Notes under the pieces: generated by a model
Databases searched by the model: none
Told to the model about the DNA's origin: nothing
What the model saw: the letters and a program-made list of their open reading frames with translations, nothing else
Source of the DNA: Acidimicrobiales bacterium
GTDB taxonomy: Bacteria > Actinomycetota > Acidimicrobiia > Acidimicrobiales > SZUA-35
Direction: 5' to 3'
DNA: 64,000 nt
NCBI GenBank assembly: GCA_013003535.1
Contig: JABDIY010000162.1
Span: forward strand, 58,130-122,129
Shown here: positions 1 through 64,000 of the stretch, in pieces
How the letters are laid out: each line of letters begins with the position of its first letter
Numbering within the stretch: position 1 is the stretch's first letter
Program-made: the position numbers and the translations under genes

Positions 1-21
1 CACGGTCGGATCCACTCCATT

Positions 22-86
22 CAAACGGCAGCTGAGCAAACGGCAGCTGAGAGACTGCGCTCTAATAGAGCAGTTGCGTCACTGCC
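22..86. repeat. Tandem 15-mer (CAAACGGCAGCTGAG x2) leading into a GGCAG...CTGCC palindromic element
   Basis: Identical 15-mers at 22-36 and 37-51. GGCAG (42) pairs with CTGCC (82-86) around an inner GCTCT-AAT-AGAGC hairpin. The same GGCAGCTGAG start recurs at 49998 and 50027. Confidence 0.6.
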
Positions 87-120
87 CAACTGGGTGCCAG
101 AACAGCCTTCGCACCAGAAC

Positions 121-339
121 CTAGGGGTCGACTACGACGCTGCGATCCTTCTCAACCACAGTGTGTTCGCGCGTCGTTCCCATCGCCATGGTTGCGACCA
201 GCCCGATAGCACCCACGATCATCATGATGATCCCCGCTGTATTGATATTGAAGCCTGACGTTTCTACCGTCACGGCGAAGTAGAGAATGGCCCCCAACGC
301 CAGCAGGGCAAGCGACCCACCGATTCCTGATGTCCTCAT
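121..339 (-). CDS. Small two-TM membrane protein (actinobacterial DUF6458-like)
   Basis: 72 aa: GIGGSLALLALGAILYFAV...INTAGIIMMIVGAIGLV plus a polar tail. Confidence 0.75.
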   Translation of the reverse strand: MRTSGIGGSLALLALGAILYFAVTVETSGFNINTAGIIMMIVGAIGLVATMAMGTTREHTVVEKDRSVVVDP

Positions 340-482
340 TCCATTTAGCCTTTCGTACGCTCCGATTCGGAGCCGATTACGTTAGGTCGAGGTCTGCCCA
401 CCCTGCGTGGGTTCTAAACCTCGCAGATTTTAAAGTGCCCGCATCGTCTCTACGGCGTCCAGAGCTCTGTACACAAAATACA

Positions 483-512
483 CTGGGGCGCACCTCGACA
501 GGTGCGCCCCAG
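483..512 (-). terminator. Intrinsic terminator after the 570-722 small gene
   Basis: Perfect 13-bp stem CTGGGGCGCACCT/AGGTGCGCCCCAG with a 4-nt loop, followed on the minus strand by TGTATTTTGT. Confidence 0.75.
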
Positions 513-569
513 CTTCTCACGGTCTATTCGTAGTGAGATTTCGGCGAGGCCGTGATCTCACAACAGTGC

Positions 570-722
570 CTAGAAGTAGTGGCGCCGGCCCAGTGGTCGG
601 CCGATGCCTCCAAGGATTGCTAGCGCAACTCCAACGACAGCCAGGATGATCCCCAGCGTGTAGAGGATTGAGATGTCGAGAACGACACCCAGAATCAGCA
701 GTAGTACTCCGAGAACGATCAC
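570..722 (-). CDS. 50-aa membrane microprotein (DUF6131-like), absent from the ORF track
   Basis: Hand translation MIVLGVLLLILGVVLDISILYTLGIILAVVGVALAILGGIGRPLGRRHYF*. AAAGGAG RBS 5 nt before the GTG. Confidence 0.8.
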   Translation of the reverse strand: MIVLGVLLLILGVVLDISILYTLGIILAVVGVALAILGGIGRPLGRRHYF

Positions 723-1261
723 AGTTGCTCCTTTGCTTGTGCGTACAGCACGACCTACCCACAGTTCGCACGCCTAAACCCATCTCTTCCACCCGAACTC
801 CTGCTACTCGAAACCGCTTTTGCGGCATTACTGCCAATCAATCCATCCCACTGAGTTCGCCGGCGCGCGAACGGTTTCCTTGCTGCGGAACAAGCGAAGC
901 GGTGTCTATGTTCTCGTCGCAGACCACACTGCGGACAAGTTCGATAGGGCACTGCACAGCGAGACTCCGGGCTGAGTCGAGCAAATTCTTTCGCAAATTC
1001 GGCTTTGAACTCCGCGTGATCTATGTCATTGCGTTCTAGCATCGCGCCAACACTGGCGTCAGAGCTCCTCGATTACACCCTCCGCAGAAACCCAGTAGGT
1101 ATAAGGTGTTCGCGGTCTTACATCGCAAATGCGATAAACAAGGATTGATTGGAATAGAAACAAGAAGTGAACAGCACAGAAGAGATCAGGTGCGAAAGGT
1201 CAGGACCGGTCGAAAGATGCCGAAGCAATTAGAAGACTTCGGTGATTCACTAGTAACGCGC

Positions 1262-2668
1262 ATGACCTCAAACCCCACTCAACACCTTGTGGTCGACGGC
1301 TCCAACATTGCAACGGAGGGTCGAACCAATCCAAGTCTCGCCCAACTGGACGAGGCGGTATCGGCTGTCTCAAAACAGGGTTACGGCCCAGTGACGGTAA
1401 TCGTCGATGCAACGTTCCCTCGCCGCATCGACCCTTCCGAAGTTGAGGAGTTCGAGCGCCGTACGCTCGAGGGCACAATCGTGACTCCACCGGCAGGGGT
1501 CGTCGGACGAGGCGATGCTTTCATTCTGCAAGTTGCCGCCCAGGTAGACGCCGTGGTTCTCTCCAACGACTCATTCCAAGAATTCCATGGTGAGCACGAA
1601 TGGCTACTCAACGAAGACGGCCGCCTGCTCGGCGGCAAGCCAGTACCGAACGTTGGCTGGGTGTTCTCACCGCGCGGGCCAGTGCGCGGAGCGAAGAGTC
1701 GCCAGTCCGTTCGTGAGGCCAAATCCTCCAAGTCAGAGAAGCCAACCAAGACGCCGACCAAAACGGCCGCCAAGAAGTCTGCGAAAAAGCGCAAGACCAC
1801 TTCCCCGAAGCAGAAGAACCAGACGAGCTCGAAGGAAGTAAGCGCAGACAGCCCGATGCCTGTCCCGAAAGATCCTCCTGCCTCCCGGCGACGCCGAGGT
1901 GCCGAGACTCGCCGTGACGCGCAGGAAACCGGAGCCAAATCGAGCGCGCCCAAGCCGAGCGCGCCCAAATCGAGCGCGCCCAAATCGAGCGCGCCCAAAT
2001 CGAACGGCGTGAAGGCGAAGAAATCAGCGAAGTCGAAAGAGTCGAATCATCTCAACGATGTCACGGAGTTCATGAGCTTCGTGAGCGCGCATTCCTTGGG
2101 TGACACCATCCAGGGAGAGGTGGAGCGATTTTCAAGTCACGGTTGCTATCTCCGGGTAGCGACCGCCCAGTGTTATCTGCCAAGCAAGGCGATGGGAGAT
2201 CCGCCCCCTACCAAGGCCCGGGACGTTGTGTCCAAGGGTCAACTGGTGGAGGCAAAGGTGGAGTCTCTCGACGCCGAACGACGAGGGATCAACGTTTCGC
2301 TGATCCGCGTGCTCCCTCGGGCAGATCGCAGTGATCAGCAGAAACCCTCGTCCTTGCCAAATGGCAGGTCGATTAGCAACACGCCCCGTAGGAGCGAATC
2401 AATTATGGCAACACCCAAGAAGGCTGCGAAGAAGCGGACCACAAAGAAAGCTGCGGTCAAGAAGACCGTGGCCAAGAAGACAACAGCGAAGAAAGCAGCG
2501 AAAAAGGCTCCGGCCAAGAAAGCTGCTGCGAAGAAGGCACCCGCCAAGAAAGCCGCACCAAAGAAAGCTGCAGCAAAGAAGGCACCCGCCAAGAAAGCCG
2601 CCCCAAAGAAAGCTGCAGCAAAGAAGCGGACTACAAAGAAGGCTGCGAAGCGCACCACAAAGCGCTAA
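1262..2668 (+). CDS. Zc3h12a/Regnase-like PIN (NYN) RNase + S1 RNA-binding domain + histone-H1-like Lys/Ala tail
   Basis: PIN acidic motifs VVDGSNIA, VIVDA, GRGDAFIL, VLSNDSFQEF. S1 motif GDTIQGEVERFSSHGCYL...EAKVESLDAERRGINVSL. C-terminal AAKKAPAKK repeats. Start moved to ATG 1262. Confidence 0.8.
   Translation: MTSNPTQHLVVDGSNIATEGRTNPSLAQLDEAVSAVSKQGYGPVTVIVDATFPRRIDPSEVEEFERRTLEGTIVTPPAGVVGRGDAFILQVAAQVDAVVLSNDSFQEFHGEHEWLLNEDGRLLGGKPVPNVGWVFSPRGPVRGAKSRQSVREAKSSKSEKPTKTPTKTAAKKSAKKRKTTSPKQKNQTSSKEVSADSPMPVPKDPPASRRRRGAETRRDAQETGAKSSAPKPSAPKSSAPKSSAPKSNGVKAKKSAKSKESNHLNDVTEFMSFVSAHSLGDTIQGEVERFSSHGCYLRVATAQCYLPSKAMGDPPPTKARDVVSKGQLVEAKVESLDAERRGINVSLIRVLPRADRSDQQKPSSLPNGRSISNTPRRSESIMATPKKAAKKRTTKKAAVKKTVAKKTTAKKAAKKAPAKKAAAKKAPAKKAAPKKAAAKKAPAKKAAPKKAAAKKRTTKKAAKRTTKR
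1935..2003 (+). repeat. 15-nt coding tandem repeat (KSSAP/KPSAP x4)
   Basis: CCAAATCGAGCGCGC units in the linker between the PIN and S1 domains. Confidence 0.8.
2405..2668 (+). CDS. Possible nested in-frame histone-H1-like protein (87 aa)
   Basis: AGGAG at 2390-2394, 10 nt before the in-frame ATG of MATPKKAAKKRTTKK. Abrupt switch to K/A/T/P composition at this Met. Confidence 0.55.
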   Translation: MATPKKAAKKRTTKKAAVKKTVAKKTTAKKAAKKAPAKKAAAKKAPAKKAAPKKAAAKKAPAKKAAPKKAAAKKRTTKKAAKRTTKR

Positions 2669-2689
2669 GAATTCTTCGAAGCCGATTGG

Positions 2690-2709
2690 GCCCCTGTGGC
2701 GGCAGGGGC
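2690..2709 (+). terminator. GC hairpin after the H1-like ORF
   Basis: GCCCCTG-TGGCGG-CAGGGGC, weak U-tract. Confidence 0.45.
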
Positions 2710-2734
2710 TGCCTTCGGCAATACCATCCGTGCC

Positions 2735-4420
2735 ATGTCGGCACAGTACATATACTCGATGCACAAGGTGGGCCGGTACTACCCCCCGGATCGTCAAGTC
2801 CTCGAAAACATCAGCCTGTCCTTTTTTCCCGGGGCCAAGATCGGGGTCCTCGGGTCGAACGGCTCGGGCAAGTCATCGCTGCTGCGAATCATGGCGGGCC
2901 TCGACGACGGCTATTCCGGTGAAGCACGCCTCACGCCGGGCTTCACCGTTGGATACCTCGAACAGGAGCCGAGCCTTGACCCATCGAAGGATGTGCGCGG
3001 CAACGTGATGGATGGCGCCGGGGCAACTGTCAAGCTTCTCGCCGATTATGAGGCGCTGATGGAGCAGTGGGCCGATCCGGAAGCCGATTACGAAAAACTG
3101 GGCGCGACCCAGGCCGACTTGGAGGCAAAGATCGAGGCGGCTCAGGGATGGGATCTTCAGCGCACCATAGAGATCGCGATGGATGCTCTACGGCTTCCGC
3201 CCCCGGAAGAGTCCGTGGTACATCTGTCCGGTGGCGAAAAGCGCCGGGTTGCGCTCTGTCGGCTATTGCTCAATCAACCCGATCTACTCTTGCTCGACGA
3301 ACCCACGAACCACCTCGATGCCGAGAGTGTTCACTGGCTGGAGAAACGTCTCGACTCGTATCCGGGCACGGTGGTTGCCATAACGCATGACCGCTACTTC
3401 CTGGACAACGTGGCAAAGTGGATACTCGAACTAGATCGGGGCAAGGGCATTCCCTTCGAAGGAAACTACTCCTCGTGGCTTGAACAGAAACAGGACAGGC
3501 TGGACTCAGAGCAGCGCGCCCAAGCAGCCAAGAAACGAACCCTGGCGCGTGAACTCGAATGGGTGCGCATGGCGCCAAAGGCCCGCCAGGCGAAGGGAAA
3601 AGCCCGACTTTCGGCATATGAGAACCTCCGAAAAGCATCAGAGGCATACGATCCCACTCAGGAGAAGGTCCAGATCCATATCCCATCCGGCCCTCGCCTG
3701 GGCGATCAGGTGATCGACGTAAACAATCTCTCCAAGGCCTTCGGCGACAAACTCTTGATCGAAGACCTTTCCTTCAAGTTGCCGAAAGCCGGAATCGTGG
3801 GAGTCATCGGCGGAAACGGCGCGGGCAAGACCACGCTCTTCAAGATGCTCATCGCTGCAGCCACCGGAGACGGTGAAAAGCCAGATCGTGGCGAAATCAC
3901 GATTGGATCCACCGTGAAAATGTCCTATGTGGACCAAAGCCGAGACGTGTTGAATCCGGACAACACCGTCTATCGGGAGATCACCGGGGGCGAGGAGGTG
4001 ATCGACCTCGCTGGGCGCGAGGTGAACGGTCGCGCCTATGTAGCCAGCTTCAACTTTCGTGGATCCGACCAACAAAAAGACGTCGGTCTGCTTTCGGGCG
4101 GAGAACGAAACCGGGTCCATCTGGCCAAGGTGCTCAAGGACAATGGCAACGTGCTCCTCCTCGACGAACCCACCAACGACCTCGATGTCGACACGCTGAG
4201 AGCCCTTGAAGATGGGCTGGACCGGTTCGCCGGTTGCGCCGTGGTGATCTCCCACGATCGCTGGTTCCTCGACCGTATCGCCACTCACATCCTCGCATTC
4301 GAGGGCGATAGCCAAGTCCGCTGGTTCGAAGGCAACTTCTCAGAGTACGAATCGTTCCGGGAGGAACAGTTCGGCGAAGCGGCCTTGCCCCACCGGCTCA
4401 ACTACAAATCTGCGGTGTGA
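2735..4420 (+). CDS. ettA: Energy-dependent translational throttle ABC-F ATPase
   Basis: MSAQYIYSMHKV start, two ABC cassettes (GSNGSGKS, GGNGAGKT, LSGGE, LLDEPTN), KARQAKGKARL linker. TACCAT 7 nt upstream. Confidence 0.95.
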   Translation: MSAQYIYSMHKVGRYYPPDRQVLENISLSFFPGAKIGVLGSNGSGKSSLLRIMAGLDDGYSGEARLTPGFTVGYLEQEPSLDPSKDVRGNVMDGAGATVKLLADYEALMEQWADPEADYEKLGATQADLEAKIEAAQGWDLQRTIEIAMDALRLPPPEESVVHLSGGEKRRVALCRLLLNQPDLLLLDEPTNHLDAESVHWLEKRLDSYPGTVVAITHDRYFLDNVAKWILELDRGKGIPFEGNYSSWLEQKQDRLDSEQRAQAAKKRTLARELEWVRMAPKARQAKGKARLSAYENLRKASEAYDPTQEKVQIHIPSGPRLGDQVIDVNNLSKAFGDKLLIEDLSFKLPKAGIVGVIGGNGAGKTTLFKMLIAAATGDGEKPDRGEITIGSTVKMSYVDQSRDVLNPDNTVYREITGGEEVIDLAGREVNGRAYVASFNFRGSDQQKDVGLLSGGERNRVHLAKVLKDNGNVLLLDEPTNDLDVDTLRALEDGLDRFAGCAVVISHDRWFLDRIATHILAFEGDSQVRWFEGNFSEYESFREEQFGEAALPHRLNYKSAV

Positions 4421-4553
4421 CCAAGCCCAGCGCGATCCAAGCCGTTCGCCCGAGCCTCTCGATGGCACGATCGCTGGAGCAGTCTGACGAGATAGTCCAG
4501 ACGTCACACAGGCTGGTATCGCATATCTCCGCTGAATACAGCACACTCAACTG

Positions 4554-6224
4554 ATGGCCATTTCCTCGTCGGCCCCCGTCGATCCGCCCACTTCTGAACC
4601 CTCGGGCCTATTCGTCCCGTCGCCGGTTCCGCCGCAGGACCGGAAATGGGGGTCCTTCAGCGACACCCCGCCATGGATTCTTCCTAGCAGAATGCCGATT
4701 TGGCGAACTGGCGCCGCACGTCGCCGCAAAGACCAGGCGCGTGAGCTGCCTACCTACTATCGGGCTCCGAAGCTACCCCCGTTACGGCGCGCCCTCACGG
4801 TGGCTCGAATCTTGGGTCAAGCAGTGCTGGTCTGGGCCGTAAAAGAACGGGGTCGCCCATCCTCCAAAGCCGGGATCAGTCGCCGACTGAGGGTGGCGGC
4901 CGAGCGGCTGGGTCCCACGTACATCAAATTGGCGCAGATCATCAGCGCCGGCGAAGGGGTGTTCCCAGCCGAGCTGGTTGCGGAATGCAAGAAGTGTCGG
5001 GACCAGGTGCCGCCGGTTGATTATCCCGCCGTTGTTGAAGTGGTAGAGGAGCAGTTGGGCCGCCCGATCCACGAAGTCTTCTCCCGGTTCGCTCCCACCC
5101 CGATTGCCGCGGCATCCATTGCCCAGGTTCACCGGGCCACCCTTGTGGATGGCACGGAAGTCGTGGTCAAGGTCCAGCGGCCTGGAATCGACGAGCTGGT
5201 GAAGAAGGACTTGAAGGTCTTGGCCTTCATCGCTCCCCTGCTCGTTGGACGTATCCCGGTTTCCGCTCTGGCCAATCCGCCGGCGCTTGTCGAGTTGTTC
5301 GCCGAGACCATCATCGAGGAATTGGACTTCCACCTCGAAGGCGACAATATGCTCGATGTCGCCGAGGTCATGGTGAAGCTGAATCAGACCGGCTTCGTGA
5401 TCCCCCGACCCCATCCCGAATTGGTCACCGAAAAGATCCTCGTGATGGAGGAGCTGAAAGGGTTCAGTTTTGATGACGTTGCCGGCATGAAGAAGGCTGG
5501 CGTCAACACCCACGATGTGATCCGCACCGGTATGATCGGCTTCCTCGAAGGTGCCTTCCTCCACGGCGTTTTCCACGGCGACCTCCACGGCGGCAACCTT
5601 CTCGTTCTCCCCGATGGCCGAACTGGGCTCATGGACTTTGGGATTACCGGCCGTCTCAGCGACGCTGAAAAGCAGGCCTTCATGAAAATGATGATGACGG
5701 CAACAATGAACGATGTGAACGGCCAGGTTGAGGCGCTTCGGGACCTCGGAACGCTTCCGCCCGGTACCGACGTTGCGGCCGTCGTGCGAGACCTCGGCCT
5801 TGACGGGCCGCCGATCGACCCCAACAAGCTGACCCCCGATGAGCTGATCGCGGAACTCCAGCGAATCATGAAAGCACTGCTCGGTTACGGCGCTCGACTC
5901 CCCAAGCCGTTGATGCTTTATGTGAAAAACCTGATCTTCATCGATGGTGCTATCGCAACGTTGGCTCCCGACTTGGACCTCTTCGGCGAGGTCACCTACA
6001 TTGCCACGCATTTCTTCACCCAACACGGCCAGACCATCGCCAACGAACTGGGCGTTGACCACGGTGATTGGCAGCTCGATCTCGACGGCATCAAGGCCGG
6101 GTTTGGCGTTGACCCCACTGAGCGAGAAGCGCTGAGCCACGCTGAACTCACGGCTCGACGGGCGGAGATCAACAAGCGCCTCGCGGGCGAGAACCCGCTG
6201 AAGTCCTTCCGGGGGTTTATGTAG
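4554..6224 (+). CDS. ABC1/AarF/UbiB atypical kinase
   Basis: LGPTYIKLAQ, IAAASIAQVHRA, VVVKVQRP, FHGDLHGGN, MDFG. Confidence 0.9.
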   Translation: MAISSSAPVDPPTSEPSGLFVPSPVPPQDRKWGSFSDTPPWILPSRMPIWRTGAARRRKDQARELPTYYRAPKLPPLRRALTVARILGQAVLVWAVKERGRPSSKAGISRRLRVAAERLGPTYIKLAQIISAGEGVFPAELVAECKKCRDQVPPVDYPAVVEVVEEQLGRPIHEVFSRFAPTPIAAASIAQVHRATLVDGTEVVVKVQRPGIDELVKKDLKVLAFIAPLLVGRIPVSALANPPALVELFAETIIEELDFHLEGDNMLDVAEVMVKLNQTGFVIPRPHPELVTEKILVMEELKGFSFDDVAGMKKAGVNTHDVIRTGMIGFLEGAFLHGVFHGDLHGGNLLVLPDGRTGLMDFGITGRLSDAEKQAFMKMMMTATMNDVNGQVEALRDLGTLPPGTDVAAVVRDLGLDGPPIDPNKLTPDELIAELQRIMKALLGYGARLPKPLMLYVKNLIFIDGAIATLAPDLDLFGEVTYIATHFFTQHGQTIANELGVDHGDWQLDLDGIKAGFGVDPTEREALSHAELTARRAEINKRLAGENPLKSFRGFM

Positions 6225-6386
6225 CTAAGGTCCCGAAAACCTGACAATGGAAAACCCTTATGGGTGCAGATCTGATCGCCACATCACAAAGCGAGGTCGC
6301 ACTAGGGTTATCGAAATGCTCGCCCAGGTAGAGGCCCCGCAAAGGTCCGCGAATCAACGGACCGGAAAAGTCGAAAGCCGGGAACC

Positions 6387-7514
6387 ATGACCCTTCGCGT
6401 CCTCAGCGCCGAACCAGGCGGAACGGGAATGCCGCTTGATCCCCAGACACTCGAAGCAGCGACCCGTTCCGGTTGGGTCTGGATCGACATGGAAGCGGAG
6501 GATGCCGCCGAATTGGAAATAGTTGCGGGTCTCCTGGGCCTCGATTCCATGGCGATCAGCGACGCCATCGAAGACGAAGATCATGCCAAGCTGGACGATT
6601 TTGGCGATCACCTGCTTCTCATCCTGCACGGGCTTTCCGAAGCCGACGATGGCGACATCAGCACCTACGAGCTGGACTGCTTTCTCACGGAGACTGCCTT
6701 GGTAACGGTACGGTCGGGTCCGTCTCGTTCAGTCGAGCGGCTCTGGGCCGAACTCCAATCCAGTCAGGAACTCGCCCACGGCGGCGCGGATCAACTGCTG
6801 GCCCGGCTGGCCGCTGTACTCCTGCGCCGGTGGATCGCAGTGGTGGACACTGTGGAGGTGGCGCTGGATGAACTCACCGAGCGGGCCCTTGCGGCTGATC
6901 AGGAAGTACTCCGGGAAGTGACATTACTGCGCGGTGAACTGGGCTCGATCAGACGAATGGCCCGCCCACAGCTCCAGGCGTTGGGCGAGGTCAGTCGGAC
7001 CCAATCGATGCTTGTCAGTGAGGCGGGCCGGCGTCGCTTCGCCGACGCTCGCGATGCCGCTGTTCGAGTGGATCAGACGTTGGAATCCACACGAGCCTCA
7101 TTGAAGGATGCCCTGGATGCCTACTATGGCGCCCAAGCTCAACGGGCCACCGAGGTATCCCGGGTGCTCACCATCTATGCAGCAATTCTGCTGCCGCTAT
7201 CGCTCGTGGTTGGCTACTACGGAATGAACACTCCTGGGCTGCCCGGCGCATCCAGCGATAACGGCTGGCAATGGATCACCGCTATGCTCGTTGGGGTTGC
7301 CGTGATATCTCTCGGTGTGTTCGTTGCCGTCGGCTGGATTCGACTCCCGGCGCAACGGCGAGCCTCGAGTGTGTCCCAAGCAATCCGCGCCGCCTTGCGA
7401 GCGCCAGCGCATGTGGGCGGCGCTCTTTACAAAGCGGCGGCTCCTACCGCCCGTCGAAAGGTGCCCAGCGGACGTTGGCCGACCGGATATCGCAGGCCGA
7501 AGCCGAATCCCTGA
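6387..7514 (+). CDS. corA: CorA-family Mg2+/Co2+ transporter
   Basis: GYYGMN signature after TM1, WVWIDM N-terminal motif, second TM helix. Confidence 0.88.
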   Translation: MTLRVLSAEPGGTGMPLDPQTLEAATRSGWVWIDMEAEDAAELEIVAGLLGLDSMAISDAIEDEDHAKLDDFGDHLLLILHGLSEADDGDISTYELDCFLTETALVTVRSGPSRSVERLWAELQSSQELAHGGADQLLARLAAVLLRRWIAVVDTVEVALDELTERALAADQEVLREVTLLRGELGSIRRMARPQLQALGEVSRTQSMLVSEAGRRRFADARDAAVRVDQTLESTRASLKDALDAYYGAQAQRATEVSRVLTIYAAILLPLSLVVGYYGMNTPGLPGASSDNGWQWITAMLVGVAVISLGVFVAVGWIRLPAQRRASSVSQAIRAALRAPAHVGGALYKAAAPTARRKVPSGRWPTGYRRPKPNP

Positions 7515-7531
7515 GAAAGGGAGGAATGGGA

Positions 7532-8284
7532 TCAGCCGCGCAGGACCTCCAGGCAGCGGTCAGCGAACTCCGGTCGGCAAATCAGCAGGTCCGGCAGATA
7601 CGGATCGGCGTTGTTGTACATCATGGGCGAGCCATCAATCCGAGAACAATGCAAGCCGGCCGCACGCGCCACCGCAACCGGGGCGCAGCTGTCCCATTCA
7701 TATTGGCCACCGGAATGGGCATAGATATCGGCCTGGCCACGAACCACAGCCATCGCCTTGGCGCCGGCTGATCCCATCTCTAGGTATTCAGCGTCCAACG
7801 CGGCGGCCAACATTTGAGCAACCGGCGGACGGCGAGTCCGGCTGACGATGACCCGTGGAGTCGCCGATGGCATTGGGGGCACCGTTGGCGGATGCAGCGT
7901 ACCGAACACCAGATCCTCCGCCGGAAGCGCTACGGCGCCAGCGATGGGGCTGCCGTCGGCAACGAGAGCTATGTGAACCGCCCAGTCGACCCGCGGCGGC
8001 TCAGCGTATTCTCGTGTCCCATCAACGGGGTCTACGATCCAGACCCGATCGGCGGCGAGCCGATCGAGACGATCAGCTCCCTCTTCGGACAGGAGGGCAT
8101 CCCCGGGGCGCTCGGCGGCCAAACGCTCGGCGATGAAGCGATGGGCGGCAGCGTCGCCGGCGTCTTTCATCGCCCAGTGATGAGCCTCGTGATCCACCAA
8201 CCGCTCGCGCAACTCGAGCAAGATTTTCCCGGTATCGGACGCCAACTGGGCCGCTAAAGCGTGGTCTTCAGGTGGTGCACTCAC
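7532..8284 (-). CDS. cysQ: 3'(2'),5'-bisphosphate nucleotidase (inositol monophosphatase family)
   Basis: LLSEEG, WIVDPVDGTREY, GSAGAK, EWDSCAP. Start moved to GTG 8284. Confidence 0.9.
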   Translation of the reverse strand: MSAPPEDHALAAQLASDTGKILLELRERLVDHEAHHWAMKDAGDAAAHRFIAERLAAERPGDALLSEEGADRLDRLAADRVWIVDPVDGTREYAEPPRVDWAVHIALVADGSPIAGAVALPAEDLVFGTLHPPTVPPMPSATPRVIVSRTRRPPVAQMLAAALDAEYLEMGSAGAKAMAVVRGQADIYAHSGGQYEWDSCAPVAVARAAGLHCSRIDGSPMMYNNADPYLPDLLICRPEFADRCLEVLRG

Positions 8285-8303
8285 GTGCCACACCGTAACT
8301 GCC

Positions 8304-8585
8304 TTACTCCTCGGGCGGACCGAAAGGTTCTTTGGCGTCCAGGTAGCACTCCTCGTGGAAGTGCTCCACGTGATCCCACACACCCTTGACGTAGATGTTG
8401 CAGATGACCTGCATATCGCGGTGACGAGCCCGAAATTTGACTCGCTCCTCGCAGTGTTGGCACTCGGTCATACTGCCCGCCTCGATGAGTCGGGTCACAG
8501 CACGGGAGGTCCACTTTTTCGGGGCCGGTTTGGCGGCAGCTCCCTTTTTCGCAGGAGATTTTTTCGACGCCACTCTGGTTGCCAT
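8304..8585 (-). CDS. 93-aa putative zinc-finger protein with a Lys/Ala-rich N-tail
   Basis: C-x2-C-x31-H-x2-C (ECQHC...FHEEC), N-terminus SKKSPAKKGAAAKPAPKK. Confidence 0.7.
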   Translation of the reverse strand: MATRVASKKSPAKKGAAAKPAPKKWTSRAVTRLIEAGSMTECQHCEERVKFRARHRDMQVICNIYVKGVWDHVEHFHEECYLDAKEPFGPPEE

Positions 8586-8681
8586 GAAGTAACTATCGGC
8601 AGGAATCGCGGGGTATTGAGGTGCTCGGTTTCTCGCCAGCAGCGCAGGGGTGAGCAGCGTTGGGACCAATAGGCTGCTGGC

Positions 8682-9341
8682 GTGAGATTGGTAGTAGCCG
8701 AGTGCACCGTGACCTACGAGGGACGGCTGACTTCACGGCTGGGTCGAGCCAAACGACTGTTGATGATCAAGGCCGACGGTTGTGTTGCGATCCATGCGGA
8801 TGGCGGCGCCTACAAACCTCTGAACTGGATGAACGCACCCAATATCTTCATCGAGGACCAGAGGAGCTGGAAGGTGTCAAACCAGAAGGGCGAGGTGATC
8901 GTGATCGACCTTCACTCCGTAGAAAGCGACACCACCGTGGAGTTGGGGACGGACCCCGGCCTTCAGAAAGATGGGGTGGAGAGCCACCTTCAGGAATTGC
9001 TTTCTGAGCAACCCGACGTGATCGAGCACGGCCTTCAACTGATCCGTCGAGAATACCCCACCGAAATCGGTCCAGTGGATCTGCTCTGTCGAGACGCCGC
9101 GGGAAATACCGTGGCAGTGGAGATCAAGCGGCGCGGCGAAATCGATGGCGTTGAGCAGCTCACTCGGTACCTCAAGTTTCTCAACGGTCAGCCCGACCTC
9201 GCTCCCGTGAGAGGTGTGTTCGCGGCCCAACTCATAAAGCCGCAGGCCAAGGTGTTGGCAGGTAGTCGCGAGATCGACTGTGTAGAGGTGGACTACGACG
9301 TTCTTTGCGGTGTGGAACGCCCTCAACAGAAACTCTTCTAA
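8682..9341 (+). CDS. nucS: Mismatch-repair endonuclease NucS/EndoMS
   Basis: [60 protein letters not shown] 6 nt upstream. Confidence 0.95.
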
Positions 9342-9411
9342 GCCAATCCGATGTTGGCAGACTTGCCCAGCCTGACACTGATCAAGGCGGCAGAAGTGCC
9401 AGAATCAAGGG

Positions 9412-11445
9412 GTGAGTAACCCTGGCGACGGCGTGCAGCAAGTACGTCGCCGTCTCATGATCTCCGCAGTCATCCTGTTCGGGGCATTCGCCGTGCTGGC
9501 GATGGCGTGGGGAATCGACTCCGCCATAGGAGCGAATACGGTGGGCCGCAACGTGAGGGTGCGCGGCACCGACCTCAGCGGGATGACCGTTACGGAGATC
9601 AAGAACGTGGCGGCAGAGCTCACTACCGCCTTGGCCTTGGATTCGGTCACCATTTCGGTTGGAGACCAGGCGATCGACAGCGACCTCGGAACGTTGGGGG
9701 CCAGGGTTGACGGCAACGCTCTGGTGAGCTCAGCCTTCTCAGCTCGAACCGGGGCCAACTTGATCACCGGCCCATTCAAATGGTTGTGGTCCTTCCGCAC
9801 ACCGGTGGAACTGGACTTGCCGTACCTCGTTGACGGGGAAACCGTGGGCGCCGTCGTCTCAGGCCTCATAGCCCCACAACTCAACGGCCCGGAATCGCCC
9901 AAAGTGGTCGCCACCGACACCCGGTTTGTCACCGAACCGGGGCGACCAGGAGTAGTGGTGGACCCTGCGCAGTTGGCGGAGCGGATTGTCAGCGCAATCG
10001 GGGATCCAGGACCCCACAAATTCAGCCTCACCCCCTATCCCCAAACACCGGAACTTTCAATCGATTCCGTGGGACGCGTTGCAGCAGAACTCAACCAAGC
10101 CACTTCAGAACCATTGGAAGTTCGGGTCCTCGACCAATCCACCATTCTCACGGCGCCAGAATTGCGAAGCTTGATCGACGTCGACAACAGCGAGGCTGGC
10201 TCCTTCTGGCAAGTGAACCAGGAGCGTGCCATCGCGCTGCTGCAGGACCGCTTCGGTCTCCTCGGAGACGAGAGTCAGAGAGCTCGATTCATCGTTGTGC
10301 AGGATCAGCCCGAGATCGTGGCGGCCAACGAAACGGTGCTGTGCTGCGACGACAAGACGGCGGCGCTCCTTCGGGCGGCCTTGCTCACCCGGCCAACCAC
10401 GCCTGAGCAGGAAGATCCCGAGGACCCCGAAACCGCTGAGGCGATTCGCCGCGTGGAACTTCTCCCGATCATCGCCGATGGAACACAAGGGGTAGCCGAG
10501 CTAGAGGCATTGGGCATCACTGAACTGGTATCCACCTTCACCACCAACCATCCGTGTTGTGAAAACCGCGTGGTCAACATCCAGCTCTTTGCCGATTCGC
10601 TTCGAGGTCAGATCATCCTGCCCGGTGAAACCCTGAGCCTCAATGGGGTCGTTGGTGAGCGCACCGCGGAGAAGGGCTACAAACAGGCCGGAGCGATCTC
10701 TCGAGGAGAACTGGAGCCACAGTTCGGCGGTGGGGTCTCTCAGATCGCTACCACTACGTTCAATGCGGCATTCTTCGCCGGTCTTGATTTCATCGAATAT
10801 CAAGCCCACTCGCTGTACTTCAGCCGCTATCCCGAGGGCCGAGAGGCAACGATCTCCTATCCCCGGCCGGACCTGAAAGTACAAAACAACACTCCGTATG
10901 GCGTCCTCATCTGGACCGAATACACCCCAACCTCGATCACGGTATCCATGTACTCCACCAAGTACGTCCAGGTGGAGGACGTAGGGAAGACTGTGCGCTC
11001 CCAAGGGAAATGTCGTCGCGTAACGACCACTCGAGAGCGGACCTACCCCGACGGTACGGTCAACACCGACACTGTATTCGCCGTCTACCGCCCAGCTGAA
11101 GGCCTGGACTGCAACGGGAATCCGTCCAACCCCGACTCGATCCCACCAACCACCGCCGCCCCAGCGACCACCGCACCGCCCGCGACTACCGCACCGCCAG
11201 CGACTACCGCACCGCCAGCGACTACCGCAGCGCCAGCGACCACCACACCGCCAGCGACCACCACACCCCAAGCGACCAATGCGGCGTCCCCCACCACCAT
11301 TGCTGACAATGCCTCAGCCGACTTGGCGCCGACTCCCCCCTCAGGACCGACCAGTACTACGACCGCTCAGCCAGCTCCTGCCCCCGATAGTGCAGTTACG
11401 GAGCAACCTGAGCTAGAACCAGTCCCGGAGTCCGGCGCCGGTTGA
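9412..11445 (+). CDS. VanW-family membrane-anchored peptidoglycan-associated protein with a Pro/Thr tail
   Basis: N-terminal TM, NRVVNIQL, RTAEKGYKQAG, GGGVSQIATTTFNAAFFAGL, HSLYFSRYPEGREAT. Confidence 0.88.
   Translation: MSNPGDGVQQVRRRLMISAVILFGAFAVLAMAWGIDSAIGANTVGRNVRVRGTDLSGMTVTEIKNVAAELTTALALDSVTISVGDQAIDSDLGTLGARVDGNALVSSAFSARTGANLITGPFKWLWSFRTPVELDLPYLVDGETVGAVVSGLIAPQLNGPESPKVVATDTRFVTEPGRPGVVVDPAQLAERIVSAIGDPGPHKFSLTPYPQTPELSIDSVGRVAAELNQATSEPLEVRVLDQSTILTAPELRSLIDVDNSEAGSFWQVNQERAIALLQDRFGLLGDESQRARFIVVQDQPEIVAANETVLCCDDKTAALLRAALLTRPTTPEQEDPEDPETAEAIRRVELLPIIADGTQGVAELEALGITELVSTFTTNHPCCENRVVNIQLFADSLRGQIILPGETLSLNGVVGERTAEKGYKQAGAISRGELEPQFGGGVSQIATTTFNAAFFAGLDFIEYQAHSLYFSRYPEGREATISYPRPDLKVQNNTPYGVLIWTEYTPTSITVSMYSTKYVQVEDVGKTVRSQGKCRRVTTTRERTYPDGTVNTDTVFAVYRPAEGLDCNGNPSNPDSIPPTTAAPATTAPPATTAPPATTAPPATTAAPATTTPPATTTPQATNAASPTTIADNASADLAPTPPSGPTSTTTAQPAPAPDSAVTEQPELEPVPESGAG
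11149..11280 (+). repeat. 18-nt coding tandem repeat (PATTAP/PATTTP)
   Basis: About 7 degenerate CCAGCGAC(C/T)ACCGCACCG units in the VanW tail. Confidence 0.8.
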
Positions 11446-12731
11446 TCGCGACCCACCCGCTCCGTCCACCAATCATGCCCACCTCCAAAACCCACCCTCC
11501 CCCCGTATCGGCACCAGCACGCTTCTCCGATCGCACGTCGACCAACACGCTCATCGTCGGGGCGGGACCAGCCGGAATCGCTGCCGCAATCACGTTGCAC
11601 CGTGCGGGGAAAGACGTAACCGTTATCGACAAGGCGCACTTCCCGAGAGACAAGTGTTGTGGTGACGGCCTCACCACCGGCGCCCTCCGACTGCTCGATG
11701 ACCTCGGTCTGGACCCTGCCACCGTTCCCAGCTGGAAAGCGGTGTCCCGAGTCCAAATCGCCGGACCGAAGGGTGACCCGATTGCCTTCGACCTGCCCCA
11801 TGGCGCAGGCACGTTTGCTGCGATAGCTCGTAGGTCTGAGTTGGACCACGCCCTGGTGCGCCACGCCCTCTCCCTGGGCATCACTGTCCATGAGGGCGTC
11901 AAGCTGGAAAACCTGTCGGCTGGACCTACCACGATCAACGCACACACCACCGCCGGGGTGGTCGAGGCCGAGCACCTGATCGCCGCCGACGGGATGTGGT
12001 CACCCACAAGGAAACTGCTGGGACTGACCGTCGAGGGGTATCGCGGTGAATGGCATGCCTTCCGGCAGTATTTCTCCAACGTCACCCCCGCGGCCGGCAA
12101 CGAGCTTTTTGTCTGGTTCGAGGAGGATCTACTGCCTGGTTATGTCTGGGCGTTTCCGTTGGCGGACGGCTCAGCCAATGTAGGGTTCGGGATCCAGCGC
12201 GGTCGCGGCATCGCCATACAGGAGATGAAAGCGCTCTGGACCGATCTCCTCGAACGACCTCGTATTCGCTCGGTGCTTGGCCAAGACGCCATCGCCGAGG
12301 GACGACACCAGGCCTGGCCGATTCCCGCCCGGCTCGGAGATCTACAACCACACCACGGACGGACTCTTTTTGTTGGTGACGCTGCTGCCGCAACCGACCC
12401 GATGACCGGCGAAGGTATCGGTCAGGCGCTCGCCACGGGCATTTGGGCCGCCGAAGCGATCGTATCGCATCGGGATCCCGAAGCTATCGCTGCAGCGTAC
12501 GAGGCACGCCTCCGGGTGGGCATGAAGCGGGACCACCAGCTCGCACAGGCTCTCAGCAACGTCTTGGCCCGGCCGCGCTTGGCTCAGGTCAGTGTGCAAG
12601 TGGCCAGTGCATCAGCCTGGACTCGGCGCAACTTCGTGCGCTGGTTGTTCGAGGACTATCCCCGGGCGGTAGTCATAACCCCTCGCCGTTGGCACAGACG
12701 GCTCTTTTCACAGCCCGGCGCCTACCGATGA
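11442..12731 (+). CDS. Geranylgeranyl-reductase-family FAD oxidoreductase (MenJ-like)
   Basis: IVGAGPAG, FPRDKCCGDGLT, IAADG, GYVWAFP, VGDAA, PMTGEGIGQAL. Confidence 0.88.
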   Translation: MIATHPLRPPIMPTSKTHPPPVSAPARFSDRTSTNTLIVGAGPAGIAAAITLHRAGKDVTVIDKAHFPRDKCCGDGLTTGALRLLDDLGLDPATVPSWKAVSRVQIAGPKGDPIAFDLPHGAGTFAAIARRSELDHALVRHALSLGITVHEGVKLENLSAGPTTINAHTTAGVVEAEHLIAADGMWSPTRKLLGLTVEGYRGEWHAFRQYFSNVTPAAGNELFVWFEEDLLPGYVWAFPLADGSANVGFGIQRGRGIAIQEMKALWTDLLERPRIRSVLGQDAIAEGRHQAWPIPARLGDLQPHHGRTLFVGDAAAATDPMTGEGIGQALATGIWAAEAIVSHRDPEAIAAAYEARLRVGMKRDHQLAQALSNVLARPRLAQVSVQVASASAWTRRNFVRWLFEDYPRAVVITPRRWHRRLFSQPGAYR

Positions 12732-12801
12732 GTCCACCCATCGCCTCGCATGAAGTGGTGAATCTGCATCCAACCGCCACGCCGGATGCGTAGTTACCAG
12801 C

Positions 12802-13437
12802 GTGACATCCGCCGTTCTCGCTCGCGACCTCGATGCGCCGAGTGACGCCTTCTGCGAGTATCGTCACGTAGTGCTGACTTCGTCCTCGGAGAACCCAGAA
12901 GCCTGGCTTCGGGCGAAGTTCGTGGCCGGCGAGGCTGATGCACTGGCAGCCGTCTATGCCGAGCACGGACCAGCGGTTTACACCTACGCCAACCGGGCTG
13001 TTGGCGCAGAGAAGGCCAAGGATCTCACCCAGGAAGTGTTCTTGTCGGCGTGGCGAGCTCGGCATTCGTTCAACCCAGAACGCGGATCGCTTGGGGGGTG
13101 GCTCATGGGCATCACCAAGAACCGCCTGATTGACTCCTACCGCAAGGCTGGTCGCCGGGTTGACGAGGCGGAACTGAGTGACACTGTGCAAGCCCGCATG
13201 GCCGGTGATGACCATCACAGCTTCCAGTCGCTCACCGACCGAATGGTTCTCTCGTCCGCCCTCGCAACGCTGCCAGACCGCCAGCGGGAGGTTCTGACCT
13301 TGGCATTCTGGGGCGATCGCACGCAACAGCAGATAGCTGAAGAAACCGGACTCCCATTAGGAACTGTGAAGAGCGACATGCGACGAGGGCTTTTGAGGCT
13401 ACGAGCCGAACTGGAGCAGAGCGATGTCCCACAGTAA
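12802..13437 (+). CDS. ECF sigma-70 factor (SigK-like)
   Basis: DLTQEVFLSAWR, WLMGITKNRLID, IAEETGLPLGTVKSDMRRGL. Confidence 0.9.
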   Translation: MTSAVLARDLDAPSDAFCEYRHVVLTSSSENPEAWLRAKFVAGEADALAAVYAEHGPAVYTYANRAVGAEKAKDLTQEVFLSAWRARHSFNPERGSLGGWLMGITKNRLIDSYRKAGRRVDEAELSDTVQARMAGDDHHSFQSLTDRMVLSSALATLPDRQREVLTLAFWGDRTQQQIAEETGLPLGTVKSDMRRGLLRLRAELEQSDVPQ

Positions 13438-14062
13438 CGGCTTCGGCCTCGAGGAGTCCGAGGCAAACGATCGGGAGACGTTGGAGCTTCTGGACGAGAT
13501 GAAGAGCCGGCTGGGTGCAACTCAACCGGTCTTCGATGCCCCGCCCGCCGAGATTTGGATGGGGATCGAAGCAGCTCTCGGCGCCGACCCACCCGACGCA
13601 ATTCATGACCCCACGGTCACAACCTCGCTCGACCAGTATCGGAAACGCCGACGACCGGTCGGTGTGCTTCTCGGCGCGATAGCGGCAGCTGTCCTCGTGG
13701 CGGTAGCGATCGGCGAGATCGGCGATTCAACAACCACGATCGGGCGAGTGGACCTTGCGGCTCTTGAAACCGGCGACGCCTACGGTACGGCCACGGTTGT
13801 GGAAACTGGCAGCGGTCAAACCCTTCAGATCGAGTTGTCTCGCGACCTGGGCGCCGTTGCTGACGACGAGTTCTACGAGCTTTGGGTCATCGACACCAAC
13901 GTGGAGGGCATGTATTCCCTGGGCCCGATCACCGCCGATGGCACCTTCGTGGTGCCCGACGGCGTGGACGTGCACGAATTTCCCATCGTGGACATCTCGC
14001 TGGAACAAGACGATGGTGATCCAGCTCACGGCGGGGCCTCGGTTGTGCGAGGCCAACTCTGA
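13424..14062 (+). CDS. Anti-sigma factor (RskA-like)
   Basis: Overlaps the sigma gene, single TM, C-terminal YELWVID...YSLG...DISLE motif. Confidence 0.82.
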   Translation: MSHSNGFGLEESEANDRETLELLDEMKSRLGATQPVFDAPPAEIWMGIEAALGADPPDAIHDPTVTTSLDQYRKRRRPVGVLLGAIAAAVLVAVAIGEIGDSTTTIGRVDLAALETGDAYGTATVVETGSGQTLQIELSRDLGAVADDEFYELWVIDTNVEGMYSLGPITADGTFVVPDGVDVHEFPIVDISLEQDDGDPAHGGASVVRGQL

Positions 14063-14102
14063 TCACGGGCTTGCCTGCCTCCAACCGCTCTAGAGTGGGC
14101 CG

Positions 14103-15740
14103 ATGAACGGTTGGAACTTCGCATCGATCTGGGAGTCGGTAGCAGATGCTCAGCCCGACCGAGCGGCGTTGATTCACGGGAACGAGACCATCACGTGGAA
14201 CAGCTTCGAACGACGGTCCAACAATCTCGCTCACCACCTGCTCAAATCCGGCTGCACGCATCAGGGAGCCGTAGCGTTCTATCTCTACAACGATCCCGTC
14301 TACCTCGAGTTGTTCTTCGCCTGCTCCAAGGCATCACTGGTCCACGTGAACACCAATTACCGTTATGGTCCCGACGAGTTGGTCTACCTATGGCAGAACG
14401 CTGACGCTGAGGCGGTGGTGTTTCACGGCTCGTTCACAACGACGGTGAGCGAAGTCCGGCCCCGCACGAGCGGGGTGCACACTTGGATCTGGGTAGACGA
14501 TGACACCGAACCGTGCCCACCGTGGGCCATCCCCTACACCGATGCCGTGGCCGGTGGACCTCATGAGCGTGCCGTAGGCGACCGCGGCCGGTCCGGCGAC
14601 GACCTGGTTCTGCTGTACACCGGCGGCACCACCGGAATGCCGAAGGGGGTGATGTGGCGTCAGGACGACCTCTTCGTGGTGACCGACGCCAAAAACAAGG
14701 TGCCGCTTCCAGTACTACCCGATTTCGATGCCAACGGATTGTCCCCAGCCGCCATGGCCCGAGTAGAAGAACGAGCCGGCCCGGTCAGCATTCCGGCGTG
14801 CCCTCTGATGCACGGCACCGGTCTCTTCAACGCGCTTACGACGGTCAGCCTCGGCGGGGCAATCGTGACCATGACCAATCGCAAGCTCGATATCGCCGAG
14901 ATCTTCAGTGCGGTGGAACGACACAAGGTGAAGAGCATCTTCATCGTTGGCGACGCCTTCGCAAAGCCGATGCTGGAAGCTCTCGACAGCCAACCGGACC
15001 GCTGGGACATCAGTTCGCTGCGGGTGCTCATCTCGTCCGGTGTCATGTGGTCATCCTCGTCCAAGTCCGGCTTGATGGCCCACAATCCCAAGCTGCTCTG
15101 CGTGGATACCTATGGCAGTTCCGAGGCGATCGGTATCGGCTCATCGGTCTCATCAAAGGACGGTTCTGCCAAGACCGCCAGCTTCTCGTTGAGCAAGAAG
15201 TCGGCGGTGATCACCGAGGACGGCCGAATCGTTCAACCCGGGTCAACCGAAATCGGACGGGTCGGTGTGGCCGGAAGGGTTCCGCTGGGCTATTTCAAAG
15301 ACCCCGAAAAGACGGCGGTCACGTTTCCAACGATCGACGGGGTGCGCTATTCGGTACCCGGAGACTTCGCCACGGTGGAAGCCGACGGAACAATCACGCT
15401 TCTCGGACGCGGCTCGGTCTGTATCAACACCGGTGGAGAGAAGGTCTTTCCGGAAGAGGTGGAGGAAGCACTGAAAAGCCATCCGGCCGTGTCCGATGCG
15501 ATCGTGGTCGGTATCCCGGATGACCGCTTTGGTCAACGGGTCGCCGCAGTGGTTGCGGGGCCCAATCCGCCCGCCGAAGCCGAGCTCATCAGCTTTGTGA
15601 AGAGCCAGTTGGCCCACTACAAAGCGCCCCGCCATGTCCTCGCAGTTCCTTCTCTGGAACGAGCGGCCAACGGCAAGGTTGACTACAAGCACTGGACAAG
15701 GTTCGCTGAGCGGTACCTTTCACAAGCGCCGGAGAATTAG
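14103..15740 (+). CDS. Acyl-CoA synthetase (AMP-binding)
   Basis: YTGGTTGMPKG, DTYGSSE, PGDFA, CINTGGEKVFPEEVE. Confidence 0.92.
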   Translation: MNGWNFASIWESVADAQPDRAALIHGNETITWNSFERRSNNLAHHLLKSGCTHQGAVAFYLYNDPVYLELFFACSKASLVHVNTNYRYGPDELVYLWQNADAEAVVFHGSFTTTVSEVRPRTSGVHTWIWVDDDTEPCPPWAIPYTDAVAGGPHERAVGDRGRSGDDLVLLYTGGTTGMPKGVMWRQDDLFVVTDAKNKVPLPVLPDFDANGLSPAAMARVEERAGPVSIPACPLMHGTGLFNALTTVSLGGAIVTMTNRKLDIAEIFSAVERHKVKSIFIVGDAFAKPMLEALDSQPDRWDISSLRVLISSGVMWSSSSKSGLMAHNPKLLCVDTYGSSEAIGIGSSVSSKDGSAKTASFSLSKKSAVITEDGRIVQPGSTEIGRVGVAGRVPLGYFKDPEKTAVTFPTIDGVRYSVPGDFATVEADGTITLLGRGSVCINTGGEKVFPEEVEEALKSHPAVSDAIVVGIPDDRFGQRVAAVVAGPNPPAEAELISFVKSQLAHYKAPRHVLAVPSLERAANGKVDYKHWTRFAERYLSQAPEN

Positions 15741-16639
15741 GCCTTCCACTGTTCGGCGAGTTTGAGGAATTCCTCCGCTGGACTGGCGGGAACGATGTAT
15801 CCCGACTCGTCGTTGATGGCCTCCCAATCGTCACGAACCGTCTCTGCGGTGATGGCGTGGCCACGGGCCGTGCCGGGGGTGAGCCCGATGAAGAACCGGG
15901 CGATGGTGCCACCGGCCGCGGAGTAGATATTGCCATTCGCAGGACAGTCCGGATGCGAAAGATACATCACGAGCGGGCTCACCAGCTTGGGATCTAGCTG
16001 CTCAGCCATGCTCCCGAGGAGTTCTTCGGTCATGCGGGTCAGCGCAACAGGCGCGATGGCGTTGGCCCGAATACCGTACTTGGCCCCTTCTGCCGCGAGT
16101 ACTCGGGTGAGGCCCACCAGACCCATCTTTGCGGCCGCATAGTTGGCCTGCCCGAAGTTCCCCAGTAGTCCGGAATTGGAGGATGTGTTGATCACCACAC
16201 CGCTCTTCTGCTCCCGGAAATGTAACCACGCCGGCATCGTGACATAGAACGCCCCTTTGAGGTGGACGTCGATGACCGGGCTGAGCAGCTCGTCGGTCAT
16301 CTTGTGGAATGTCTTGTCACGCAGGATGCCCGCGTTGTTCACCACGATGTCCACCCGACCGAAGGCGTCGATGGCGGACTTCACGATGGCCTCCCCGCCT
16401 TCTTTGGTTGCCACCGAGTCCCCGTTGGCAACCGCTTCGCCCCCGAGCGCTTCGATTTCCTTCACCACCGATTGAGCCGGAGATTCCGATACCGCCCCGC
16501 TGCCGTCGAGAGAGGCGCCGAGATCGTTGACTACCACGCGGGCGCCTCGACGGGCGAATTCCAATGCGTGTTCGCGTCCCAAACCCCCGCCGGCGCCGGT
16601 GACAATTGCGACGCTTCCGTCAAATCCCAGATCTGCCAT
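15737..16639 (-). CDS. SDR-family hydroxyacyl-CoA dehydrogenase (MFE-2-like)
   Basis: TGAGGGLG, VNNAGILRD, NYAAAK. Confidence 0.92.
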   Translation of the reverse strand: MADLGFDGSVAIVTGAGGGLGREHALEFARRGARVVVNDLGASLDGSGAVSESPAQSVVKEIEALGGEAVANGDSVATKEGGEAIVKSAIDAFGRVDIVVNNAGILRDKTFHKMTDELLSPVIDVHLKGAFYVTMPAWLHFREQKSGVVINTSSNSGLLGNFGQANYAAAKMGLVGLTRVLAAEGAKYGIRANAIAPVALTRMTEELLGSMAEQLDPKLVSPLVMYLSHPDCPANGNIYSAAGGTIARFFIGLTPGTARGHAITAETVRDDWEAINDESGYIVPASPAEEFLKLAEQWKA

Positions 16640-16759
16640 ATTCTGCTTACTCCTCAGTAACTTCGTAGAGGAGAAAGCCTACCTAGCACGTTTGGCGATC
16701 GACACCGACGACCGCTCCGCCAACAACTGGAGCGGGCACAGCGCAAGAAAAACGCCTAC

Positions 16760-16936
16760 TTAGTTGTCCGGCCCTGGGAGCACCACCGCGGGAGGGATGA
16801 GCAATGCACGAACGTCGAGCAGCAGGTCCGTCACTTCATCGGAGGGAACCAGCCTGCGGGTGGTGAGCCCACCAAGCCCGGCATCGATCAGCTTGAGCGC
16901 TTCGTCTCGTTGGGTGGGATCAAGTACCTCGGTCAC
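16760..16936 (-). CDS. 58-aa microprotein, absent from the ORF track
   Basis: MTEVLDPTQRDEALKLIDAGLGGLTTRRLVPSDEVTDLLLDVRALLIPPAVVLPGPDN*, with GGAGG 6 nt before the GTG. Confidence 0.7.
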   Translation of the reverse strand: MTEVLDPTQRDEALKLIDAGLGGLTTRRLVPSDEVTDLLLDVRALLIPPAVVLPGPDN

Positions 16937-17071
16937 GGCGGCCTCCAGAGAACAACGGCAGGGATGCGAGACTCGGATTGTTCGCCCCTCCTGCGATAGC
17001 TCTCAGCCTAGCCCAGTTAGGTGCACACCCTTGTTCGGGCTGGAGATGCCGCTGGTGCGGCGGAATGGCTC

Positions 17072-18850
17072 CTAGCGGGTGAGTTCGAGGAACCGGTTTG
17101 CGCCCAGGGCAGTTGCCGCATCATCGTCGGCCAGGCCGGAGGGAAGAATGCCAGGTGGGAAGACGAAGGCGGTCATGCCCCGAATTTGGTTGCCGCGAGA
17201 AGTTACGAAGGACATGTTGCCGCCACCGCCTCCGCCACCATTGCCACCGCCACCATTGCCACCGCCACCATTGCCATTGCCATTGCCATTGCCGCCGCCA
17301 CCGTTGCCATTGCCGTTGCCATTGCCGTTACTCGTGGTCGTGGTCGTCGTCGTCGTGACCGGCGCAGCTACGGATGAGGAGTAATACGAGGTCACGCCAA
17401 CCGAGGCCATGCCCGGGTCAAGAACCTCTGTGGCATTGTTGTCGGCATAGATGCGCTGCAGGTAGACCGCTCGAAAGGCGGCGAAATGAACGTTGTTGTT
17501 GTTGCCGAGGGCTTCACCAACGGGAAGCTGGGGAACATAGGCAAAGCGCGGTGAATCCTGAATGTCGAACATCCCATCGTCGGTGTCGCTGTCCCGGCTG
17601 AAGACCGGATCATCACAAGCGCCGTTGCAGGTGTTGTAATGGGGGTCCACGCCGGTGAAACTGCCGCCGTCATCCCAGACCTGGCCCTGGTAGTGCGCCA
17701 GACACCGTTCCACCAGTTTCACCATGCGGTCGCTGCGTTCGAACTGAATCAAGTAGGCGCTGACAACATTGGGCAGGTCGGACATGATGCCGTCGTCATC
17801 TGGCCAATCCATGCCGCCCTTGTCCATATTGTTGGCATTGCTGAGTGGCTGGGTGTCATCGAAGTCACCGACGAACTGATCGCGCCAACAAGACCGAGGA
17901 ACGTCACTTGTGTTCGACAGATTCGGATTGATGTAGGCCCAGATTGGCGTGTCGTCCACGACGGCACCATCAAGGGTGAAGCTCGTGGCGGGAGCGAGAC
18001 TGCTGGTTCGCAGAAGTCGTGCGGGACCGCCATCGGGGAAGGTGTCATCGGACCACATCCCCTCAGCCAGAAAGTTCGGCGTATTGCCGGTGGAGGAGTT
18101 TGCTCCGTTGGGAACGGCTCCTCCGAAGTTACAGGCGGTCTGTTCCCACACGCTGGTACCGCCGGTCCAGATCTCCAGGTCGTGATCCAACCCCTGCGCA
18201 ACGTTCAAGGAATACATCGTTTTGGGGCCGTTGCAGCGCTTGGTTGTCCCGTCTGAGCCACCACCGAAGGTATAGAAGTCCACGTTGCCGAAGTTCCCGT
18301 TGGTCGAGCCTGTGCACTCGTTGCTCTTCGATCCGTCCTTGAGACATTCGTAGTCTCCTGCGCCGGCCGGGATTGCGAAGGGGAGCACGTCGGACACGGA
18401 ACCAGTACTGGATTGGGCGAAAGCGGTGTGGGTGATCGTGTTCACACCACCGAGTCGGCCAAGGGTGGTCTGGAATTCTCGGGGGGGAACCTGAACTCGT
18501 ATCTCCCCGTAGGACCCATCGTGGGCAAGACAGTTGTAGCTGGGATAGGTCGACCAACCGGCCGGCACTGACATGCCACATGTATTGAGCTCGGCCAACG
18601 TGAAGGCGCCGCCCTCGGTGACGTTGGCATTGAACATTTCGAGAACGGTGGCGGCAAACGTCGCTTCGTCGTAACGGTCCTGGACCGCCGCCAGGACCGC
18701 GGTATCCGCCGCAACCTGATCGGTGCGACGTAACAGCATCACGTAACCGACGTCCACGACGATCGATGCAAAAAGCAGCATCGCCGCAATAGCGGCCACC
18801 GTTACGATGATGGCTGATCCTTTTTCCCTTTCGGGCGCCGCGCTGTCCAT
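17072..18850 (-). CDS. TadG-like minor pilin/adhesin, paralog 1, with a Thr/Gly/Asn insertion
   Basis: EKG|SAIIVTVAAIAAMLLFASIVVDVG...QVAADTAVLAA Tad N-terminal motif. Confidence 0.8.
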   Translation of the reverse strand: MDSAAPEREKGSAIIVTVAAIAAMLLFASIVVDVGYVMLLRRTDQVAADTAVLAAVQDRYDEATFAATVLEMFNANVTEGGAFTLAELNTCGMSVPAGWSTYPSYNCLAHDGSYGEIRVQVPPREFQTTLGRLGGVNTITHTAFAQSSTGSVSDVLPFAIPAGAGDYECLKDGSKSNECTGSTNGNFGNVDFYTFGGGSDGTTKRCNGPKTMYSLNVAQGLDHDLEIWTGGTSVWEQTACNFGGAVPNGANSSTGNTPNFLAEGMWSDDTFPDGGPARLLRTSSLAPATSFTLDGAVVDDTPIWAYINPNLSNTSDVPRSCWRDQFVGDFDDTQPLSNANNMDKGGMDWPDDDGIMSDLPNVVSAYLIQFERSDRMVKLVERCLAHYQGQVWDDGGSFTGVDPHYNTCNGACDDPVFSRDSDTDDGMFDIQDSPRFAYVPQLPVGEALGNNNNVHFAAFRAVYLQRIYADNNATEVLDPGMASVGVTSYYSSSVAAPVTTTTTTTTSNGNGNGNGNGGGGNGNGNGNGGGGNGGGGNGGGGGGGNMSFVTSRGNQIRGMTAFVFPPGILPSGLADDDAATALGANRFLELTR

Positions 18851-18942
18851 CTATGTTGAATCGGCAGAAAGCCAAGATTCATGAATAGGACCAGCGCCAA
18901 CGCTCGGTAGGTAGATCTACCCCGTCGCCCGTGGACGGGCAC

Positions 18943-19146
18943 CTAGCAAACGTCGGAACACTCGGTGGGCGTTCCCACACGCACGCCGCCATCGCCGATG
19001 ACGTCATCTGCGGAGTCCTCCAATGCTGCCATTGCCAATAGCAATGGAATCGCTATCACCGCGAGAACCATCGCCACCTCGACGGCGGCTACTCCGCGCT
19101 GCCGACGCAGCCTGTCGAGCATCGTTTCGCTGCGCTGAGTGTTCAT
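18943..19146 (-). CDS. Flp/TadE-like small pilin (67 aa)
   Basis: QRG|VAAVE prepilin site with Glu at +5, then a hydrophobic helix. The start overlaps the upstream stop. Confidence 0.75.
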   Translation of the reverse strand: MNTQRSETMLDRLRRQRGVAAVEVAMVLAVIAIPLLLAMAALEDSADDVIGDGGVRVGTPTECSDVC

Positions 19147-20828
19147 CGAGTCAACTCCACGGAGGCGTTGGATCCCACTTTTCCGACGGCGTCGAGCTCG
19201 GCCAAGTTCCCCGGCAGACTCCCTGGGGGAAAAACGAACCCGGTGATGACCCTGGCGGTTGAATTGTCTCCGGTGTAGACCTCGCCGATCACCGAGGTCA
19301 GAGAGTTGGCCGGGTCTTGTGCGGCCGTGTAGATGCCCGGGTCCCACCGATCGTGTTGGCCCCAGACACGCTGAAGGAACGTTGCCCGGAAGTGCTGGAA
19401 GTAGACAATGTTGTTCGACCCAAGAGAATCAGCGACTCGGAGCTGTGGCACATAGCCAAACCGTGGCGACTGCTCGATATCGAATATGTCGTCGTCGGGA
19501 TCGCTGTTGTAGCCGAATACGGGGTCCGTACAGCCAGAGAAAAGGCAGCCAGCGCTCGGATCTGAGCCACCGAAGTTCGGGGCACCGAAAGCGTCGACGC
19601 CGTCGGTCCATGCGTTGCCTTCGTAGTGGGTCAAGCACCGTTCGAGTAGCTTCACCATCCGGTCGGGGCGGTCAATGCCGTTGGCTGGGTCCAGGAGGTA
19701 GTTGGCAACGTCGAGATCGATAGACGTCATGAACATGTCATCGTCGGGTAGGTTCATCCCTCCGCTGTCCATGTTCCCGCCCGAATCGAGCGCTCCAACA
19801 AACTGATCCCGATGACAGGATCGGGGCACGTTTGCGCCTGTGAGGTCCCGCGTTATGAAGTGCCACAGAGGGGTGTCGTCGACCACTACCGCTTTGGCAT
19901 TCTTCCCGAGAGGTATGGAGGTGAATCCGGGAAGAGTTCCCAGACGAGTCAACCGAGAGCCTTCGCCGTCTGGGAACGTGTCCGGTCCCATGAGACCCTC
20001 GGCAAGTGTTCCGGGGGTGTTGCCCGACGAAGGGCGCGCCCCGTTCACTCGAGGGTCCGTAGCCGCGGCGCGGACGGCGAGATCGCAGAGGGTCTCTTCG
20101 GCGTGCGCTACGGGAACACCGTCGTAGGCGGCGACATCATGATCAAGACCCTGCGCCACATTCACGGGATAGATCACATTCGGGCTGTTGCATTTGTTGA
20201 CCGTGCCCTTGTCGGGATTGCCGACGAAGAAAAGTTCGAGGTCGCCGAAGTTGCCCGAGTTGCCGCCGGTGCAATCTGGTGTTGCAGTACCCGTCTTCAC
20301 GCACTCGTACAGTCCAGCGTCGGCTTCGAGTGCGAAGGGAAGTATTTCAATACGGTTGGGTGCGGCCCCGGCCTGCGCAAAGGCGGAATGATCAATTGTG
20401 TTGATTCCCGCCAGTTGGCCAAGAGCCGTTGAATACGTACGGGTGGGAATTCGAAGCCGTATTTCGCTGTAGGTCTTGTTGTGGGCAAAGCAGGTATAGG
20501 TGGGGTAGACCGTCCACCCAGGTTCCAGTGTCTCGGCCGAACAACTCCGGAGCTCGGCATCGGTTACATCAGGGGCAGGCAGGTTTTCATTCAGGACAAC
20601 TAACGCCGTAGCGGCCATGGCCGCCTCGTCGTAACGATCCTGGACCGCAGCCAGTACGGCGAGGTCGGCTGCGGATTGATCACGGCGCCGCTCGATCATG
20701 ACGAAGCCGACGTCCACGATGATCGAGGCAAAAAGCAACATGGCAGCGATTGCAGCCACCGTGACAATGAGGGCTGAACCGCGTTCGGTGGCGTGGTCCT
20801 GCCGCTGAGAAGCGCTGGGCGCCATCAT
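19143..20828 (-). CDS. TadG-like minor pilin/adhesin, paralog 2
   Basis: ERG|SALIVTVAAIAAMLLFASIIVDVG...QSAADLAVLAA. ATGA overlap with the tadE stop. Confidence 0.8.
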   Translation of the reverse strand: MMAPSASQRQDHATERGSALIVTVAAIAAMLLFASIIVDVGFVMIERRRDQSAADLAVLAAVQDRYDEAAMAATALVVLNENLPAPDVTDAELRSCSAETLEPGWTVYPTYTCFAHNKTYSEIRLRIPTRTYSTALGQLAGINTIDHSAFAQAGAAPNRIEILPFALEADAGLYECVKTGTATPDCTGGNSGNFGDLELFFVGNPDKGTVNKCNSPNVIYPVNVAQGLDHDVAAYDGVPVAHAEETLCDLAVRAAATDPRVNGARPSSGNTPGTLAEGLMGPDTFPDGEGSRLTRLGTLPGFTSIPLGKNAKAVVVDDTPLWHFITRDLTGANVPRSCHRDQFVGALDSGGNMDSGGMNLPDDDMFMTSIDLDVANYLLDPANGIDRPDRMVKLLERCLTHYEGNAWTDGVDAFGAPNFGGSDPSAGCLFSGCTDPVFGYNSDPDDDIFDIEQSPRFGYVPQLRVADSLGSNNIVYFQHFRATFLQRVWGQHDRWDPGIYTAAQDPANSLTSVIGEVYTGDNSTARVITGFVFPPGSLPGNLAELDAVGKVGSNASVELTR

Positions 20829-21280
20829 GGACACGCCTGTGGAGCGCCGCCGGTTTCCACCCAGCTGGCGTCCCGCTCGAGGCGGAACGTAACGTCACTG
20901 GAGGGAACAACGCTGTTGAGGAATACGTCGTAGAAGTTGGTGAGCTGTACCAGGTCCCGTTCCACCCGAACAACGCCGGTGTCGCCTGCTTCGGTCTTGG
21001 TGGCATCGGCGAACGTGATCTCCACCCGAGTGCCAGTGGATTCTTCTACGCGGGAACAGATCTCGGCGATCAGTGCATCTCGTTGGGTGGCGCCGGTAAC
21101 CCCACCCGGGGCGTAGTTGACCGCCACGAGGCGGGCACCTTCCCGAGCGCCGTGGCGCGTGTCGAGGATCTGGTAGTAGGTCCACCCGAATTCGATAATG
21201 GCAAATAGCACCCCAAACAAGATGGGCGCGATCAACACAAACTCGATCATTGCAGTGCCGCGCTGCTTGTTTTCCCGCAT
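20825..21280 (-). CDS. tadE: TadE-family minor pilin
   Basis: QRG|TAMIEFVLIAPIL...IIEFG...AREGAR. Confidence 0.88.
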   Translation of the reverse strand: MRENKQRGTAMIEFVLIAPILFGVLFAIIEFGWTYYQILDTRHGAREGARLVAVNYAPGGVTGATQRDALIAEICSRVEESTGTRVEITFADATKTEAGDTGVVRVERDLVQLTNFYDVFLNSVVPSSDVTFRLERDASWVETGGAPQACP

Positions 21281-21481
21281 ATTGCTCACGGTTCAGGTAT
21301 CGGCGCATCATCACGTTCCTTGAGCGGTCCAGCGAACCCTTCAATGGGTTGATTCGCCCAGCCCAAAGCCCCGGGGCCAACCCAAATATGCCGGGAATGA
21401 AGTCCAGCCATCCTTCTCTCAAGGTGCCGGCATTACGCGTCGATCCGATCGGGGACGATCAACCTCCGTCGCCGACAAATC

Positions 21482-22207
21482 ATGACCGCCGCTACGCCCT
21501 CCCCCGCTTCACCATCCTCGTGGACTGCCGAGGATGAGCGCGCCCTTCTCCGGAGGCAGCGACTCAACGAGCGTGCGGTTCAGCTTTCCTCGCTCCTGTC
21601 CGCCGGAGCCGTCGCCCTGGGCGCGGTTCTCACCGTGTTCGGACTCTACCGCTCCAGCACGGAGGCGGCCATTCCTGCTGCACCGGTGGAACCCTTGGCA
21701 TTTGAACTTCGAGACGGTGCCGGGGTCGTCGTTTACGAAACCGATGTGATCCAGCAGGTGGCCGCGGATGGCCTGGAGATGATCCGTTATCCGTGGCGTT
21801 CGGAGCTCCAGGGCTGGGAAATCGCTTTCCTTGCCCCCCGAGGGCGCGCCTCGGGCTACACCTGGAGCGATCAGCAAAAGATCGAGATCTTTGTGAAGGA
21901 GAGCGACGACGCGGACCGGGTGGCGCGGGTGCTCGCTCATGAACTTGGCCATGCGGTGGACGTGACACTGAATACCGGTGACGAACGACGAGCGTGGCTG
22001 GCCGAGCGGGATGCCGATAATCAAACCGCTTGGTGGCCGACCGGCGGTGGGGCCGACTTCGAAACGGGCGCCGGCGATTTTGCCGAGGTCTTCGCCAGCT
22101 GGCAACTGGGCAACGACGACTTCCGGTCCGAGGTGAACCCCGACGTGGATGCGGGGGATTTGCAACTCCTCGAACAGCTCGCCGTCAGGAATTCTTCTGA
22201 TCAATAG
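21482..22207 (+). CDS. Membrane-anchored HExxH zinc-metallopeptidase-like protein
   Basis: One TM helix, VLAHELGHAVD, downstream GDFAEVFA. Confidence 0.7.
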   Translation: MTAATPSPASPSSWTAEDERALLRRQRLNERAVQLSSLLSAGAVALGAVLTVFGLYRSSTEAAIPAAPVEPLAFELRDGAGVVVYETDVIQQVAADGLEMIRYPWRSELQGWEIAFLAPRGRASGYTWSDQQKIEIFVKESDDADRVARVLAHELGHAVDVTLNTGDERRAWLAERDADNQTAWWPTGGGADFETGAGDFAEVFASWQLGNDDFRSEVNPDVDAGDLQLLEQLAVRNSSDQ

Positions 22208-22278
22208 CGCCGGTCAAACAACCCGGGACGCAAGCCAACAGGAACTGAGCCGCTGAGGCAACGCTCGGAAAACGCAAA

Positions 22279-22303
22279 CAGCGCCACCCGAAAGGTAGCG
22301 CTG
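22279..22303. terminator. Hairpin between convergent genes
   Basis: CAGCGC-CACC-CGAA-AGGT-A-GCGCTG. Confidence 0.55.
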
Positions 22304-22322
22304 GTGCGATTCTGGCGGAACG

Positions 22323-22568
22323 TTACTCCGCGGCGGTCTCTGTCCCAGCCTCTGCCTCGTGGTCGTCGTCGGGATGACCGTCGATCTTGTCGGCGAGGTC
22401 CTTGACCTTCTCGAGCTGATCCTCGAACTTCCCACCGGTGGCAGAGTTGGCAGCATCGGCAGCCTTGTCGATGCCTTCCTCAATCTTGCCGCCAACGGAT
22501 TCCCGCAGGTCTTCGGCCTTGTCTGTAACGCCGTGGAGAGCGTTCTTTGCCTTGTCAATAAAACCCAT
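22323..22568 (-). CDS. Rv0909/MT0933-like 'antitoxin'/CsbD-like small helical protein
   Basis: MGFIDKAK...GIDKAADAANSATGGKFEDQLEK, AAAGGAA RBS. Confidence 0.7.
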   Translation of the reverse strand: MGFIDKAKNALHGVTDKAEDLRESVGGKIEEGIDKAADAANSATGGKFEDQLEKVKDLADKIDGHPDDDHEAEAGTETAAE

Positions 22569-22661
22569 GTCGTGTTTCCTTTCGAGCGGGTGTTCAAACA
22601 TTGTGCCCTAAATTTGGGCTGTTTTCTCTGAACTGGCCGGTTCTCGTATCAGAATGTTCAC

Positions 22662-25073
22662 ATGGCGACAGAAAAGAAGCCCGGAGAATTGCATGTAGGA
22701 GAAGGGGTAGACGCGTCTACGGGCGACCGTGATGGAGCGGCGGTTCTCTTGGACAGTGCTGATTTCACCACCCACGGCGTGATCGTTGGAATGACCGGCT
22801 CCGGGAAAACCGGTCTAGGGGTGGTTCTCCTGGAGGAGGTACTCCTGTCTGGCGTGCCGGTGCTGGCGATCGATCCAAAGGGTGATCTAGGAAATCTGGC
22901 TCTTACCTTTCCCAATCTCGATGCGGCATCGTTCGAACCTTGGATCGACGAGGGCGACGCTCGCGTCAAAGGAACCTCCACCAGCGAATTGGCGGCTTCA
23001 ACAGCAGCGATGTGGTCCAAGGGACTCGACGGATGGGGATTGAACGGCACCGATATTCAGCAGCTGCAGTCAGCCGCCAACCCCGTCATCTACACCCCCG
23101 GTGCAACATCGGGAGTCCCGCTGGATGTTCTCGGCCGTCTCGCTCCGCCTGCAAGCGATGACCCGGCAGCGCGCCAAGATGAGGTCGACGCAACCGTGAG
23201 CGGTTTGCTCGGCCTGATCGGCGTGAACTCCGACCCACTCTCGGGCCGAGAACACATTCTTCTTGCCAATCTGATCAGTCGGTCCTGGGACAACAACGAG
23301 ACCCTCGACCTGGGGCTGCTACTCGGCCAGCTGCTCGATCCGCCAATGAGAAAGCTCGGCGTGCTGGACATCGACACCTTCTTCCCGGCCAAAGACCGTC
23401 AGGCCCTGGTCATGAAGCTCAATGGCCTTTTGGCGTCACCTGGCTTTGCGGCTTGGGCAACGGGTGCCGCTATGGATCCCGCCACGATGCTCTGGGATTC
23501 CGACGGGAACGCCAGAGCCGCCGTAGTCTCGCTCGGTCACCTCGACGAAAGCGAACGCCACTTCGCCATCACCATCTTGCTCAGCCGGGTGATCTCATGG
23601 ATGCGCACGCAATCGGGCACCGGGCAGCTTCGCTGTTTGATCTACATCGACGAAGTGATGGGGCTGGCGCCCCCTGTTGGAAATCCTTCCACGAAGAAAC
23701 CCATCCTTACACTCTTGAAACAGGCACGAGCATTTGGTATCGGCCTCGTCTTGTCCACTCAGAATCCGGTGGATTTGGACTACAAGGCAATTTCCAACGC
23801 TGGTACCTGGATGATTGGACGCCTCCAGACCGAACAAGACAAGAATCGCCTCATGGACGGCCTGCGCGCTGCGGATGGCACTGTGGACATGGCCGCATTG
23901 GAGGCCCAGATCAGCGGTCTGGACAAACGGCAGTTCATCCTTCGCACCACAAGAGCGTCGGATCTGCCACTGTTCACTACGAGATGGGCAATGAGCTACC
24001 TGGCCGGGCCGCTCTCGAGCCACCAGATCAAAGATCTCATGGCGGACAAGATAGGAACGCTCACAGGTCCCAGCGCCGACGCCGCCGGGAGTACCGCAAC
24101 GTCAGCTCCTGGCTCCACCGAGGTTGCAGAACTCGCTGACAACGAGTCCACCATGGCGCTCACCGTGCCCCCCGAAACGCCGGTCCGGTACGTGTCACCC
24201 GCCGCACCGTGGCTGGCCGCCGCCGGGGGGAGCGCCAGCAGTAAGAAACTCGTTCCGGTGATCGCCGCCCGAGTTTCGCTGGTCTTCGATGACACCAAGG
24301 CCGACCTCCGCCACGTCGAGGAGTGGGAGGCGATCATCCCCGCCGGCATCGACGGGTTCGACACCGATGCATTGATCGAAGTCGACTTCGATGACCGCGA
24401 CCTTGTCGCCGACGCTCCCGAGGGCGCGATCTATGTTGTCCCAGAGTTCAACATCACCAAGACTGCACTCAAATCCGCCCAGACGGCACTCAAGAATCGG
24501 TTATACGCCAACGAACAAATCGAACTTTTCAAAAATCCCGCTCTGAAGCTCTACAGCCGGCCCGGTGAAACCCGAGACGCTTTTGAGGGCCGCTGCCTGG
24601 TTGCCGCCGATGATGCCAGCGACGCCGATGCCGCCAGGCTCCGCGCCAAGTTGGAGAAGAAGATGGATCGAATCCAGGACCAGATCGCTGCTGCCGAAGA
24701 CCGGGTTCGTCAGGCCGAAACCGAGGCCCAAGGTCGCCGGGAGAGTCAAATTGTCAACCTCGGCACCTCGATATTGGGAGGCCTGTTAGGCGGCCGATCC
24801 CGGTCCCGGTCTCTTGCGACTGCGGCTCGACGCATGAGCAGCGGTCGGCGCCAAGCGGCGAGCTCGGCGAATCGCGTAGAAACGGCGATGAACCGCCTGG
24901 ACGAGAAGACCGCGAACCTGCAAGAGCTCGAGGCGAACCTCGCCGAGAGTCTGATGGATATCGATGACGAGTGGAACGACAAGGCCACCGCGATCGAGGA
25001 GTTGCCAGTTGGTCTGGAGAAAGCCGACATTACGATCGACGACCTGATCGTTGCCTACCTACCCGTTGCGTAA
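22662..25073 (+). CDS. HerA/FtsK-superfamily ATPase (DUF87/DUF853-like) with a coiled-coil C-terminus
   Basis: Walker A GMTGSGKT, AIDPKGD, Walker B IYIDE, QARAFG, LSTQNP. Confidence 0.85.
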   Translation: MATEKKPGELHVGEGVDASTGDRDGAAVLLDSADFTTHGVIVGMTGSGKTGLGVVLLEEVLLSGVPVLAIDPKGDLGNLALTFPNLDAASFEPWIDEGDARVKGTSTSELAASTAAMWSKGLDGWGLNGTDIQQLQSAANPVIYTPGATSGVPLDVLGRLAPPASDDPAARQDEVDATVSGLLGLIGVNSDPLSGREHILLANLISRSWDNNETLDLGLLLGQLLDPPMRKLGVLDIDTFFPAKDRQALVMKLNGLLASPGFAAWATGAAMDPATMLWDSDGNARAAVVSLGHLDESERHFAITILLSRVISWMRTQSGTGQLRCLIYIDEVMGLAPPVGNPSTKKPILTLLKQARAFGIGLVLSTQNPVDLDYKAISNAGTWMIGRLQTEQDKNRLMDGLRAADGTVDMAALEAQISGLDKRQFILRTTRASDLPLFTTRWAMSYLAGPLSSHQIKDLMADKIGTLTGPSADAAGSTATSAPGSTEVAELADNESTMALTVPPETPVRYVSPAAPWLAAAGGSASSKKLVPVIAARVSLVFDDTKADLRHVEEWEAIIPAGIDGFDTDALIEVDFDDRDLVADAPEGAIYVVPEFNITKTALKSAQTALKNRLYANEQIELFKNPALKLYSRPGETRDAFEGRCLVAADDASDADAARLRAKLEKKMDRIQDQIAAAEDRVRQAETEAQGRRESQIVNLGTSILGGLLGGRSRSRSLATAARRMSSGRRQAASSANRVETAMNRLDEKTANLQELEANLAESLMDIDDEWNDKATAIEELPVGLEKADITIDDLIVAYLPVA

Positions 25074-25110
25074 GGATCGATGGGCGCTCGCCTGCTATCG
25101 ATACGGCGAG

Positions 25111-26091
25111 CTACCGGACATGACGAACCCATTGCTGGTGATTGGAACCGGCGAGCACACGTGCTGAAGGCCGTCGACCCGCCCAGGCCCCCGCCAGAAG
25201 AGCGGGCCCCGCACTTCCGATCCGCAGGTTGATCGACTTGGAGGGTTTGGCAAGACCAGCGTGGGTGTCGCCGAGATCCAACCCCCGCTCGGCTGCGAGG
25301 TAGGTGAGGGTGTTTCGGCGAGGTAGATCACTGATCCCGGACTGGTAAAGGGTGTTTGTAGATTTTGCATCCCGGCGTAGTGCCTTCAGGACCGACCGGC
25401 CTCTTGTGCGGCTCTCTCCGACCAGACGGACGAGTGAGAATCCAAATCGAAGGGCCACCTCCGGGCTGCCCATCGCTGCCTGAATAACTGCAGTCAACTG
25501 CTCGATCGTGGCCCCTTCGACCAGTACTCCCAACCGGAGCCGTTCCCCACCCAAGGCGGGGCCGAGCCGAAGGCGTCGGCTCTCGAGCACGACCCAGCAG
25601 GTGGGATCCAGGGCGTGTTCAACGCGTAAGATCGCAGACTCGAACCCAACGAGCCCAAGCGAGCACCCATACAGTTCACCGGCCCCGATCCAGGCGTTCA
25701 CGGGCGAATCCGGGCCTGACGCAGGGCGTACCTTCTCCCACATCTGCTGGGCTTCGATGAGACGGGCCCGGCGAAGGTCCTTCTTCCGCTCCATGACTTG
25801 GATCTCGGCACCGATGGCGGCGTCGCCCATACCTGTGAGTGCCGCAGTAGTGGGCGCCGAGGCGATGGCTTCTTCATAGGCCTGAACCGAACGGGTGAAT
25901 GCCGAGCGCGCGTTGACTACGGCCCGGTAGGCAATATCGGGAGCTGGACCCTGGTCCAACCGGCCAACCCGTCGCCGAATACGTCGATGGCGACGCTCAC
26001 TGAACACGACGAAGACACCGAGAAGCGATGCGATGGCGGCGATCGCGCCAACAATGATCCACATGACCACGGTTGCACCATAGTCCCCCAT
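25111..26091 (-). CDS. Hypothetical protein with an N-terminal TM and a coiled segment
   Basis: 326-aa ORF, hydrophobic N-terminus followed by a basic RRHRRIRRR stop-transfer stretch. Confidence 0.65.
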   Translation of the reverse strand: MGDYGATVVMWIIVGAIAAIASLLGVFVVFSERRHRRIRRRVGRLDQGPAPDIAYRAVVNARSAFTRSVQAYEEAIASAPTTAALTGMGDAAIGAEIQVMERKKDLRRARLIEAQQMWEKVRPASGPDSPVNAWIGAGELYGCSLGLVGFESAILRVEHALDPTCWVVLESRRLRLGPALGGERLRLGVLVEGATIEQLTAVIQAAMGSPEVALRFGFSLVRLVGESRTRGRSVLKALRRDAKSTNTLYQSGISDLPRRNTLTYLAAERGLDLGDTHAGLAKPSKSINLRIGSAGPALLAGAWAGRRPSARVLAGSNHQQWVRHVR

Positions 26092-26173
26092 GGGGGTTCC
26101 CGGAGGCTTTCGAGCCGAGACCGGAACTCGAGTCGATCTGATTGTTTTCCCTGTTCAACGTGACTATTTCCAC

Positions 26174-26195
26174 TGTCACACCCCCAGACGATGAT
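26174..26195 (+). promoter_or_regulatory. Possible PafBC/RecA-NDp-type promoter (TGTC-N12-GATGAT), leaderless
   Basis: TGTC 26174-77, exactly 12 nt to the GATGAT hexamer (1 mismatch to TANNNT), 6 nt to ATG 26202. Confidence 0.35.
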
Positions 26196-26201
26196 AGAGA
26201 T

Positions 26202-26417
26202 ATGAAGCAAGCGCAACTCCCTCGTCGCCCTCGGGCCGCCTACCCGTGGGAACTCAGCGAAGAAACCAAGGCCGTCGGTAGAGCCGGGTTGGCAAAGGTC
26301 CGGTCCATCCTTCAGGAGAAGTCCGAGGGCCCCGCCCAACAGCGGCTGGAGCTGGACTTCTCAGACCCCGGTCGGCATCTGCAATCCGTCCCTCGCCGCA
26401 CCAGAATGGCGGCGTGA
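26202..26417 (+). CDS. 71-aa hypothetical protein
   Basis: WELSEETKAVGRAGLAKVRSIL amphipathic helix, GTGA overlap with the nuclease gene. Confidence 0.65.
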   Translation: MKQAQLPRRPRAAYPWELSEETKAVGRAGLAKVRSILQEKSEGPAQQRLELDFSDPGRHLQSVPRRTRMAA

Positions 26418-26968
26418 GATTTCTCCGGATCCTGGTACTCAGCGCCGTAGCCGTTAGCGCTGTTCTCCTCGGGTTCAGTTTGTGGGCCAATACGTCATCG
26501 CCTCCCCACCCCACCGGGACCGCCGAGACCGCCGTCGTCGAGTTCGTCATCGACGGCGACACGGTCGATCTCATCATCGACGGCCAGCAGGAACGAGTTC
26601 GTCTGATCGGAGTAGATACTCCAGAGTCAGTGAGCCGGGACACACCGGTCCAGTGTTATGGAGCAGAAGCATCGGCCGCTCTCACGGGCCTGCTCCCCAT
26701 CAACTCCGTGGTCCGTATCGAACGGGATGCCGAGGTTCGCGATCGGTTCGGCCGCGTGCTGCTTTATCTTTATCGCGCCGACCCCACCACCAGCGATGGC
26801 GAGATTTTCGTGAATGAGTGGCTTTTGGCCAATGGTTTCGCCGACACGCTCTTCTTCGAGCCCAACACCACCTACCGGAGCCAGTTCACCCGAAGTCGTA
26901 ACACCGCCCGCGACGCCGGGCTGGGACTTTGGGGCGTGTGTGAAGGACCGGATCAACCGTTGTCCTAA
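26414..26968 (+). CDS. Thermonuclease (SNase) family, signal/TM anchored
   Basis: VIDGDT, VRLIGVDTPE, RDRFGRVLLY, NEWLLANG. Confidence 0.92.
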   Translation: MRFLRILVLSAVAVSAVLLGFSLWANTSSPPHPTGTAETAVVEFVIDGDTVDLIIDGQQERVRLIGVDTPESVSRDTPVQCYGAEASAALTGLLPINSVVRIERDAEVRDRFGRVLLYLYRADPTTSDGEIFVNEWLLANGFADTLFFEPNTTYRSQFTRSRNTARDAGLGLWGVCEGPDQPLS

Positions 26969-27300
26969 AGGCCATCCGGTTTCAACGCGCTCAGGGAATC
27001 CAATGCCTCGATCACCGCAATAATCGCGGCGGTCGAACCGGTCGCTTTCAAATCGCCGCGCATGTAAGCCACTGCCAGTTTCAACTCACCGGCCATGAAT
27101 GCGTCGATCTGACCCTGCGTAAAAGGAAAATCACACTCGGGTGTACCAGTGGATTCGCCTACGATCCGACCATCCTCGGTCCTCACAGTGAGCAGTGGAA
27201 CCTTGCCCTTCAACAGGGCGGCGCTGCCGTGAAGACCGGTGGGCTGACGATCGGCAGAGTTGACCATTGCAGCATTGAGCCAATCGGCGTCGAAGGTCAC
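26965..27300 (-). CDS. SCP2 sterol/lipid-binding domain protein
   Basis: AFMAGELKLAVAYMRGDLKATG SCP2-type C-terminus, overlaps the mca stop. Confidence 0.7.
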   Translation of the reverse strand: MTFDADWLNAAMVNSADRQPTGLHGSAALLKGKVPLLTVRTEDGRIVGESTGTPECDFPFTQGQIDAFMAGELKLAVAYMRGDLKATGSTAAIIAVIEALDSLSALKPDGL

Positions 27301-28157
27301 TGCTCCGACTCCCCGGTGATGCCCTCCAGAAGGTCGGTCTCATACTGACCGGTCGGGACGCGTGAAAGTGCCAGCACAAAGTCCTCGAACGGATACGCCA
27401 CCGCGGCGTCAGCATCAGGCAGACCGAACCAGAACTTCTCGGCCGGATCGATCTGCGTCGCATGAGCAAGGAGTGCCCGGGTTCGAACCGGGAAGAACGA
27501 TTCGATGTTCACCCTTGTGGATATCCGGCTGTCCATGTCCGGGCGAACGAACCACTTGTCATCGTAGGGACTCTCCAACCCGAGCTCGGTGTACTTGGCA
27601 TCCCATGCCACGATCCGGGCGCGTGACCAGATGGAGTAATACAGCTTCTTGGGTTCCCACGGATCACCGGCCTCGGGGTACCAGCCCGGGTCGCCGGAGC
27701 GATCGAACGCGGGCAGTGAAATATCGTGAACCCGCAGGTGATCCGGGTGCTGATAACCCTGCTGGTCATCGGCATAGGTGATGATCACATGGGGTCGGAA
27801 ACGGCGGATCTCGGCAACAAATCGGCCGATGGCCTCGTCGAGGTCGGCTTGAGCGAAACACTGGTGGTTGAAGTTTCCGTCGGTATCGGGCATGCCGGAG
27901 TCTCGGTATCCCAACATCACATGCTCGGTGTAGCCGATCGCTTTGACCGATGCGGCCAACTCGGTTTGGCGGATGGCGGGGAGGTTCGCCCGAATCTCGT
28001 CCCGGTCCATCGCCGGGTTGAGGATGTCGCCTTCTTCGCCACCGGTGGCACAGATCAGGCTGGCCTCGTGACCTTCAGAAACGTATTTGGCGATCGTCGG
28101 AGCCCCCTTTGAAGCCTCGTCATCGGGGTGGGCATGGATACACATCAGTCTTGCCAC
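27297..28157 (-). CDS. mca: Mycothiol S-conjugate amidase
   Basis: HAHPDDEASKG, ATGGEEGDILNP, GYRDSGM, HPDH, AHATQIDP. TATCCT 7 nt before the GTG. Confidence 0.9.
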   Translation of the reverse strand: MARLMCIHAHPDDEASKGAPTIAKYVSEGHEASLICATGGEEGDILNPAMDRDEIRANLPAIRQTELAASVKAIGYTEHVMLGYRDSGMPDTDGNFNHQCFAQADLDEAIGRFVAEIRRFRPHVIITYADDQQGYQHPDHLRVHDISLPAFDRSGDPGWYPEAGDPWEPKKLYYSIWSRARIVAWDAKYTELGLESPYDDKWFVRPDMDSRISTRVNIESFFPVRTRALLAHATQIDPAEKFWFGLPDADAAVAYPFEDFVLALSRVPTGQYETDLLEGITGESEQ

Positions 28158-28242
28158 GCCTGTGAGGATATGGCTCGAACCTCGGCGGGCGTCGATTACG
28201 GGCGGGTCTACCCTCGGTTCGACCATCAAGTAGGATTGGCCA

Positions 28243-28725
28243 ATGGACAACTCTTTCGTCTGGGCCATCATCTGGGCCCTTGCCGCGGCGGGGTTTGGAA
28301 TTGGCGAGGCGGCGGTCGCTGGAACGTTCTTCTTGCTCCCATTTGCCGTAGGTGCGGCGGTGGCATCGATCGCCAGTCTGGCGGGCGCTCCCGTCCTGGT
28401 GGGATGGCTCATCTTCGCCGTCGCGTCCGGGATCTCGTTCTTCGCAGTGAAACCCTTGGCCGCCAAACTTGACCTCGACCTCCCCGACCCCATGGGCTTT
28501 GGCGCTAACCGGTTGGTAGGCCATAACGCCACCGTGATCCGGGCGATCGGTAGTGGCGACGTCACCGGCCAGGTGCGCGTGGGCGGTGAAGTCTGGACCG
28601 CAATGACCCAGACGGGAACTGCGCTGCCAGCCGGAGCGGCCGTAACAATAATCGAAGTGAAGGGTAATCGGGTCGTGGTGGAAGCCGATTACTTCACCGA
28701 GTCGTTGAAAGAACTGCCGTCCTAG
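28243..28725 (+). CDS. NfeD-family (short form) membrane protein
   Basis: Three TM-like segments plus OB fold GQVRVGGEVWTA, paired with the SPFH gene. Confidence 0.88.
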   Translation: MDNSFVWAIIWALAAAGFGIGEAAVAGTFFLLPFAVGAAVASIASLAGAPVLVGWLIFAVASGISFFAVKPLAAKLDLDLPDPMGFGANRLVGHNATVIRAIGSGDVTGQVRVGGEVWTAMTQTGTALPAGAAVTIIEVKGNRVVVEADYFTESLKELPS

Positions 28726-28747
28726 CGCGGCACCGAAAGGAACCACT

Positions 28748-29899
28748 GTGTTACCAGCCCTATTAGGCATTCTCATCATCTTGGTCCTGGCGATCGTGGT
28801 CACCGTCGCCATGGGCGTTCGGATCGTTCAGCCCTACCAGAAGGGCGTCGTCGAGCGCCTCGGCAAGTTCAAAGAGACCGTCTCCCCGGGTTTGCGGATC
28901 ATCATTCCGTTCATCGATCGCCTAAGAGCCGTCGACATGCGGGAGCAGGTCATCGACGTGCCACCGCAAGAGGTCATCACGCAAGACAACGTGACCGCGG
29001 CGGTGGACGCAGTGGTGTATTTCGAGCCAACCGATCCCCAACGGCTGCTGTACAACATCTCGAACTTCCAGCTGGCGGTCACCAAGTTGGCCCAGACAAA
29101 TCTCCGTAACGTCATCGGCGAGATGACCCTCGACGAAGCTTTCACCTCCCGTGAGCGTGTCAACAGCGCCCTACGCCAGATACTGGATGACGCAACAGAC
29201 AAGTGGGGTGTACGGGTGGTGCGGGTGGAAATCCAACGCATCGATCCTCCGGCTGACGTGATGCATGCGATGCACGAACAGATGAAAGCGGAACGAACCC
29301 GGCGGGCGGTTGTGACCGAGGCGCTCGGTTCCCGCGAGGCTGCCGTTACCCGGGCTCAGGGCGAGAAGGAGGCGGCGATCCTCTCAGCAGAGGGACGCAA
29401 GACCCGAGACATTCTCAACGCCGAAGGCGAGGCCCAAGCCGTTCAGCTTCGAGCTGAAGCCGAGCGTTATCGCCAGACGGTGGTGGCCGAGGGCGAGGCC
29501 GAAGCTGTGCATCGCGTGTACTCCGCTATTCAGGAGGCCGGCACCGACGATCGTGTGATCGCGATCAAGTATCTCGAAACATTGGCCCATATGGCCGACG
29601 GCAACGCCACCAAGATTTTCCTTCCGGCCGATATGAGTGCTGCCATGGGTGCCATTGGCGGGATTTCCGAAATGGTCAAGGAAGCCGCTTCCGAGCCGCA
29701 GCGCGGTCCGCAACAGCGCACGAAACGACCGCTACCAGCACCGCCCACCATTTCCAGCACCGAGCGTGAGACGGTAAAGGTTGACGAGATGGTGCCCGAC
29801 CTCGGGGCCGTTCCGCTGGCCGACCCCGAAATAGAAATCGAAACTGGCCGAGGCGGTCCCCCACCACCCAGGTTCACACCCCCACCACCCCGGAGCTGA
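28748..29899 (+). CDS. SPFH/band-7 (stomatin/QmcA-like) protein
   Basis: VVERLGKF, QEVITQDN, LRNVIGEMTLDE, WGVRVVRVEI, QMKAER. Confidence 0.93.
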   Translation: MLPALLGILIILVLAIVVTVAMGVRIVQPYQKGVVERLGKFKETVSPGLRIIIPFIDRLRAVDMREQVIDVPPQEVITQDNVTAAVDAVVYFEPTDPQRLLYNISNFQLAVTKLAQTNLRNVIGEMTLDEAFTSRERVNSALRQILDDATDKWGVRVVRVEIQRIDPPADVMHAMHEQMKAERTRRAVVTEALGSREAAVTRAQGEKEAAILSAEGRKTRDILNAEGEAQAVQLRAEAERYRQTVVAEGEAEAVHRVYSAIQEAGTDDRVIAIKYLETLAHMADGNATKIFLPADMSAAMGAIGGISEMVKEAASEPQRGPQQRTKRPLPAPPTISSTERETVKVDEMVPDLGAVPLADPEIEIETGRGGPPPPRFTPPPPRS

Positions 29900-29943
29900 A
29901 CAGGCTGACGCACCGGGAACTTTCCCGGTCCCCAAGGTCTCGC

Positions 29944-31167
29944 TCAATCCATCAACGGCTCTAGTTCCACTTCGCCGTTCTCTTCGTCCTCCACCATCCG
30001 CCACCCGGCCATCTCGGCCAGGGCCTCTTGTCCTTCCTCAGGACCGCTGGCCAGAATGTGGTCGCCGGCCTTGAGTCGGGCCGAGCCCCGTGGTCGATAC
30101 TGGTAGCGATCGTCTCGCTCGATCGCGAGGATGGTGAAGCCGGGCTCTACGGGCAGCTGCAGCGATTGCAGCGTGACACCGTCCATTCGACTTTCCCCAC
30201 CGACAGGCAGACGGAAGACAACGTCATCCGCGTCACCGAGCGCCATACCCAACACCGGATGCAGCTCGGTGGATTTCTCTACGAGCCACACCATCTGTTG
30301 GGCCTGGTCACCGATGTCTTCTGCGGCTCGACCAAGTTGCAGGAGGCCTCGCAGCTGGCCGGGATCGCCGACCCCCTCACCAGCCGATCGCAACACCCAC
30401 AGTTCCAGCCGGTTGTTCATCTCGTCCAGTCGGTCCTCGAGATGGCGCACTTCCGCCGCAAGACTTCGATCCTGGAGTACCAAGGCGGAGTACGCCAGAC
30501 CAACAGCAACCTCGGAGAGATCTTTCATTTCCACCAGCGTGTCAATGGCACGGTCGAGATCGGTGAGCGCCCGCGGTTCATCGATAACCGGCGGTCGCCA
30601 TTCTGGGGCACCGGCGAGCTCCCGCAGCTTCGGGATCGCGTCGGGAGAACCCCGGAATATGAGAACGTCGTCGGCCCAGAGCACGAAATCACCAGCCGGG
30701 TCCACGATCCAGTCGCGTTGCCGACGCACCGCCATGACCCTCATTCCCACCGACGTTGGCAGCTCGAACGCCCGCAACGGTTGGTTCGCAAAGCTGGAAC
30801 CCGGGGCGATCATCAGCCGATGACTGACTTCTTCGGCCACAGAAAGGTCCTGAAGTAGCTCCGGTGGTATCCCGAGTTTGCGGGTAACGATACGAGTGAT
30901 GTCTACCGCATCGTCACCTATTCGTTCGACCGCAGCCACGACCTGGAGCACCGCGGCCATGGATTCAGCCTCCCGCGGGTGCCGAACCGCCACGATGCAC
31001 AGAGCTCGCATGTCGTAGACGAGTTGGTTGAGTTTGGTCTCGAGGCTGGACACTTCATCGGCCATATCGGGGTCGTTGAAGTAGAGCGCGGCGTAGGCCA
31101 AGTCCACCATGAGTTCGCTCGTGTCCTTCGCCTCGGCGAGCATGGTGCGCATGTTTCGGCTGTCCAT
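29944..31167 (-). CDS. (PhoU-like + TrkA-C/RCK_C) x2 regulatory protein
   Basis: Duplicated MKD.SE..VDLAY(A/S)AL segments, each followed by an RCK_C-like MRVMAVRR/TILAIERD...GD.I...G motif. Confidence 0.8.
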   Translation of the reverse strand: MDSRNMRTMLAEAKDTSELMVDLAYAALYFNDPDMADEVSSLETKLNQLVYDMRALCIVAVRHPREAESMAAVLQVVAAVERIGDDAVDITRIVTRKLGIPPELLQDLSVAEEVSHRLMIAPGSSFANQPLRAFELPTSVGMRVMAVRRQRDWIVDPAGDFVLWADDVLIFRGSPDAIPKLRELAGAPEWRPPVIDEPRALTDLDRAIDTLVEMKDLSEVAVGLAYSALVLQDRSLAAEVRHLEDRLDEMNNRLELWVLRSAGEGVGDPGQLRGLLQLGRAAEDIGDQAQQMVWLVEKSTELHPVLGMALGDADDVVFRLPVGGESRMDGVTLQSLQLPVEPGFTILAIERDDRYQYRPRGSARLKAGDHILASGPEEGQEALAEMAGWRMVEDEENGEVELEPLMD

Positions 31168-31255
31168 CAGAGGGCGTGCCTTACTTTCGGTGAGAGGGGC
31201 CTGCACGCCGTTGAGCAAACAGACCGTAATGAATGACTAGCAAAGAATAAGTGGG

Positions 31256-32527
31256 TCACGCCACCCTCCAGAAAATCACCGCGGCGACCAGCGAGAGGGC
31301 TCCCACGACGTCGAGCGTGGCGGTGACGAGAGGGATTCCGGTGTTGTCTGGATCCAGACCGAACCGGACCGTGGCGAGCGTTCCGAAGTACGCAACGGCC
31401 AGGACGAACACCGTGGCTGCCAGACCGCCCGTCACAGCAACAGCAACGAGGAGCAGCAAGCCCGGCGATTCCTGATTGGCAACGGCGGCGGTGGCGTGAG
31501 CAATGCAGGCAAGAAGGGCAAAGATTGGTGTTGCGAGAGCGGCGGTGAAGGCCATGTCGGACCGGGCGGCGGCTGACGGCCAAAAGCTGAAATCCACCAA
31601 ACCAAGGTGCACCTTGGTTGAGAGACGGTTGGCGAGGATCCCGCCGAGAGCTCCCGCACTGCCCAGGTATCCAGGTAGGAGGACAAGCATCACCCAGCTA
31701 AGTCGGTCCTCCGAGGCCTCGATCGCAACGCCGGCCAAGAGCGACAAAGACCCTGCCACCAGGAGCACGGGCAGCGACTCACCAACGATCCGGCGTGCCA
31801 TCGTGAGGCCAGAACGGTGGAGCCAAAGGGTCAGAAGGATCGTGAGAATCGTGAGGGCGGCGGCGGTAAGGACGGTGGAGTTCCCTCTACGAACAAGTCC
31901 CAACGAAAGTACGAGGGCCGGAAGGGTGATGAGATCACTCGCCGCGGTGACCATGGGTGCCACCACATTGTCGAGGTCGAGGTCGAGGCGTACGGCGGCC
32001 AGCGCCAGGACCAACGTGAAGCCGAGCACCACCACCGATGCCAAGATCCCCCCCAAGACGCCGGCCACAACGAAGTCAGCGAAACCGATCGGCGCTACCC
32101 CTGCAGTACGGAGAAAAAGGGCTAAGAGTTCGGCTACCACCGAAATCCCGAGACTGGCCGTGAGGGTGTTTACAAGGACGGCGATCAGGTTTTGGCCGAG
32201 GATCGAATCCCGCCGCCAGGTCCATGAGAACGTACCCATCTGGATCGTGGTGGACAGGCGACTCCCCAGCGGGCCGAACACATTGCCCCGTAGGCCAATA
32301 GCGGCGGGGATGAACAGCAACAGGCCGGGGAGCGTGCGAAAGTTCTCCTCCTGACTCGCGAGCGTGAGCCCGGCCACGACACTGGTCACCGCACTGAAGG
32401 CAAGAGCGGCCAGACTTTGCCCCGCATCGCCCTTGGCCGGCCCGAGAATGCCGCCCAGTGGTCGCCAACGAAGGCGAGGAACGGTGAGGCGGACTCGACC
32501 TACCGAGCGAGGACGCGGGCTGGACAC
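31256..32527 (-). CDS. MgtE/SLC41-type divalent cation transporter (duplicated membrane domain, no CBS)
   Basis: PAAIGLRGN...LDLDNVVAPMVTAASD and GALGGIL...LDPDNTGIPLVTATLD repeats. Confidence 0.82.
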   Translation of the reverse strand: MSSPRPRSVGRVRLTVPRLRWRPLGGILGPAKGDAGQSLAALAFSAVTSVVAGLTLASQEENFRTLPGLLLFIPAAIGLRGNVFGPLGSRLSTTIQMGTFSWTWRRDSILGQNLIAVLVNTLTASLGISVVAELLALFLRTAGVAPIGFADFVVAGVLGGILASVVVLGFTLVLALAAVRLDLDLDNVVAPMVTAASDLITLPALVLSLGLVRRGNSTVLTAAALTILTILLTLWLHRSGLTMARRIVGESLPVLLVAGSLSLLAGVAIEASEDRLSWVMLVLLPGYLGSAGALGGILANRLSTKVHLGLVDFSFWPSAAARSDMAFTAALATPIFALLACIAHATAAVANQESPGLLLLVAVAVTGGLAATVFVLAVAYFGTLATVRFGLDPDNTGIPLVTATLDVVGALSLVAAVIFWRVA

Positions 32528-32568
32528 GCAAGCGAGGGTAGACCGCGCCGGATGCTTGATCCGCACTA

Positions 32569-33216
32569 ATGTCTGACCTGATGTTTCCGGTTTGTCTGAG
32601 GCGCAGTGTCCTCGTTCCCGTCCTGGGATTTGTGCTCGTCGTGGCCAGCGGTTGCGCCAACGACGGCAAGGAGCTAGCTGCGGCCAAGCCGTGGCAAACA
32701 ACAACCACCCGACCACTCCCGCCAACCTCGGCTCCAGACCAGGAAGTTGGCATCGACGGGATGACCTTCACCTCACCAGATTTTGTCGCCGGAGGCGACG
32801 CACCGGTTTCAGCAACCTGTGCCGGCGCCAACTTGCACCCGGGGTTCGAATGGGCCAACCTGCCCGAGGGCACGGCGGAATTGGGCATCACCCTGAGCGA
32901 CCAAACAGATCCGGAGAACCCGCTGCTCCTTTGGCTCATGGCCGGACTGAATCCCGCCGCCGGCGAGCTGCTTCAAGGGGACCTTCCAGGTGGTTCCTTC
33001 GAGACGCTGAACGACTATGGGCAGCCAGGCTGGGGGAATCCTTGTTTGGAGAGTTTTCAGAATGGGCGACGGGACCTGCAATTTCGCCTCTATGCCCTGG
33101 ATCGACCATCGGAGATCGCCCCTGGCGCCCCTGGGAACACGGCCTGGGATGAGTTGGCGGCTCGCTCCGTGGATTCGGCAACCGTCCTCATGCGGATAAC
33201 GAGCAACAGCGGTTAG
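32569..33216 (+). CDS. YbhB/YbcL (PEBP) family lipoprotein
   Basis: Lipobox VASGC, LHPGFEWANLPEGTAELGITLSD, FRLYALD. Confidence 0.85.
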   Translation: MSDLMFPVCLRRSVLVPVLGFVLVVASGCANDGKELAAAKPWQTTTTRPLPPTSAPDQEVGIDGMTFTSPDFVAGGDAPVSATCAGANLHPGFEWANLPEGTAELGITLSDQTDPENPLLLWLMAGLNPAAGELLQGDLPGGSFETLNDYGQPGWGNPCLESFQNGRRDLQFRLYALDRPSEIAPGAPGNTAWDELAARSVDSATVLMRITSNSG

Positions 33217-33249
33217 CCGCAGGCGTCCACACACAGTCTCGAACGACCG

Positions 33250-33465
33250 AACTTCAGTGCGCTCGGCCGGCCAGAGCGATCCGCCTCGCTCGGCCGAGCG
33301 CCCCTGCAGTTTGACGTCTGCGACAGTCCCGGTTCGGCCATGGTGGCGCTGAGACCAAGCGAAGGACTCTCGCACCCATCGAGATGAAACTCGCTCGGCT
33401 CTCTCAAGGAGACCCAGGCCAACCGAACCGGGACTGTACAGACAACCCGGCGGCATCCGGGTCTT
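33250..33465 (-). ncRNA. Structured ncRNA candidate (Ms1/6S-like architecture)
   Basis: Minus-strand TACAGT -10 box at 33472-77. 5' hairpin 33445-33462. Perfect 15-bp stem 33323-37/33423-37 extended by GTCTG/CAGAC. 3' 11-bp hairpin 33259-69/33291-301. No credible ORF. Confidence 0.65.
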
Positions 33466-33583
33466 GTGACTACTGTAAGTGGCGATATCTCACATGGAGA
33501 AGGGGAATTCTCCCTGTTCTGTGGAGTAGTTCCGCCTGTTGCATTGCACCCGTACAGCTTCTGGGCACCGGTAGGGTTTTGCG

Positions 33584-34393
33584 GTGGTAGCCGATGAGTT
33601 CAGCGCCCATAGTGTGCCCGTCAGTCCTGCGGCCACGGTGCTGGTCTTGCGGGATCACCCTGACCTGCAGGTTCTCATGGTCCGCCGAACCAGAACGGTC
33701 GCCTTCGCACCCGATGCCTGGGTCTTTCCCGGCGGTCGGGTGGACGCCGCCGATTTCGATTCGTCGCTCTTTGACGCCTGCGATCAACTGTCCGATGCCG
33801 ACGCTTCTCGCCGACTCGATGTTGACGATGGTGGGTTAGCATGGTGGGTGGCCGCCGCCCGAGAGGTTTTGGAGGAATCCACGATCCTGCTCGGAGAATC
33901 GCCGCGGATGGCTGTGCCGGATCTCGCCGCACAACTCCGGACCGCTCCCGATTCCTTCGCATCGTTGGTGAAACAGCAGGAGGTTCGCTTCGACTGCTCC
34001 CTGGTGCAGGAAGTGGCTCGGTTCATAACCCCTTTGGGTCCACCCCGTCGCTTCGATGCCCGATTCTTCGTCGCTCGAATGCCCGAAGGTCAGGAAGCGA
34101 TGCACGATGACGGCGAGATCGTGGACTTGAAATGGGTGAATCCAATCCAGGCGTTGTCCCACCATGCCAAGGGGACCTTCGGGATGATCTCACCGACAAT
34201 TCGAATGCTCCGGACATTGGAGCGATTCACCTCGGTTGCGCATGTGATGGAGGTGGCCGCTGAATGCCGTCCGTATCAGACCATTCGTGTGGCCGATCCC
34301 GACGGCGAGTACCGAGTGCTCTTGCCGGGAGATGAAGGTTACGACAGCGCCAGTGGCCTCATCGAAAAGGGTCACATTCGCCTCTATCTCTGA
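33584..34393 (+). CDS. NUDIX hydrolase (Nudt19-like)
   Basis: AATVLVLRD, WVFPGGRVD, AAAREVLEES, RRFDARFF. TAGGGT 6 nt upstream. Confidence 0.88.
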   Translation: MVADEFSAHSVPVSPAATVLVLRDHPDLQVLMVRRTRTVAFAPDAWVFPGGRVDAADFDSSLFDACDQLSDADASRRLDVDDGGLAWWVAAAREVLEESTILLGESPRMAVPDLAAQLRTAPDSFASLVKQQEVRFDCSLVQEVARFITPLGPPRRFDARFFVARMPEGQEAMHDDGEIVDLKWVNPIQALSHHAKGTFGMISPTIRMLRTLERFTSVAHVMEVAAECRPYQTIRVADPDGEYRVLLPGDEGYDSASGLIEKGHIRLYL

Positions 34394-34442
34394 CTCCGGA
34401 GGTTTGGAACAGTGGCAGCTCACAATTGCGATTAGGCAACTT

Positions 34443-34480
34443 GGCAGCGCAGGATCACGCCAGCGCAAACCTCATCTGCC
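34443..34480. repeat. Degenerate 38-bp GGCAG...CTGCC intergenic element
   Basis: 29/38 identical to 50027-50064. Confidence 0.6.
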
Positions 34481-34518
34481 GCCTTCACATCTGCGGCGTC
34501 GATGAAGAGGTTGAGCCG

Positions 34519-34767
34519 CTAGCGGCGGGCGCGGGACTTGGCAGCTTTGATCAGGCGCAGAGCCGCCGCCCCAACCAAGGCCATCTCACTGATCGAGACA
34601 CCGGTTCCTCCGGGACTACTTGGGGCTCCCAACTTCGCGGCGGTTTCGTCGCTGATCAGTCCCCGCCGGTTAGCGAAACGAAGCACCAGGCCACCGACCA
34701 ACGCTAGATCGGCGATGCGGGTGAGAACGGAAAACCGTCGAGAAACAGTGTTGCGGAGAAGCCCCAT
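34519..34767 (-). CDS. 82-aa hypothetical protein with two hydrophobic helices
   Basis: Starts 10 nt after the dnaE2 stop, likely co-transcribed. Confidence 0.6.
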   Translation of the reverse strand: MGLLRNTVSRRFSVLTRIADLALVGGLVLRFANRRGLISDETAAKLGAPSSPGGTGVSISEMALVGAAALRLIKAAKSRARR

Positions 34768-34777
34768 GCACTTGAAA

Positions 34778-37700
34778 CTAGCGGAAATCTCGGCTCATCG
34801 AAGCGGCTCCGATCTTCAGCGGATCCATTCGCTCGGCCACAATGTTGATCACCGGGGTGGCCCCGGTTTCGGTTCGCTCCAGCCGACCCCGAATGATAAG
34901 CGCAGGGTTGTTCCGGGCAACCCTTCTGAAACGAGCCCAGCAGCCAACACTCACCACGACGTTCATCAATCCCGTCTCATCCTCAAGACCCATGAAGGTG
35001 ACCCCTGATGCCGTTGCCGGCCGCTGGCGATGGGTTACCACTCCCCCGATCATTACTCTCTGACCGTGTTCCACCGATGCCAACTCAGTTGCACGAAGTG
35101 CGCCCATTCTGTCCAAATCAGGTCGCAGAAAAATGGTGGGGTGACCTTCAGCCGCCACACGGGTTGCCCATAGATCAGCCAATGCCTCCTCTTGTTTGCC
35201 CATACCCGGCAGTTGGGGGGCATGAACTCCGGTAACAATTCCGGGCAACGTGTTGGGCTTGTTGGCAGCCGCTACCGCCCCGGCGGTCCACAGAGCCTGA
35301 CGACGATCAGAGCCGAAGGAGTCGAAACAGCCAGCGGTAGCCATTGCCTCAACCTGTTCTTTGGTGACGCCGGTCTTACGAACCAACTGTTCGATCGATG
35401 TATAGGGCCGGTTGGTGGCGATGGTCTCAGCCATGTCTTCACCGATCCCCCGCACCGAGCCGATCCCCAACCGCACCGCCCACCCATGGTCAAACTGATG
35501 CGGCCACGTGGCACTACCAAGTTCAGAGATGAACTCCGGGGGGGGAAACTGTCCGTCCGGAGCATGTAATTCCGCATCTGCGCCCGAAGCATTGATGTCG
35601 GGGCTTCGTGTGGCAACTCCATGGCGGCGAGCGTCTTGCACCAGCGAATGAGGTGAGTAGAAACCCATCGGTTGGGCGTTCAGCAAAGCCGCACAAAACG
35701 CCGCGGGGTAATGAAGCTTGATCCAACTGGAGGCATACACCAGATATGCAAAAGAGATGGAGTGGCTCTCGGGAAAACCGTAGTTTGCGAAGGCGACGAG
35801 CTTGACCCAGATCTGCTCCTGGACATCGGGCTCCACATCCCGTTCGGCCATACCGGCATACAGCCGCTCCTGGAGCTGCAGCATTCGCTTCACGCTGCGT
35901 TTGGAACCCATCGCCCGCCGCAGCTCATCGGCCTCGGACGGGGTGAACCCAGAAACGTCGATCGCCATCTGCATGAGCTGTTCCTGAAACAACGGGATTC
36001 CCAGCGTCTTCTCCAATGCCGGTTTCAGCAGTGGGTGCAGATAGGTCACCGGCTCCTCTCCATTGCGTCTGCGAATATATGGATGAACCGACCCACCTTG
36101 AATAGGTCCGGGCCGAATCAAGGCAATCTCCACCACCAGGTCATAGAAGTTTCGGGGCTTCAGGCGCGGCAGGGTGCTCATCTGAGCCCGGGATTCCACT
36201 TGGAACACACCAACCGAATCAGCCCGACAAAGCATCTCATAGACCTCCTCTTCCTGGGGAAGGGCAGCTAGATCGATGCGCGTACCGTGATGCTCCTCGA
36301 TCATGTCGATGGCGTAGTGGAGGGCACTCAACATGCCAAGGCCAAGGAGATCGAATTTTACCAGGCCGGCAATTGCACAGTCTTCTTTGTCCCATTGCAG
36401 AACAGTTCGGTCTTTCATTCGCCCCCACTCAACGGGGCACACCTCGATCACCGGACGATCACACATCACCATCCCACCGGAATGAATCCCCAAATGCCGA
36501 GGTAGGTCCTCGAACTCGACCGCAAGGTCCAAAACATCATCTGGAAGTTCTCTAACTCCCTCCGGGGGCCGTTCACCGCCACGGAGGCTCGCCTGCCCGG
36601 CACTCCCATAACTTCTACGTGACCCCAAACTCCGATCACTCACCGGACCTCCTCCCTCCGGGGGCCGTTCACCGCCACGGAGGCTCGCCTGCCCGGCATT
36701 GCTCACCGGACCTCCTCCCGAGTGGCGGCGAGCGGCGGCGTGAGACAACCCAGACCAGCGGTCGATGCTCTTGGAAAAAGCGTCTTGTTGGCCGGGGGCA
36801 TAACCAAGAGCCTTGGCTGCATCGCGCACTGCTGACTTGGCTCGGTAAGTGATTACGTTGGCCACCTGGGCGGCATGGCGTCGACCATGCCGTTCATACA
36901 CGTATTGGATGGCCTCCTCCCGTCGGTCGGACTCGATGTCCAGGTCGATGTCGGGTGGCCCATCACGCTCAGGAGCAAGGAACCGTTCGAACAACAGGCC
37001 GAGGCTCACCGCATCAGCCTTGGTGATCCCCAGCACATAGCAGACCGCAGAGTTTGCCGCACTCCCCCGACCCTGACACAGAATGTCCGACCGTCTGCAG
37101 AACTCCACGATGTCCCACACCACCAAGAAATAACCGGCGAACCCAAGGTGTTCGATCAGGTCGAGTTCGTGGTCCAGTTGTTTCCATGCACCGGGCACAA
37201 ATTCATCACTTCTGCTGCCATAGCGATAGACGCCGGCTTCCTCTACCAGATGCCGGAGAAATCCCATCTCGTCCATCCCATTAGGGGTGGGATAGGGCGG
37301 GAGAGCGGGAGCTACGAGAGTCAAGTCGAAGGCGCAGTCCAAACCCACGTTGGCCGCCAGTTCCACCGCCCCGGGGTAGCGGGCAAAGCGACGGGCTTGT
37401 TCGGCACCGGACCGAAGGTGTGCTCCGGGCGAAGGTGGCAGCCATCCCACGATGTCATCCAACGACGAACGGGCCCGCACTGCGGCCATCGCCGCCGCCA
37501 GCCGATGCTTGTTGGGTGTTGCGTAATGCACGTTGTTGGTGGCAAGAATTCCCAGATTGCGACGATGGGCCAATTGGACGAGAGCATCGTTGCGAACCGA
37601 GTCGAGAGGCGAACCGTGGTCCCACAGCTCAACGAACACGTTGGAGGACCCGAAGAGGTTCACCAATTCTGCCATCTCCCGATCGGCCGCTGACGGTCCG

Positions 37701-38341
37701 TGTGCTTCCAGCGCCGCTGGCACCATTCCTTTCCGGCAACCGGTGAGGGCCACAAGATGCTGAGCCTCTCCGGGTTGAAGCCAGGTGCCGATGTCGGCGA
37801 AGACCATATTGGGAGCGGTCTTCTCCCCGGCTAATTGTGACTCGCTGATCACCCGGGCCAAGGCGGCATAACCCATGGGATCCTTGGCCAACACCAACAG
37901 ATGGGAACCGTGGGGATCTGGCTCGGGAAGGGCGCCAGATTTCGGGGGGCGGGGATGGCCAAGAGTTAGTTCAGCACCGAAGATCGTGGGAAGACCAACG
38001 GTTCGGGCCGCCTGAGCAAACCGGGGAACCGCATAGAAGCCGTCGTGGTCGGTGATGGCCAAGGCGCTCAATCCCAGCCGGGCGGCCTCTTCCACCAGAT
38101 CCTCGGGGTCTGAAGCACCGTCGAGAAAACTGAAGCTGGAATGACAGTGAAGCTCGGCATAGGGCGTGGCTCCAGGAACCGAAACGATTGATCGGTCCGG
38201 CTCAAACGACTCCCGCTTGCGGCTCCACGCCGGGCTGTCACCGCCATCGGCGCCAGGGAAGTCTTCGCGTTGCAGCGGACGGTTGTCACTGAGCTTGCGC
38301 TCGATCTCCTTCCACGGCATCGGTGGGTTCATCCATCCCAT
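34778..38341 (-). CDS. dnaE2: Error-prone DNA polymerase III alpha subunit
   Basis: MGWMNPPMPW N-terminus, PHP (HCHSSFSFLDG), RGSAANS, PPDIDLD, HLGIHSGG, KFDLLGLG, SRDFR C-terminus typical of DnaE2. Confidence 0.96.
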   Translation of the reverse strand: MGWMNPPMPWKEIERKLSDNRPLQREDFPGADGGDSPAWSRKRESFEPDRSIVSVPGATPYAELHCHSSFSFLDGASDPEDLVEEAARLGLSALAITDHDGFYAVPRFAQAARTVGLPTIFGAELTLGHPRPPKSGALPEPDPHGSHLLVLAKDPMGYAALARVISESQLAGEKTAPNMVFADIGTWLQPGEAQHLVALTGCRKGMVPAALEAHGPSAADREMAELVNLFGSSNVFVELWDHGSPLDSVRNDALVQLAHRRNLGILATNNVHYATPNKHRLAAAMAAVRARSSLDDIVGWLPPSPGAHLRSGAEQARRFARYPGAVELAANVGLDCAFDLTLVAPALPPYPTPNGMDEMGFLRHLVEEAGVYRYGSRSDEFVPGAWKQLDHELDLIEHLGFAGYFLVVWDIVEFCRRSDILCQGRGSAANSAVCYVLGITKADAVSLGLLFERFLAPERDGPPDIDLDIESDRREEAIQYVYERHGRRHAAQVANVITYRAKSAVRDAAKALGYAPGQQDAFSKSIDRWSGLSHAAARRHSGGGPVSNAGQASLRGGERPPEGGGPVSDRSLGSRRSYGSAGQASLRGGERPPEGVRELPDDVLDLAVEFEDLPRHLGIHSGGMVMCDRPVIEVCPVEWGRMKDRTVLQWDKEDCAIAGLVKFDLLGLGMLSALHYAIDMIEEHHGTRIDLAALPQEEEVYEMLCRADSVGVFQVESRAQMSTLPRLKPRNFYDLVVEIALIRPGPIQGGSVHPYIRRRNGEEPVTYLHPLLKPALEKTLGIPLFQEQLMQMAIDVSGFTPSEADELRRAMGSKRSVKRMLQLQERLYAGMAERDVEPDVQEQIWVKLVAFANYGFPESHSISFAYLVYASSWIKLHYPAAFCAALLNAQPMGFYSPHSLVQDARRHGVATRSPDINASGADAELHAPDGQFPPPEFISELGSATWPHQFDHGWAVRLGIGSVRGIGEDMAETIATNRPYTSIEQLVRKTGVTKEQVEAMATAGCFDSFGSDRRQALWTAGAVAAANKPNTLPGIVTGVHAPQLPGMGKQEEALADLWATRVAAEGHPTIFLRPDLDRMGALRATELASVEHGQRVMIGGVVTHRQRPATASGVTFMGLEDETGLMNVVVSVGCWARFRRVARNNPALIIRGRLERTETGATPVINIVAERMDPLKIGAASMSRDFR
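36556..36719. repeat. In-frame duplicated 47-bp hairpin element inside dnaE2
   Basis: Identical copies 36556-36602 and 36652-36698 (96-nt period). CTCACCGGACCTCCTCCC at 36639 and 36702. Confidence 0.9.
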
Positions 38342-38358
38342 AGGGGAAGCGATGATAG

Positions 38359-38372
38359 CGAACGTTTGTTCG
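38359..38372 (-). promoter_or_regulatory. LexA SOS box in the dnaE2 promoter
   Basis: CGAAC-GTTT-GTTCG lying between minus-strand TGGACA (38376-81) and TATCAT (38352-57), 18-nt spacer. Confidence 0.9.
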
Positions 38373-38443
38373 CTCTGTCCAGATAGGCTCCGGAGGACTG
38401 GCTTGGAAACACTAGGGAACCGATTGCTCATCGGCGGCGTCAC

Positions 38444-38962
38444 ATGAGCATGCAACCCTCGGTGTTTCTCCTCTCCTTCGCACTCTTGGTCACCACCTGC
38501 GGATCCGGTTCGGCCGCTGGCAACCAAAACGATGGGTCGCCTGATTTTCATTTGAGCGAAGCGGTGCTCTCCGGCGGTATTGCGGGAATCTGCGAGCAGC
38601 TGAGGATCGATTCATCGGGGGCGATGACCTTCGTGGAATCATGCTTCTCACCAACTGGCCAGAATACGGGACAGCTCACACCCCTCGGACTCACCTCACT
38701 GGAAGACTCGCTTCGAGGCATTACCACCAACGACTTTCGATTCGACGCACCCGAGCCCGAGTGCTGCGACATGTTCAGCTTCGGCCTGACATACACCTCT
38801 ATCTCCGGAGACGACTCCCACTACATCGAAGCCACGAGCGACGAGCGGACACCCGAGGTGTTCACCCGTTCCGCTGATCTGGCCACCCAACTCATGGCCA
38901 GCCTTCGATCTTGTCAGACGACCGAATTGATGATCATCGAAGGTGATTGCTCTACGAGCTAG
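38444..38962 (+). CDS. Hypothetical lipoprotein
   Basis: Signal peptide LLVTTC, several Cys (ICE, ESC, ECCD, SCQ). Confidence 0.7.
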   Translation: MSMQPSVFLLSFALLVTTCGSGSAAGNQNDGSPDFHLSEAVLSGGIAGICEQLRIDSSGAMTFVESCFSPTGQNTGQLTPLGLTSLEDSLRGITTNDFRFDAPEPECCDMFSFGLTYTSISGDDSHYIEATSDERTPEVFTRSADLATQLMASLRSCQTTELMIIEGDCSTS

Positions 38963-39068
38963 AGAACGCACCGCCGTGCCGCCAGGGTTGCCACCACTGG
39001 CGCCTGTTGCATCGCCGACCTCCTTGGAGTGTGATTGGGGAAACAACCACTGCATTGAGGAGACAGTC

Positions 39069-39530
39069 ATGGTGCAAGCAATTCCCGACGGACTCGAAGG
39101 GCGAATCATTCCCTATCTCATGATCGACGGCGCGGCCGCGGCAATCGAGTTCTATCAGCAGGCCTTCGGAGCCACCGAGGTGTACCGAATGGAGATGCCC
39201 GATGGAGGCATCGCTCACGCAGAAGTCCATGTGAACGGAGCAACCGTCTATCTCTCAGACGCGCCGGCCGACATGGACGGCAACGCCGCAAACCCTAAGA
39301 AGCTCGGTGGTAGTCCGGTGCTTCTTCACCAATACGTCGCCGATGTTGATGCCACCACCGAAACGGCCCGGGCGGCTGGGGCAACAATTGCCCGCGAACC
39401 CGCGGACCAGTTCTACGGGGATCGCGCGGCACTCGTTGAGGACCCCTTCGGGCATCTGTGGTCTTTCCATTCCCATGTGCGTGATGTCACGCCTCAGGAA
39501 ATGGAAGATGCCATGAAAGCCATGGGTTGA
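39069..39530 (+). CDS. VOC/glyoxalase (PhnB-like) protein
   Basis: PYLMIDGAAAAIEFY, DQFYGDR...DPFGHLW, GAGGAG RBS. Confidence 0.92.
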   Translation: MVQAIPDGLEGRIIPYLMIDGAAAAIEFYQQAFGATEVYRMEMPDGGIAHAEVHVNGATVYLSDAPADMDGNAANPKKLGGSPVLLHQYVADVDATTETARAAGATIAREPADQFYGDRAALVEDPFGHLWSFHSHVRDVTPQEMEDAMKAMG

Positions 39531-39619
39531 CCAGCGTCGCTTGTTCGCTTCCTGCCATCCGGCCCGAAGTCTTTGCACCAATCGCTACAGCGAGCAGGTA
39601 ATCCTTCCGAAACCCGGTT

Positions 39620-40321
39620 ATGCATCAGGATCCCTTCGCGCCCGACGAAAACTCTGTTCCTAACCCCATCGGCAGCTCTACCTCTGCCCCCTCCCAGGTA
39701 CCGCCATCGCTGGCGGGCACTCCGCCGCCCAATTTCGCCGGCACCGACCCGCAGGCGTTCAACCCCCAAGACTTTGGTTCCGCCAACCCTGCTGGCGCTG
39801 ACACGAACGGACCGGCATACCTCGGCAACGAGGGTGGTGCCGGCGGACTGCCGCCGCAGGTTCAGAAGAGGTCAGGGGGAAGTATGGCCAGCAAGATCAA
39901 GGGCGCGGTCATCGTTGCTGTCCTGGGCATTGCCGGCGTCGGCGCCTACACCTCCCGCAACGATGTTTCGGTAGACAAGATCGAAGTTGGTCAATGCCTG
40001 GTCGAGCCGGCCGAAGGTTTGCTGACCAGCGTTACCAAGATCGACTGCAACGAGCCTCACGAGATGGAGGTGTATGCGGTGGTCAATCTGGAACAAACCG
40101 CCGATGAGGCGTGGCCAGGCGCATCAGCCGTCGAAGAACGGGCGATCAGCATGTGCCTCGATCGAGTTGAAGCGTTCATAGGTGAAGATTTCATGGCATC
40201 TCCCTACGACATCACCTACATCACCCCCGTGCAGGAAGGCTGGGCCGAGGGTGACAACGAGGGAATCTGCGCCGTCGTGAACTTCGATGGCACGCCGCTC
40301 ACCGGCCCGATCACCGGCTAG
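39620..40321 (+). CDS. Septum-formation-family membrane protein
   Basis: Pro/Gly-rich N-terminus, TM, VGQCL...DCNEPHEMEVY...P...GW..GD...C. Confidence 0.8.
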   Translation: MHQDPFAPDENSVPNPIGSSTSAPSQVPPSLAGTPPPNFAGTDPQAFNPQDFGSANPAGADTNGPAYLGNEGGAGGLPPQVQKRSGGSMASKIKGAVIVAVLGIAGVGAYTSRNDVSVDKIEVGQCLVEPAEGLLTSVTKIDCNEPHEMEVYAVVNLEQTADEAWPGASAVEERAISMCLDRVEAFIGEDFMASPYDITYITPVQEGWAEGDNEGICAVVNFDGTPLTGPITG

Positions 40322-40359
40322 TAATCGGCTCTTCGGCCGGGCTTCACTAGCCTGACGAT

Positions 40360-40998
40360 GTGTCCAAACCCGAGCGACTCGACGTTGTGAACCCAGCCAC
40401 CGGGATCACGATAGCCACGCGCACACGGTCCGATGTCCATCGAGAAGGACTATGGCACCAGGTCTTCCACTGCCTCGTCCTCCGCCCCGAATCCAACTCG
40501 GTGGTTCTCCAACGACGAGCCGCATCGAAAGCAGCCTTTCCGTTGAAGCTGGATCTTTCGGTTACCGGACACCTCTCCACCGGTGAGTCACCCGCAGACG
40601 GCAGCCGGGAATTCGAGGAAGAGTTGGGGGTTCCACTAGATCCCCGCAATCTGATTCCCGTAGGTGTGCGGCTCCTGGCCGACGACAACGGCGAGGGTCG
40701 CAACCGAGAACGGGTTCACCTCTACTTCGCAATGGTTGACCGACCCCTCCACTCGTACCGGCCGCCAGTGCACGAAGTGGACGGCTTGGTAGAGATCGAT
40801 GTTCAGGGGCTCCTGGAAGTTTTGGCCAGCCCTCGGAACGAAGCCTCCGTCCGAACCACCTCCGCAACGGCCCCAACAGTTGAACGATCGGCAACCGTTA
40901 CCCAGGCCGACCTGGTTGAGGGTTCCGACGGTTATTGGACCGTCCTAGCCGTAATGGCTCAGCGTGCCCTGAACGGGGAAAGACTTCTGGCGATCTAG
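40360..40998 (+). CDS. NUDIX hydrolase (IDI-like)
   Basis: [27 protein letters not shown]...REFEEELG. Confidence 0.82.
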
Positions 40999-41627
40999 AT
41001 GAGCCCAGAGCGTGGGCCGATCAGACTCAACGCTTCGGCTCGAGACGCCGGACTATGGCGCAAGCTGCCTCGAACCGCCGAGGTGGTGGTGAGCGCGCCG
41101 GGCTTGCGTACCCCCCGCATGCTCATACAAAGATGCTCGGCCTCCATGACAACCATGGCTCCGGAGGCTCCTAGCCGTTCCATCAACGCGTCAGCCACTT
41201 GCGTATTCAACCGCTCCTGGACTTGTAGCCGTCGGGCATAGCCATCCACCACTCTGGCTAGCTTGGAGAGGCCACACACCTTGCCGCCATCGCTCGGAAT
41301 ATACGCCACGTGGGCCCGACCGATGAACGGGAGCATGTGGTGCTCGCACAGGGATGCAAACGGAATGTCTCGGACGATCACCATCTCGGAATGATCTACA
41401 TCGAACTGTCGGTCCAGATGATCGGCAGGGTCTTGTTGATAACCGCCGAGAATCTCGTTGTACGCTTTGGCTACTCGCTGAGGTGTGTCGAGCAACCCGT
41501 TTCGGTCTGGATCCTCGCCTACGGCGGCGAGAATCTCCCGAACCGCAGCCTCGATACGGGCCGTGTCTATTGCGCCGGTCACGGCGGCTCTCGTCCCATT
41601 GACGTTCGATTCCTGATGGGTTGCCAC
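40995..41627 (-). CDS. folE: GTP cyclohydrolase I
   Basis: [41 protein letters not shown]. Confidence 0.96.
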
Positions 41628-41646
41628 CTGTCAAGTATGCAGCCGA

Positions 41647-42465
41647 TTGGCGGCAGATACCCTCTACCTGGTGAGTTCCGCAGAACGAGCGCTTCTGACC
41701 GCAGTGGCGCAATACCCCAATCTTGTGGTGGCATTCTCCGGTGGTGTCGATTCGGCCCTCCTGGCGGTTGCGGCCCGCAAAGCGCTGGGTCATCACGGTG
41801 TCCACGCCGTAACCGCGGACTCAGCTTCGCTGTCAAAAGGCGAGGCCGATCACTGCGCAACGCTGGCCGATGAATGGGACATTGCCTGGTCAGCCGTTCT
41901 CACAACCGAATTCAACGACGAGCGATACATCCAAAACACCGGAGACCGCTGTTTTTGGTGCAAGTCCGCCCTGATGGACGCGCTGGAGCCGATGGCCAAG
42001 TTCAGCGGCGGTTCGGTGGCATTGGGTGTGAACGTGGATGACCTTGGCGATCACCGACCTGGTCAGGACGCGGCCCGCCAACGCGGCGCGGTATTCCCGC
42101 TGGTCGATGCCGGTCTCGACAAGGCTGCCGTGCGGTCCGTTGCCAGGGCATGGGGAATCAGCGTCTGGGACCGTCCCGCGATGCCCTGTCTTTCCAGCCG
42201 CATCCCATACGGTACAAACGTTTCCGTGTCGTTGGTGACCAAGATCGATCGGGCCGAGCATGCCCTGCGGAACCTCGGTTTCGGTGACGTCCGAGTCCGC
42301 CATTACAGCGACACCGCCCGCATCGAAGTGCCGGTCTCGCAGTTGGGCAAAGCGATCCACCTGGCCGAGGCCATCGAGACCGCCGTGAAAGCATGCGGCT
42401 ACGCCTACGTAACCCTGGACCTCGCCGGCCTCCGCTCCGGCAATCTCAACAACGCGTTGAACTGA
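41647..42465 (+). CDS. larE: ATP-dependent sulfur transferase LarE
   Basis: AFSGGVDS PP-loop, RCFWCK, DDLGDHRPG, PCLSSRIPYG, VRVRH. Confidence 0.93.
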   Translation: MAADTLYLVSSAERALLTAVAQYPNLVVAFSGGVDSALLAVAARKALGHHGVHAVTADSASLSKGEADHCATLADEWDIAWSAVLTTEFNDERYIQNTGDRCFWCKSALMDALEPMAKFSGGSVALGVNVDDLGDHRPGQDAARQRGAVFPLVDAGLDKAAVRSVARAWGISVWDRPAMPCLSSRIPYGTNVSVSLVTKIDRAEHALRNLGFGDVRVRHYSDTARIEVPVSQLGKAIHLAEAIETAVKACGYAYVTLDLAGLRSGNLNNALN

Positions 42466-43109
42466 TGTCGCCGTCTGATCTGCGGTTGGACACCGAGCGA
42501 ACCGCTCGGATCGGCATGCCCGAAGCAGTCTTGTGCCAGTTCAAGTCCGTCGAACAGTGCGTGTCGGCAGTGCAGGGCCTCCTGGCGGGTTCCGATGATG
42601 TTGTAATCGCAACCCGGATCGACGCCACCCAACGCCAAGAGCTCATGGCTCTCCGACCTGAACACCATGATGCCTCCACGATGGTGTGGCGTTCCCGAGA
42701 CCCCAGCGGTCAGGTGGCCGCAGTTGTGAGCGCCGGGACATCGGATGCGGACGTGGCAAGCGAGGCTGCCCTCACGCTGGCCGCACTCGGTCATACCGTG
42801 ATTCGAACCGCGGACGTGGGGGTCGCCGGCGTCCATAGGCTCACCGCCGCCCTCCCAGAGTTTGAAACGGCGAATGCAATTATTGCCGTTGCCGGCATGG
42901 AAGGTGCTCTTCCCACAGTGCTCGCCGGCCTGGTTGGGCAACCGATAATCGCGGTCCCCACATCGGTGGGCTACGGCTCTGCCTTCGAAGGGGTGACCCC
43001 CCTTCTCACCATGATGGCCAGCTGTGCGCCCGGGATCGCTGTTGTCGGAATCGACAACGGCTACGGGGCCGCCTGCGCAGTTCACCGCATCTTCCAGACT
43101 CGGTCATGA
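42465..43109 (+). CDS. larB: Nickel-pincer cofactor carboxylase/hydrolase LarB
   Basis: RIGMPEAVLC, SAGTSD, ADVGVAGVHRL, AGMEGALP, VPTSVGYG, VGIDNGYGAA. TGATG overlap with larE. Confidence 0.93.
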   Translation: MSPSDLRLDTERTARIGMPEAVLCQFKSVEQCVSAVQGLLAGSDDVVIATRIDATQRQELMALRPEHHDASTMVWRSRDPSGQVAAVVSAGTSDADVASEAALTLAALGHTVIRTADVGVAGVHRLTAALPEFETANAIIAVAGMEGALPTVLAGLVGQPIIAVPTSVGYGSAFEGVTPLLTMMASCAPGIAVVGIDNGYGAACAVHRIFQTRS

Positions 43110-44269
43110 CCGATCAGCTTTGGTTCGACCCACGATTTGGGGCTTCCGGCAACATGGTGCTCGGCTGTTTCATTTCGCTCGGCGTCGAGCCGGCACTGAT
43201 CACTTCTGGGCTCGCCAGTTTAGGGGTTGAGGGAATTGACATCTCGGCAACCACGGTCCGGCGCGGTTCGTTGCGCTCAACCCATGCGGCGGTGGCGGTG
43301 CAGGACAGCTCAACCCATCGTTCGTGGTCTGAGATCGACCAGCGGATCGCCGACTCCGAATTACCCGTCCGTGTGCGAGATGGCGCTCGCCAGACGTTCC
43401 GCCGCCTCGCCGAAGTCGAAGCCGACATTCACGATGTTCCCGTCACTGAAGTGCATTTTCACGAAGTCGGGGCTCTGGATGCCATCGCCGACATTGTGGG
43501 CAGCTGGATTTCGTGGAATCAGCTGGCGCAACCCGAAGTAACGGTGGGTTCCTTCGGACTCGGCCATGGCACCGTAGAGGCGGCTCACGGGACGCTCCCC
43601 CTTCCCGCTCCAGCGGTGGTGGAACTGCTTCTCCACGCGAACGTCCACCCGCTCCAGGTTGCCATGGAAACCGTCACGCCCACCGGGGCTGCCATTCTCA
43701 TGTCGATGGCCACCGGTTTCCGCCCAGGGCCGCCAGCGGGAAGCATCACCGCCACGGGGCGTGGCGCCGGGGGGCGAGATCCCACCGGTTACCCAAACGT
43801 CCTCACCGCAATCCGATTGACCTCACCCCAAACCGCTCCTTCCAGCGCGTCGAGCTCGATGATGGAGCTGTCCACCAACCTCGACGACGTGACCGCTGAG
43901 GTCCTAGCCCACACCGTCGCCCGTTGTCTCGAGGCAGGAGCGGCCGATGCTTGGGTCACCCCAATCGTCATGAAGAAGGGCAGGCCGGGTCATCTCCTGT
44001 CGGTATTGTGCCAGCCCAGTGACACCCAGGTCCTCTGCCAACTGGTGATGACCGAAACTGGAACGCTCGGTGTTCGGCTGCGGAGCGTTGACCGGGTCGC
44101 CAGCGAGCGCTCCTTTGAAACCGTTCTTGTCGAAGGTCACCAGATCAGGATCAAGCTTGGTCCGCTCGGAGCCAAACCAGAGTTCGAGGATCTCGTGACG
44201 GCTGCAAAAGCCCTCGGTTCTACACCCCGGGCGATCGGCCAACTGGCTCTACTACGCTTCAGCGAATGA
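43106..44269 (+). CDS. larC: Nickel insertase LarC (single fused ORF)
   Basis: FGASGNMVLG, VHFHEVGALDAIADIVG, TPTGAAIL, TNLDD, MKKGRPG, ETGTLGVR, KPEFED. Confidence 0.93.
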   Translation: MTDQLWFDPRFGASGNMVLGCFISLGVEPALITSGLASLGVEGIDISATTVRRGSLRSTHAAVAVQDSSTHRSWSEIDQRIADSELPVRVRDGARQTFRRLAEVEADIHDVPVTEVHFHEVGALDAIADIVGSWISWNQLAQPEVTVGSFGLGHGTVEAAHGTLPLPAPAVVELLLHANVHPLQVAMETVTPTGAAILMSMATGFRPGPPAGSITATGRGAGGRDPTGYPNVLTAIRLTSPQTAPSSASSSMMELSTNLDDVTAEVLAHTVARCLEAGAADAWVTPIVMKKGRPGHLLSVLCQPSDTQVLCQLVMTETGTLGVRLRSVDRVASERSFETVLVEGHQIRIKLGPLGAKPEFEDLVTAAKALGSTPRAIGQLALLRFSE

Positions 44270-45366
44270 AAGCTGCTGTCCTCAACGAGATCCCCGGTTC
44301 CTTGTCCATCGAAGACGTTCAGATCGGCACGCCCGGGCCCCGGGAAGTGCTCGTGAAGACGGTAGCGGCGGGCTTGTGCCATAGCGATCTCCACTTCATG
44401 GAGGGCACCTACACCACTGCTGTTCCTACCGTCCTCGGGCACGAATCAGCCGGCATCGTCGAGGCTGTCGGAAGCATGGTTTCCTACGTGGAACCGGGAG
44501 ATCACGTGATCACGTGCCTCGCCGCATTCTGCGGGCATTGCGAAGACTGCCTTGGGGGTCACCCAGCGCGCTGTCAGCGAAAAGCTACAGATCTCGTTCG
44601 CCCACCCGGCGAGGGCTCCCGCCTCAGTCGAGGCGAAGGCGGCGACACTCAAGATCTCCACCAATTCCTCCAGTGTTCATCGTTCGCCGAACAACTGCTG
44701 GTTCACGAACACGCCTTGGTGAAGATTCGCAAAGACATGCCACTGGAGAAGGCCGCACTCATCGGCTGCGGCGTGACAACCGGCCTCGGCGCCATCTTCC
44801 GAACGGCTCGGGTGGAGCCCGGATCAGACGTCGTAGTGATCGGCTGTGGTGGAATCGGCCTTTCCGCCATACAGGGCGCCCGCATCGCCGGTGCATCACG
44901 CATTGTCGCCGTCGATATGAACTCACCAAAGCTCGATCTGGCCAAGTCCCTTGGTGCCACCCACGTCTTGAACGCCGCCGACGAAGACCCCGTGAAGGCC
45001 GTCAAGAAACTGACCGATGGCGGTGCCCGCTTCACCTTCGAGGCCGTAGGACTCAAAGAAACCGCAGAACAGGCTTTCAGGATGCTACGAGCCGGCGGTC
45101 AAGCGGTCGTCATCGGCCTCATTCCATTGGGGACGATGGTGGAGGTTCACGGCGTAGAACTCACCAACGAAAAAACCCTCACGGGATCCAACATGGGGAG
45201 CACCCAGTTCCGCACCGACATGCCGCGTTATGTAGACATGTACCTCGACGGTCGGCTCAAGCTGGACGAAATGATCAGTGACACGATCAAGCTGGAGCAG
45301 ATCAACGAAGGATTCGCTGCCATGAAGACCGGAACCATCGCCCGTCAGGTCATCCTTTTCGACTGA
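44266..45366 (+). CDS. Zn-dependent alcohol dehydrogenase (class III-like MDR)
   Basis: GLCHSD, GHESAG, CGHCEDC...C, GCGVTTG, GCGGIG. ATGA overlap with larC. Confidence 0.93.
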
Positions 45367-45415
45367 ACGTCTGACACGTGACCAACTGCGTTACGAACAA
45401 GGTAGGTTCTGGTCC

Positions 45416-46384
45416 ATGGCAGAAATGACATACCGCCGGCTAGGTCGATCAGGATTGAAGGTATCCACCCTCTCCTACGGATCCTGGGTCACCTTCGGCG
45501 AACAGCAAGGCATCTCAGCAGTCCAAGATTCCATGCAGGCCGCCTGGGACGGCGGCTGTAACTTCTTCGACAACGCCGAGGTGTACGCCGGCGGGCGAAG
45601 TGAGACGCTCATGGGCAAGGCGCTGAAAGATCTGGGCTGGGATCGAGAGACCTACGTGATCAGCACCAAGTTCTACTGGGGCATCGTCGACAACGTAAAC
45701 ACCAAGTTCACGCTGAACAGAAAGTATCTCACCCAGGCGATTGACCGTTCGCTCGAACGCCTCCAACTCGATTTTGTCGACCTCGCGTACTGCCACCGGG
45801 CGGACCCGGACACGCCGATCGAGGAGACCGTTCGGGCTATGAGCCAGATGATCGATCAGGGCAAGGCGCTCTACTGGGGAACGTCGGAATGGACCGCCGA
45901 CGAGATCCGGGCTGCCTACGAGATCGCCGAGCGTCATCACCTCCACAAACCGGTAATGGAACAGCCTGAGTACAACATGTTCAACCGCCGGAAAGTGGAG
46001 AAGGAGTACGCCCGCCTCTATGAAGACATCGGACTAGGGCTCACCACGTGGAGCCCGCTGGCCGGCGGGCTTCTCACCGGCAAATACGTCGACGGCATCC
46101 CCGACGACAGCCGGGCGGCCCTCAAGGGGCACGACTATCTCAAGGACAAACTCGAAGACGACTCGGTCGTAGACGCCATCAAAGGCGTGGTGAAGATCGC
46201 CAAGGAGCTCGACTGCACCCCCGCCCAGTTGGCGTTGGCATGGTGCGCTTCAAACCCCAATGTCTCGTCGGTGATCACCGGTGCCAGTCGGGTTTCCCAA
46301 GTCACAGAGAACATGGCAGCGATCGAGATTGTCGAGATGATAACTCCCGAGATCAAAGACCGAATCGAGAACCTGCTCGCCTAG
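45416..46384 (+). CDS. Aldo/keto reductase (Kv-beta-like)
   Basis: [41 protein letters not shown]. Confidence 0.92.
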
Positions 46385-46405
46385 TTGGCTCGCCGGTGAC
46401 GCCCT

Positions 46406-47341
46406 TCAGGCCTCGAGATCATCCCAGTCAGGGTGCGTGATTTCGGTATTGACCAGCTCTGAAGGCTCGATGCCGTTGAGGATCATACGGGCCTGCTCGA
46501 TGGCGTGATCCAGCATTCGCTGCCGTCCAACCACTGTGCAGGAAGCTATGTGAGGCGTGACGATCACGTTGTCCCGATGGAGCAGCGTATGACTGGGATC
46601 CAACGGTTCAGGTGCGGTTACATCCAGACCGGCGCCTGCCACTTTGCCGCTGTCGAGCGCTGCAACCAACGCAGCGGTGTCTACCAGTCCGCCCCGGGCG
46701 CAATTGATCAGAATGACACCTCGTTGACACTTGGCGAAGGTGCTGGCGTTGAATACGTTAGCGGTGTCGGCGGCGGCCGGAGCGTGGAGTGAGATTACGT
46801 TGGATTCGGCGAGCAGCGTATCCATATCCACCATGGCGACGGATTCGTCTGGTTGGAATACAAACGGATCGTGAGCGATCACTCGCATCCCGATCCCCGC
46901 AGCGATTTGCGCCACCCTCCGAGCGATTCGCCCGTATCCGAACAGTCCGAGGGTGAGACCGTCCAGCTCCAGTGCGGTGCTCTGATCGGCGTAGTTGCCA
47001 ACGCCGTCGCGAAGGCGTTGGGCATGAGGGCCGAGCGTCTTCGCTACTGCGAACATGAGAGCGATGGCATGTTCAGCGGTGGAGACAGTGGGACCTTCGG
47101 GCGTGTTGGTTACCGCAACACCCCGACGGGTTGCCTCAGCGAGGTCAATTGCGTCGGTTCCGATACCCGTGCGACACAGGCCGATCAACTTCGGGGCCTT
47201 GTCAAATCGGGCAGCATCCCAGCGGATTCCTCCCGCGAGGGCAACCACGGCTTCGCCGAGACGTTCATCGCCTGGACCTACCAACTGGTGATCATCGATT
47301 TCAAGCAGACCAAAGGGTCGGTCAATGTGAATGACACTCAT
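46406..47341 (-). CDS. D-isomer-specific 2-hydroxyacid dehydrogenase
   Basis: STAEHA, GYGRIA, INCARGGLVD, AGLDV, TPHIA. Confidence 0.9.
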   Translation of the reverse strand: MSVIHIDRPFGLLEIDDHQLVGPGDERLGEAVVALAGGIRWDAARFDKAPKLIGLCRTGIGTDAIDLAEATRRGVAVTNTPEGPTVSTAEHAIALMFAVAKTLGPHAQRLRDGVGNYADQSTALELDGLTLGLFGYGRIARRVAQIAAGIGMRVIAHDPFVFQPDESVAMVDMDTLLAESNVISLHAPAAADTANVFNASTFAKCQRGVILINCARGGLVDTAALVAALDSGKVAGAGLDVTAPEPLDPSHTLLHRDNVIVTPHIASCTVVGRQRMLDHAIEQARMILNGIEPSELVNTEITHPDWDDLEA

Positions 47342-47409
47342 GCTTCAAGTGTGCCACGTAAGTCATATTTCCTGTACCCAAGCACCTGCCATTGAAGTTT
47401 GAAACACGT

Positions 47410-49179
47410 TCAATAGGTGGCTTCAATCGTCCATTCTTGCTGTTCCACCGTGAGAAGGTGGGCTGTTGCATCCTCCAGTACCACCTGCATTCGGGCCCGG
47501 CGACGATGTGAGCTCGGATCCCACCAGCGTTCATCGGCCGGCCATGGGCCAGCCCAACTCATGATCTGGTGCTCCGTTTTTCCAACCACCAACCACACCG
47601 GGTCGTTCAGCATCACCCCCCGACCGCTCACCGTCACCTCCTCCCCCACCTCATCCAGAACAACCACCGAACCCACCAGAGAGCCAACCTCCGCCGGCGC
47701 AGGTGGCGGGATTTTCCCCGGCCAGGGCTGGTTCACGTTGGCGGGATCGGCACCCATCCGAGGTTCACCAAGATCAACCGCCGCCGCCGGGATCAGCCGG
47801 ATCTGTTCGGCCGGTCCCCGCCCGCCACTCCACTCAGGCACCCGGACCGAATCAGCACCGAGGATCCCTTGTAAACGCGCCACGGTTCGCGAAACATCGT
47901 CGGCTCGTTCGGCTCGACCTCCCCAGAATCCCAGCTGCCGTCCCGTGGCAGGAACAACTTCGTCTGGGATTAACGTGAGCCGGGCGATCGCTGATCCAAC
48001 CCCGGCATCGGGATCGCGACCGGCTCCAGCGTGTCCCATTCGAGCCTGGTGCAACCATCCGTCCAGCTGCCACCGGGCCCGTTCTGCCAACGCTGCGGCG
48101 GACAACGTTCCTTCATGACGCCAAAGTCGACTGAACTCCTCGCCAGCTTCGGTCTCTGCCTCGATTGCCACCCGGATACACGCCAGTCCCTTCTCTTCCA
48201 GCGATCGATGCAGCTCATCGGCCAGCGCCTTGGCCGCGAAGGCGCACGGGTCGATCCGTTCGGTAGGGGGGTCGAAAAGCCACGTGACCGCCATATCGGT
48301 CGCTGGACGACGCAGATCGGGCGGATACTGATCCACTCCCCGAGCCAGCCGATGGGCCATCAACCCTTCAGCGCCGAAGCGGCCAACAACATCATTGGCG
48401 CTGATTTCCGCGAACTGGCCGAGCGTCCGGAGCCCCAGCCGAACCAACACGTCGACCAAATCGGGTAACTCCAACACATCCACACCGAAGCCAGCGAGAA
48501 AGCCCGCACTTTCCCCGGAGGGGACGATCACCGGTTGCCCTATCGCGCCGGCCAACTGACCATCACCAAAGATTTTTGATGCTGTTTGAGCAGCCATGCG
48601 AGCAGCAAAAACACCATCGGCCATTCCTACGAATAGCTCACCACGATCCGCCAGGACAGGGGTCAGTGTCTCCTGCACTTTTTGAGCCAACGCTTCATCG
48701 CCGCCGAAGAACCGCGACGGACCGCGGGTTGGGAATCCCACAAGACCGGGGCCGGCGACCTCTACCCGGGGAGTCATGTTGGTCAGGGCAGCAGCCACCG
48801 GTTCAAACAAACGGGCCTCTCGGTCGGTGTCTTGTTCCAAGACAGCGAGATCGGGACAGCGACTCTGGGCGTCCCGGCGGCGTTGCCCCACCCGAACACC
48901 ATCGATCCGTGCCCCGGGACTGCAAGAAACCACCCGGTTTGCCACGAACACCGCGGCCGGTTCGTTCAGTGGAACTCCCCATGCCACCACCGGCCAATCG
49001 GGACAGAGCACCACCGCCATTCGGGTGGAAAGCACGGAAGGATGCGCCGCCTCGGCCCTCCGGGGGCCGTTCTCTGACTCCCTCCGGGGGCCGTTCAAAC
49101 GCCACGGATGCTCTGCCTTCGGCGAGGCAACAACTGCATCGTCCGGTTCAGGCATAGCTACAAAAGGCATGTCCGTCAC
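47410..49179 (-). CDS. imuB: ImuB (inactive Y-family polymerase)
   Basis: LCPDWP, GVRVGQRRRDAQSRCP, LGLRTLGQFA, WSWAGPW-like WAGPWPADERWW. GTGA overlap with the imuA' stop; an alternative start at MAVVLCPDWP is possible. Confidence 0.9.
   Translation of the reverse strand: MTDMPFVAMPEPDDAVVASPKAEHPWRLNGPRRESENGPRRAEAAHPSVLSTRMAVVLCPDWPVVAWGVPLNEPAAVFVANRVVSCSPGARIDGVRVGQRRRDAQSRCPDLAVLEQDTDREARLFEPVAAALTNMTPRVEVAGPGLVGFPTRGPSRFFGGDEALAQKVQETLTPVLADRGELFVGMADGVFAARMAAQTASKIFGDGQLAGAIGQPVIVPSGESAGFLAGFGVDVLELPDLVDVLVRLGLRTLGQFAEISANDVVGRFGAEGLMAHRLARGVDQYPPDLRRPATDMAVTWLFDPPTERIDPCAFAAKALADELHRSLEEKGLACIRVAIEAETEAGEEFSRLWRHEGTLSAAALAERARWQLDGWLHQARMGHAGAGRDPDAGVGSAIARLTLIPDEVVPATGRQLGFWGGRAERADDVSRTVARLQGILGADSVRVPEWSGGRGPAEQIRLIPAAAVDLGEPRMGADPANVNQPWPGKIPPPAPAEVGSLVGSVVVLDEVGEEVTVSGRGVMLNDPVWLVVGKTEHQIMSWAGPWPADERWWDPSSHRRRARMQVVLEDATAHLLTVEQQEWTIEATY
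49033..49123. repeat. Copies of the dnaE2 hairpin element in the imuB 5' region
   Basis: CCCTCCGGGGGCCGTTC at 49056-72 and CTCCCTCCGGGGGCCGTTCAAACGCCACGGATGCTC at 49078. Confidence 0.85.
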
Positions 49180-49895
49180 GGAGACTCGCCTCCCCATGCG
49201 CCGTAACGGAGTTCGGTGACGGTGGCGAGTTCCTGGGCGGCGGTGAGAGGGCCGTCGGGGCCTGGCATCCACAACGACACCGAACGGGGTTGTGCTGCTG
49301 AGCGCCGACCAGCCGCCTCCACCTTCATTCGCCGGTATCGCAGATAGCCATTTCCCTGGCCAATCCCTTCCCACTCCTGGGTTTGGCAGGTCAATTTCAT
49401 GTCTAGACCACTGGGCCAGGTTGCACCGCCGTCCAAATGCAGGAGGGTTCCTCGCTGTTCTCTTAGCCGAGCAGCGATCCGCCGGGCATCTCGGTTACCG
49501 ATGCTCGATGACGGACAAATCACCACCACCTGCACAGCTTCCAACAATGCCGCCACCACCGTGCCCCACTGTCCCGCTGGCGGTGTGTCCACCACCAACA
49601 CCCGATCCATGCGTAGTCCCACTTCGGCACCAGCGACCAGGTTGAACAACGGTGCTCCAACCACAGCCATCCAACCTTCGTCCCCCAGCGAAGGGACCAT
49701 CATTCCTGCAGTGAGCGTCCATGCCCCAGGACCCGACACACCCACCTGCCAACCCCGTTGAAGCCCACCCCAAGGAAAGAGTGGAGAAAGAGCCTCTGGA
49801 ACATCGAGCAGCTGTTCGTTGGACAGCGTGGTGGGCCGAACCGCCTCCAGAATCCTGGGGTCCAGCGCTGCCAAACCCGTTGCATGCCCGTTCAC
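49176..49895 (-). CDS. imuA: ImuA'-like RecA-fold accessory protein
   Basis: LFPWGGLQRG, VGLRMDRVLVV, RRIAARLREQRG. Directly upstream of imuB and behind an SOS box. Confidence 0.85.
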   Translation of the reverse strand: MNGHATGLAALDPRILEAVRPTTLSNEQLLDVPEALSPLFPWGGLQRGWQVGVSGPGAWTLTAGMMVPSLGDEGWMAVVGAPLFNLVAGAEVGLRMDRVLVVDTPPAGQWGTVVAALLEAVQVVVICPSSSIGNRDARRIAARLREQRGTLLHLDGGATWPSGLDMKLTCQTQEWEGIGQGNGYLRYRRMKVEAAGRRSAAQPRSVSLWMPGPDGPLTAAQELATVTELRYGAWGGESP

Positions 49896-49907
49896 CACTC
49901 CAGCATA

Positions 49908-49921
49908 CGAACATATGTTCG
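49908..49921 (-). promoter_or_regulatory. LexA SOS box in the imuA' promoter
   Basis: Perfect CGAAC-ATAT-GTTCG abutting minus-strand TATGCT (49902-07), 6 nt before GTG 49895. Confidence 0.92.
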
Positions 49922-49959
49922 CATCACGCAACAGCATCACGCAACAGCATCACGCAACA
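49921..49959. repeat. 13-nt tandem repeat x3 (GCATCACGCAACA)
   Basis: Three perfect copies starting at the last base of the SOS box. Confidence 0.9.
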
Positions 49960-49996
49960 CCAGCATGGCGCAGGTACCCGACCGGATCTTGAGGGG

Positions 49997-50064
49997 TGGC
50001 AGCTGAGGTTCGCGCTCAAGCGTTCTGGCAGCTGAGGTTCGCGCTAGCGCGAACGTGGTCTGCC
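49997..50064. repeat. TGGCAGCTGAGGTTCGCGCT x2; second copy forms the GGCAG...CTGCC element
   Basis: Direct repeats 49997-50016 and 50026-50045, perfect palindrome GTTCGCGCTAGCGCGAAC at 50037-54. Confidence 0.85.
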
Positions 50065-50088
50065 AGTTCGACTTTGCGCGACCCTCTC

Positions 50089-50409
50089 CTATGCGAAATC
50101 GGCTTCGGTGGGAACCCGAACGCCCGGTTTGTAATAGGTGTATAGGCTTTCGATGATCGGCTTTAGACCGTCAGCGTTCTTGCCAGCCTTCAACGTGACC
50201 GTGATCGTCTGGGCATACACATGCACCTCGGACACCTGGCCGGTGGCCAAGAGTTGGCGCGCGATGACATCGGGCGGGCGGTTGAGCAATATCTCATCGC
50301 CGTCCTTGTACCGCTCGTGACCCATTCCGGTGAAGGATCGATTGGTTTCAAACCTGACCCGCGACGGATTGGCTGTTGCGGACTGAACGACGGTTACCGG
50401 CTCTCCCAT
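50089..50409 (-). CDS. NifU/Nfu N-terminal-like domain protein
   Basis: TANPSRVRFETNRSFTG...QLLATGQVSEVHVYAQTITV. Confidence 0.65.
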   Translation of the reverse strand: MGEPVTVVQSATANPSRVRFETNRSFTGMGHERYKDGDEILLNRPPDVIARQLLATGQVSEVHVYAQTITVTLKAGKNADGLKPIIESLYTYYKPGVRVPTEADFA

Positions 50410-50800
50410 ACCGCTGGAAGGCTACCAACAAACCCAGCGCTACGGAGATGACCGCAAGAAGCGAATGGACCGCTTTGAATCCCCCGCTCCAGTCACCTGC
50501 CAGGATCTGATAGGCCCGGACCGGCCAAACGACCATGTTGATCAACGCCAGCGTAAGGGCTGCGCCAGAAACACAGGACCACCAGTCTGAGGCTCCGTCT
50601 CGCCAAAGGCCGAAGGCCGAGCGGAACACCCACAAAGAGACAACCACAAACAGGCTGGCCAAACCGAGCCGCCAAAGCCGATCCGTACCCTCGAGGTCGT
50701 CGGCCAGAATGTTGCGGATGCGACTTGCCCAGACGGTCAGTGACCACACAGTAATCGCGGGGACTGCAAACCTGGATATGCGCGACCAATCGATACCCAT
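50348..50800 (-). CDS. Hypothetical 4-TM membrane protein
   Basis: TVWSLTVWASRIRNI and three more hydrophobic helices. The 3' end overlaps the next gene by 62 nt. Confidence 0.7.
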   Translation of the reverse strand: MGIDWSRISRFAVPAITVWSLTVWASRIRNILADDLEGTDRLWRLGLASLFVVVSLWVFRSAFGLWRDGASDWWSCVSGAALTLALINMVVWPVRAYQILAGDWSGGFKAVHSLLAVISVALGLLVAFQRYGRAGNRRSVRNSQSVAGQV

Positions 50801-50803
50801 AGG

Positions 50804-51922
50804 CTAGCTCGCTGCGGCCACAGGCTTGGCCCGAGCGAGCCCTCTGAGCCGATCCGACGTTGCCAACACATCATCGAAGTCGAAATAACAGTCCTGAAGG
50901 TGCCGGGCCGCGTTGGGGATGTACTGGCTGCGACCGTGAAGCACGCGGTGGCCATGCACGAACAATGCGTCTCCCCCATCGAGGCGAAAACGACGTTGAT
51001 TGGCCGGGTTGGTCAGGTAATCGGTCAGCGCAAGGTAGGCATCTAGCCAGTCCTCGAAGTCTGGGTCGGTGGGGGCAATCGGCTGCATCAGTTGGTTCGA
51101 ATACCGGAAGCCGATGATGCCACCCGAAGGATCCAATCGGACGATCGGCTGGCGGGCAAACGACTCGCGATCAGAGGAATACTGGCGGAAGCCAACGGGT
51201 ACGGAGATAAGCATCTCGAATAGGTGCGACGCCGTTTCCCGCAACACCGAAGCCGCCTGCCAGCCATCAACCACAAGGGAATCCCCACCTTCGCAGTCAT
51301 TCTCCAGCATATGAAGCACCTGCCCCGAAGGGGGATGGGTATAGGACGGATAGTCCGAGTGCGGTGGTAGACCTTCGGCGGTGTGGGCGATGTTGTACCC
51401 GGCGGGGTCCACTCGAACGTCGTGAACTCGCTCACTGAAGGTTTCCCGTAACGGAAGCCCAAGGGCCGCCATCGTGACCTCAACTTGACCTGGAATCGAA
51501 GGTGTGCCGGTCAAGATTGCCACTCCCTCACTCAGGAGCATGGCCAGAAAGTCCATCCGATCCGGACCGCCGGCGCACACTGCGTCGTGGTCAAAACGCG
51601 TTGGTTCATCACCGCCTCCCCAAAGGTGGGTGTCCAGCTTGGCGCGGTTGACGACCTCGAAGGACGCTTGAAGCTGTGCCGGTGAGTACTTCGTTACGTG
51701 ACCCGACGCCCAGACGATCTCAATCGACCCCTCGCTCTGGTCGATAGATGTGGCGACGAAGTCGTCGGCTCTGCCAGGGATCCAGCGGCGCTCAGATGTC
51801 TGTTCCACTCGGCATGAGAAACACGGGCACTCCATGCGTAGCCATCGCAATGAAAGCGGTACTCGGTCACCGTTGTGGGTCCAGTCAACGACGTTTGCCG
51901 CCGGGGGCGCGGAGTTGTTCAT
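50804..51922 (-). CDS. TauD-family Fe/2OG dioxygenase, gamma-butyrobetaine/trimethyllysine hydroxylase-like
   Basis: N-terminal WLRMECPCFSC...WASGH Zn domain, PHSDYPSY (HxD), RVLHGR. Confidence 0.87.
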   Translation of the reverse strand: MNNSAPPAANVVDWTHNGDRVPLSLRWLRMECPCFSCRVEQTSERRWIPGRADDFVATSIDQSEGSIEIVWASGHVTKYSPAQLQASFEVVNRAKLDTHLWGGGDEPTRFDHDAVCAGGPDRMDFLAMLLSEGVAILTGTPSIPGQVEVTMAALGLPLRETFSERVHDVRVDPAGYNIAHTAEGLPPHSDYPSYTHPPSGQVLHMLENDCEGGDSLVVDGWQAASVLRETASHLFEMLISVPVGFRQYSSDRESFARQPIVRLDPSGGIIGFRYSNQLMQPIAPTDPDFEDWLDAYLALTDYLTNPANQRRFRLDGGDALFVHGHRVLHGRSQYIPNAARHLQDCYFDFDDVLATSDRLRGLARAKPVAAAS

Positions 51923-51977
51923 TGGAGGAAGCATGAAGGGTTTCTTTGCCCGAATCAAGCCGATGTAGCGTTTCTCC

Positions 51978-53240
51978 ATGGCACCGATCACAGTGAGAGA
52001 ATTCCGTGAGAGGGCCGAGGAGTTCTTGGCCACCAACGCTGACCGCAAGCCACCGAGAGAGTCTTTCGTTTGGGGCGAAGGAGCCGACGATCCCGCTCTC
52101 TTCGAAGAAACCGATCGGGAGGCCGAAAAGCTCGCTCTGGAAGCGGCTTGTGGGTGGCGGGCAAAACGTTTCCAAGCCGGCTTCGGATACATCACCGGCA
52201 AGGAAATCTTCGGTGGTGCCGGACTTACAAAAGCTCACGAAACTGCCTATGAGATCGCCGAATCGCGTTATCGGATTCCCGATCAGAGTTTCTTCACGAT
52301 CGGCCTCGGCATGGTGGCACCCACGATCGCCGCCCATGCCACGCCGACAGCAGCCGCAGACCTGCTCCCCAAGATGTACCGAGGCGAGATCCTGGGCGCG
52401 CAGCTCTTCTCCGAGCCGAGTGCGGGATCCGATTTGGCCAGCCTCCAGATGAAAGCGGAAAAAGATGGAGACGAGTGGGTGGTTTCGGGCCAGAAGGTAT
52501 GGACCTCGGGTGCCCACTATTCCCACATTGGCGAGGTCATCTGCCGGACCGATCCGACGCTGCCGAAACACCGCGGACTCACCGGTTTCATCGTCGACTT
52601 GACCGACGCAGCGGTGGAGATTCGACCGCTTCGCCAGATGACCGGCGGTGCCAACTTCAACGAAGTCTTCTTCAATGAACTGCGGGTACCCGACCATATG
52701 CGGCTCGGCGAGGTGAACGATGGCTGGCGTGTGGCGCTCACAACACTCATGAACGAACGGGCTGCCATCGGGTCCGGTGGGCGAGCTGGCTCTAGTGTCT
52801 TCTCGAAGCTGTCCGCCATGGCCAAGCACTACGGCGTTTCTGACGATCACTGCATTCGACAGGAACTGGCGGATCTCTACATCCGAGGCAAGGTCCTCAA
52901 GATGAACAACCAGAGGGCGATGGCAAAGATCAAAGCCGGTGAGCTGCCCGGAGCGGAGATGTCCGGAGCCAAGCTGGCCCTGACCGATATGATGCGCCGG
53001 TCATCAGCCTTGGCATCATCGATCCTCGGCGCCAAACTGGTGGCCGACACCGGGGAATGGGGCACGTTCTCGTGGAGCAGCTACGTGAACGGTGTGCCGG
53101 GAATGTCAATTGCGGGCGGCACGGACGAAGTGCTTCGCAACATCATCGGTGAGCGTGTCCTCGGTTTGCCGAAGGAGCCAGGGATAGACACAACCAGCCC
53201 CGTCTCGGAGCTGAGGGTGGGCACGCAACGGAGCGTCTGA
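51978..53240 (+). CDS. Acyl-CoA dehydrogenase family
   Basis: QLFSEPSAGSDLASL, GQKVWTS, FNEVFF, TLMNER, IAGGTDEV. Confidence 0.93.
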   Translation: MAPITVREFRERAEEFLATNADRKPPRESFVWGEGADDPALFEETDREAEKLALEAACGWRAKRFQAGFGYITGKEIFGGAGLTKAHETAYEIAESRYRIPDQSFFTIGLGMVAPTIAAHATPTAAADLLPKMYRGEILGAQLFSEPSAGSDLASLQMKAEKDGDEWVVSGQKVWTSGAHYSHIGEVICRTDPTLPKHRGLTGFIVDLTDAAVEIRPLRQMTGGANFNEVFFNELRVPDHMRLGEVNDGWRVALTTLMNERAAIGSGGRAGSSVFSKLSAMAKHYGVSDDHCIRQELADLYIRGKVLKMNNQRAMAKIKAGELPGAEMSGAKLALTDMMRRSSALASSILGAKLVADTGEWGTFSWSSYVNGVPGMSIAGGTDEVLRNIIGERVLGLPKEPGIDTTSPVSELRVGTQRSV

Positions 53241-53332
53241 CGGTGTCCGGGCCTGAGAAATCAACGAGCGAAACGACGCTGAGCTTGAGACGCTAACCCG
53301 GTTTTTCGGCCTCCACCTGCTTAGATATTGGA

Positions 53333-54445
53333 GTGAAGTATGGCGAATCGCGACTCCTCCACCCATTGTGGGCTCTTGCTGTCGTGAGCTTGATGTCAGC
53401 AAGCTGTTCAAATGCGGGTGTTCAACTTGTTTCCACTGGTGGGAGCGAACCCACGGTGGCCGGAATCACCACCGAAACAACGATCGCTGCGCCCCCCACA
53501 ACTACAACCAGCAATCCGTCATCCACCGTTCCACCTACGAGTGAAGAGGAGCGAACTGGCGCCGCGGAACTTCCGGACTTCCAACCCACCGGACTGGACG
53601 TCCCGTTGCTCCTTTTTGGTGATTCGATCACCCTGGTGCAGCCCGATGGCGAGGCTGTTCTCATCCAACGTGACGAGGCGGTGCGGGTAGCTGGAGACAC
53701 TCGGGGTGGGGTGGTATTTCAGCGCCGACTGGTGGCCGGGCCTCAGTCATCGATTCTCTGGCAGCCCAATGCCGAAGCCCAGCCGAAGGTCCTGTTGATC
53801 CCGGAACCGAACCAACTGGCCGAGCTCCATGGGGTCACCACGGTCAACGGGGTCCCCGAGGCCGTCTTCAGTGTGACCTCGCCGGAATCTGGCAACCGGT
53901 CGCTCAACCGGATCGACCTCGAGTCTGGTCAGATCGTGGAGCTGCGGGTTGTTGACGAAGAAGAATTCGGTTCGAAGAGCACCCAGGTCGACGGATTCTT
54001 CATCGTGACAACGTGGGAGCGGCCAAACGCATCGGGTTGGTCGGTGTATCAAAGCGGCACTGGGCGAGAGATCGGTGGCAGTTTTGCCGATGTTGAATCA
54101 TCGTGCTCGGCCGGAGTGGGACCAAACTGTGCTCGGCTTGCTTCGCTGTCGCTGGACATTGAGACGGTCTTTCGTATCGTTCCCCATGCCGCCAACTCTC
54201 CGGTTGGTGAGTATGACCTGCTGCTGTCGCGGTCTGAGAACGGGAGCACGATCTCCCGCGTGGATCTCAGTTCGCTCGACGGCATCTGGTACCCGGAACA
54301 CTTATCCGAGCTGGCCGACGGAAAAATCCTGTTGTCTCGATCGGTTGATGAACGGCGGGTTAGGCCGATGAGAGCAGTACTGATCGATCCGGCCACCGGA
54401 TCGTTCGAGCTTCTCCCGGAGGTTGGATTCGTTCGTCTGACGTGA
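53333..54445 (+). CDS. Hypothetical lipoprotein (beta-rich), paralog A
   Basis: Lipobox MSASC, Thr/Pro linker, GGVVFQR and LHGVTTVNG motifs shared with the next gene. Confidence 0.75.
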   Translation: MKYGESRLLHPLWALAVVSLMSASCSNAGVQLVSTGGSEPTVAGITTETTIAAPPTTTTSNPSSTVPPTSEEERTGAAELPDFQPTGLDVPLLLFGDSITLVQPDGEAVLIQRDEAVRVAGDTRGGVVFQRRLVAGPQSSILWQPNAEAQPKVLLIPEPNQLAELHGVTTVNGVPEAVFSVTSPESGNRSLNRIDLESGQIVELRVVDEEEFGSKSTQVDGFFIVTTWERPNASGWSVYQSGTGREIGGSFADVESSCSAGVGPNCARLASLSLDIETVFRIVPHAANSPVGEYDLLLSRSENGSTISRVDLSSLDGIWYPEHLSELADGKILLSRSVDERRVRPMRAVLIDPATGSFELLPEVGFVRLT

Positions 54446-54512
54446 GAAGTGGCGCCAAACGGCGCTGTCACCACTCACCCCCGCCCACCGATGGTGGCCC
54501 AGGGAGGATCAG

Positions 54513-55607
54513 ATGCTCGCACCCCTCCAATCGGATCCCGGATCAGCCCGCTGGCTGTTTTCGCTGTGTATCGCTACGGCGTTTGCCCTGCTCGTAGGAG
54601 CCTGCTCCAACGCCGCCTCCCAACTTGCCGAGAGCGGTAACCCTCAGGAGAGCAACCAAATCCCCTTTTCTGTTGACGAACGCGACCAGCCGGTCACCGA
54701 GCCGGAAATCCCGGGCGAACCTCCTACCTCCGCCGTTACGTTCGATCCCGCCATCGTTGGGCCAACGTTCGACACAGCACTTCCCGGGCCCACATTGGTG
54801 GCTGCCGGTGACGAAGGTGTCTGGTGGTTCGATGCAAATGGCACGTCCCATCTGGTCGTCGAGCCCAGTATCGCAGCTGACTACGACGGGAGCGGCGGGC
54901 TGATCTTCCAGCGGTCGCCGTCGTCGCCAATCGTGCACCGCAACGCCGATGCCGTTGAGACACCGGTGGTTTCCGCGGGGACCGGTGAGTCTGTTGAACT
55001 CATCGGTGTCGCAACCGTCAACGGGAACGAGGAAGTGATCTTTCTACGGCGGGTCGAAGAAGCTGCGACGCTGGAGCGTGCGACCCTGGACCAGGGTCTG
55101 ACCAGCACCATCACTGCCGTTGCCAGGGATGGCGTGGCACCCGTTCGGTTGTCGATCAACGGTGGATACGTAAGTGGTGTGTACAAGACCGGGAGTGGCG
55201 CCGGTTGGGCCAGTTTCTCTCTGACCTCGGGCGACAAGCTCTTCGGCACTCCCGCAGCCGACCTCGGGACCTGCACCAGCCCAATGGTCGGCTGTGCTGA
55301 GGCCGTGACCACGAGCAGCGACGGACTCAACGTATTTCAAGTCACCCCCAGCGGAGAAGACGGAACCGGCCTCAGTCTGCTGGTGAACAGTGCAACCGAT
55401 TTCTCCGAAGTCGCCCGCGTCGATCTGCAACGACCCGAGGGCGGATGGCACGTCACCCGGCTCGACACCCTGGACGGCCTTGTCATAGTCAGCCGGTCGG
55501 CCAATGCCGACGGAAGCGGATCGCTGCCGGCACTTGTAGTTGACGTGGACACCGCCACCGTGACCCAACTCCCTCAGCCGGGGACGGTCAGTATCGTCAC
55601 GGGGTAG
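54513..55607 (+). CDS. Hypothetical lipoprotein (beta-rich), paralog B
   Basis: Lipobox LVGAC, GGLIFQR, LIGVATVNG. Confidence 0.75.
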   Translation: MLAPLQSDPGSARWLFSLCIATAFALLVGACSNAASQLAESGNPQESNQIPFSVDERDQPVTEPEIPGEPPTSAVTFDPAIVGPTFDTALPGPTLVAAGDEGVWWFDANGTSHLVVEPSIAADYDGSGGLIFQRSPSSPIVHRNADAVETPVVSAGTGESVELIGVATVNGNEEVIFLRRVEEAATLERATLDQGLTSTITAVARDGVAPVRLSINGGYVSGVYKTGSGAGWASFSLTSGDKLFGTPAADLGTCTSPMVGCAEAVTTSSDGLNVFQVTPSGEDGTGLSLLVNSATDFSEVARVDLQRPEGGWHVTRLDTLDGLVIVSRSANADGSGSLPALVVDVDTATVTQLPQPGTVSIVTG

Positions 55608-55679
55608 GACCGCTAGGAACTCTCGGGGCGTTTGACATCGCCGACAAGACACCGACGGGGATCCGGCTACCGTGGTTCC

Positions 55680-56375
55680 GTGACCGTCCCCAAGCTCCGC
55701 CGGGCCCTCAGGGCCAGCAGTCCCGGCTTACGCGTCGAGCGCGAGCTTTGGGAAGATGGATGCGACATCGTGATCGGCATCGACGAAGTGGGGAAAGGTT
55801 CGTGGGCTGGACCGCTGACGCTGGGCGCAGTTGTGGTCCCTCGCGATCGGCGGATCTATAAACTACGCGACTCCAAGCAACTCACCGCCGATGAACGGGA
55901 GGCGATGTATTCCCGAATCATCGAGTGGGTGGACGCCTGGGCCGTCGGCCACGCCTCTCCTCAAGAATGCGACCGCCTCGGAATGTCTGCCGCCCAAAGG
56001 CTGGCCGCTCGGCGAGCCATCGATGGGCTTGGGCTCACCAAGCCCGCCGACGCAATCGTGATCGACGGAAAGTGGGACTTCGTAGGCCACCCGAGGACCG
56101 TGAAGCTGGTCAGGGGAGACAGCATTTCGGTCTCGATAGCCGCCGCCTCGATCCTGGCCAAGGTGACCCGGGATCGGATGATGATCGCCGACGCTCACTG
56201 CTACCCGGGATTCGACTTCGACGCCAACAAGGGGTACCCGTGCCCTCGCCACAAGCTTGCCCTCCAAGCATTCGGCCCAACCGCAATCCACCGGCGCTCG
56301 TGGGTCTTCATGGATGCACTTCCGTGGACCGGTACGCCCCGCCAGACGCCCGTCACCCAACTGACTCTCCTGTAG
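55680..56375 (+). CDS. rnhB: Ribonuclease HII
   Basis: GIDEVGKGSWAGP, LRDSKQL, VIDG, AAASILAKVTRD, NKGY, IHRRSW. Confidence 0.94.
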   Translation: MTVPKLRRALRASSPGLRVERELWEDGCDIVIGIDEVGKGSWAGPLTLGAVVVPRDRRIYKLRDSKQLTADEREAMYSRIIEWVDAWAVGHASPQECDRLGMSAAQRLAARRAIDGLGLTKPADAIVIDGKWDFVGHPRTVKLVRGDSISVSIAAASILAKVTRDRMMIADAHCYPGFDFDANKGYPCPRHKLALQAFGPTAIHRRSWVFMDALPWTGTPRQTPVTQLTLL

Positions 56376-56428
56376 CCGCCACCGGGCCTCGTCAACGGAC
56401 GGACTGCCGGGCAGATAGCTTGCAGGCG

Positions 56429-57976
56429 ATGTCCACCATGCCCAAGATCGAGCCTCCACAGGGCCCGCGCGCAGTTGCGCGGCCGGTCGATGCCGGCCGG
56501 ACTCTGCTCGGCATTTTCGGCGAGCCGGCTGTTGCCGCGGTGGATCGGTCTGGAATAGTGCAATTGGCCGATGCTGATTGGGTTCTGGACTGGTGGATCC
56601 TGGGCGCGGACCGCTGGTATACGCCCTCCAGTGAGGCGGCAGTTCGTCAGCAGCGCCTCGGTTCTGGACCAATCGTTCAGACCGCGCTGCGGGTCAGCGA
56701 CGGCGATGTGGTGCACCGCACCTGGGCTGTTCACCACGGGGACCGACCCGGTGTTGTTGTAGAGATTGAAAACACCACAAAGGCACCGGTGGCGCTGGCG
56801 CTGGCAATACGACCCTTCGACCTGGATGGGCGGATCGGCCAACCGGTTGTGCATCTCGGCGAGGACCACATCCAAGTCGGGGACACGAGTCTCCAGTTCT
56901 CGCTGGAGGTCCGAGACACGATGCCGGACCACAACGCCATCGTCATCCCTGTTCCCCATTCGGTCACCGCAAGAATCCTCATCTCGGGAAAAGAAGCGGG
57001 GGATCAGCGCCAAATCCCTGATCTCGCAACCGCCGTCCGAGCCTGGGATTCGCTGATCACCTCCAAGTCCAGAGTCGCTCTCCCGGACCAACGTCTCACC
57101 GCTCTCTTCGACCAAGGACGGGGACGACTGTCGTTGGGGTTTCACGACCTCCACGAGCGGATTACCGCGCTTGATGGGTCTGCCGGTCGAGAACTGGCTG
57201 CGGTGGCGCTGACCGGATCCAGCACCGAGGCCGGGGAACTCCTGGGACGCTTGGTGGCCGACGATTGGCTGCCGCAGGCTCGCCGGCTCGACGAGCCGGA
57301 ATCGCTGGGCGCCGTCGCCGATGGGATCGCCTGGGCTGCCATACTGCATGCCCCGCTGCTGGCCGATGCAGTCCTCCCCGTACTAACACAGTTGGCGCAA
57401 CAATCTCGCCGAAAACGGTCCGAGCCGGGCACCCAACAAGCTGAACGCGCCCTCGCCCGGGTAGCCAAACTCGCTGGCCAAGGTGGCGCGGCCAGAGCCA
57501 TCGACCGACGGTTGGGGTTGGGGTCTGACCCTTCGCTACCCCAGTCGGTGGCCGCCCTCAGCGCTCTAACGCAGGAGGCCTCAGAAACCGGTTCCTGGGG
57601 GGACGATGACATCGAGCCGGTGACCCAGGGACTCATCGCACTTCGCCACCTCCTGGTGCAGGAGCGGTGGGAAAACGATCAGCCCGAAATCGATCTCTTC
57701 ACCGAGTGGCCCACGGCATGGCGGGGCGGAGCGGCCGAACTCCACGCTCTCCCCACAGCGTTTGGCTTGATCTCGGCCGCCATCCGATGGCATGGCTACC
57801 GCCCGGCATTGTTGTGGCAGTTTGACAGAAGCGACCATTTCCAGTCGGCCATTCGCTTGCGCTGCTCAGCCCTCGATCCGGACTGGTCCACCACCGCAGC
57901 CTCCGGCGAGACCCTGCTCGCCGGCGCAGCAGGAGGCCTTGGTCAAGCCCCCGCCGAGGGCGAGTCGTTCTCCTAG
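56429..57976 (+). CDS. Hypothetical protein, glycoside-hydrolase-like (beta-sandwich + helical + C-terminal beta) layout
   Basis: 515 aa: Trp-rich beta N-terminus (LDWWILGADRW), helical core, LPTAFGLISAAIRWHG C-terminus. The family is uncertain. Confidence 0.7.
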   Translation: MSTMPKIEPPQGPRAVARPVDAGRTLLGIFGEPAVAAVDRSGIVQLADADWVLDWWILGADRWYTPSSEAAVRQQRLGSGPIVQTALRVSDGDVVHRTWAVHHGDRPGVVVEIENTTKAPVALALAIRPFDLDGRIGQPVVHLGEDHIQVGDTSLQFSLEVRDTMPDHNAIVIPVPHSVTARILISGKEAGDQRQIPDLATAVRAWDSLITSKSRVALPDQRLTALFDQGRGRLSLGFHDLHERITALDGSAGRELAAVALTGSSTEAGELLGRLVADDWLPQARRLDEPESLGAVADGIAWAAILHAPLLADAVLPVLTQLAQQSRRKRSEPGTQQAERALARVAKLAGQGGAARAIDRRLGLGSDPSLPQSVAALSALTQEASETGSWGDDDIEPVTQGLIALRHLLVQERWENDQPEIDLFTEWPTAWRGGAAELHALPTAFGLISAAIRWHGYRPALLWQFDRSDHFQSAIRLRCSALDPDWSTTAASGETLLAGAAGGLGQAPAEGESFS

Positions 57977-58060
57977 TACCTCGCTCCGGACCTCTCTAGA
58001 ACCAGGTTCCACCACCGATCGTCTTCCGGCCGGCCGCTGCGAGGTCGATACGCTGTCGAC

Positions 58061-58663
58061 ATGTATCGGGCTCGGACGGCGCTGCTTCCAACGACTGCCC
58101 TACTCGTACCGCTCAAATCCTTCAACTCCGCCAAGGAGCGCCTGGGTGAGGCCCTTTCGCCCGATGATCGATCAGCGCTGATGAGATCCCTCGCCGCTGG
58201 TGTTCTCGCCAGTTGCGGCAACATGTCGGCATGGGTTGTATGCGAGGACCCCGACGTCGCTTCGTTCGCATTGGACCACCGAGCGCAGGTCATCTGGCGC
58301 ACGGGGGGCCTCAATCCAGTTGTGACGCAGGCTTTTCTATTCCTCCGCTTCTCAGGGTTTCGCCGGGTTGTGGTGGCCCACGGTGATCTCGCCGACCCAA
58401 CCGATCTTCGGCTGTTCAACCACGAGCAAATGGCCGATCCAGCAAGCGTGCTTATCGCCAGTGACCGACATCGAGATGGCACTAACGTCTTGAGCGTTCC
58501 AACCGACGCAGACTTCGCGTTTGCCTATGGTCCCGGCTCGTTTGCCAACCACTGGGTTGAAGCCAAGCGCTGCAATCTCGCCGTGGCCGAGGCCAACGCA
58601 CCATCGTTGGCGCTCGACGTTGACACCCCGGATGATCTCGTGCTTTATCGTGAGCTGCGATGA
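58061..58663 (+). CDS. cofC: F420 pathway guanylyltransferase CofC/FbiD
   Basis: VPLKSFNSAKERL, GLN, HGDL, DGTNVL, YGPGSF..H, LDVDTPDDL. Confidence 0.9.
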   Translation: MYRARTALLPTTALLVPLKSFNSAKERLGEALSPDDRSALMRSLAAGVLASCGNMSAWVVCEDPDVASFALDHRAQVIWRTGGLNPVVTQAFLFLRFSGFRRVVVAHGDLADPTDLRLFNHEQMADPASVLIASDRHRDGTNVLSVPTDADFAFAYGPGSFANHWVEAKRCNLAVAEANAPSLALDVDTPDDLVLYRELR

Positions 58664-59424
58664 CCGCACAGAACCCGCTAACGCTGGAGCCCTTCTCCAT
58701 GAACGTGAAATCCCGAGATATCGAAACGCCCGAGCGGGCGCTGGCCATCGGGGCTCACCCTGACGATTCCGACTTCGGCTGCGGAGCCACACTGGCCAAG
58801 TGGGCGGCGCAGGGCTGCGATGTCAACGTGCTGGTTTGCACGGACGGCTCGAAGGGCACTTGGGATTCCACCGCCGACAAGTCAACCCTCATTCGGACTC
58901 GCCAGGAGGAACAAATCGCCGCCACGCGAGCCCTCGGTGGGATGGGCGAAGTGGTGTTCCTCGGTTATCCCGATGGTGAGCTTCCATCAGATCTGGAGGC
59001 AAGGGCGGCCGTGGCATATTGGATTCGCCAACTGCGCCCTACCGTGGTGCTCGGCCATGATCCCTGGAAGCGTTATCGGCTCCACCCGGACCATCGCCAT
59101 GCCGGGCTCCTGGCCTGTGAGGGCATCGTGGCGGCACGAGATCCGAAATTCTTTCCCGATCAAGGGGTCCCCCACTTCAGACCCGACAAACTGTTGCTCT
59201 TCGAAGCGGACGAGCCCGATCACGCCGAAGAAGTCTCGGGCACCGTGGGGGCCAAAATGCTCGCCCTCCGCCAGCACGAGAGCCAATTCGAATCCACAAT
59301 GATAAAGAACAGCGGCGGTTCCATGATCGACTTCGACAGGCGGGTGGAGGCAAAACTTCGCGAGGCTGGCACTGCTGCCGGTGTCACCCACGCCGAAGTC
59401 TTCAAACTCATCACCGACCTCTGA
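58660..59424 (+). CDS. PIG-L/LmbE-family deacetylase
   Basis: AHPDDSDFGCG, TDGSKG, HPDHRHAG, HESQF. ATGA overlap with cofC. Confidence 0.9.
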   Translation: MTAQNPLTLEPFSMNVKSRDIETPERALAIGAHPDDSDFGCGATLAKWAAQGCDVNVLVCTDGSKGTWDSTADKSTLIRTRQEEQIAATRALGGMGEVVFLGYPDGELPSDLEARAAVAYWIRQLRPTVVLGHDPWKRYRLHPDHRHAGLLACEGIVAARDPKFFPDQGVPHFRPDKLLLFEADEPDHAEEVSGTVGAKMLALRQHESQFESTMIKNSGGSMIDFDRRVEAKLREAGTAAGVTHAEVFKLITDL

Positions 59425-59427
59425 CGG

Positions 59428-60405
59428 CTACGGCTCCCGTCTTCCCAGTCCGGCCGATTCGTAGGCGGCATCGATCAATTCCATCGTGGCGATGGCATCC
59501 TGACCGCCGGTCGGAACCGTGCCGCCCTGTGCGACGGCCTCTACAAATCGCTCCATCTGATGGTGATATGTGGTTCGACCGTCCACTTCCTCGTCAATCC
59601 CCGCCGCCTCCACCACGACGCGGTTGCCGTTGTGAGGAGCGAGTGGGTTGGTCGCCACCATTGTCCCCTCGGTCCCCACCACGGTGAGCGATGCGTGGAA
59701 CTCCGTGCCGTGGGTCATCTTGGTTCGTAAAACTCCCGGTACGCCGTTGGGGTACCGGATGTGAATCTCGGTGTCGACGTCTGCTCGGGGTCGACCTTCT
59801 TTCATCGTTGCGGACACCACCGTCGGTTCCTCGCCCGGCATGACGAAACGAGCCCACTGAACGGGATAACACCCAAGATCCATCAATGCTCCGCCGCAGA
59901 GTTCTGCACTGTGGCGAACATCATCATCAGGATCGATGTAGACATCGAACCGGGCCTCAACCGACTGAACCTCGCCTAAAAGACCGCTCTCAAGGAGTTG
60001 CCCGATACGGCTCGCCATCGGGTGATAACGCCAGTGATAGGCCTCCATACAAACCCGCCCACTGGCGTCGGCCGCATCGACGATCGCGCGGGCAAGGTCG
60101 GCATTGGCGGCGAACGGCTTCTCGCTCAAGACATGTTTGCCGGCTTCCAAGGCCCGGATCGTCCACGTATGGTGAAGGCTCACAGGCAGAGGGTTGTACA
60201 CCGCATGGATTTCAGGATCGTCCAGGATCTCTTCGTAGGTGTCATACACCCGCTCGATCCCCCACCGATCAGCGTCGGACTGAGCCCGGTGCCGGCCGCG
60301 GGCGGCGATGGCCCGAAGGTCGACGCCAGCCGTGTCTTGCACTGGCTGGTAGAGCGCCTTGCCGCTAATACGAGCCGCACCGAGGACACCGAATTGAAGA
60401 GTCAT
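59428..60405 (-). CDS. Gfo/Idh/MocA oxidoreductase
   Basis: GVLGAARI, HVLSEKPF, EAYHWRYHP, GGALMDLGCY. Confidence 0.92.
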   Translation of the reverse strand: MTLQFGVLGAARISGKALYQPVQDTAGVDLRAIAARGRHRAQSDADRWGIERVYDTYEEILDDPEIHAVYNPLPVSLHHTWTIRALEAGKHVLSEKPFAANADLARAIVDAADASGRVCMEAYHWRYHPMASRIGQLLESGLLGEVQSVEARFDVYIDPDDDVRHSAELCGGALMDLGCYPVQWARFVMPGEEPTVVSATMKEGRPRADVDTEIHIRYPNGVPGVLRTKMTHGTEFHASLTVVGTEGTMVATNPLAPHNGNRVVVEAAGIDEEVDGRTTYHHQMERFVEAVAQGGTVPTGGQDAIATMELIDAAYESAGLGRREP

Positions 60406-60469
60406 ATTGTCATCGTTACACGACTTCTTGCCGTTTACGATTTCCTCGGTCCATTGGTACCGTTCAAGC

Positions 60470-60949
60470 ATGAAGGTTCGTATCGGCCCGGTGAAAACCA
60501 CGGACATGGCAGAGTGGCTCCGCTTTAGTCGAAGGATCGGTTGCGACCTCCGCACGGACCCAGGCGATATGGCATCCCACTCAGCACTCGGCCAAGTACG
60601 GGAATGGAACAAACTGCTCGACGAGTGGGCTGAAGAACTGGAATCTGGGGAGCCTGGAGATTCGCTTCTGGCGAGCGATGACGGCAGCTTCAATTGGGAT
60701 GGCGAATTCGACCCCGACCGAGCCGAGTACCTGATGCACTCCATGCAGAAGACCATCCACTCCGCCACCGTCCACAAACTGGTCACAGCAGACGACCTCC
60801 GGAAACACGGCTGGCTCACAATGCATGTGATGCAACGCTTTATCGAATCGTTGGCAAGCGAAGGCGCCGCTCACGAAGAATACGTTGATCAGTTACGCCA
60901 AATCGTCAAAGACTTCGGAGCCCGAATCGAGGAGCACACCTCGGACTAG
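60470..60949 (+). CDS. Hypothetical helical protein
   Basis: 159 aa, good codon pattern, TACCGT 6 nt upstream. The 3' end overlaps the convergent NUDIX gene. Confidence 0.7.
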   Translation: MKVRIGPVKTTDMAEWLRFSRRIGCDLRTDPGDMASHSALGQVREWNKLLDEWAEELESGEPGDSLLASDDGSFNWDGEFDPDRAEYLMHSMQKTIHSATVHKLVTADDLRKHGWLTMHVMQRFIESLASEGAAHEEYVDQLRQIVKDFGARIEEHTSD

Positions 60950-61393
60950 CTCCGCCACCTTGGCCTGCCCTTTGTGCAGATATCTCTCAGCCTCGTCCAG
61001 CCTTACCCATGCCGCCGCATCCACCTCAGGGATACTCAGCTGCTTGCCCGAACGAGGTGGCCATTCGATCACAGTGGAGTTGCTGAGGAGGGTCGCTGGA
61101 TCGAAATCACCTCTGATGAGAAACGGATAGATGTGTTTGCCTGACGCCTTCACGACCGGAAGCGCAATCAGGTCACCATCCCGGGGCAACTCGGACCCCA
61201 TCTCCTCGGCAAACTCCCGGCGGGCCGTTATGGCGGGCGCTTCCTGATCGGGGACGAACTCCCCCTTTGGGATGCTCCAGGCATGATCGTTCTTGCCGGC
61301 CCAGAACGGCCCGCCAGGGTGAACCAACAGGATCTCGGGGTCGCCATCAGAATCGCGCCGCCACATCACGATTCCGGCGCTGTGTTTCACCAC
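60893..61393 (-). CDS. NUDIX hydrolase
   Basis: LLVHPGGPFW, WSIPKGE, ARREFAEEMG, EWPPRSG...PEVD. Confidence 0.92.
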   Translation of the reverse strand: MVKHSAGIVMWRRDSDGDPEILLVHPGGPFWAGKNDHAWSIPKGEFVPDQEAPAITARREFAEEMGSELPRDGDLIALPVVKASGKHIYPFLIRGDFDPATLLSNSTVIEWPPRSGKQLSIPEVDAAAWVRLDEAERYLHKGQAKVAELVRGVLLDSGSEVFDDLA

Positions 61394-61408
61394 GATGACC
61401 CCACCGGT

Positions 61409-62992
61409 TCAGACGCTGCGGAGGGGTTGACCAGGTAGGCGGTCGCGTTGAGCAACGCCCCCCTCCAGGACCGGAACTCCGTTGACCAGAACCGTGCTGA
61501 TCCCTGCCGACTCTCTTGCGGGCGTAGCGACGGTAGCCCGATCGATGATCGTGGCGGGGTCAAACACGGTGATGTCGGCATCGGCCCCAATCTGTAGGCG
61601 ACCTTTCCGGCCCATCGCCGGCAGCATGGATTGCGTTCGACGGGCGGGAAGAATGGTCATCTTGGCCAGGGCATCCATGAGGCTCAGAAGGTTGCGCTCT
61701 CGAACGTAGACGCCGAGCGTTCTGGCAAAGGTCCCTGATGCCCGCGGATGATTGTTCCCGTCGGGATCAGCAATTGCGTCAGAGCCGATAATCGTCCACG
61801 GCTGCTGCATTGCAAGATCGACATCGGCCAAAGGGATCGAACCGAGAGCGGCAACCAGCTTGTTTTCGGCCTTGGCCTGCTCAAACGTGTCCGCGGACAA
61901 GATGGTCTCAGTACCTCCGACCTGCAGATTGCCGTAGTCGATCCGAAAGCGACTCCGCCAGTCCCCGGCAAAACGCAAACTCTGCAGACGAGTGGCCCAG
62001 AAGTCGTACGGATAGAGGCAGGCGGTGACGTCGACCCCCTCGGCCCGAGCCGCATTCACCGTAGCAAGGGTTTCGGCCATGGTGAAGGTTCCGCCGGTAC
62101 TGGTGATATGCGAGATATGTACGCTCCGGCCGGTGGCTTTCGCAATCTCCAGGACCTCCGCTATTGCCTCGGCGTTGGTTCCCGGCGGGTCCGGATCACT
62201 ATGGCGCACATGAAAGAACAGCGTGCCATTCTGGGGCCCCGCCAGCGCACCTAGGCGAATCATCTCCTCGGTGGTGGTGCCCGGTGCATACTCCGGCGAG
62301 AAAGCGATTCCGCCGAAACCACCAGCCAACTGTTCGGTTGCGAGCGCCTCGAAGTCAACCATTTGCCCGGCGGCCAGAGGCTGGTCCGGCGCAGCCTTGA
62401 TGCCGAGACCCCGGTGGAACTGGTGGTGAAACGCACCGCCAAAATTGACCGGCACCGAGTTTGTAAACCGTTCGAAAAAGGGCTTCGCGTAGTTGTTGAT
62501 GCCGTGCATCCCAAGGTTGGACGTCACGCCATCCGCCACTTTGAACCACACGCCATACGCATTGGGTCGGTAGCTGAGAATGTCGATGAAACCCGGCGAA
62601 ACAACCTGCCCCGCTGCATCAATGATCTGCACACCATCCAGCGATTCCGCGCCCACGTACCCGATAGCGCCACCGATGACACCAACGTTCATAACCCGGT
62701 CGAAGCCAGAATCGGGATCCATCACTCGACCACCGTTGATCACCACATCAAAGAGCGTCGAGGGGTCGGCCGCCCTGGCCGGATCGAAGACGACGGGCTC
62801 CACCGCCCCCACCTGAGTGGATCCTAAAACCTCCACATCGGCATCACCCAGTTCGACGGACGGGTCGACCGGACCGCTGGCGTCGACGCGCTCACCATCT
62901 CGGTTGGGAACCGCCGATATCGCGCCCAGCGTGGCCACGCTGGCTGCGCCGTAGCCCAGACTTATGAGCAGTCGCCGTCGGTTCTGGTCCAC
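61409..62992 (-). CDS. Tat-signal amidohydrolase (N-acyl-D-amino-acid deacylase-like)
   Basis: NRRRLLI Tat motif, VSPGFID, FHVRH, HISH, IGSDA, HPRASGTF, GADADITVFDP. Confidence 0.87.
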   Translation of the reverse strand: MDQNRRRLLISLGYGAASVATLGAISAVPNRDGERVDASGPVDPSVELGDADVEVLGSTQVGAVEPVVFDPARAADPSTLFDVVINGGRVMDPDSGFDRVMNVGVIGGAIGYVGAESLDGVQIIDAAGQVVSPGFIDILSYRPNAYGVWFKVADGVTSNLGMHGINNYAKPFFERFTNSVPVNFGGAFHHQFHRGLGIKAAPDQPLAAGQMVDFEALATEQLAGGFGGIAFSPEYAPGTTTEEMIRLGALAGPQNGTLFFHVRHSDPDPPGTNAEAIAEVLEIAKATGRSVHISHITSTGGTFTMAETLATVNAARAEGVDVTACLYPYDFWATRLQSLRFAGDWRSRFRIDYGNLQVGGTETILSADTFEQAKAENKLVAALGSIPLADVDLAMQQPWTIIGSDAIADPDGNNHPRASGTFARTLGVYVRERNLLSLMDALAKMTILPARRTQSMLPAMGRKGRLQIGADADITVFDPATIIDRATVATPARESAGISTVLVNGVPVLEGGVAQRDRLPGQPLRSV

Positions 62993-63065
62993 ACTGCCAA
63001 ATCTAGATCGGCACTCTCGATCGCATCGGTCAATCCCCCCTATTCAGAACAGATAACCTCAAGGG

Positions 63066-64000
63066 GTGCCCAACTCCCTTCCTGCCATCTACCCGTTGGG
63101 CATCGTCGGCTCGGGCCAGATCGCCCGCATGATCCACACCGCCGCATTGCAGTTGGGAATCACGCCGCGACTCATGGCCGAAGACTCCGGCGATTCTGCG
63201 GCGCTGGCCGCACCGGAAGCGAGTTTCCGCCATCCCGACGCTCTCTCCTCGTTCGCAGAGCTCTGCGAGGTCGTCACCTTCGAACACGAACGGGTCGACC
63301 TGGGAATGATCGAATATATGGAGGAAGCAGGAACCATTATCCGGCCGGGCACAAAAGCGCTTCGCGCCGCTATGGACAAAGCCCACCAGCGGCGAATCCT
63401 GCTGAATCGTGGCTTCAACGTGCCGCCTTTCGCTGAACTATGGGGACCGGATGATGTCATCGATTTCGCCGGCATGTTTGGTTGGCCCACCGTGATCAAG
63501 TCTGTCCGATCCGGTGGTCAGGCCGACCGCGGCGCATGGATTGTGGACAACCAATCCGACGCCCTCAGGGTGATGGCCGAACAATTCGAGCGGGAACTGA
63601 TAATCGAAGCGTTCCAACCAATCGTGAAAGAGCTCGTGGTCGTGGTAGCCCGCCGACCCGGCGGAAACGCTCGCTGCTACCCGGTGGCAGAGGCGGTCAA
63701 CATTGAAGGCGTCTGCAAGGAGATCCGATCCCCCGCTGCCATAGGAAGCCGAGTGGCCACCGAGGCGATGGAAACTGCGCGAAAGATCGCCGATGAGCTC
63801 GACGCCCAAGGTGTGATCGCAGTGGAGTTCTTCCTCACGACGGCCGGTCTGGTCGTGAACGAGATTGCTGCCCGTCCCCACAATGCCGGACATCACACAA
63901 TCGAGAATGCTCCTACCAGCCAATTCGAGAATCATGTCCGAGCTGTGCTCGATCTTCCCCTCGGGCCGACGCATGCACTCAACAAGGCCAGCGTCACGAT
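63066..64000 (+). CDS. purK: N5-CAIR synthase (partial, runs off the window)
   Basis: Hand translation LGIVGSGQIARM, VVTFEHERVD, AMDKAHQR, ELVVVVAR, VEFF...NEIAARPHNAGHHTIE...SQFENHVRA. Confidence 0.93.
   Translation, partial: MPNSLPAIYPLGIVGSGQIARMIHTAALQLGITPRLMAEDSGDSAALAAPEASFRHPDALSSFAELCEVVTFEHERVDLGMIEYMEEAGTIIRPGTKALRAAMDKAHQRRILLNRGFNVPPFAELWGPDDVIDFAGMFGWPTVIKSVRSGGQADRGAWIVDNQSDALRVMAEQFERELIIEAFQPIVKELVVVVARRPGGNARCYPVAEAVNIEGVCKEIRSPAAIGSRVATEAMETARKIADELDAQGVIAVEFFLTTAGLVVNEIAARPHNAGHHTIENAPTSQFENHVRAVLDLPLGPTHALNKASVT

Follow-up and report, generated by a model that had tools for sequence, protein, structure and literature searches.

A probable structured small RNA gene restricted to one genus of marine-sediment Acidimicrobiales

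The locus

The DNA analysed here, a window of 64,000 nucleotides, comes from a member of an uncultured genus of Acidimicrobiales that lives in marine sediments. Although the class Acidimicrobiia abounds in marine sediment and soil, to our knowledge none of its regulatory RNAs has been characterised so far. Within the window, a gap of 367 nt separates the stop codon of a PEBP gene (33216) from the GTG start codon of a NUDIX gene (33584). The original prediction, which gave the length of this gap closely (as 370 nt), placed in it a structured RNA, unannotated and equipped with a promoter of its own, and read that RNA as a polymerase-binding relative of Ms1 or 6S. The genes and DNA-level features of the region are as follows.

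32569-33216, plus strand: PEBP gene (Pfam PBP)
33259-33301, no strand assigned: GC-rich hairpin separating the convergent RNA and PEBP genes, found in this genome (G000) and in G002, in degenerate form in L102, and missing or different in other clades
33465, minus strand: predicted transcription start (A), inferred from its spacing 7 nt past the -10 box
33472-33477, minus strand: -10 promoter box TACAGT, at a fixed distance from the 5' hairpin P1 in 14/14 homologues with upstream sequence
33500-33515, no strand assigned: palindrome GGGAGAATTCCCC (GGGAAnnTTCCC in relatives), found genus-wide, with its centre some 43 bp ahead of the RNA start
33572-33586, plus strand: NUDIX -10 box TAGGGT (TAGGCT in relatives), 6-7 nt ahead of the GTG throughout the genus
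33584-34393, plus strand: NUDIX gene (Pfam NUDIX)

The NUDIX gene is the constant divergent neighbour of the RNA, in every genus member that has the region. The downstream neighbour varies by clade and is convergent with the RNA in five of six clades; PEBP adjoins it in one clade only. In the close relative G002, the 8-kb locus comprises dnaE2, NUDIX, the RNA, PEBP, and MgtE. Outside the genus, NUDIX abuts a different gene, with no comparable spacer.

Two cis-acting roles were considered and rejected on this basis. The NUDIX -10 box lies so close to the GTG that the NUDIX mRNA is evidently leaderless, which excludes the folded region as its leader; moreover, NUDIX orthologues elsewhere lack the element. 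A cis-regulatory leader or riboswitch for the downstream gene is at odds with the clade-to-clade change of that gene and its convergent orientation, the exception being clade B, discussed below. A role for the NUDIX protein itself in controlling the RNA, in the manner of NrtR, was also considered. Searches of Pfam, NCBIfam, and PDB sequences detected no winged-helix domain in the protein; they show a NUDIX hydrolase alone, most similar to 3qsj.

A Y-shaped fold

The minus strand of 33250-33477 folds to -128.9 kcal/mol, compared with -93.8 +/- 5.4 for 200 shuffled sequences (z -6.5; no shuffle as good). The plus strand also folds well, to -111.4 kcal/mol (z -5.5). Positions 33323-33337 are the perfect reverse complement of 33423-33437, forming a helix of 15 bp, and a 5-bp extension pairs 33316-20 with 33439-43. 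Both of these, together with a 5' hairpin whose 6-bp core occupies 33445-33462, lie exactly where they had been predicted.

Homologues were assembled from 10 genomes of the genus (this one included) and 5 metagenome contigs. Minimum-energy folds of the 15 sequences share one common architecture, a Y shape: the 5' hairpin P1; the P2 rod; and a junction bearing P3 and the P4-P5 arm. Its elements, from the 5' end of the RNA and all on the minus strand, are as follows.

33444-33463: P1, the 5' hairpin GACCCGG / CCGGGUU with loop AUGCCG (33451-33456), invariant in 14/15 homologues and deleted in G008
33413-33443: 5' strand of the P2 rod (6 + 16 + 4 + 5 bp), whose outer and inner parts covary
33400-33412: P3, mini-hairpin UCUC-CUUGA-GAGA at the three-way junction, with compensatory changes in 3/3 modelled pairs
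33354-33399: P4-P5 arm, consisting of a 10-bp P4, a 5x4 internal loop, and P5, with compensatory changes in 6/9 P4 pairs
33373-33379: loop of the P5 hairpin UCUCG-AUGGGUG-CGAGA, identical together with the P5 stem in 15/15 homologues
33316-33353: 3' strand of the P2 rod, with 33316 as the 3' limit of conservation

The P2 rod is about 31 bp long and ends in a tight three-way junction. The inner P2 pairs form in every clade through unrelated sequences (GGCGCCGAU/GUCGGUGCC, GACGACAGC/GUUGGCGUC, and GGUGCCACC/GGUGGCUCC); consensus folding missed them because the alignment is poor there. Since inner P2 is paired in every clade, the junction is closed. In G000, no unpaired nucleotide at all separates P2, P3, and P4, and the largest internal loop measures 5x4 nt. 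Thus, what had been described as roughly 85 nt of weaker pairing within the long helix turns out to be a well-defined, covarying three-way junction.

Covariation and strand

Covariation was evaluated in a model-based alignment of the 15 sequences, covering 44 pairs and 651 pair cells. Standard pairs occupy 95.2% of the cells, and 16 of the 44 pairs have changed on both sides in a compensatory manner. The observed covariation score was reached by none of 500 shuffles, and pairing falls to 28-50% in a control in which partners are slid by 1-3 columns.

The same cells discriminate between strands. They include 69 G-U but only 8 A-C combinations, an asymmetry that identifies the minus strand as the RNA strand and so answers the question of strand that the original prediction had raised. 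Pairing likewise stands at 95.2% for the modelled strand versus 85.9% for its complement, and the modelled strand (minus in the window) is the more stable by 8-21 kcal/mol in every homologue. With the fold energy (z -6.5), the covariation in syntenic relatives (16/44 pairs with compensatory changes), and a conserved -10 box, the predicted structured RNA with its own promoter is borne out.

Variation is not evenly spread. P4, P3, and the ends of P2 covary, whereas the middle of P2, CAGUCCCGG/CCGGGACUG, is invariant in 15/15 homologues except for transitions that leave G-U wobble pairs. Both invariant apical loops start with AUG (AUGGGUG and AUGCCG), and each is closed by a G-C pair. Compared with the relative in metatranscriptome X23, divergence is about 3% in the RNA core, about 12% in the coding part of PEBP, and more than 24% in the spacer.

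One homologue departs from the common plan. In G008 (L047:5855-5880), P1 and the outer 5' strand of P2 are missing, as about 24 nt flanked by short GACCC-like repeats have been deleted. The absence of P1 there indicates that not all parts are indispensable; contig L047 has low coverage, so the deletion may be an assembly artefact.

Distribution

The RNA is present once in its own 4.0-Mb genome. The search of that genome revealed no second copy, and the element is not among the repeat families of the window, so the MITE-like repeat entertained at the outset is not what lies here. DNA and covariance-model searches covered the 11 species genomes that GTDB places in this genus and found one copy each in 10 of them. 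The eleventh, G009, lacks the RNA; this genome is 85% complete and lacks the NUDIX gene as well, so the RNA region is probably unassembled there. G009 also contains a 21/22-nt match to the P2 3' strand (ACCGGGACUGUCGCAGAC) inside an ABC-transporter ATPase gene (G009:C172:5190-5211, L019), which probably arose by chance (E 0.008 per genome). The five further sequences came from metagenome contigs scanned with a two-block pattern.

Beyond the genus, the covariance model found no matches in the other 13 genera of the family (88 family genomes searched), nor in 400 further genomes of the order, from 215 other genera (401 order genomes searched). Searches with filters off, directed beside the NUDIX orthologues of other genera, likewise gave no matches; 11 other genera have the gene without the element. 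Exact two-block scans, run on metagenomes and on every species genome, gave genus members and chance matches only.

The RNA also falls outside known families. A cmscan of the 64-kb window against all 4227 Rfam families gave no match at gathering thresholds. At E <= 10, positions 33150-33650 (500 nt) gave chance matches only (mir-341 and EBV sisRNA), with no 6S among them. The Rfam 6S model matched 0/81 genomes of the order, with nothing above the cut-off in the genus and a negative genome-wide result for G000. The more cautious half of the original prediction, a new motif RNA, therefore holds: no Rfam family matches. No prior description of the RNA was found in the literature.

Promoter, ends, and a candidate operator

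The TACAGT box on the minus strand, another element of the original prediction, is indeed present. Among homologues it varies as TAGAGT, TACAGT, or TAACGT (TAnnGT), and from its position transcription is predicted to start at A33465. Upstream of the box, a GTG-N10-CAC repeat is conserved, and an E. coli-type -35 box was not detected. By-eye comparison with consensus sequences gave no convincing match to LexA, RecA-independent, heat-shock-type, or sigma-H/E-type promoter motifs.

The palindrome at 33500-33515 lies between the divergent RNA and NUDIX promoters and is probably a regulator-binding site common to both. Neither the palindrome nor the GTG-N10-CAC repeat was found upstream of NUDIX in other genera. 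A search for a regulon by promoter motifs showed the palindrome, the repeat, and the extended -10 motif each to be unique in the genome. At 33496-33515, the palindrome overlaps a second 6-bp inverted repeat, GGAGAA-N6-TTCTCC, which a terminator scan flags on the plus strand.

At the other end, conservation stops at 33316, and the sequence downstream is unrelated between clades. No U-tract terminator was found; the hairpin at 33259-33301 lacks a U tract on either strand. This hairpin had been proposed as the 3' end of the RNA. It does exist in the sequence, but outside the conserved element, being confined to the clade of G000 and G002, where it probably serves as a clade-specific two-way terminator for the RNA and PEBP. 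The conserved core thus amounts to about 150 nt (33316-33465), and the transcript to about 205 nt if counted to the hairpin at 33259. The start, the end, and the transcribed strand given here are predictions drawn from comparison among homologues.

Transcription

Two metatranscriptomes contain near-identical relatives: X23 (marine sediment) and X27 (marine, rRNA-depleted). Across the 8-kb locus of G002, just two metatranscriptome pieces match, and both fall on the RNA: one contig of 426 nt, and 94 nt of another that is 257 nt long. One end of the X23 contig lies at 33459, within the RNA and 6 nt from its predicted start; contigs from DNA runs continue through the promoter into NUDIX. The other end of the X23 contig, at 33028, extends into the 3' end of PEBP and coincides with a strain-variation break in a DNA run, so it is uninformative about the RNA 3' end.

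Contig depths of 3.7 and 2.3 are low; the contigs are directionless, the libraries are unsuited to small RNAs, and the depths pool relatives. With the same pooling, the depth of the RNA resembles that of mRNA contigs, exceeds that of the undetected neighbouring genes, and falls far below that of tmRNA-like contigs (about 1000). Pooling of related organisms also confounds the comparison of abundance with tmRNA and RNase P RNA. Together, the contigs support transcription of the RNA, not high abundance.

The MAG G002 contains two full-length tmRNA matches, at G002:C5:1266244-1266617 and G002:C3:2817-3188 (102.7 and 95.6 bits), reflecting either a duplication or contamination (4% reported for this genome).

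Clade B and coding potential

Reading frames that open at the AUG of the P5 loop encode products of 12-59 aa; both lengths and frames vary, and a 1-nt indel in this frame separates G000 from G002. Clade B (G007 and G008) is different. In G008, the P5-loop AUG opens a frame of 301 aa with a good signal peptide, MGARRSRLGSRSLTRVGTVAALLLALLVVSPRADA, and the same gene occurs in G007. The gene for this secreted protein of about 300 aa is located at L047:5924-6829 in G008 and in L042 of G007, downstream of the RNA homologue in each. Because the frame opens at the P5-loop AUG, the 3' half of the RNA rod supplies the coding sequence for the n-region of the signal peptide. An alternative UUG start lies seven codons later, behind GGAG.

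None of the 9 other genus genomes encodes the secreted protein, which is sporadic in the family (about 30% identity). Its distant homologues carry signal peptides of the usual short kind and have their own ribosome-binding sites, without an RNA-type leader. In the NUDIX tree, clades A, B, and C-F form an unresolved basal trichotomy, so that one gain and one loss of the secreted-protein gene are equally parsimonious. A secondary fusion is favoured, given the sporadic occurrence of the protein and the continuing selection on the fold elsewhere. In clade B, then, the element doubles as, or descends from, an mRNA 5' region; it offers a small natural example of an sRNA gene overlapping the 5' end of an mRNA.

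In the long-read MAG G007, the same stretch (L042, G007:C18:113366-113954) shows the NUDIX gene split into two frames and several frameshifts in the secreted-protein gene. These look like assembly errors rather than pseudogenes.

Weighing the alternatives

RNAs that bind RNA polymerase are lineage-specific in Actinobacteria. The 6S RNA binds the sigma-A/sigma-70 holoenzyme and templates product RNAs. A long hairpin with a large single-stranded central bubble, in 6S a mimic of an open promoter, characterises both 6S and Ms1, and both reach very high abundance, especially in stationary phase. The original prediction saw such an RNA here: the lineage's own analogue of 6S, Ms1, or CoRP, sequestering core or holoenzyme. 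The niche appears unfilled, in that the 6S model has no match among 81 order genomes; a restricted distribution has precedent in CoRP, confined to one genus (PMC11077062); and the rod, the terminal hairpins, and the A start recall Ms1 (PMC4191392). Yet the central bubble is absent from the folds of all 15 homologues, which is why a mimic of an open promoter like 6S or Ms1 is rejected here: no internal loop exceeds 5x4 nt, the junction is fully stacked, and binding by Ms1 needs its bubble (PMC4191392). Nor is there a model match at E <= 10, or the synteny of Ms1 (PMC9130861). Depth is mRNA-like (3.7) against about 1000 for tmRNA-like contigs, a weak comparison since relatives pool, and the RNA is limited to one genus. 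Binding of RNA polymerase by this RNA is unlikely, and the Ms1/6S-like reading as originally framed is very improbable.

An orphaned 5' leader, complete with the start codon of the secreted-protein gene still attached in G007 and G008, would make the element here a decaying remnant or a cis leader. The 301-aa frame of G008 and its counterpart in G007 fit that account, and with clade B in an unresolved basal trichotomy, a gene present in the ancestor and lost once costs no more steps than a single gain. Against it, the protein is missing from the rest of the genus and patchy in the family, its distant homologues lack such a leader, the AUG frames are not conserved (12-59 aa, with the indel between G000 and G002), and relatives without the gene not only still transcribe the RNA but also keep its promoter and, by compensatory changes, its fold, though their flanks cannot be aligned. 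The leader account is accordingly improbable, if less so than the polymerase analogue. A small protein starting at the same AUG (MGAR...) would explain why that codon and the next three are invariant and why frames of 12-59 aa follow in all homologues; but length and frame vary with single-base indels between close relatives, no ribosome-binding sequence lies 5-10 nt upstream, the AUG sits within a stable hairpin, and substitutions track base pairing rather than codons, so that this reading is scarcely credible. No better placed is an element of the plus strand, whether a NUDIX 5' leader or riboswitch or a structured PEBP 3' UTR. The plus strand does fold well (z -5.5), and among the directionless contigs from RNA runs one reaches the PEBP 3' end; the G-U to A-C ratio of 69:8 and the pairing of 95.2% on the minus versus 85.9% on the plus strand, however, point the other way, NUDIX is leaderless with element-free orthologues in 11 other genera, and PEBP adjoins in a single clade. 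Finally, the long, nearly perfect inverted repeats at its ends (about 25 bp, enclosing some 85 nt), other palindromic repeat families in the genome, and a downstream region rearranged between clades would suit a domesticated or decaying miniature inverted-repeat element, or a DNA-level palindrome, with no RNA function. That reading is extremely unlikely: the sequence is single-copy in this genome and every relative, it is syntenic, its promoter is conserved, and its compensatory changes with many G-U pairs point to selection on one RNA strand.

What the RNA may do

The locus is very probably a real, new, genus-restricted structured sRNA gene. It displays the general marks of an independent one: its promoter is conserved, its fold covaries in a strand-specific way, no reading frame is kept across homologues, and unstranded contigs support its transcription. 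The fuller explanation, a structured sRNA gene at 33316-33465 on the minus strand that is controlled by a regulator and acts in trans through invariant loops and an invariant helix, is favoured with moderate confidence.

According to this explanation, a factor binding the GGGAAnnTTCCC palindrome at about -43 would control transcription of the RNA, which would then act in trans. Its putative working surfaces are the P5 stem, the CAGUCCCGG/CCGGGACUG stretch of P2, and the two apical loops, each opening with AUG; they are proposed because these elements never vary while adjacent helices covary freely. The invariant elements may dock a partner sequence-specifically, be it a protein or, by pairing with the loops, another RNA. 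There is a slight lean toward a protein, because seed pairing alone poorly explains invariant double-stranded sequence. In a duplex test of the RNA against the 5' end of the NUDIX mRNA, energies were no better than those of shuffles.

A more specific proposal is speculative and improbable: a genus-specific docking or sequestering RNA, switched on through the GGGAAnnTTCCC regulator, whose CAGUCCCGG/CCGGGACUG segment and AUG loops would hold RNA polymerase or a translation-initiation component that recognises loops resembling start codons. If this is true with polymerase as the partner, the RNA would be a bubble-less analogue of 6S, Ms1, or CoRP.

Neither 6S nor Ms1 is recognisable in Acidimicrobiales, and this locus does not supply the lineage's missing RNA polymerase-binding RNA. 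What it does supply is a well-supported new RNA family, with 15 sequences, strong covariation, a defined promoter, a candidate operator, and some evidence of expression. The invariant elements could serve directly as bait.

Comparison with known RNAs

The 6S RNA (Rfam RF00013) belongs to a similar size class and shares the overall rod shape. The differences are substantial: the present RNA has no covariance-model match to 6S, no central bubble for product RNAs, a distribution limited to one genus, and an extra 5' hairpin that sits outside the rod.

The small 6C RNA (Rfam RF01066), found phylum-wide, belongs with similar trans-acting sRNAs of actinobacteria whose conserved apical loops are displayed on stable hairpins; its loops are C-rich and pair with G-rich ribosome-binding sites. 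Both RNAs present invariant loops on covarying stems, have their own promoter, and need no Hfq-type features. Here, however, the loops are AUGCCG and AUGGGUG, and there is in addition a 31-bp rod with an invariant double-stranded segment.

Ms1 (MTS2823 / scr3559), which binds the RNA polymerase core in Actinomycetia, is an actinobacterial RNA with a free-standing gene, its own promoter, an A start, and a rod with short end hairpins (PMC4191392), all of which resemble the present case. It forms a hairpin of about 300 nt with two short hairpins near its ends and a conserved internal bubble needed for polymerase binding (PMC4191392). Instead of that length and central bubble, the RNA described here has a 150-nt core and a closed three-way junction; only its 5' hairpin is conserved, the 3' hairpin being clade-specific. 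Ms1 lies between the genes for an oxidoreductase and a HAD-IB hydrolase / phosphoserine phosphatase (PMC9130861), whereas the neighbours here are NUDIX (conserved) and PEBP (variable). Ms1 is also widespread, in contrast to an RNA of one genus.

CoRP of Corynebacterium is a 516-nt, tRNA-flanked RNA that binds RNA polymerase experimentally and occurs in one genus only (PMC11077062). Its size, its tRNA flanks, and its demonstrated polymerase binding have no counterpart here. The likeness lies elsewhere: both are genus-restricted structured RNAs of a kind that homology and synteny searches miss (PMC11077062).

Follow-up and report, generated by a model that had tools for sequence, protein, structure and literature searches.

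REPs, which are short imperfect palindromes present in many, mostly extragenic copies, have also been described inside genes, 'predominantly' those of replication and repair, and these include dnaE2 of Opitutus terrae and Sphingomonas wittichii (Di Nocera, De Gregorio & Rocco 2013, BMC Genomics 14:522; PMC3733652). The REP insert spans residues 934-971 of Oter_4053 in O. terrae and residues 166-246, that is 81 aa, of Swit_1119 in S. wittichii (PMC3733652). Intragenic REPs often occur as dimers or groups, encode 20-82 residues and are often confined, among the coding sequences of a species, to repair genes; the authors speculated on mutator effects and offered no mechanism (PMC3733652). This bias towards repair genes, noted in 2013, was never explained. 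The repeats analyzed here, which lie in dnaE2 of an uncultured Acidimicrobiales bacterium, fit the pattern described within this gene in 2013 and are a further example of it (PMC3733652).

Similar to intragenic REPs, the present repeats are short, hairpin-forming and intergenic, are read through in frame in dnaE2, and belong to a family (family 1) that is itself a short imperfect palindrome in many mostly extragenic copies. Unlike REPs, the present families carry no GTAG/CGTC tag, which was absent from the stem ends of both the consensus GTGCTGTGATTCCCTCCGGGGGCCGTTCAACCGCCACGGAGGCTCCGCCTTCGGCGCTGCAACAGGTGCCTCG and the dnaE2 copies. The units are furthermore longer (~100 nt) and arranged head to tail in tandem, whereas published REPs form inverted dimers. 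The host belongs to the Acidimicrobiia, which are outside PMC3733652, and two unrelated families in both orientations are found in one gene of one genus. The preliminary description had named the Rickettsia palindromic elements (RPE-1 to RPE-10; Ogata et al. 2000, 2002, as cited in PMC3733652 and PMC10969869) as the precedent. These are likewise selfish repeats that are tolerated in frame in functional genes, to which they add surface peptide segments, and they hold as a precedent for in-frame repeats in coding sequence, but the REPs within dnaE2 are a closer one (Di Nocera 2013, PMC3733652). RPEs are the more distant analogue: within one genome they are inserted in frame in many unrelated genes, whereas in the genome studied here dnaE2 is the only coding host, the checked copies are intergenic and the units are in tandem.

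The window, a 64,000-nt stretch of DNA, was taken from the 4.0-Mb genome of this bacterium (G000; 61% G+C), which is a MAG in 221 contigs. The host gene lies within a minus-strand ORF at 34778..38551 that contains the PHP, DNA_pol3_alpha, finger, HHH_6 and OB domains (Pfam) and scores 1398.6 bits against the NCBIfam model for error-prone DNA polymerase, NF004225, for which the cut-off is 939. With the full domain set and a score above the cut-off, the earlier naming of the gene as dnaE2 is upheld. Codons 1-70 of the maximal ORF are noncoding, as orthologues begin MGWMNPP and the public gene call for this contig is 1187 aa in length. The true start is M71 of the maximal ORF, and the coding sequence between it and the stop occupies 34778..38341 on the minus strand (1187 aa). 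A perfect LexA/SOS box, CGAACGTTTGTTCG, was found at 38359..38372, 18 nt upstream of the dnaE2 ATG (38341). Only one other box in the window has zero mismatches, namely CGAACATATGTTCG at 49908..49921, at the head of imuA'. At the place of the dnaE2 box, the spurious upstream frame of relatives reads SEQTF, NEHMF or GEHMF, which probably reflects the same conserved LexA box. The gene has the features of DnaE2 (ImuC), that is the domain architecture, the NF004225 match, putative SOS control and imuA'-imuB partners, and its named DnaE2 matches at 60–70% identity come from MAGs of the Acidimicrobiales, Ilumatobacteraceae and Microthrixaceae.

The dN/dS ratio of dnaE2 was 0.11 against the closest congener, G002 (dS 0.50), and 0.04–0.06 against G006 and G008, and by these ratios the gene is under purifying selection. 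Given such low values, the perfect LexA box and the retention of the catalytic motifs DIDLDIE and KFDLLGLG, dnaE2 of G000 looks functional. A 63-residue insert in the thumb could disturb DNA binding, and the insert might on that ground have inactivated DnaE2 and left the gene to decay. We hold this to be very improbable, since besides the low dN/dS ratio, the motifs (DIDLD and KFDLLGLG) and the LexA box, the 1187-codon frame is intact, and the frame is also kept in congeners that carry even larger inserts.

A search of the window returned two exact copies of the 47-mer CTCCCTCCGGGGGCCGTTCACCGCCACGGAGGCTCGCCTGCCCGGCA, at 36556-36602 and 36652-36698, with zero mismatches, while no match was obtained in any of 100 window shuffles. 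Both copies are found inside the minus-strand ORF. Core-to-core spacing is 96 nt and tail-box spacing is 63 nt, each divisible by 3; the frame is kept, and the peptide AGQASLRGGERPPEG appears at residues 619-633 and again at 651-665. The repeated peptides are flanked by ...SKSIDRWSGLSH on one side and by ELPDDV...PRHLGIHSGG on the other. The identical pair 96 nt apart in an intact frame, and the peptide added twice, were thus both found as previously described.

The dnaE2 copies were compared with intergenic tandem units on contigs C31, C87, C6 and C145. Unit A is a full-length unit at 36549..36651 on the plus strand and consists of a leader, TCTCTAACT, the 47-nt core at 36556-36602 and a tail ending in CTCACCGGACCTC; it was matched by nhmmer with 51 bits (C46:94678-94743). 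Unit B, at 36652..36719 on the same strand, has an identical 47-nt core at 36652-36698 that is followed by TTG and the tail box CTCACCGGACCTCCTCCC. The TTG replaces 36 nt of the unit A tail, which amounts to a net deletion of 33 nt. The tail box CTCACCGGACCTCCTCCC was also returned by the repeat search as an 18-nt direct repeat (family D3; 36639..36656 and 36702..36719, plus strand), and boxes akin to it, GGACTGCTCA or GGACTCCTC, are found in the intergenic units. As this direct repeat is the unit's own tail box, it is not read as a target-site duplication. Elsewhere in the genome, the best long match to the dnaE2 copies, C31:10725-10847, covers unit A and extends into unit B. Judged by these matches, the 47-mer is the core of a dispersed repeat unit and not a free-standing 47-bp palindrome. 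Of the element first proposed, the part that stands is a dispersed repeat that is read through as an extra loop, but its unit is ~100 nt with leader, core and tail instead of 47 bp.

The whole in-frame insert comprises 189 nt on the minus strand (36551..36739), or 63 codons, and accounts for residues 605-667, AAARRHSGGGPVSNAGQASLRGGERPPEGGGPVSDRSLGSRRSYGSAGQASLRGGERPPEGVR, in which glycine (15), arginine (10), serine (9), alanine (7) and proline (6) are frequent. Next to unit B, a 22-nt stretch at 36720..36741 on the minus strand is left over from the 5' end of another repeat, named family 2; it reads GCCGCCGCTCGCCGCCACTCGG on the coding strand and encodes AAARRHS. Box GCCGCCGCTCGCCGCCACTCGG is also the opening of the family-2 units that G002 and G005 carry in their dnaE2 loops and that G000 carries between genes. 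Family 2 is dispersed in G000 and its congeners, where it is tandemly arrayed and found at several contig ends. A GTGCTG-N4-GTCCCTCCG box is common to families 1 and 2.

Alignment of DnaE2 with 30 relatives splits at residues ~603/667, and in most other genera 5–15 residues separate ...SKxIDxW from ELPxDV. By this alignment the 189-nt segment is an indel relative to relatives, as had been supposed, the loop being short in the congener G009 and in most other genera. When DnaE2 was aligned with Pol III alpha of Taq and E. coli, the insert site fell in the gap between matched segments (query 594 and 672) and mapped to residues ~461-493 of the E. coli and 524-556 of the Taq protein. We take this position to lie in the thumb domain, with domain limits as in Lamers et al. 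2006. An AlphaFold model of DnaE2, computed from a 28-sequence alignment, had a mean pLDDT of 71.5. Model residues 542-597, between flanking helices at 532-540 and 601-610, had a pLDDT of 25–37 and no secondary structure, and the insert is accordingly modeled as an extra loop that is predicted to be disordered, in line with the loop proposed at the outset.

BLAST combined with an nhmmer profile returned 69 copies of family 1 at ~45 loci in the 4.0-Mb genome. Apart from those in dnaE2, the copies were intergenic in every case checked, and the genome-wide count suggested in the preliminary description thus gives a dispersed family with dnaE2 as the only credible coding host. The consensus of the family is GTGCTGTGATT-CCCTCCGGGGGCCGTTCAACCGCCACGGAGGCTCCGCCTTCGGC-GCTGCAACAGGTGC, and a unit of ~95–135 nt is made up of a leader (GCTGTGTTGT or CTCTAACT), the core and a tail that ends in a GGACTGCTCA-like box. 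Units are usually found in head-to-tail arrays of 2–4. Tandem periods are 83 nt at C87, 94 nt at C146, 102 nt at C107, 105 nt at C30, 120 nt at C36, 121 nt at C31, 134 nt at C46:181.7k and 135 nt at C6, with one locus, C145, at 189 nt; the corresponding spacings in dnaE2 are 96 and 63 nt. Within a locus the units are nearly identical at C6, C36 and C31. MIRUs, defined in the Mycobacterium tuberculosis complex, are mostly intergenic. Together with VNTRs they were reportedly characterized by Supply et al. in 1997 and 2000 as intergenic units of 40–100 nt that are amplified locally head to tail, also within operons. Family 1 shares this actinobacterial habit of dispersed units amplified head to tail, for which the copy in the imuA'-imuB spacer is a further parallel; the likeness drawn here is one of habit.

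Pairing in stem 1 is kept across family 1 as CCGT...ACGG in 30 copies, GCGT...ACGC in 7 and CAGC...GCTG in 2, and stem 2 occurs as either GGAGGC-N3-GCCTCC or GCAGGC-N3-GCCTGC. Owing to these compensatory changes in the two stems, family 1 seems to be preserved as a nucleic-acid structure, and nothing points to its retention for a peptide. In the dnaE2 copies the second stem has a mismatch, and the repeat search placed an inverted repeat, CCTCCGGGG/CCACGGAGG, with 9-nt arms that are 89% complementary. Thermodynamic stability of single units did not exceed that of shuffled sequence (z = -0.5 to +0.7), and the fold predicted for the sequence in dnaE2 likewise had z = 0.1 to 0.7. The palindrome of the preliminary description is retained as regards its arms and the two short, covarying stems, but the idea of a strong palindrome was dropped, as single copies fold no better than shuffles. 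Four of the six frames of the family-1 unit consensus are free of stops, and the dnaE2 copies use one of these four. Rfam gave no match at gathering scores for the whole window and chance-level matches alone (E ≥ 1.7) at 36400-36900; a known RNA, intron or riboswitch at the dnaE2 repeats was rejected for want of a supporting match. Distribution of the family is patchy. It was present in 6 of the 41 genomes sampled from the taxonomic family of the host; copies are plentiful in G000 and in a single genome from another genus, while most of the 41 yielded few copies or none.

Coding hosts were sought by examining open frames that span each family-1 copy and each region with at least four dispersed self-matches in an all-against-all BLAST of the genome. 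With these thresholds and a minimum ORF length of 250 aa the census is not fully exhaustive. Within it, real protein on both sides of a repeat was found in dnaE2 alone, and none of the dispersed repeats found in the genome has another credible coding host. The long frames over repeats at C87, C219, C68, C103, C146, C175 and C145:91.6k had no Pfam match and look like antisense frames or noise. At C46:107.2k (imuB), C172 (cysC) and C70 (a DnaJ protein) the repeat lies upstream of the real start, and the same was found for the true starts of an aminotransferase and an MBL/rhodanese protein at C190 and C58. The repeat in C18 is a true internal protein-domain repeat and involves no dispersed element.

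MITEs such as Correia/NEMIS and Nezha are small, non-autonomous, structured elements that can be co-transcribed or translated (PMC10969869). Family 1 is alike in consisting of small non-autonomous structured repeats. It differs in that a search for a transposase link, terminal inverted repeats, a clear target-site duplication and a cognate IS returned none of these; in place of the 15–30-bp terminal inverted repeats that together with a target-site duplication characterize MITEs, internal 9-nt inverted arms alone were present. A single PF01797 (Y1_Tnp) match was obtained in the genome, at C209:1425-1721 with 29.6 bits. This gene was rejected as the mobilizer of family 1, as its flanks match nothing elsewhere in the genome and no repeats lie beside it. 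A RAYT gene flanked by repeats (REPtron) was not found in the genome, the MAG being ~96% complete. The 'small mobile hairpin' proposed earlier is consequently kept as a dispersed repeat family, but its mobility is presumed from this dispersal, with no transposase, terminal inverted repeats or clear target-site duplication to go with it.

The state of dnaE2 was compared among congeners. In G000 the thumb loop holds family 1, antisense to the consensus as oriented here, and a second loop near residue 1000 holds no repeat. G002 has family 2 in the thumb loop, and its second loop carries four family-1 units and one family-2 unit, the former with a 99-nt period and in the opposite orientation (LPPGAVPPATEAS...), in an open frame of 1413 codons. 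The thumb loop contains family 2 in G005 and, in reverse orientation, in G006, where the second loop has none. In G001 weak family-2 matches were obtained in the thumb loop and two family-1 units in the second. The thumb loop of G009 is short and empty (GLRSQHEH), an older thumb loop of ~35 residues is common to five congeners, and further arrays were found elsewhere in dnaE2 of G009, G020 and G017. It is the frequency with which they recur that makes the dnaE2 repeats of this genus unusual. Boxes at both borders of the G000 insert are also present in G002, AAARR(H/R)S on one side and CGGAGGGAGTTA on the other. As G002 has both, a single insertion would be too simple a history; some of the arrangement may be older than the split of G000 and G002, with gain, loss and amplification afterwards.

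We consider it likely that family 1, as a selfish or neutral repeat, inserted into a loop that is disordered and tolerant and was then amplified there, and that the polymerase is still functional. The two 47-mers would then be the cores of head-to-tail units of a lineage-specific, non-autonomous family that is normally intergenic. One such unit would have entered the hypervariable, disordered thumb loop of DnaE2, beside an older family-2 fragment, and would have been duplicated locally by slippage or unequal exchange, after which one copy lost a net 33 nt. Presumably only stop-free arrangements that keep the frame survive selection, as the spacings of 96 and 63 nt suggest. The resulting 63-residue loop of Gly, Arg, Ser, Ala and Pro would be translated as filler, and the SOS-controlled polymerase would remain functional.

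The two cores in dnaE2 are identical at 47 of 47 positions, and the nearest copies elsewhere are 94–97% identical to them. This difference favors a recent duplication in place over two separate insertions. The tails of the two units differ (36 nt against TTG) and several units are found at other loci too, as might be expected had two neighboring insertions occurred independently and with no local duplication. Such an origin is nonetheless given little probability, in view of the core identity and of the placement of the units directly head to tail, as in the intergenic arrays at C6, C36 and C31. The earlier wording 'inserted twice' is replaced by a single tandem dimer, which better fits the fully identical cores, their head-to-tail order and the arrays of the family at many intergenic loci.

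The dimer, or its number of units, might also have been created by mis-assembly of a dispersed repeat. The MAG is in 221 contigs, and the family-2 arrays at several contig ends indicate that repeats trouble this assembly. The allele is, in addition, unique in public data, as no second public assembly with the dnaE2 insert was found and the protein cluster has a single member. On indirect grounds, an artefact is still judged very improbable. At 47 and 18 nt the repeated pieces are shorter than the reads or k-mers normally used, the 193.6-kb contig is colinear with relatives on both sides, and the frame is exact across the 189 nt. Moreover, analogous in-frame arrays are present in the same gene in independent assemblies of congeners.

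The partner genes imuA' and imuB are located ~9 kb from dnaE2. On the minus strand, imuB occupies 47413..49020 (536 aa), and the ORF of imuA' occupies 49176..49940, with imuA' itself at 49176..~49900. In the 155-nt spacer between them a family-1 copy was found at 49073..49139 on the plus strand (nhmmer, 62 bits); with respect to transcription it is oriented like those in dnaE2. No comparable family-1 copy was obtained with nhmmer in the imuB loci of ten congeners. As a coding host imuB was rejected, being colinear and free of inserts in 11 genomes (G000 and the 10 congeners). With this spacer, 2 of the ~45 family-1 loci fall within ~6.1 kb of mutasome DNA, for which P is ~0.002 as a rough figure under uniform placement.

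These observations raise the question of whether mutasome genes are, beyond mere tolerance, specific targets or beneficiaries of the repeats, either through favored insertion or through co-option of the repeats as cis-acting brakes on mRNA or protein. Such a role would agree with dnaE2 being the sole credible coding host of dispersed repeats in the genome, with the second locus in the imuA'-imuB spacer and its low P, with the several separate dnaE2 inserts across the genus, which come from two families, lie in two or three loops and occur in both orientations, and with the report that, in coding sequence, REPs are often confined to repair genes (Di Nocera 2013, PMC3733652). We nevertheless think it unlikely. 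A function tied to one strand, as RNA or as peptide, is disfavored by the variety of orientations and frames in use, the imuB coding sequence is free of inserts in all 11 genomes, the spacer copy was found in G000 only, and the inserts sit in disorder predicted by AlphaFold, as simple tolerance predicts. We are equally doubtful of the general form of the proposal, that hairpin repeats preferentially accumulate or are retained in SOS mutasome genes (dnaE2 and imuA'-imuB) for a mechanistic or regulatory reason. Candidate reasons would include a coupling of insertion to transcription under SOS induction or to template switching that depends on the mutasome, and a braking of mutasome expression by the inserts.

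Entry of a selfish or neutral repeat into a tolerant loop, the reading preferred here, is taken alone a neutral-looking decoration of a non-essential polymerase, and its value lies in the pattern, in which dnaE2 is the sole invaded protein gene of this genome, a further copy lies in the imuA'-imuB operon and sister genomes show separate invasions of dnaE2, in frame, by the two families. The many recent, datable events in the genus provide a natural experiment in which tolerance may be set against targeting or regulation. At the level of annotation, public DnaE2 gene calls can hide 60–170 residues of repeat-derived filler.

In the closest congener, G002, dnaE2 was found to hold, in frame, four 99-nt units of family 1, the dispersed repeat with the 47-nt core, together with one unit of family 2, the second dispersed repeat. 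This insert (L036, 4363-4726 and beyond) lies at a second loop near residue 1000 and amounts to roughly 170 residues in an open frame of 1413 codons. Two family-1 units occupied the same second-loop site in the dnaE2 of a further related genome, G001. In-frame tandem peptide repeats were also observed in dnaE2 elsewhere, namely three units of about 35 residues (ESRMGGAPGGGLSPPKQ) in the HhH region in G020 (L040) and EARGLHESRSARSRVPVDGAASAPPSQRHE twice in G009 (L044), as well as a C-terminal in-frame insert in G017 (L038).

Perfect LexA boxes head both dnaE2 (CGAACGTTTGTTCG, window 38359-38372) and imuA' (CGAACATATGTTCG, window 49908-49921), the former falling within the 70 extra N-terminal codons by which the maximal dnaE2 ORF is spuriously extended. 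The spacer between imuA' and its fellow mutasome gene imuB is filled by a family-1 copy and a partial extra core (window 49073-49139), which has the same orientation relative to transcription as the dnaE2 copies and precedes the start codon of imuB by about 50 nt. No comparable family-1 copy was detected with nhmmer at the imuB loci of ten congeners.

Family 2 is dispersed and tandemly arrayed in the source genome, G000, with the pattern ...CCGCTCGCCGGCGCTCGTTCCTCGCTCTGGGTCGCTTC..CTCGCTCCGCTCGAACAA...GCTGCTCCGTCCCTCCGCAGCCTCACG; a GTGCTG-N4-GTCCCTCCG box is common to both families. It was located on the window's own contig (C46:139906-140004) and at C11:16-129, C196:3-188, C117:26-320, C169:3-205, C181 and C96. 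As it occupies many contig ends, family 2 probably breaks the G000 assembly. Units of both families directly adjoin the 3' ends of tRNA genes, family 1 at C16:8829 and C198:37257 and family 2 at C11:~130. A subset of family-1 cores is preceded by a recurrent flank of about 40 nt, AGCCTGCGGCGCGATGTGAGCTGGC..ATGATTGCTGT (C219:26380, C199, C194, C73 (twice), C66, C115:18440 and C7:84680), a pattern suggestive of a subfamily or of a longer element of composite structure.

In G000, just one IS200/RAYT-like homologue of a Y1 transposase was identified (C209:1230-2183; PF01797, 29.6 bits); it carries a C-terminal extension, and its flanks are devoid of any repeat. An additional repeat, AAATTCCTGTCGAGAGCCACAAGCCGTGTGGCTGTGATGGGGGCAGAAAG..., is present in at least four copies in the same genome, including C145:91591-91669 and C58:6889-6965, the latter immediately ahead of a gene for an MBL-fold/rhodanese protein. 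The sequence may act as a cis-regulatory RNA or constitute a further repeat family.
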